Below, in pieces: positions 1 to 24,840 of a stretch of 24,840 nt of DNA; positions within the stretch are counted from its first letter, which is position 1; the number at the start of each line of letters is the position of its first letter. The stretch lies in the NCBI GenBank assembly GCA_964419615.1, contig CAYQPU010000024.1:1-24840 (forward strand). The letters are read 5' to 3'. Made by a program: the position numbers and the translations under genes. The notes under the pieces were generated by a model. The model saw nothing but the letters and a program-made list of their open reading frames with translations. It did no database searches and was not told the origin of the DNA. The DNA comes from an uncultured Methanosarcinales archaeon. GTDB lineage: Archaea > Nanobdellota > Nanobdellia > Woesearchaeales > JAGVZT01.

Positions 1-825
1 GACCTGATTCAAGACATCCAACTGTTTTGTGACTCAACTCCAAATTCATGTAGTAAATCAGGATGTGCATCTCACATTGAAATAGGGAGCATCACTGCTA
101 AAACAGAAACAATAACAATATTTTCAGCACCAAGTATCAGTCAAGGTAAACTGCTGACTTGGACACAACACTGGAGTGTGCCATTTAGAGTAATGAATTT
201 TGTATACCTGTCAAATCCTAGAACCAAGTTCGCATTTGTGGGTAATGATCCTTTACTACATCAACTATATGAAGAGATGCCAGCAAACACAGCGCAGGTT
301 TCTGTTAGCACACCTGCAACAACCAATAATTATATTCTTAGATTAATCTATTTAAATGAAGATCCAACACTCCCAGCTGGTTTAACACATGCTCCAGATA
401 AGGAAATAACAGCATTAAAAATAATTCCACTTGATGATTCTGATGGTTCAGAATATGGTGAAGTTGAGTTTTATAAAAAAGTAGGATCCTCAATGCAAAG
501 CATTGGTAAATCCAAATATGTTGGAGAAAGTACACTATATGGAGCTATCTACAGCACAAATATTGAATCCTATAATTGTGGTCTTAGAAAAGCTCTTGTC
601 AGATTACAAAAAATAGCTGAAATCTACAAACAAAAATCAATGGAATTAGGAAATCTGGACACAGGGTGTGATGAGTATGGATCAATGCTTTCCTTAATAA
701 ACAATATTTACTCAGTTGCAGATGACCTAAACATTGACCAAGCACAAATTATTTATGAAAATTCAAAATCACTAAAAGAAAAAAATCATGCATTAAAAAT
801 AAACTCCTGTCCAACACTATACTAA
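1..825 (+). CDS. 5'-truncated hypothetical secreted/pilin-cluster protein
   Basis: Frame 1 is open from base 1 (DLIQDIQLFCDSTPNSCSKSGC...) through the 178-825 ORF, so the start lies outside the window. Cys-containing, and its stop is 1 nt before the next KKAQ pilin-like gene. Confidence 0.6.
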   Translation, partial: DLIQDIQLFCDSTPNSCSKSGCASHIEIGSITAKTETITIFSAPSISQGKLLTWTQHWSVPFRVMNFVYLSNPRTKFAFVGNDPLLHQLYEEMPANTAQVSVSTPATTNNYILRLIYLNEDPTLPAGLTHAPDKEITALKIIPLDDSDGSEYGEVEFYKKVGSSMQSIGKSKYVGESTLYGAIYSTNIESYNCGLRKALVRLQKIAEIYKQKSMELGNLDTGCDEYGSMLSLINNIYSVADDLNIDQAQIIYENSKSLKEKNHALKINSCPTLY

Positions 826-826
826 A

Positions 827-1318
827 ATGAAGAACAAAAAAGCTCAAATCAAGATTTTTGAAACAATTGCTGTCCTAATTGTATTTTTCTTTATACTAAG
901 TATTGGCATGATTTTTTATGCTAGAGAAATGGAAAAAAGCCAATTAACTGAATTAGAAGAAGGTTTTGAATTACAGGCTCTTGATGTAATACAACTAACA
1001 AGTAACCTTCCTGAACTTCAATGTAGCTCTGATAACATAATTATTGAAAATTGTTTTGATCTAGCTAAACTAAAGTCATTTGCACAAATATATCAAGGTC
1101 AAAATATACAGTATTACACCAATGTACTCGGAAAATCAAGGGTTGTGTTAAATGAAATATATCCTGGAAGTGACACCTGGACATTACATGATCAAAAACC
1201 ATTAGATGACAAAAAGTGGAATACTATGCATAAGAGTCAAATTCCAATTTCAATATTAGATAATCTTGATGATGGTCAGTATAGGGCTGCAGTCTTGACA
1301 ATTGAGGTGTACAGATGA
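827..1318 (+). CDS. Class III signal peptide (type IV pilin-like) protein
   Basis: N-terminus MKNKKA/QIKIFETIAVLIVFFFILSIGMIFY: basic residues, A/Q cleavage-type motif, then a hydrophobic helix. Conserved-looking Cys pair (CSSDNIIIENC). Confidence 0.7.
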   Translation: MKNKKAQIKIFETIAVLIVFFFILSIGMIFYAREMEKSQLTELEEGFELQALDVIQLTSNLPELQCSSDNIIIENCFDLAKLKSFAQIYQGQNIQYYTNVLGKSRVVLNEIYPGSDTWTLHDQKPLDDKKWNTMHKSQIPISILDNLDDGQYRAAVLTIEVYR

Positions 1319-1791
1319 AAAAGGCTCAAACCGAACTGATTGGTTTAGCAATAATCATTGTAATAATCACGCTTGCACTATTATTCTATTTAAGATTATC
1401 AAGCAACAACACTGAAGAACCAGTTAAAAATGACTTTATAACAACAAAGTTGGCTTCAAATCTACTGAGCGTTGTTTTAAGAACAACTGACGAATGTCAG
1501 GATTTGGAAATCAAAGAATTATTTCAAGCATGTGCTGAAGAAATCACTTCAATCCAATACTGTGACACAAATGATCCTTGTGAACGTGCAACATACCTAG
1601 TTAAAAATGAGATTTTTGCAGAAACTGTTGACACTTGGGGCATGCCTTATTTTTTTACAGCAAAATTAGGAGCAATTACAAAAATTGGACCTCTTGGAAC
1701 AGCCTGTCCTGGACCAAAGCAAACAGAAATTTATCCTATACCAACAGATAGGGGACCAATGATGTTAAGGTTGGAAATATGCCAATCATAA
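1315..1791 (+). CDS. Class III signal peptide (type IV pilin-like) protein
   Basis: MKKA/QTELIGLAIIIVIITLALLFYL, six Cys in the soluble domain, ATGA overlap with the upstream gene. Confidence 0.7.
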   Translation: MKKAQTELIGLAIIIVIITLALLFYLRLSSNNTEEPVKNDFITTKLASNLLSVVLRTTDECQDLEIKELFQACAEEITSIQYCDTNDPCERATYLVKNEIFAETVDTWGMPYFFTAKLGAITKIGPLGTACPGPKQTEIYPIPTDRGPMMLRLEICQS

Positions 1792-2120
1792 ACAATTCCA
1801 CAAAAAAAACAATTGCAAACGAAGCAAAACTATGTAAATCATTGTTCTCAAAAGCAAGAGGATTGATGTTTTCTAAACCATATCCCTTAATAATGGAATT
1901 TAACAAAGAATCAATTATTCTTTTGCACATGCTGTTTGTGTTCTGGCCAATTGACATTTTGTTTCTTAACAAAAACAAAAAAGTTGTGGGTCTTGTAAAG
2001 AACGCAAAACCATTCCAATTGCAAATTAAATCAAAGAAACCTGCAATGTATGTAGTTGAACTTCCAGCAGGAACAGTCAAAAAAACAAAAACAAAAATCA
2101 ACCATAATATATCATTTTAA
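1779..2120 (+). CDS. DUF192 family protein
   Basis: Motifs SKARGLMF, HMLFVFWPIDILFL and YVVELPAG match DUF192 as I recall it. Confidence 0.85.
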   Translation: MPIINNSTKKTIANEAKLCKSLFSKARGLMFSKPYPLIMEFNKESIILLHMLFVFWPIDILFLNKNKKVVGLVKNAKPFQLQIKSKKPAMYVVELPAGTVKKTKTKINHNISF

Positions 2121-2137
2121 GAAAAGTATTTAAATCA
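2121..2137 (+). promoter_or_regulatory. BRE/TATA promoter of the M50-like gene
   Basis: GAAAAG followed by TATTTAAAT, about 25 nt upstream of the ATG at 2157. Confidence 0.55.
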
Positions 2138-2156
2138 ATATTTCAGAGGATACACC

Positions 2157-2885
2157 ATGTATGGATTTTATAACTTAATAGACAAAATAAAAAAGTATGC
2201 AAAATTTAGTCCAAAGGAGCTAAAGAGCCTGATTATTGCAATTCTTATTCTAGGCTTTATTGTTGGTTTTAATGATGGCAGATCTGAATTTGAGATCTTT
2301 CCTTGGTTATTGAATCTTTTTAATAGCACGTTAATTGTTGCTTTGGCTGTTTTAGTAAGAGAATTTGTAAGAAGAGCACATGCCCTGCACTTTGGCCATA
2401 AAGTTGAATTTCAAATCTGGTTATTTGGGTTGGGATTCGGATTAATAACAGCAGTAGTATCATATGGAAAAATTCCATTGTTAGTTTATGGTGGTATGAT
2501 GGCAAGCATCCTCCCAGCACACAGAATTGGTTTTTTTAGATATAGGTTAAGTTATAATGATCTTGCTGGAGTTGCATTCACAGCCAATTTCTCAAGTCTT
2601 GTTTTGGCATTATTGTTTAAGATTTTCACATTCTTACCAAATCCATTAATCCATAAAGCAATGACAATAAATTTGATATTCGCATGTGTTAACATGATTC
2701 CCATCCCACCTTTAGATGGGGCAACAATAATTTATGCAAACAGAATGGGATATGTCTTTGCTTTAGTTCTAATCCTATCAGGCTCTGCCTTGCTTTACTA
2801 TGGATCACTCTTATCTGCGGTAATAGGAGCACCAATTATAGCTTTAGTAACTGCATTTATCTACACCTGGAGATTTGAAATATGA
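2157..2885 (+). CDS. M50/site-2 protease-like membrane protein, probably catalytically inactive
   Basis: Multiple TM helices and NMIPIPPLDG (the NxxPxxxxDG motif). The HExxH position reads REFVR. Confidence 0.75.
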   Translation: MYGFYNLIDKIKKYAKFSPKELKSLIIAILILGFIVGFNDGRSEFEIFPWLLNLFNSTLIVALAVLVREFVRRAHALHFGHKVEFQIWLFGLGFGLITAVVSYGKIPLLVYGGMMASILPAHRIGFFRYRLSYNDLAGVAFTANFSSLVLALLFKIFTFLPNPLIHKAMTINLIFACVNMIPIPPLDGATIIYANRMGYVFALVLILSGSALLYYGSLLSAVIGAPIIALVTAFIYTWRFEI

Positions 2886-3205
2886 ACAAAAAAGCAAACC
2901 TTGCTCACAATTGGGTTGAATACTTTTTTTTAGGTTTGGGTATTGTCGGGTTTATAATTGCAGTTAGAGCCAAAACTCCATTCTTAAATTATCTAACAAT
3001 TATAATATGTGGTCTTCTTGGAGGAAGATTTATTTATAAACTCAGAAACAGTCTTAGACTAACTCTTTACCTTTTATTTATGGGGTTCTTAGTAGGCTAC
3101 ATTCTTGGAAGCACACAAGCATCAAGAAAACTTGTACTAATCTTCTTTGTTGTAAGCTGCTTTGTAAGCTATTACTCTCACATAAAGGACTATATTAAGG
3201 TTTAG
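2882..3205 (+). CDS. Small membrane protein (3-4 TM)
   Basis: Hydrophobic segments, ATGA overlap with the M50-like gene. Confidence 0.75.
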   Translation: MNKKANLAHNWVEYFFLGLGIVGFIIAVRAKTPFLNYLTIIICGLLGGRFIYKLRNSLRLTLYLLFMGFLVGYILGSTQASRKLVLIFFVVSCFVSYYSHIKDYIKV

Positions 3206-3241
3206 AAAGCTTTTTAATTCTATAATCATACCTATAAACTA

Positions 3242-5338
3242 ATGCTTTTACAGAAAATTAAACTTAATAATATACGAAGCTATATAGATGAAACAATAAC
3301 TTTCCCAGACAGATCTGTCTTGTTAGCAGGAGATATTGGCTGTGGAAAAAGTTCCATATTGCTAGCAATAGAATTTGCTCTATTTGGTATTGCCAGAGGA
3401 GTTTTGTCAGGTGGCTCCTTATTAAGAGTTGGAGCAGATCAAGGTTCTGTTGAACTATACTTTAAATCTGATGATAATGAATATGTAATCAAACGAACTC
3501 TTAAAAAAGTCAAGCAAGATGTCAGACAAAAATCAGGTTACATATTAATCAATGGACAAAAACAAGAATTAACACCAATTGAGCTAAAAAGCAAGATATT
3601 AGAAATACTTGGATATCCTCCAAACTTATTAACAAAATCTAAATCCTTGATCTTTAGATATACAGTGTATACCCCTCAAGAAGAAATGAAACGTATTCTA
3701 ATGGAATTTTCAGAATATCGACTTGATACACTTCGAAAGTTATTTCAAATTGACAAATATAAACAAATTCGAGAAAATACTCACATCATAATCACAACAC
3801 TTAAACAAAAACTTAACATTTTAAAAGGTCAAATTCAGGACCTTGGAGAAAAGAAAGAACAGTTCCAGGAAAAAAAGAAACAAGCAATATCAACCAAGGA
3901 AAATCTTTCACCAATATCATCACAACTCAATTTTATCAGTAAAGAACTTGATGAAAAAAAGAAACAAGTACAACTACTTGAACAATCAATAAAAAAAGCA
4001 AGTGAGATCAGACAAAAAGTAGATGTTTTAAATGTAAAATTACATGAAAAAATTTCGAGGCGAACTGAAAATAATAACAAAATTCAAAGTATTCAAGATT
4101 ACCTGGCAAAAGCACTAGATCAGATCAGTAATATCTCCGCAGATAAACTAATTGACTTTGATGAATTAAGCAAACAACAAACACTAATCCAAGACACAAT
4201 TAATACATCTATAAGGAAAGAAACAGAACTACATCAATTAATAAAAAGAGAAAAAGAGAAAATAACAGAAGCAGAGGAATCGTTCGTAAATATAACAAAG
4301 CTTGACAAGTGTCCAACTTGTAAGCAGGATGTTCCAGAAAACCACATCCAACATATTTTGGAAAACAAAGCTCTGTTAACAAAGAAATCAACAGAGCAAA
4401 TACAAGTATTAACTAATGAGTTTGATACTGTTAAGAAAAAACATGTTGAATTAAAGAAGAGCAGGGAGGAAGTCCTAAGCTCCACAAAAAATGCAAGAAA
4501 GAATAATGAACATTTTAAGGAAAAACAAAACCTCCAAAAAATTTATAGTGAAAAAGTAAAAGAACAAGAAAAAATCAAGCAAAACCAATCTGACTTAAAA
4601 ACTCAAATCGGAAATATAAATTCTGAAAAACTAAATCTAAATGAACAATTAAAGGAATTTGAAAAATCTGAGAGTGAATTAGAAAAAGCAAAGCAAGCAC
4701 TTGAAAACCAGTTTGAAAAAGAAAAACAACTAAGTTTGGAAAAAACAAAAATTGAAACTGAATTAAACAGCATAATTAAAGAGCTTCAAAATCTGGCAAA
4801 TGAACTTGACAAGAAAAAAGCTGCAAAAGAAACTCAAGAAAACATTAAGCAAAAACTACACTGGATACAGGAGCTATTTGTTAACCTCATGGTTGAAATG
4901 GAACAGCACGTGATGTTAAGAGTATATAATGAATTCAATGAAATATTTCAGCAATTCTTTCAAATCCTAATAGGAGATCAGATTATAGTAAGACTGGATG
5001 AAGAATTCAATCCAATTATTCAACAAGAAGGATATGATATTGAATATGAAGATCTAAGCGGCGGAGAAAAAACCAGCCTTGCTCTTGCATACAGATTAGC
5101 ACTAAACAAAGTAATAAATGACTTGATTCAAAACATCAAAACAAAAGAACTCATAATCTTAGATGAACCAACAGATGGCTTTTCATCTCACCAGCTGGAC
5201 AAAATAAGAGATGTACTAGATCTACTTGGTTGCAAACAAACAATAATTGTTAGCCATGAAACAAAAATAGAAAGCTTTGTAGATAACATAATCAGAATAG
5301 AAAAACATAGTGGTGTGAGCACTGTAAGTTATGTCTAA
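3242..5338 (+). CDS. rad50: Rad50/SbcC-family SMC-like ATPase
   Basis: Walker A GDIGCGKS, Q-loop YTPQEE, long coiled coil with central zinc hook CPTC, signature LSGGE, Walker B/D-loop LIILDEPTDG, H-loop SHE. Confidence 0.93.
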   Translation: MLLQKIKLNNIRSYIDETITFPDRSVLLAGDIGCGKSSILLAIEFALFGIARGVLSGGSLLRVGADQGSVELYFKSDDNEYVIKRTLKKVKQDVRQKSGYILINGQKQELTPIELKSKILEILGYPPNLLTKSKSLIFRYTVYTPQEEMKRILMEFSEYRLDTLRKLFQIDKYKQIRENTHIIITTLKQKLNILKGQIQDLGEKKEQFQEKKKQAISTKENLSPISSQLNFISKELDEKKKQVQLLEQSIKKASEIRQKVDVLNVKLHEKISRRTENNNKIQSIQDYLAKALDQISNISADKLIDFDELSKQQTLIQDTINTSIRKETELHQLIKREKEKITEAEESFVNITKLDKCPTCKQDVPENHIQHILENKALLTKKSTEQIQVLTNEFDTVKKKHVELKKSREEVLSSTKNARKNNEHFKEKQNLQKIYSEKVKEQEKIKQNQSDLKTQIGNINSEKLNLNEQLKEFEKSESELEKAKQALENQFEKEKQLSLEKTKIETELNSIIKELQNLANELDKKKAAKETQENIKQKLHWIQELFVNLMVEMEQHVMLRVYNEFNEIFQQFFQILIGDQIIVRLDEEFNPIIQQEGYDIEYEDLSGGEKTSLALAYRLALNKVINDLIQNIKTKELIILDEPTDGFSSHQLDKIRDVLDLLGCKQTIIVSHETKIESFVDNIIRIEKHSGVSTVSYV

Positions 5339-5347
5339 AAAGGGTTA

Positions 5348-5367
5348 AAATGGCTAAACAGCCATTT
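5348..5367. terminator. Hairpin between convergent transcription units
   Basis: Perfect 8-bp stem AAATGGCT-AAAC-AGCCATTT, 10 nt after the rad50 stop. Confidence 0.45.
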
Positions 5368-5413
5368 CAATTGCCCTTAATAATACCTGGGTTGAAAATA
5401 CCTTAATTTTCAT
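5354..5413 (-). CDS. Candidate micro-ORF MKIKVFSTQVLLRAIEMAV (19 aa)
   Basis: ATG 7 nt after the stop of the MGCCGED ORF, AGGAT upstream. It could be chance or a gene remnant. Confidence 0.2.
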   Translation of the reverse strand: MKIKVFSTQVLLRAIEMAV

Positions 5414-5420
5414 TTTTATC

Positions 5421-5444
5421 CTAATCTTCTCCACAACATCCCAT
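5421..5444 (-). CDS. Candidate micro-ORF MGCCGED (7 aa)
   Basis: Minus strand reads GAGGTGA-gtgac-ATG GGA TGT TGT GGA GAA GAT TAG. The SD is the same as that used by psmA in this window. Confidence 0.4.
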   Translation of the reverse strand: MGCCGED

Positions 5445-5487
5445 GTCACTCACCTCAAATCTGATAAATCATATATGGCTTATTAGG

Positions 5488-5512
5488 ATATTGTCTAAGT
5501 ATTAAACAATAT
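5488..5512. promoter_or_regulatory. Palindromic operator-like site
   Basis: ATATTGT-C-TAA-GTA-TTA-A-ACAATAT: perfect 7-bp outer arms plus a TAA/TTA inner pair, abutting the TATA at 5511-5520. Confidence 0.55.
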
Positions 5513-5520
5513 ATTTAAAA
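5511..5520. promoter_or_regulatory. TATA element, possibly bidirectional
   Basis: ATATTTAAAA gives TTTAAAA on + and TTTAAATA on -. The SD AAGGTGA precedes ATG 5556. Confidence 0.5.
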
Positions 5521-5555
5521 ACAAAATAATCTGTAAAATGGTTAAGGTGATATAA

Positions 5556-6200
5556 ATGGGTAATATTGTAATAGCTCCAGTTGGTTCAAATGTTGAAGCT
5601 GTATTTGTGGGAATAAGAGAGTTTCCTACTGAAAAAGTCATTTTAATAGCTACTTCAGATAGAATGGAACTAGCAGAAAAAACAAAAAAAGAGCTTGATA
5701 GATTTAAGATTCCAACTGAAATAAGAGAAATCAAAGGAGATGTTTGGGAAGGAACATTCCAAGCAGTAGCAGACATCAAGTTCATTGAAAAAGGCAAAGA
5801 AATAATTGTCAACCCATCAACAGGTGATTCTGGTGGAGCAGGTTGTGCAGCATGTTCAGCAGCTTTTGTAAATGGACTAAAAGCAATATCTGTTAGTAAT
5901 AACAAAACCACAATGCTTCCAATAATGAAATTTAATTATTACTCCTTAATCTCAGACAAAAAAAAGGAAATAATGCAATTTCTGCATAAGGAAAAAGATT
6001 GTTGCAGCTCACTTGAAATGCTAAGCAAACGAACAGGAATGAGTCTACCATTAATTTCCTACCATGTAAATGGAAATCTTAAATCCAAAGGCCTAAAAGA
6101 CATGGGATTAATTGAAACAACAGAAAACAAAGGAAGAGTTAGTGTTAATTTAACCGTACTTGGAAGATTACTTGTAAAAGGGTATGTGGATTCAGAATAA
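5556..6200 (+). CDS. CARF-like domain + winged-HTH transcriptional regulator (Csa3/DUF6293-like)
   Basis: N-terminal Rossmann-like pattern (IVIAPVG ... EKVILIAT ... IIVNPSTG). C-terminal wHTH (SLEMLSKRTGMSLPLISYHV ... LKDMGLIE ... LTVLGR). Confidence 0.75.
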   Translation: MGNIVIAPVGSNVEAVFVGIREFPTEKVILIATSDRMELAEKTKKELDRFKIPTEIREIKGDVWEGTFQAVADIKFIEKGKEIIVNPSTGDSGGAGCAACSAAFVNGLKAISVSNNKTTMLPIMKFNYYSLISDKKKEIMQFLHKEKDCCSSLEMLSKRTGMSLPLISYHVNGNLKSKGLKDMGLIETTENKGRVSVNLTVLGRLLVKGYVDSE

Positions 6201-6203
6201 TAT

Positions 6204-6782
6204 TCATTTGTAAAGCTCTGCAGCTAATTCATCCCATTTGGCAATCATAGCTTCACGACCAATTTGCTCCATCTTAGCAAAATGTTCTTTAAATGGAACC
6301 CAGGGGGGATCTTCACTTTCAAATTCTAATGCAGCATAATTTTCAGTAAACTTTCTATAGTTTTCAAAAACTTGGTTAAAGTCTTCAATTGTTGGATAGT
6401 GCTTTCTTACTGCTTCCTTAAAATCCTTGGTTTCACATCTAATTAAAGTTTGATAAAAACCCAGTAAATCCTTAGTTGCCAAATGTGCAAGAGTTCTAAC
6501 CTCCTTTGGGACATCAGAACCTAATGTTTCTAAGGAACTAATAATTCGGCTCGCTTTATATTGAGCAATATCCCTTGTTGGCTCAATTGATAAAAGATCA
6601 GCTTGTCTCACCAGATAATTCTCAATACTATCTTCACAAGCTTTACTAAAACCATACACTTTTTCCAAAATTACATTAAGAAATCTCTCCAAAGCAGAAT
6701 CTTTACAAATAGCATCTACTGACGCTTGGTACAGTTGTCTATTCCAATCATTATTCACTTCAATTATTGCCGCTGCATCCAT
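6204..6782 (-). CDS. Hypothetical all-alpha protein
   Basis: 192-aa ORF with its own TATA (TTTATATA at 6809-6816, minus strand). No family recognised. Confidence 0.7.
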   Translation of the reverse strand: MDAAAIIEVNNDWNRQLYQASVDAICKDSALERFLNVILEKVYGFSKACEDSIENYLVRQADLLSIEPTRDIAQYKASRIISSLETLGSDVPKEVRTLAHLATKDLLGFYQTLIRCETKDFKEAVRKHYPTIEDFNQVFENYRKFTENYAALEFESEDPPWVPFKEHFAKMEQIGREAMIAKWDELAAELYK

Positions 6783-6844
6783 TATAAATGCAGGATAACC
6801 TAAAAAGTTATATAAATCTTACTAAGAATAATTAAAAAAATGCT

Positions 6845-7441
6845 TTAAGGTTCTCTGATAATAAAATCAGAAGCAGCAGCATAATGCCTTAAATATTCTT
6901 TATATAAATCTTCAAGTTCTGGTTTTGCTACCACATGATCTAAATCAACAATAGGATATTTGTGTTTTTTGTCAGGTAATGGGGCAGAAAAAGTTGTTCT
7001 ATTTAGTGGTCTATCTCTGGCAAATGCATAAAAAAAATTGTCAGCATCATTTACAAAGACTTTTTCTAGCAACTCTGACTCAATATTATTTTGGTGTGCA
7101 CCACCAATACTATAAATACCACCTTGGGAAAAATCCTCACTTATAATACCAAGCTTTCCCTCCAAAATTGCATAAATAGAGCACAAATCTACTTGACCTT
7201 TACTAATCTCATAAAGTAATCTCATTTTGGCTAGAATTCCTGGAAAACTTCCACCCACATGATATTCATGTAGATCTAACCCAACAGCAATATCTCCAAA
7301 AAACCCAACCGGATAATATATTTTGTCTTCTGGGTTTTGTAAACCCACAGATCTAGCTGTCTCAAATAATAGTTTAACAAGAGGTTTATCTTGCTGGAGC
7401 TGTGCATGAATCTCTCCATATTTATCATCAAAGCTTTGCAT
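6845..7441 (-). CDS. Hypothetical protein, possible degenerate kinase-like fold
   Basis: 198-aa ORF. YAILEGKLGIISEDFS and PIVDLDHV loosely resemble hinge and DFG-like segments. Confidence 0.6.
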   Translation of the reverse strand: MQSFDDKYGEIHAQLQQDKPLVKLLFETARSVGLQNPEDKIYYPVGFFGDIAVGLDLHEYHVGGSFPGILAKMRLLYEISKGQVDLCSIYAILEGKLGIISEDFSQGGIYSIGGAHQNNIESELLEKVFVNDADNFFYAFARDRPLNRTTFSAPLPDKKHKYPIVDLDHVVAKPELEDLYKEYLRHYAAASDFIIREP

Positions 7442-7482
7442 AGGATATGGAGGTACGATTTAATTTATAATGATTATGTCAA

Positions 7483-8715
7483 TTATAGATTCCCTCTTAT
7501 CTTCTCTGCCTTTAAAATCCTCTCAATTGCTTTAATATAAGCAGCATTCCTCATATGGGTATTATACTTTTCTGTAGTTGCATACACTTCTTTAAAAGAA
7601 TTAATCATTATCTCCTCAAGTTTTTCCAAAACCTCAGCTTCTTTCCAATAATAACCATAGAGATTCTGAACCCACTCAAAATAACTGACAGTGACTCCTC
7701 CCGCGTTAGCCAGAATATCAGGTACAACAACTGTACCTTTATCAAACAAAATCTCATCAGCTTCTGGTGTAGTTGGACCATTAGCAAGCTCTAACACAAT
7801 ATTTGCTTTGATCTTACTAGCGTTCTTTTTCGTGATCTGATTTTCAAGAGCAGCTGGAACTAAAACATCAACATCTAGCAATAAAAGAGCTTCATTTGAT
7901 ACTTTCTCAGCATCATATTCTGTAACAGTCCCTTTTGTTGATTTAATCTCAATTAATTGTTTGACATCTAGACCATTTTTATCATAAACTCCACCTTTGG
8001 AATCACTCACAGCAACAATCTCATAACCCCACTCATCTAATATCTTCGCAATATTCATACCTGCATTACCAAAACCTTGGATTGCAACTCTAATCTTTTT
8101 TGGATCCTCCTCGCGGATTTTAACTAATTCTCTTAAAACATAAGCTCCACCCATAGATGTAGAATAACTCCTTCCCTGGGAACCACCAAGTTCAATAGGT
8201 TTTCCTGTGATCACTCCAGGAGCTTTTTTACCTTTGATTTTTTCAAACTCATCCATCATCCAGGCCATAATCTGAGGATTAGTATAAACATCAGGAGCAG
8301 GAATATCCTTCATAGGTCCAATATGTTCATGAACATTTTGAACAAAACCTCTACTTAATCTCTCAATCTCTTTATCAGAAAGCTCTTTTGGGTTAACAGT
8401 CACACCACCCTTTGCACCACCAAATGGAAGATTCACAACCCCGCACTTTAAAGCCATCCAAAAAGCCAAGCTCTTAACCTCACCTAAAGTAACTTGAGGA
8501 TGATATCTAATTCCACCTTTAGTTGGACCACGAGCATCATTATACTGCACTCTATAACCTTTAAACTGTTTCTTAGAACCATCATCCATCTTAACCTTAA
8601 TGTCAAAATCAAGAACTCTCTTTGGAGTCTTTAGAATCTTTATCTCTTTATCCTCAAGCTTTATAATCTTTGAAATAGTATCAATTTGTTCTAAAACATT
8701 ATCAAAAACATCCAT
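7483..8715 (-). CDS. gdhA: Glu/Leu/Phe/Val dehydrogenase (glutamate dehydrogenase)
   Basis: KGGIRYHP, GGAKGG, DIPAPDVYT, QGFGNAG, ELANGP, PDILANAGGVTVSYFEW. Start moved to ATG 8715 because of the SD AAGGTGA. Confidence 0.96.
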   Translation of the reverse strand: MDVFDNVLEQIDTISKIIKLEDKEIKILKTPKRVLDFDIKVKMDDGSKKQFKGYRVQYNDARGPTKGGIRYHPQVTLGEVKSLAFWMALKCGVVNLPFGGAKGGVTVNPKELSDKEIERLSRGFVQNVHEHIGPMKDIPAPDVYTNPQIMAWMMDEFEKIKGKKAPGVITGKPIELGGSQGRSYSTSMGGAYVLRELVKIREEDPKKIRVAIQGFGNAGMNIAKILDEWGYEIVAVSDSKGGVYDKNGLDVKQLIEIKSTKGTVTEYDAEKVSNEALLLLDVDVLVPAALENQITKKNASKIKANIVLELANGPTTPEADEILFDKGTVVVPDILANAGGVTVSYFEWVQNLYGYYWKEAEVLEKLEEIMINSFKEVYATTEKYNTHMRNAAYIKAIERILKAEKIRGNL

Positions 8716-8784
8716 TAAAATCACCTTTAAGAATTTAAATTAATATTTATTTTTATAACTTTGGTTTAATGTAATAACAAGATC

Positions 8785-9522
8785 TCATTTATGTTTGAAT
8801 TTTTTGTAAATCAGAACAGAACTAATAATCACAAACACACCACAAATCCACTGTGTTGCAGTCAAACCAAAATACCTTGGATCAATCCTAATAAAATCAA
8901 TCAAAAATCTACCAATTCCATATAATAACAAATAAGAATGAAAAACAAAACCTTTATACACTTTCTTTTTCTCAAAAGTGCTTAAGACAAAAAACAAACC
9001 AATCAAATATATGGCAGAATACCAAGCTGAAACATGCCTGCAAGCACCCTCAATATCATAACACCAAGGAACATTGGTAATCTTTCCAACGTGCCCGCCA
9101 TCACCCAAAACACATCCAATCCTTCCAAAAGCATGTCCGAGTGCAAGTAATGGAGCAATTTTATCAGCAAACTTCCAAAAATCAAGATCATTTTTCTTAA
9201 CATAAAAATAAATTCCAATAACAGCCGAAATAAAGCCCCCAATCCAAACTAAACCTCCACTAAAAAAATCAAAAACATTGACAAGATTATTTGGAAAAAA
9301 CTCATTAATGTTTACAAGCACATAAGAAATTCTTGATCCAATAATCCCAACAACGATCGCAATAATTCCAATATTATTAACATGTTCTTTATTCTGCTTA
9401 CCTTTAAACTTTTTTTGAATCAGAGAAATAGTAATGAGAAAACCCAGGGCAACCATTAAGCCATAACTTTGGATGGTTATTGGTCCAAGTTTCCATGAAA
9501 AAAAAGAATTGTAGGGAAGCAT
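8785..9522 (-). CDS. lgt: Prolipoprotein diacylglyceryl transferase (Lgt) family protein
   Basis: LGPITIQSYGLM, GGLVWIGG, GHAFGRIGC, H-x-S-x-x-Y and YGIGRFLIDFIR, with about 7 TM segments, match the Lgt motif order. Confidence 0.85.
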   Translation of the reverse strand: MLPYNSFFSWKLGPITIQSYGLMVALGFLITISLIQKKFKGKQNKEHVNNIGIIAIVVGIIGSRISYVLVNINEFFPNNLVNVFDFFSGGLVWIGGFISAVIGIYFYVKKNDLDFWKFADKIAPLLALGHAFGRIGCVLGDGGHVGKITNVPWCYDIEGACRHVSAWYSAIYLIGLFFVLSTFEKKKVYKGFVFHSYLLLYGIGRFLIDFIRIDPRYFGLTATQWICGVFVIISSVLIYKKFKHK

Positions 9523-9571
9523 TATCCCTCATCTTTTTTCTTTTTACAACATCCGCACATTTTCTCACCTC

Positions 9572-11377
9572 CTAACACTGTCCTGAAGGAACTTGTTCTT
9601 GAGTATTCTCTAAAACAGTCAAACACTCTTTTGGTGCCTCATCAAAAGCATCACATACAGCTTTTTTGTATCCGTCTGTATTTGTTCCACCAGGGAGTCT
9701 TACCCCATCAACAAAAACAGTTGGAGAACCTGTAACACCAAATAGTTCAGTCATCTTATATTCATCTGCAACATAGCTCAAACCATCATTCTTCTCACAT
9801 TCGCTGATCTTTTGTACATTAAGATCTAGATCTTCAGCAACAGCAGTCCAGCATGTATCAGCATTATTTGAGTTACACTTCTTGTTCATCGCAGTTGAGA
9901 ACTCAAAAAAAGCCCCAGCACCGAACAATTGGAAAGCGCAATCCTCTCTAACATTTTGGTTTAATTCCTGAATACCATGCATAGAACAATACTTGCCATC
10001 AGCAACACAATACTGTGGAGATCCACCTTGGTAGTTTGAATAAATAACAAACCTTGGATTAAAATCTGCCTTATCTCCAAGCAAATCATAAACTGGTGAA
10101 AGGGCCTCCTCTGCCTGATTACCATATGGACAATAGCTCATCACAAAAAAATCAACTTGAGGCCTATTATCATTTAAGACAATACCTCTTTCAGCAAGAA
10201 ATTTTGCTCGAAGCTCTTCATCAACAAAATGGTTTGCACCAGTTGAACTATCCTTTATTCTAAATAATCCATCAACAGTCTCAAAAGCACCTCGAACATT
10301 TGGTTGATTCTCCCAGGTATTAGTTTCAATTAATTCAGAATCAAAAATATAAGCTGGCACATAAACCAATCCCATCTTGTCAACTAGCTCTTGTCCTTGC
10401 TCACTGCTAACCTCAACCTCATGTACAACAGCACCAGGGAAAAGTTGCTTTGAAATACCTATAATTCGTGAAGTATCACAGGAGGTACATGTCTTATCAT
10501 TAACAACATACATATCAACTTCAACAGGATCCACATATGAGCACTCAGCATTTTTCTCATTAGGATTGAGACATTTTGGAATCATACCTTCTTTTTGAGG
10601 ACAATCTGCATCCTGAGTACAAATAGGTATATCTTTACAAGCTGAATGACTTGGAATCCTTGCACAAATAACTCTCTTAAAGGACAATGCATCTCTTCCA
10701 CCAGAATATGGTTCACCTTCTAAAAACATTGTTGGAGAAGCACTAGCTCCTGCTGCATTAGCCTTTAATATTGATGCACTCAACAATTCCTTACCTTCAT
10801 CTCCATTATAGCATCGTTCAATTGCATTTGTATTAATTCCTGCACCATGTGCACACACATTCCAATTATCTGGAATCTCTCTATAATTTTCATTCATACA
10901 AACAACCATATCCATATACTTTTTAGGAGCATATTTCATAGCACATAACTGCACAATATTACCTTTTACTTCTGGCTCACCATGAAGGCTCTTAAAATTA
11001 CCTCCACCTAAATCTTGCGCAATAAAGTTAATACTTAGATCAATAGCATCTCCCATTTCATCAAGAACAGGCTTAATGCCATCTTCAACCTGAGTACCAT
11101 ACGGACATTGACTCATAACATAAAATTCTAGTTTTACACTCTCTTGATTTTTTGTTGAAAGAGCAATTAGCAAAATTACAGCAAACACAAGTCCAAATCC
11201 TAAAGATTTCTTGATTGTCTCCTTCTTAACACTCATAATCAAGTCATCTTTTTTAGGTTTCTTCTTAGAATGTTTAACTGGACCTTTTTTAGTAGTCCTT
11301 GCCTTTGGTTTTGTTGGTTTCTTAACAGTTTTAGTTTGCTTTTTTTTAGTTTTCTTTTTAATTGGTTTCTTTGTCAT
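9572..11377 (-). CDS. Membrane-anchored tandem thioredoxin-fold (GILT/DsbA-like) protein
   Basis: Lys-rich N-tail, one TM, then two repeats of F[Y/F]VMS-x-CPYG ... HG-x-x-E-x-x-x-N-x-x-x-x-C ... SPT-x-F, separated by a Cys-rich linker. Confidence 0.8.
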   Translation of the reverse strand: MTKKPIKKKTKKKQTKTVKKPTKPKARTTKKGPVKHSKKKPKKDDLIMSVKKETIKKSLGFGLVFAVILLIALSTKNQESVKLEFYVMSQCPYGTQVEDGIKPVLDEMGDAIDLSINFIAQDLGGGNFKSLHGEPEVKGNIVQLCAMKYAPKKYMDMVVCMNENYREIPDNWNVCAHGAGINTNAIERCYNGDEGKELLSASILKANAAGASASPTMFLEGEPYSGGRDALSFKRVICARIPSHSACKDIPICTQDADCPQKEGMIPKCLNPNEKNAECSYVDPVEVDMYVVNDKTCTSCDTSRIIGISKQLFPGAVVHEVEVSSEQGQELVDKMGLVYVPAYIFDSELIETNTWENQPNVRGAFETVDGLFRIKDSSTGANHFVDEELRAKFLAERGIVLNDNRPQVDFFVMSYCPYGNQAEEALSPVYDLLGDKADFNPRFVIYSNYQGGSPQYCVADGKYCSMHGIQELNQNVREDCAFQLFGAGAFFEFSTAMNKKCNSNNADTCWTAVAEDLDLNVQKISECEKNDGLSYVADEYKMTELFGVTGSPTVFVDGVRLPGGTNTDGYKKAVCDAFDEAPKECLTVLENTQEQVPSGQC

Positions 11378-11388
11378 TTATACCACCC

Positions 11389-11817
11389 TTAATATGTTCT
11401 TGGAGGCATCCGGTTTACTTCAACAGTAGCTCGGTTAGCCCTATACATTCTTTCTAAATTTGATAATTTCTGGTTTATATTCTCAATCTCAGCTCTTAAT
11501 GCATCAAGCTTACTTGATATAACCTCGATTTCCTTTGAAATTGTATAAGTGTCAGTATTATATTGTTGTGGAGCAGAAGGCTGTTGTACAACCTGTTGTG
11601 GTTGCCTTGGAGGCATTGTAGTCTGAAACTGTGAATATGAGTTAGTTGGTTGTTGCACTGCTGGTTGACTTGGAGGCATTGGCGCGCTTGGAGTCCCAGG
11701 CATATCAAGTCCCAAATTTGGATCTAATCCCATATCTGGTTGTGGCACAGATGCATTTGAAGGCTCAGGCAATGCAAATTCATCATTTTTTTTCCAGAAC
11801 ATTAATTTCTCAAACAT
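11389..11817 (-). CDS. Hypothetical protein: amphipathic N-terminus, Pro/Gln-rich linker, C-terminal coiled coil
   Basis: MFEKLMFWKK start (GGAG SD favours ATG 11817), P/Q-rich middle, heptad repeat IEVISSKLDALRAEIENINQKLSNLE. Confidence 0.75.
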   Translation of the reverse strand: MFEKLMFWKKNDEFALPEPSNASVPQPDMGLDPNLGLDMPGTPSAPMPPSQPAVQQPTNSYSQFQTTMPPRQPQQVVQQPSAPQQYNTDTYTISKEIEVISSKLDALRAEIENINQKLSNLERMYRANRATVEVNRMPPRTY

Positions 11818-11967
11818 ATACTCCAAGTTTACAGCTCTAAATTTATAAATGTTACTATAAATATAAACTTTCAGTATTACTCTTCACATCAACTTTTGCA
11901 TATTCTAATCTCTCAAATGAAAAAATTTATATATAACACAAATAAGATTAAATCAAAAAGAGGAAAG

Positions 11968-12384
11968 ATGTTAGAAGGAGCAGTTCTGGGCCCGGCAATT
12001 ATTATGGGATTAGTTATAGGTTTAATTGAAATTCTATTTGTACATGCAGATGAAGGTGCAATGGGTGTAACCTGGATATCTCATGCTCTTCATGCTCTTC
12101 CCTTTACTGTTTTGTTTGTATTTGTTAGCATGAACATTAGCTTTGTTCTAGGATTACTAAACTTAGGCATAACAGAAAGTCCAGTAGTAGTCATAATTAT
12201 TAGAGTGGTAATTGCAATAATAGCAATGATAAAAATAGCAGGAGCAGCAGCAATAGCACCTGGTGCAAGAGGTGTTGGAGAAAAAATACCACATACTCTA
12301 ATTATTGGAGCTTTAATATTTGCAGCACCATATATCTGGGAATATGCTCTTGTGGGAATATTAGGTTCACTACTTCCTTTTTAA
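11968..12384 (+). CDS. Hypothetical 4-TM membrane protein
   Basis: TATA TTTATATA at 11926-11933 and AGAGGA SD support ATG 11968 rather than 11896. Four hydrophobic segments. Confidence 0.75.
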   Translation: MLEGAVLGPAIIMGLVIGLIEILFVHADEGAMGVTWISHALHALPFTVLFVFVSMNISFVLGLLNLGITESPVVVIIIRVVIAIIAMIKIAGAAAIAPGARGVGEKIPHTLIIGALIFAAPYIWEYALVGILGSLLPF

Positions 12385-12397
12385 TTAATTATTAACA

Positions 12398-12613
12398 TTA
12401 ATTCTCTTCAGCTTTTTTCTGAGGAAAGGGTCTTTTAACAGTCATTGGTAGTGAGCCTTTTTCAAACTCGATTTTTGCAATCTCAATGGGATTGTAATTT
12501 AATTCCACAAGCTTACTCTTTGGTATTTTAACCATAAATGGTGCACCCATTGCAATCTGTAAAGCTCTTGAACCAAGCATTCTTGCCTTTTCAAATTTGG
12601 TATATTCTTCCAT
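12398..12613 (-). CDS. rpoK: DNA-directed RNA polymerase subunit Rpo6 (K)
   Basis: YTKFEKARMLGSRALQIAMGAP ... PIEIAKIEF ... LPMTVKR. Confidence 0.96.
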   Translation of the reverse strand: MEEYTKFEKARMLGSRALQIAMGAPFMVKIPKSKLVELNYNPIEIAKIEFEKGSLPMTVKRPFPQKKAEEN

Positions 12614-12614
12614 T

Positions 12615-13397
12615 TTACTTCACCAACTTCCGGATTTCCTCAGCTTTTTTTATGCCAAGGTCTACCATTTTATCAATATCATCCATTGATAATGCAAAAT
12701 CTCCTCCCTTTTGTAATGCACAAATGCTCCCATCCTCAAGTGTTGTAACTGTTAGTCTTGCATCAAGTGCTTTTTCTTCATCAACAGTTGGATCAACAAT
12801 AAAATGTTCTCCAATTTTTAACACTGTAACAGACACAGGTATTCTATCAAGCTCTAAACTTTTTTTAGTCTTTTTCTTATAATCAATAATACCGTCTTTA
12901 ACTTCAGGGTACTTTGAATTTTTCAAAGCTGCTAGTGCAGCAAGAGCAGCAGCATCTTTAATATTACCCTCATCATTCACAGTTACAACATCAATACAAA
13001 CTAGCCAACAGCTCTCTCCTTTGTCAATGCACAATTTCTTTAAATCAATTGCTTTGCTTTCTCTGATACCTCTATCAACCACTCTGGCAATTTCAATACT
13101 ATCAATTCCAGGTGGTCCTGATTCAAACTCAGGACTTGCCATTGGTAATAATTCAGCGTTTGTAATAATAACACCATCTTCTGGCCTATCAGGATAAGGT
13201 TTATCCAATGATAATTTGATACCTGCTAAAACAACTGTTCCACCAATACTAACTTTTGCAGAACCTTCTGCAGTTTTAACAATATCCTGTTCAATCTTAA
13301 CCTCTCTAAATTCCTCGTTCTTTCTTCCATCAAATCTCATGCCTTTATCTAAGACACTAATCATGTGTGCTTTTAGATCTTCATTCATTATGATCAC
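12615..13397 (-). CDS. rrp42: Exosome complex component Rrp42
   Basis: RFDGRKNEEFR, AEGSAKV, FESGPP, ARVVDRGIRES, DEGNIKDA, RNase PH fold, operon position. Confidence 0.95.
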   Translation of the reverse strand: MIIMNEDLKAHMISVLDKGMRFDGRKNEEFREVKIEQDIVKTAEGSAKVSIGGTVVLAGIKLSLDKPYPDRPEDGVIITNAELLPMASPEFESGPPGIDSIEIARVVDRGIRESKAIDLKKLCIDKGESCWLVCIDVVTVNDEGNIKDAAALAALAALKNSKYPEVKDGIIDYKKKTKKSLELDRIPVSVTVLKIGEHFIVDPTVDEEKALDARLTVTTLEDGSICALQKGGDFALSMDDIDKMVDLGIKKAEEIRKLVK

Positions 13398-14094
13398 CTG
13401 TGTATTTTTCCTTTAATGCTTTCTTTTGAATCTCATAAATCTTTTCAGCAGCTTTTAATCCCAGCGTCATTGCAGACTTAAGGTCATCTCTTGTTACAAT
13501 CCCATCCATCTGTAGCAAAGAGATCTTTCCAGTAGATGGAATAATTGCTAATGGAATATCAGCAACCTCTCCTTCAAAAGCCTCTTCTAAGTAATCAGGA
13601 TCAATAATAACCATGTTATCCACTTTTCCTGCCGCCAAAGCCACAACAAGATCTTTCATTGCAATACCTGCATCAGCCAAAGCCATTGAGGCTGCACAAA
13701 TCCCAGCACATCTTGACCCTGCATCTGTTTCAGGAAGACTGATAAAAACATCAACCACTGAATTAGGGTAATCACTAAGATCAACAACAGGTAATAATGC
13801 TTTTTGAGTAACCAATGAAATCTCTTTTGATCTTCTGCTTGGTCCTGGTCTTACTCTATTTCCCATGCCTGAGAAAGGCATCATGCTATATGTACATCTA
13901 AGTAATCCTTTTTTTGGATCTTGTAAAAACTTTGGATGCAATTCTCTTGGACCATATACTGCAGCATAAGCAGCAGTATTTCCAATCTTAAAATAAGCAG
14001 ATCCATCAGCTCTTTCGATAACTCCTGCTTTTGCAATAATAGGTCTTAACTCATCAGGTTTTCTTCCGTCTAATCTTTTATCATATACCATCAT
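13381..14094 (-). CDS. rrp41: Exosome complex exonuclease Rrp41
   Basis: RLDGRKPDELR, ADGSAY, VYGPRE, GPSRRSKEIS, DAGSRCAG, acidic EEAFEGEVADIP. Confidence 0.96.
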   Translation of the reverse strand: MMVYDKRLDGRKPDELRPIIAKAGVIERADGSAYFKIGNTAAYAAVYGPRELHPKFLQDPKKGLLRCTYSMMPFSGMGNRVRPGPSRRSKEISLVTQKALLPVVDLSDYPNSVVDVFISLPETDAGSRCAGICAASMALADAGIAMKDLVVALAAGKVDNMVIIDPDYLEEAFEGEVADIPLAIIPSTGKISLLQMDGIVTRDDLKSAMTLGLKAAEKIYEIQKKALKEKYTGDHNE

Positions 14095-14780
14095 TGATCA
14101 CTTCCTAAAAATTCATTAATCTTGTCAGTAAGACCATTTACATGTGATTTTTTTTCTATCATCTTAATGGCCCTAACTGCTTTAAGTTCATCTTGTGGTT
14201 CTCCTTTTATCCAGACAAAACCATTTTGACCAACAATCACATTGCATTTTGTGGCCTCTTTGATCATGCTAATCATGGAACCTTTTTTGCCAATCACTCT
14301 AGGCACCTTACTGCAATTAATCTGGATAATTCTTCCTCCAGATATTTTTCTAAGTCCCCTACTCTTCATGGTCAAGTCAACAAGATTTTGGCTTGTAACA
14401 TTACTAATCTTTGTTACAATATAATCTCCAATATTATACCATCTTGTAAGATCTGCACCTCTCCTAATAAACTCAGAAGTGGCTTCTTTTGTTGAAAGCA
14501 TTGCACTATAAGCAGAATTAATATCAAATCTCCATCCGCTAATTGCAATATCAATCACTCTAGCAATAATCGTATCATTTCTCTTTGGAAGATATCTTCC
14601 AGCAAGAGGAATAATCTTAATCACTCTTCCATCAACTTTAACAAGTCCTAACTTTGATGCAATAATCTTATCATTCTCTCTGTAAGTTCCATTGCTTGGC
14701 AAATAATCCATTCCTTCTGCCAGTACTTCTCCAGGAACCACAGGTTCTAATTCATTTACTTTAATTTCCACTATACTCAC
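14091..14780 (-). CDS. rrp4: Exosome RNA-binding cap protein Rrp4 (S1+KH)
   Basis: VVPGEVL, GRYLPKRND, KVPRVIGKKGSMI, VGQNGFVWI. Confidence 0.95.
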   Translation of the reverse strand: MSIVEIKVNELEPVVPGEVLAEGMDYLPSNGTYRENDKIIASKLGLVKVDGRVIKIIPLAGRYLPKRNDTIIARVIDIAISGWRFDINSAYSAMLSTKEATSEFIRRGADLTRWYNIGDYIVTKISNVTSQNLVDLTMKSRGLRKISGGRIIQINCSKVPRVIGKKGSMISMIKEATKCNVIVGQNGFVWIKGEPQDELKAVRAIKMIEKKSHVNGLTDKINEFLGSDQ

Positions 14781-15514
14781 CTTGTTTCTAATATTTTAGT
14801 TTCAACATTACCTTTTGTAGCCTTATTCAGATTATTGAAAAAATCTTCTCTAAGTCCTGCTGGAAGTTCAACAACACCAACCCAAGTTCCATCTGTAAGC
14901 CATTCATCATCAATAAGTTTGCCACCTGATTTAACAACACCATAAGATTTTGCAGCATACTCTGCTGGAATCTTAACAGCAATCTTATTAATCTCAGCTT
15001 TTAATGGAATCACTGGACGCAAAGCATCAATAACATCTTTAACCTGATCTTCAGCTGTTCTAAAATCATCAATCTTAACCTTTGCCTCTTTTAATGCATT
15101 CTCAATTCTGTTTGGTGGATGAGGAAGATGTGTGTTTGGATCAACACAAGTTCTGCAAATCAAGGTAACAATCACTTTTCCCTTTCGCTCTCTAAGCTCC
15201 TTTCTATACTCTGCAGTCAGTTGGATCTCACCATTCTTTAGAATATGCTCAGTCACTTTGATTGGATCTTCTGTCTCGAAAAGATTCTGCATTAATTTTC
15301 CTGATGCAAGCTCTCCTTTTTTAGCATCGTGAAAAACATTTTCACTTCTAAGAACTTCTGAAACCTCCACTTCTTTTCCTTCTTTGTAAGCAACAGCCAT
15401 ATCAGCGTCAATAACAACTTCAAAAGTCTCTCCGCCTTTCTTTATCCTTGCAAGATTAAATGAGATCTTCTCATCCCTATCAAAAATTGCTTGGCCTGGC
15501 ATTTTACTTACCAT
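14777..15514 (-). CDS. Ribosome maturation protein SBDS/Sdo1
   Basis: ARIKKGGETFEV, VFHDAKKGE, GEIQLTAEYR, DPNTHLPHPPNRIENAL. The start could be 15502. Confidence 0.95.
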   Translation of the reverse strand: MVSKMPGQAIFDRDEKISFNLARIKKGGETFEVVIDADMAVAYKEGKEVEVSEVLRSENVFHDAKKGELASGKLMQNLFETEDPIKVTEHILKNGEIQLTAEYRKELRERKGKVIVTLICRTCVDPNTHLPHPPNRIENALKEAKVKIDDFRTAEDQVKDVIDALRPVIPLKAEINKIAVKIPAEYAAKSYGVVKSGGKLIDDEWLTDGTWVGVVELPAGLREDFFNNLNKATKGNVETKILETR

Positions 15515-16235
15515 TCACCTGCTTATGCAGTCTTTCTATTTTGTCTTTTGCAATCTTTACCATCTTTGGTTTATCTGTCTCAACATAAGCAGCATCAATT
15601 CTATCAACACTAAAGTCTTTTCCTAAAAGTTTGGATAATGCTTTAATAGCAAGAATCAAACATTGCTCAATAGTAAGTGTCTTTTTGTATTCCTTATGAA
15701 GCAGTTCTTCTACAAGGGCTTCGCCCTCTCCAATCACTGTTGCATTGTACTGAAAGAAAATTCCAGTAGGATCTGTCTCAAATAATTTTGGACCATCTTC
15801 ATCAATACCTGCAATTAATAATGAAACACCAAACGGTCTTAGTCCTCCAGACTGAGTACAAATCTGCTTTAAGTTAGCAAGATCTTTTACAATACTCAAA
15901 ATATCAACCGGAGAATCATAAGTAACTCTATGTTGTTGTGCTCTCATTTGAGCCCTTTCAATTAAAACTCTTGCATCTGATAATATTCCAGATGCAGTAG
16001 CCATCATATGATCATCCACTTGGAAAATCTTTTCCACAGCATCTGCTACAACTAACTTATCTACAATTCTTTTATCTGTAACTAGTAAAACTCCATCTTT
16101 GCACGCAAATCCAATAGCAGTTGATCCCTGCTTAACAGTTTTCTTAGCATATTCAACCTGAAGTAGTCTACCATCTGGACTAAACAAGGTAATTGCTCTA
16201 TCATAACCCATCAATTGATGTGGCATTGCTTCCAT
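15504..16235 (-). CDS. psmA: Proteasome alpha subunit
   Basis: GYDRAITLFSPDGRLLQVEYA, RPFGVSLLIAG. Start set at ATG 16235 from the SD GAGGTGA at 16244-16250. Confidence 0.97.
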   Translation of the reverse strand: MEAMPHQLMGYDRAITLFSPDGRLLQVEYAKKTVKQGSTAIGFACKDGVLLVTDKRIVDKLVVADAVEKIFQVDDHMMATASGILSDARVLIERAQMRAQQHRVTYDSPVDILSIVKDLANLKQICTQSGGLRPFGVSLLIAGIDEDGPKLFETDPTGIFFQYNATVIGEGEALVEELLHKEYKKTLTIEQCLILAIKALSKLLGKDFSVDRIDAAYVETDKPKMVKIAKDKIERLHKQVNGK

Positions 16236-16243
16236 TTTTCCCT

Positions 16244-16582
16244 TCACCTCAAATATTTTGATTCAGCTTTCTTTATTATGCCGGAAACTCCGACAGATCT
16301 AAATATCACTTTTTGCCTGCCAACTTTTTGAATCAAGCTAAGGCAAGCTTTTACTTGGTCAACACTTTTGTGACCAACCTTAATCATACCCCTTTGTTTA
16401 ACATAATTGAACTTGATCATCAAAAGTCCAACATCAGCAGCTCCAAGTTCACCTAAAGTGAGCAGTATTTGCTTTCTTATAGCAGCTTCAATTTGCTTGG
16501 AACTCTTTATTTTGGCATTAGAGATAACTTCAAACACCAAATATCTCTTCTTTTGTCTCAAGCTCGGCAAAATGGGTTTCAT
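16244..16582 (-). CDS. rnp2: Ribonuclease P protein component 2 (Pop5/Rpp14)
   Basis: LPSLRQKKRYLVFEVIS ... GVSGIIKKA, canonical position upstream of psmA. Confidence 0.93.
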   Translation of the reverse strand: MKPILPSLRQKKRYLVFEVISNAKIKSSKQIEAAIRKQILLTLGELGAADVGLLMIKFNYVKQRGMIKVGHKSVDQVKACLSLIQKVGRQKVIFRSVGVSGIIKKAESKYLR

Positions 16583-16628
16583 CTTATCAAATATCCCATT
16601 CCAGTGGGTTTTTACCGGAGAAAAAAAC

Positions 16629-16650
16629 TATTTAACCCGTTCTTCTCCTT
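16629..16650 (-). promoter_or_regulatory. BRE/TATA promoter of the pop5-exosome operon
   Basis: Minus strand reads AAGGAGAAGAACGGG-TTAAATA, about 47 nt upstream of the pop5 ATG. Confidence 0.45.
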
Positions 16651-16681
16651 TCTCTCTCACATATATGGGATATTGTTTTTA

Positions 16682-16689
16682 TTTATAAA
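16682..16689 (+). promoter_or_regulatory. TATA box of the candidate ncRNA
   Basis: TTTATAAA positioned -28 to -21 from G16710, the first base of the long stem. Confidence 0.55.
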
Positions 16690-16709
16690 TGTTGCGTAGT
16701 AATAGCCAA

Positions 16710-16868
16710 GGTTAGTGCCTCCTAGGCCAGATTTAAGTGAACAAGGCTTAGTGGCTCGTAAGATGCAATTCGGAACTGTTTGTCTTATGAGAATAATTAT
16801 CGCAAAAAGAATCCATATATATTAATAACAAACAGCCGAGTGAACCGGCCAGGAGGCGCTAACCACCA
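16710..16868 (+). ncRNA. Unassigned structured RNA of about 160 nt
   Basis: 16710-16723 GGTTAGTGCCTCCT pairs with 16851-16864 (14 bp, one U-G pair that favours the + strand). GGCC 16725-28 pairs with 16847-50. TTCGG-AA-CTGTTTGT 16769-83 pairs with ACAAACAG-CCGAG 16828-40. GC-enriched island in intergenic AT-rich DNA, ends in ACCA. Confidence 0.7.
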
Positions 16869-16941
16869 ATTTTAGCTATCTACCTGAGATACTTTTATTA
16901 ATTGATAATGATTCCCAATTAATAAATCAAGATATATAAAA

Positions 16942-17598
16942 ATGGAATCTGACAAAACACACAATTATTTGGTGATCACAAATGACAGTATTGACCAAGA
17001 AGATGATAGATTTCAAAGATTTCAAGCTTCAATTGCTCCTTATTTAAAACATGAGATACTTAAGTATAATGGTTTTGTGGGTGATCTAGTTCATTGTGTG
17101 GATCCAAATTCAGAGAATTCATTAAGATCCCTTTCAATCTACAGAGAGATTCCCGCAGATGCAGATCTTGATTTCGAATTTTTCCTTGAAATAGTTGATG
17201 CAAATTGCATTAAAATTAAAGATGAACTTAGACTTAGAACCTGTTTCCAAAGAATTAAACTAGGCATTCACACTTCAACAATCGGCTCATTCACTGAAAC
17301 AGGGACTATTGAAGAAATGCTTGATGTGGGTGTTCACAAATTAGAATTAAGTCCAACAGATCATGTTAACAAAGCATTCAGTTATCAAAACCCCGAATTT
17401 GCAGATTCATTTACAAGACCAAAATACCTTTCAACAAAAGGTGAAAGATTGCTATTACCAACAACTGTTACAATTGGTCTTGAAGTAGATACTGAGCAGT
17501 ATGTATACACTCTAGTAAAGCATGAGTATGAACAACCAGTGAGTGGAATAGTATTTCCAGCATTAATCTTAAAACCTATAATTATTACTAATTCTTAG
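16942..17598 (+). CDS. Divergent class III nucleotide cyclase-like protein
   Basis: Colinear matches to the cyclase homology domain: VITND, EILKYNG-FVGDLV, RIKLGIHT, TDHVNKA, GERLLLP. The ORF is solid; the family call is tentative. Confidence 0.45.
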   Translation: MESDKTHNYLVITNDSIDQEDDRFQRFQASIAPYLKHEILKYNGFVGDLVHCVDPNSENSLRSLSIYREIPADADLDFEFFLEIVDANCIKIKDELRLRTCFQRIKLGIHTSTIGSFTETGTIEEMLDVGVHKLELSPTDHVNKAFSYQNPEFADSFTRPKYLSTKGERLLLPTTVTIGLEVDTEQYVYTLVKHEYEQPVSGIVFPALILKPIIITNS

Positions 17599-17655
17599 CA
17601 TCTTTTCCATATAATCAAAGATACCTTTATTAATCAATATCCATTCCCTTTTATT

Positions 17656-17973
17656 ATGACAACAAAACTAGATGATTGGATGAAATTCTTTATAAGACCA
17701 ACAAAATTACCAATGCCTGAAAGTCTTAGAATTAAGGTATTGGCAGGAGACGATTATTCTTATGGAAATATGGAGACTAGGGTACTAGAGTGGCAATCTA
17801 TAGATAGAGATGATTCAGAAGTTGCTGCAAAGATTGGCAGTAAAAGCGGGACTACTATTAGTAAAGCATATAATGTACCAATTCTAAATCTAAAAGCTCA
17901 ATCTTGGTACTATGCTTATGACCCGATTGATGGAGAATATCTTGGGACCTGTAGTTTAAGTGAAGATTATTAA
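17656..17973 (+). CDS. Hypothetical protein
   Basis: 105-aa ORF with TTTATTAA about 28 nt upstream. No family recognised. Confidence 0.65.
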   Translation: MTTKLDDWMKFFIRPTKLPMPESLRIKVLAGDDYSYGNMETRVLEWQSIDRDDSEVAAKIGSKSGTTISKAYNVPILNLKAQSWYYAYDPIDGEYLGTCSLSEDY

Positions 17974-17988
17974 AAAGTTAGAAAAAAT

Positions 17989-18699
17989 CTACAACTTCTT
18001 ACCAACAGATTGTGTTTTCTTAAGCTTACTTTTTAATTTTAATTTCTTAAACACAATATGTCCACAATAATCATCTTCAATAACTTTTTTGCATTCCATA
18101 ACTTCAATATTCTTTTTGAAAATTGGACCATCCAACACAAAAGTGTCAGCATACCCTCCTTCAAACCCAACATGGAATCCATAAATCATTGAATCTCTTT
18201 TAAGATCATCATAATTAGCTAAAGAAATCTCTCGTCCAAGCCAATCCATCAAACCATCAGATGCAACTTGAGTCACCATAAACACATAACCTTTATCAAG
18301 CATCTCCTCAACCATCTTGTCATGGTCCATACCAGCATGCGCTGCAAACACTTCAACACCAAGTGGTCTTAGTGCTTCTTGAACAGATCTAATTTGAGTC
18401 ACTTGCAAGCCAGTTCCACCAAGTAAAACAGCATCAACTGGGTTTTCTTCAACAGCTCTCTTAACAATATCAGCTTCTTTTTTAGGATCCGCAACATCAC
18501 ACTTTTTCAAAATATGTTTTAAACCTAAAAGCTTTGCTTGCTGATTAGTATGTTCAACAGTAGCAAAATGAAACAAATAACAATCCTTTCTAGTAGGCTT
18601 GATTGACAATAAATATTGAATATCCCATCCTCTCTCTAATGCATAATCCACTGCATAAGTTGAGTCCTTTCCACCTGAATATAAAACTGCGACTTTCAT
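17989..18699 (-). CDS. dph6: Diphthine--ammonia ligase (Dph6/DUF71 ATP pyrophosphatase)
   Basis: PP-loop MKVAVLYSGGKDS, YLFH, GFEGGYADTFVLDGPIFKK. Start at 18699 is about 24 nt after TTTATAAA (leaderless). Confidence 0.9.
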   Translation of the reverse strand: MKVAVLYSGGKDSTYAVDYALERGWDIQYLLSIKPTRKDCYLFHFATVEHTNQQAKLLGLKHILKKCDVADPKKEADIVKRAVEENPVDAVLLGGTGLQVTQIRSVQEALRPLGVEVFAAHAGMDHDKMVEEMLDKGYVFMVTQVASDGLMDWLGREISLANYDDLKRDSMIYGFHVGFEGGYADTFVLDGPIFKKNIEVMECKKVIEDDYCGHIVFKKLKLKSKLKKTQSVGKKL

Positions 18700-18722
18700 A
18701 CTAAACAATGAATCCAAAATGG

Positions 18723-18730
18723 TTTATAAA
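18723..18730. promoter_or_regulatory. Palindromic TATA, possibly bidirectional
   Basis: TTTATAAA between divergent dph6 and the 18877 ORF. Confidence 0.5.
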
Positions 18731-18876
18731 GATTGTGGTAATATGTTTTGTAATAATTTTTTATTAAGCCCACCAAGTTTTTACTTTTCAAAAGTAGTCA
18801 CCACATAGAAAAATTATTATAGTGGGAATTATTTTTGATAAAATTATCTTAGGATTATTATGAGGAGGTAAACAAT

Positions 18877-19569
18877 ATGGCACAATATGGAAAAGTAGAA
18901 AACCCAACATTAGATGTTAGTGATTATCAACAGGGAGATTTTGTTCATTGGTTACTGTATGATGTTGAATCATCTTTTGGGGTTGTTTCAGAGGTTGGAG
19001 AAGAAAGTGTAAGATTTGTACACTTTGAAAGTGGGTTACCATTTAGTGTATCAAGAAGACCTGAATATGGTGGAATTAGAAAAGCAACAAAAGATGAAAC
19101 ATTTGCACATTTTGATTCAATTGTTGATACTTTTGAAAAAAAGATTAAATATGGTGGTTTATCCGGAGCTATTTCTGCAAGTAAACAGCATTATTTGAAT
19201 AGTGTTCTAGCAAATCTTAAAACAAATGGAATTGATGCTTATACTGCCATATCCACTGCAGTTTCAGATCCAGAAACCGGACTTTATGTTTTAATGGGGA
19301 TTTACTCTGGTCAAGGACCAAGTGAACATTTAGAAGGTTTAGTCGCTGTTCCAAGACTTACTGAAAAAGAAGTGTCCAGAATAATGTTTGAACTCAAACC
19401 AGAAGGATTTGGAAATATACCTAAAGAAGTTCGTAATACACACGCAACATCTCATGGAGATCTTGTTGCAATGTGGAGTTATGAAGTTCCAGAGAAAGCC
19501 AGAGTTTTGGTTCCATTTCCAAATGCATTAGAATACAAGGATTCTGAATGGTGCTTCAGTGAAGTATAA
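18877..19569 (+). CDS. Hypothetical protein, possible N-terminal SH3/Tudor-like barrel
   Basis: 230-aa ORF with strong SD GAGGAGGT. YQQGDFVHW ... FGVVSEVGEESVRFVHF is a beta-barrel-like pattern. Confidence 0.75.
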   Translation: MAQYGKVENPTLDVSDYQQGDFVHWLLYDVESSFGVVSEVGEESVRFVHFESGLPFSVSRRPEYGGIRKATKDETFAHFDSIVDTFEKKIKYGGLSGAISASKQHYLNSVLANLKTNGIDAYTAISTAVSDPETGLYVLMGIYSGQGPSEHLEGLVAVPRLTEKEVSRIMFELKPEGFGNIPKEVRNTHATSHGDLVAMWSYEVPEKARVLVPFPNALEYKDSEWCFSEV

Positions 19570-19580
19570 TCTATCAATTT

Positions 19581-20064
19581 ATGGAAATAACAAATAATCA
19601 CAACAAATTTCCAACAGCTTTCACCAGAACACCAACAGGTTTTTCTGATTGGAGAATTTGCTCAGAAATATTGAAGTCATAATGACAGATGAATTTGAAG
19701 CTAAAATAGAATCATTATTTGAAGATGCACATAAAGTGTGGACAAGTGGAGAGATCTATAACCTTCCAGACAAGCAAAAAGACCATACTATGATTACAAT
19801 TTACTTAAAATTCTCTTATATCTTTTACATGATGTTGAGCAAAATGGATTTGAGGGGGAACTAATGCTTCATGAAAATCCAATCCACACATATGCTCAAG
19901 GACTATACAATCAACATGGTGAAATTGAAGTTAGTAAAAAAGAGGCCGAGCAATTGTTGGATTCAATAACAGAACACAAACTACACCAAAGAACAGAACT
20001 CTACAAACAAGATCTGTTAAAAGTAATAGAAATTGAAAAACAGCTCTTTGAATTGACTACTTAG
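19581..20064 (+). pseudogene. Frameshifted hypothetical gene (joins track ORFs 19649-19864 and 19864-20064)
   Basis: Three single-base frame changes (near 19590, 19648 and 19780) give one continuous, natural-looking helical protein of about 160 aa. The frame of the 19864 ORF is already open from 19762. Confidence 0.55.
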
Positions 20065-20083
20065 ATTATAACTTCCACATATT

Positions 20084-20099
20084 ATTACTCTGGAGTAAT
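20084..20099 (+). terminator. Hairpin downstream of the frameshifted gene
   Basis: ATTACTC-TG-GAGTAAT inverted repeat. Confidence 0.3.
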
Positions 20100-20145
20100 C
20101 AATCAATACAAAACTTTATATACAAAAAATAATACCTTCTGTCCT

Positions 20146-20727
20146 ATGGATGATAAAAAAGCAATTCAAAACATTGCAGAAACTTTGGTAGAGGAAATGG
20201 GATTCCAACTGATTGATTATAAACAATTAGAAAGTACAAACCCCTCATCACATTCAAACTATAATGAAATAATAAATGCAGCTTACTTAAAATTACCAGA
20301 ACATAGACTAATCATTGGGTTTTGGCCTTACAAACTGGATGGTGGATTTTTAATGGCAACAGTTGAAACAAGCGATTTTGAACCTGATGCCCCTAATCCT
20401 GATGAAATTGGTTTAGGAGATTATAAATTCTATGATAAAGTTGGTGCACAGTCAGAAACAATTGATCCTGTTTTAGACCCTGGATTGAATCAGATTGGTT
20501 ATTCTTATAGAGTTGGTTTTGAGATATCAGAATTTAATGCAAAAAACATAATGACTATTTTAGAGAGAATTATTGATGTTGCATCAGAGTCAGGTATATT
20601 GCCTGGCAAGATATCTGAAATGTTTGTATATCATGGAAGGTTAACACCATACAAATGCAAAGAAGGTCATACCATCGAAGCGCAAAGAGAATTTATCAAA
20701 GACTTGCTTGGATATGATTTAATTTAG
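20146..20727 (+). CDS. Hypothetical protein
   Basis: 193-aa ORF with AAAAC-TTTATATA promoter at 20110-20122. No family recognised with confidence. Confidence 0.7.
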   Translation: MDDKKAIQNIAETLVEEMGFQLIDYKQLESTNPSSHSNYNEIINAAYLKLPEHRLIIGFWPYKLDGGFLMATVETSDFEPDAPNPDEIGLGDYKFYDKVGAQSETIDPVLDPGLNQIGYSYRVGFEISEFNAKNIMTILERIIDVASESGILPGKISEMFVYHGRLTPYKCKEGHTIEAQREFIKDLLGYDLI

Positions 20728-20761
20728 ATAGTTTTAGAATTAAATATGTACATAAGATGGT

Positions 20762-21307
20762 CTATTTTCTTGTTATACTTTTCAAATTACTAAAAAATTT
20801 CTTGGATAAAGGCGAGCTTATTCTTTCTTCAACATATGGCCAGAATTCGTCCAAATCAACATTTGGATAATTTTTCTTGTACTCATTAGCTTGCATCAAC
20901 ATTTCCAATAAATCCATTTCATAAACAAATCTGCTCTCAGGAGTTTTTTTATCTTCAAATTCTTTCCACAAATCCACAAGTTCCTTTTTGTCAATTAATT
21001 TTGACAGTTTTTTTATTGCATCCTGTTCTAATGTGTGTTTCTGCTCTTTCAATTCTTTTTCATGAGGAGTAATGTCTCCAACAATACTTTCAGCTAAATC
21101 GTGGACTAAAGCTAGTTTAATGCATTTATTAACATCAAGACCTTGCTTTTCAGCCAAAATAAAACTCATCAGTGTAGTTCTAAAAGAATGATCTGCAACA
21201 GACTCAGAATTAGGTACTCCTCTTTTAACCCAACCAGTTCTTTTGGTTGTTTTAAGTTTTCCAGTTGTCTCAAAAAATTTAATTATTTCTTCCATCTTAA
21301 AACGCAT
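20762..21307 (-). CDS. HD-domain 5'-deoxynucleotidase (HDDC2/YfbR-like)
   Basis: [44 protein letters not shown]. Confidence 0.9.
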
Positions 21308-22424
21308 CCTTTAATTTCTCAAAAAAACCTTTATCAGGCCGAGCATCCTCACCACTAAGCTTTGCAAACTCCTTAAGCAAATCTTTTTGCTTTTTATTTA
21401 ACTTCTCAGGTGTTTGCACAACCACCTTCACAAACTGATTACCTTTACTTCTTCCATTAAGGTTAGGAATACCTTTACCTTTCATCCTAAACAAAGTATC
21501 TGTTTGAGTATGCTTTGGAATCTTTAATTGAGCTTTGCTATCAAGAGTTGGTACAGTAATTTCAGAACCAAACACAGCTTGAGTAAAACTAATTGGAACC
21601 TCAATATATATATCATCTCCAACTCTTTCAAAAACTTTATGTGGTTTAATCCTAACAACAACATACAAGTTCCCTGCAGGACCTCCAATATCTCCAGCTT
21701 GACCTTCGCCCTGCAATCTCAAAGTAGAACCATTCTCAATACCTTCAGGAATACTAACATCAATTGTAACATGCTTTTTAATCTTACCTTTACCATCACA
21801 TTTTTCACATTCTTTCTCAACAATCTTACCACTGCCTGCACACTTTCTACAACCTGATGTAGTACTAATAACTCCAAAAGGAGTTCTTCTAGTTGTGCTG
21901 GCCATTCCTCGACCATTACAATTATCACATGTTTTAATATCAGACTCAGAGAATGCACCTGATCCCTTACAATCTGGACAGACTTCCATTCTTGGAAGTT
22001 CTACTTTCTTTTTAACTCCTTTTGCTGCCTCATGCAAGGTGATCTCTGTTTCATACATTAAATCAGAACCTCTTCTTGGTCTCCTGCTTTGACCACCAAA
22101 AGAAAAACCTCCTCCAAAAAGATCATCAAAAATACTACCAAAATCAAACCTGCCAAAACCAAAATCTGAAAAATCAAATTTATTAAAATCAAAACCTGGT
22201 GAAAATGAAGTTTCAGCACTACCAAACTGATCATATTGTGCTCTCTTCTTATCATCTGCTAAAACAGAAGCAGCTTCATTAATCTCCTTAAACTTATCAG
22301 TAGCACTTGAATCTTTATTCAAATCAGGGTGATACTTTTTTGCAAGCTTTTTATAAGCTTTCTTAATATCATCTTTACTAGCATTCTTTTCAACACCCAA
22401 AGTTTTGTAATAATCCTTTACCAT
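21297..22424 (-). CDS. dnaJ: Chaperone DnaJ
   Basis: J-domain HPD, G/F-rich region, four CxxCxGxG repeats, C-terminal domain. Confidence 0.98.
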
Positions 22425-22439
22425 TTTAACAAGTAATCC

Positions 22440-23057
22440 TCATGTATTTTTATTAATTACCCCTAGTTTTTCCAAATCTTCTCTTAACTGTTCAGCATTC
22501 TTGAAATGTATCGCAACAAAACCCTTTTCCTTAGCAACTTTTATGTTGATCTCGCGATCATCAACAAACACGCACTCTTCAGCTTTCAAATTAATCTTTT
22601 CAAGTAATATATCAAATAGCTTCCCATCTTCCTTTAAAAACCCATGTTCAGCAGAAAAAACAATATCATCAAAATACTCAACCAACTTGAACCTATCAAT
22701 ATGCCCTTCAAATACACCCTTAATATGATCAGATAAAATGGCCATTTTGTATTTTGGTTTGAGTTCTTTTACAATCTTCATAACTTCAGGTTCAAGTTGA
22801 GTATTCTCATGAATTCTATCTCCTATCTTTTCCTGTAATTCCTTTGTGATTCCTTGTAAACTTGCAACAACTTCATTGAACTGATTTAAAGAAATTCTAT
22901 CTCTCATTAAATTCATAATATGTTCTGATCCTAAAACTTTATTCATAGATTCTTCCGGACTCATTTTTAGTTGGTCTACAAACTCATACAATGTTTTTAA
23001 GGAAACACTTTGTACAGACAAAACATCTCCAAAATCAAACACAATCGCTTTAATCAT
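22440..23057 (-). CDS. HAD-family phosphatase (YihX-like)
   Basis: Motif I FDFGDVL, motif II ILSD, Lys in GFLKED, motif IV FVDDREINI. Confidence 0.88.
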   Translation of the reverse strand: MIKAIVFDFGDVLSVQSVSLKTLYEFVDQLKMSPEESMNKVLGSEHIMNLMRDRISLNQFNEVVASLQGITKELQEKIGDRIHENTQLEPEVMKIVKELKPKYKMAILSDHIKGVFEGHIDRFKLVEYFDDIVFSAEHGFLKEDGKLFDILLEKINLKAEECVFVDDREINIKVAKEKGFVAIHFKNAEQLREDLEKLGVINKNT

Positions 23058-23572
23058 TTCACATCCTCTGGATTAATATCAACTTTTGAGAAAATTTCAT
23101 CCTCAAGTTCATAATACTTTTGTTTAATATGTGGAACCATTTCAAAACTAAATCTTTCTTCAAATTCACTCAATCTATTTGGCATGGAAATAATCTTATC
23201 ATGAAGAACTCTAACATCAGCATAATTTAAAACCTTTGACTCCCAATCAAGATCCTTTAAAACAGAATTAAGTGTATGATTGGCAACAACTCTTCCAACT
23301 TCAGGATAACCTTTATCTGTTATAATTTGCTTTGACATCTGACCATGCTTTCTGGATTTTAACGTCAGCATCTTATCAATATCATGTAACAGTGAAGCTC
23401 TATCAACAAGCTCAACATTAATATCAACACCTACATTAACAAGCTTTTGTGCAATAAGAACAGCAACCTTGTTTACCTGAAGACAATGATTCATAATATG
23501 TTCAGGTACTTGATATTCCTCAAGCAAAGAAAAACACTCATCTCTACTAGGTAGATTTAACAAGAATACCAC
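23054..23572 (-). CDS. HD-domain phosphohydrolase (HDIG type)
   Basis: HCLQV, LLHDIDK, KHG, NHT, KVLNYAD. Confidence 0.88.
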   Translation of the reverse strand: MVFLLNLPSRDECFSLLEEYQVPEHIMNHCLQVNKVAVLIAQKLVNVGVDINVELVDRASLLHDIDKMLTLKSRKHGQMSKQIITDKGYPEVGRVVANHTLNSVLKDLDWESKVLNYADVRVLHDKIISMPNRLSEFEERFSFEMVPHIKQKYYELEDEIFSKVDINPEDVK

Positions 23573-24299
23573 CTTCTAATTCATAACCAGGTAACTTTTT
23601 TTGTATAGTATTAATTATTCCCATTGGAGTACTTACCCAGTAATCTGGTTGTTTTGACCAAAAGCCAGGACCTTTATTTGGAAAACCATAATCTTCTCCA
23701 TCCACACCAATTGTCACGATCTTAATATGTGGTAGCTGATCTTGGGCAAGTTTAGCAGCCAATATATCCACATCCTGATCTCCAACAACAAAAACAACGC
23801 CTGATTCCAAATCCCACTCATTAATACAACTAATAGTCCCTTCTGGATCTGGTTTTGGTTTTTCCACTTGTTCATAACCAATAATTGGATCAAAAATTGG
23901 AACTGTAACAGAGTCATACAATCCTTTATCAATCATCCTTTGCATTTTTTTTTTGGAGTTAGACGAAACAATACCTTTTGGAACATTGTCAAGGGCAATT
24001 ACTACATCTCTGATTCCATCGTATACGTAAGTATGATCTGGATATTCCAATTCAGACCAAAGTGCAACAGCTTCATCAACTTTGTCTCCAACACCAAGAT
24101 TTTCCCAAAAAACCAAGTAATCTCCTGCTTTGTTGTATGCACTGATATAATCATCAGGAGTTTTTAATTCAGCAGGTACATTTTCAAGTCCAACAATACC
24201 AGTTAGCTCTTGGTAAATCTCGACTGTTTTTAGCCAATTCTCAATCAAACTGTATACAATAACACCATCACAGTCAAAAACAACTCCTCCCAGTTTCAC
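23547..24299 (-). CDS. HAD-family hydrolase (phosphoglycolate phosphatase-like)
   Basis: [29 protein letters not shown]. Confidence 0.88.
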
Positions 24300-24840
24300 T
24301 TCTTTTCCTCCTTTTTATTAACTTCATAATCTGCATCCACAACTTTCTCTTTCTTCTTTTTTGGTTTTTCCTGAGCACTATCTTTTGCACTTGGATCGGC
24401 TGATTGTTGAGCTTGTTGTGCGGCTTGTTGTTCTTGAGCAACCTTTTGATAAAGTTCAGTACTAATAGCCTGTACTTTTTTATTAACTTCCTCAACCTTA
24501 GCTTTGATAGCAGCTGCATCTTTTTCTTCAGGTTTGAGTAATTCTTTTAGTTCATCAACCAAAACTTTTGCATCCTTGATCTTGTCTTCAGGAACTTTAT
24601 CTTTGAACTCCTCAAACAATTTTTCAGTTGAATACACCAAAGTCTCAGCCTCATTAATAACCTCAACCTGATCTTTTCTCTTCTTGTCTTCTTCAGCATG
24701 CAGCTCTGCATCCTTTCTCATCTTCTCAATCTCTTCATCACTAAGTTTTTGACCAGCAGTAATCTTAATAGACTGCTCTTTTTGTGTTCCAAGATCCTTT
24801 GCACCTACATGAACAATACCATTTGCATCAATATCAAATG
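24296..24840 (-). CDS. dnaK: Chaperone DnaK, C-terminal part (runs off the window)
   Basis: The frame extends to the window edge: [27 protein letters not shown] ... [20 protein letters not shown] ... VVDADYE. Confidence 0.95.

Follow-up and report, generated by a model that had tools for sequence, protein, structure and literature searches.

The window analysed here, a stretch of 24,840 nucleotides, belongs to a 1.48 Mb, 99% complete Woesearchaeota genome (G000) and carries, at positions 16710 to 16868, an intergenic sequence that had been put forward as an undescribed structured RNA gene of about 160 nt with its own TATA box. The sequence stands divergent from an RNase P protein gene, as originally described; the neighbour is pop5 (PF01900), followed by the genes for proteasome alpha and SBDS. 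On the other side lie two ORFs on the + strand, of 218 aa (16942-17598) and 105 aa (17656-17973), neither of which has a Pfam family or a paralogue in the genome.

The + strand of 16710-16868 folds with a minimum free energy of -54.3 kcal/mol (z -5.7; 0/200 shuffles equally good), and the minus strand more weakly (-48.2 kcal/mol, z = -3.9). The fold reproduces the closing helix of the original prediction on the + strand, in which 16710-16728 pairs with 16847-16864 through 14 bp, an A bulge (16724) and GGCC/GGCC (5′ GGCC at 16725-16728). This helix is also seen in the covariation of the family described below, since 14 of its 18 pairs change on both sides in an alignment of 18 copies, in all of which (18/18) the GGCC is invariant. 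Inwards follow, all on the + strand, a 5′ junction (16729-16775; mean pairwise identity 0.61) with semi-conserved GTGA..AG.C, CGTAAGA and GGAAC; a conserved 8-bp inner stem, the two strands of which, CTGTTTGT (16776-16783) and ACAAACAG (16828-16835), are paired in 97.9% of the alignment cells with three pairs changing on both sides; the hypervariable AU-rich loop of 44 nt that this arm encloses (16784-16827), with a pairwise identity of 0.38 against a chance expectation of 0.31; and a 3′ junction (CCGAGTGAACC, 16836-16846), in which a GAAC is conserved among the aligned copies.

Weak remnants of outer inverted repeats flank this core, so that the length of about 160 nt first given fits the core (about 155-160 nt), the full extent of the element being longer, at approximately 16700-16884. 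The left remnant (TAATAGCCAA, 16700-16709, + strand) is degenerate and recognisable by alignment with locus L082 of the genome G001, the left end of which is GACAATGTCAACTACTC, the window's left end being some 12 nt shorter. The right remnant (the ACCACCAATTTTAGCTATCTACC region, 16865-16884, + strand) is equally degenerate and is placed by alignment with L082, where TTAATTTGACATTGCC forms the right end and the duplication CCCACTAG comes next, and by the centroid fold of the window copy, in which ATAGC (16702-16706) pairs weakly with GCTAT (16875-16879). Rfam has no match at gathering score in the whole window, in agreement with what the original prediction expected, and matches at E<=10 between 16600 and 16960 are noise only, the best being ylbH with 16 bits against a cut-off of 50.

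The element is one of about 25 scattered copies, not a single-copy gene. Sensitive blastn finds around 19 dispersed relatives in its own genome, about 150 nt long and 60-74% identical, and a covariance model raises the number to 24 full copies and a partial one. The same model recovers about 30 copies in G001, a MAG from Suakin Deep and the sole other genome of the genus. It has no match at E<=1e-3 in any of 59 further genera of the order, a tally in which G006 (unpublished, 65% complete) is counted. When 185,579 species genomes were scanned for the core pattern, multiple matches came only from the G001 assembly (Candidatus Woesearchaeota, Suakin Deep). All of the G000 copies checked (19/19) are intergenic, sitting between real genes and overlapped by short spurious ORFs only; they occur in every orientation relative to the neighbouring genes and in divergent, convergent and tandem contexts, and no protein family recurs among their neighbours.

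Homologues and covariation, proposed at the outset as a check, were both found. The alignment of 18 copies has a covarying outer helix, the invariant GGCC/GGCC, the 8-bp inner stem and a loop of about 40 nt that cannot be aligned. In the conserved structure (outer helix, GGCC/GGCC and CWGTTTGT/ACAAACWG) 90.9% of the cells are paired and 17 pairs change on both sides, with 0/500 shuffles as high, and individual helices are 88-98% paired at an overall identity of 60-74%. Conservation in G000 is uneven, with identities of 1.0 for the GGCC, 0.9 for the inner stem and about 0.6 for the junction, some unpaired positions of which are invariant, down to the near-chance value of the loop. Other parts of the fold first proposed do not extend beyond the window. 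The UUAAGU/GCUUAG and GUAA hairpins predicted in the 5′ junction exist in the window copy only and, together with the lower CGG/CCG part of what had been described as a 13-bp arm, are 58% paired across the 18 copies, equal to shuffled controls; it is the 8-bp stem of that arm which the family keeps. Similarly, the ACCACCA in which the window copy terminates is not conserved in the alignment.

Does this pairing speak for an RNA? The original prediction noted that several G-U pairs work only on the + strand, and this holds for the window copy, which has two G-U and no A-C mismatches. Over the 24 copies of G000, however, helix mismatches are 16 G-U against 19 A-C, figures that do not point to selection for one strand of RNA. 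All 56 matches together give 61 G-U against 32 A-C, an excess that comes from the related young copies of G001 and from the model-fitted alignment. Flanking signals are no more oriented: TATA-like motifs stand on the 5′ flank in 14/24 and on the 3′ flank in 11/24 of the G000 copies, T-runs number 10 and 7, respectively, and across the 24 copies no promoter or terminator signal is tied to orientation.

The clearest footprints of transposition are in G001. Here a young subfamily has terminal inverted repeats, GGCAAAGTCAAC(TACTC), just beyond the modelled core, with direct repeats immediately outside; the GGCAAAGTCAAC ends are inverted and 176-197 bp apart, which is the full element in young copies. 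Six G001 copies are bounded by perfect (9/9) target-site duplications (CTATAACTT, TTATTGAGA, CTTTGTAGG, TTTAGAATG, AAAGTTCTC and CAAAAAAAG). The 13-mer end GGCAAAGTCAACT has 16 exact matches in G001, most of them forming inverted pairs with a spacing of about 180 bp or standing at the end of a contig, and no exact match in G000. Synteny between the two genomes reveals some sites filled in both and at least four that are polymorphic, L078, L080, L083 and L084 being filled in G001 only. At L080, where both flanks align, a single CTAAACCTT in G000 faces CTATAACTT-element-CTATAACTT in G001, the 9-mer of the empty site being a diverged copy of the duplicated one. On a tree of the cores, short branches unite 11 of the G001 copies in one clade, which points to a recent burst.

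The four empty sites of G000 lie in the window itself at about 3180-3205 (C24) and on three other contigs (C22, ~26745-26768; C27, ~13092-13150; C19, ~15520-15561), and their counterparts in G001 are young copies with a perfect 9-bp duplication, making clean before-and-after pairs. G001 also has longer variants with the same ends, of 335-474 bp (L079 and L092-L095, e.g., G001:C48:17969-18442 and C33:4348-4694), apparently nested or composite and none of transposase-coding length. At another locus (L081), G000:C19:797-952 and G001:C40:45271-45428 adjoin the same two genes, in differing order and orientation, and a 19-nt flank, TTTACAATATATTTTTAAA, recurs reverse-complemented on the opposite side; this suggests that the DNA was rearranged locally or, alternatively, that a separate insertion occurred at a site associated with repeats.

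The copies of G000 look older. None of the 24 retains an intact consensus end and none has a convincing duplication, the share of copies whose best flanking 9-mers agree at >=8/9 (13/24) being in weak excess over the controls (34%). The window copy has no recognisable target-site duplication, but a copy at the matching site of G001 does. This one (L082, G001:C42:14968-15124) lies between pop5 and a diphthamide-synthase gene, has the ends GACAATGTCAAC and GGCAATGTCAAA and is bounded by the duplication CGCACTAG/CCCACTAG; in both genomes the element begins directly after ...TAG and has the same orientation. Copies that share a position in the two genomes do not group as sisters on the core tree, and the orthology of the window copy rests therefore on the shared junction and not on its sequence; the loops of such copies resemble each other no more than the background does. 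Both the 218-aa and the 105-aa ORF are missing at the syntenic G001 site, where the repeat abuts the diphthamide-synthase gene, and they have the look of a lineage-specific insertion beside the repeat. A function of the element as 5′ leader of the 218-aa ORF, or as part of an RNA-plus-protein module, was considered and rejected on their absence from that site, their want of paralogues or Pfam families, and the want of any recurring neighbour family.

The same comparison settles to whom the TATA box belongs. As originally noted, TTTATAAA is present before the element; it occupies 16682-16689, which in the window copy puts it at a distance of about 25 nt from where the core starts. It is part of a region, TTTATTTATAAATGT (16678-16692), that is identical at 15/15 positions in G001 and lies there outside the target-site duplication, and is therefore promoter DNA of the host, not the element's own. 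The pop5-side flank, this region included, has an identity of about 85% in the two species. The same figure applies to the upstream region of pop5 (window 16583-16660), which includes, on the minus strand at about 16626-16636, a GGGTTAAATAG that is better placed than TTTATAAA to be the TATA box of pop5.

Taken together, these observations speak against an undescribed ncRNA gene, since the sequence is a dispersed repeat with terminal inverted repeats, 9-bp duplications and empty sites in the other genome, and has neither a promoter and terminator of its own nor strand-specific covariation. They lead instead to the alternative that the original prediction had itself named, a MITE-like inverted repeat. 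The window element is very probably an old copy that has ceased to move, belonging to a family of miniature inverted-repeat transposable elements that is specific to the genus and uncatalogued. The published definition of prokaryotic MITEs names their size, inverted repeats, direct repeats lost as copies age, a location in AT-rich intergenic DNA and a stable stem-loop (PMC10969869, section 2.1), and the features seen here agree with it. The present family is non-coding and short (<500 bp, with the core and young-copy lengths given above), is multicopy with insertion polymorphism between related genomes, and has inverted repeats in G001, reduced in the window copy to degenerate remnants, along with target-site duplications that include the copy at the window's site. 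That the window copy has no recognisable duplication is what would be expected of an old copy (PMC10969869). An autonomous partner with the same ends was not found in any of the sets searched.

Mechanistically, the element would be a non-coding derivative, of about 190-205 bp, of a cut-and-paste (DDE-type) transposon, whose transposase would act in trans, recognise the terminal inverted repeats, insert the MITE and duplicate 9 bp of the target. The hairpin fold would then be a consequence of a long imperfect palindrome, the pairing of which would be kept at the DNA level, partly because the copies derive from sources that were themselves palindromic; template switching, by which one arm of a quasi-palindrome corrects the other, a process established elsewhere, may contribute. 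Such upkeep of pairing in the DNA would explain ‘compensatory’ changes that come without a preference for G-U. Insertion beside the pop5 promoter would reflect the capacity of short, AT-rich intergenic DNA to receive and tolerate such elements.

In search of the transposase, IS256-type genes (PF00872) were looked for in the five genomes G000-G004 and no match was found, which removes this candidate. With IS256/Mutator-type elements, which make 8-9-bp duplications, the family shares the 9-bp target duplication and probably an end that starts with a G(G/A)NAAAGTC-like sequence; yet, with no PF00872 in those genomes, membership is not established. Matches to PF01609 and PF03400 have different ends or none that match: the IS4/5-like gene, one per genome, has ends (GGCTCTGTCCAAAA) unlike those of the family, and no ends can be recognised on an IS1-like fragment of G001, so that neither qualifies as the partner. 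The IS4/IS5-type DDE transposase genes are at G000:C2:51060-51455 and G001:C58:13890-14381, the latter with an internal TGA and with 18-bp inverted ends, GGCTCTGTCCAAAATAGA, unrelated to those of the repeat. In G001 no pair of family ends stands at transposase-coding spacing; a 17-mer of the end has 56 matches in metagenome contigs, with no match to the covariance model among them; and searches of viral contigs, phage records and plasmids gave neither copies nor a partner element. Autonomous partners are frequently missing from MAGs, and for this reason the missing partner does not exclude MITE membership.

The family has much in common with known prokaryotic MITEs such as SM1-SM4 of Sulfolobus, those of Haloquadratum and Halobacterium, and QMITE2 of Coxiella: all are non-coding and <500 bp, end in terminal inverted repeats, occupy AT-rich intergenic sites in many copies and fold into a strong stem-loop, and their direct repeats, of 7-9 bp, are seen in young copies and lost with age (PMC10969869). 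Unlike them, it has no found parent insertion sequence bearing matching ends, is present in two Woesearchaeota genomes only, and has a covarying conserved core that surrounds a hypervariable loop. A literature search returned no paper connecting MITEs and Woesearchaeota. Bacteria have other dispersed palindromic repeats, among them Correia/NEMIS, ERIC, BOX and RUP, the transcripts of which are long hairpins that can affect neighbouring genes, and several of which have no clear target duplications. In contrast, transposition of the archaeal family is documented.

This interpretation removes a candidate ‘new archaeal ncRNA’ from the vicinity of pop5 and replaces it by a copy of a MITE family. 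In addition, it provides a record of recent transposition in a small DPANN genome, where the family amounts to about 2% of intergenic-scale DNA, and of a recent burst in the relative from Suakin Deep; small DPANN genomes are usually thought of as streamlined. Of wider interest is why dead copies should retain a conserved core around a saturated loop. Simple neutral decay does not predict a core that stays conserved in the dead copies of G000 whilst their loops approach chance identity; possible causes are turnover of copies, gene conversion and selection acting on the core.

The last of these possibilities underlies the strongest rival explanation, in which the core is a functional small RNA or protein-binding module, which the transposon brought along or which was exapted once in place; we regard it as unlikely. 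The copies would be expressed from nearby host promoters and the loop of about 40 nt would hold copy-specific information, e.g., as a guide or a decoy. More precisely, the outer helix, GGCC clamp, GTGA/GAAC junction and 8-bp stem would be a module selected at some 25 places, and the ends a mere vehicle, a proposition to which we give little weight. If true, it would amount to a mobile, lineage-specific family of small-RNA genes in a DPANN archaeon. The strong rate heterogeneity within old copies, from an invariant GGCC to a near-random loop, and the persistence of paired helices in sequences so divergent are what it would predict, and in the window copy both the distance from the TATA box to the core and the better folding of the + strand agree with it. 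Against this, G-U is not preferred over A-C in G000, TATA-like motifs and T-runs are unbiased between the two sides, the TATA box is host DNA beyond the duplication, no neighbour protein recurs, the family is limited to one genus and matches no Rfam family, and the loops have no significant matches elsewhere in the genome. The chance level of those loop matches is also the reason for which a genome-targeting guide RNA was rejected.

A DNA-level element of the host, that is, a cruciform or hairpin with an insulating, terminating or regulatory function between the pop5 operon and the adjoining genes, is much less probable still. It would suit this reading that in both genomes the element lies between genes and next to a conserved promoter, and that the pairing is symmetric and strand-neutral. 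The copies, however, occupy divergent, convergent and tandem contexts with no common neighbour, and loci that are otherwise conserved have a copy in one congener and lack it in the other. An integron attC-like site can be discarded, since the copies are dispersed rather than arrayed and have inverted-repeat ends and target duplications.

A reading of the copies as tRNA genes, or genes related to them, in disguise has next to no probability. The idea owes its appeal to the low number of tRNA matches (RF00005) in the 99% complete G000, only 10, alongside its 25 or so element copies, and to the ACCACCA at the end of the window copy. Yet this tail is not shared by the family, the T-loop motif is missing, as the original prediction had noted, and so are D-loop motifs, with no signal from ARAGORN in the window or from Rfam, and the inverted-repeat ends and target duplications show transposition. 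Relatives free of the element have low numbers too (14-22, including a complete single-contig genome), so that low tRNA counts are order-wide and the hypothesis of hidden tRNA genes falls. Over the relatives (G001-G004 and G023) the Rfam tRNA model gives 10-22 matches, with 14 in the complete single-contig genome, and most tRNA genes of the order seem to escape standard detection. Many of the matches are 100-165 nt long, i.e., intron-bearing.
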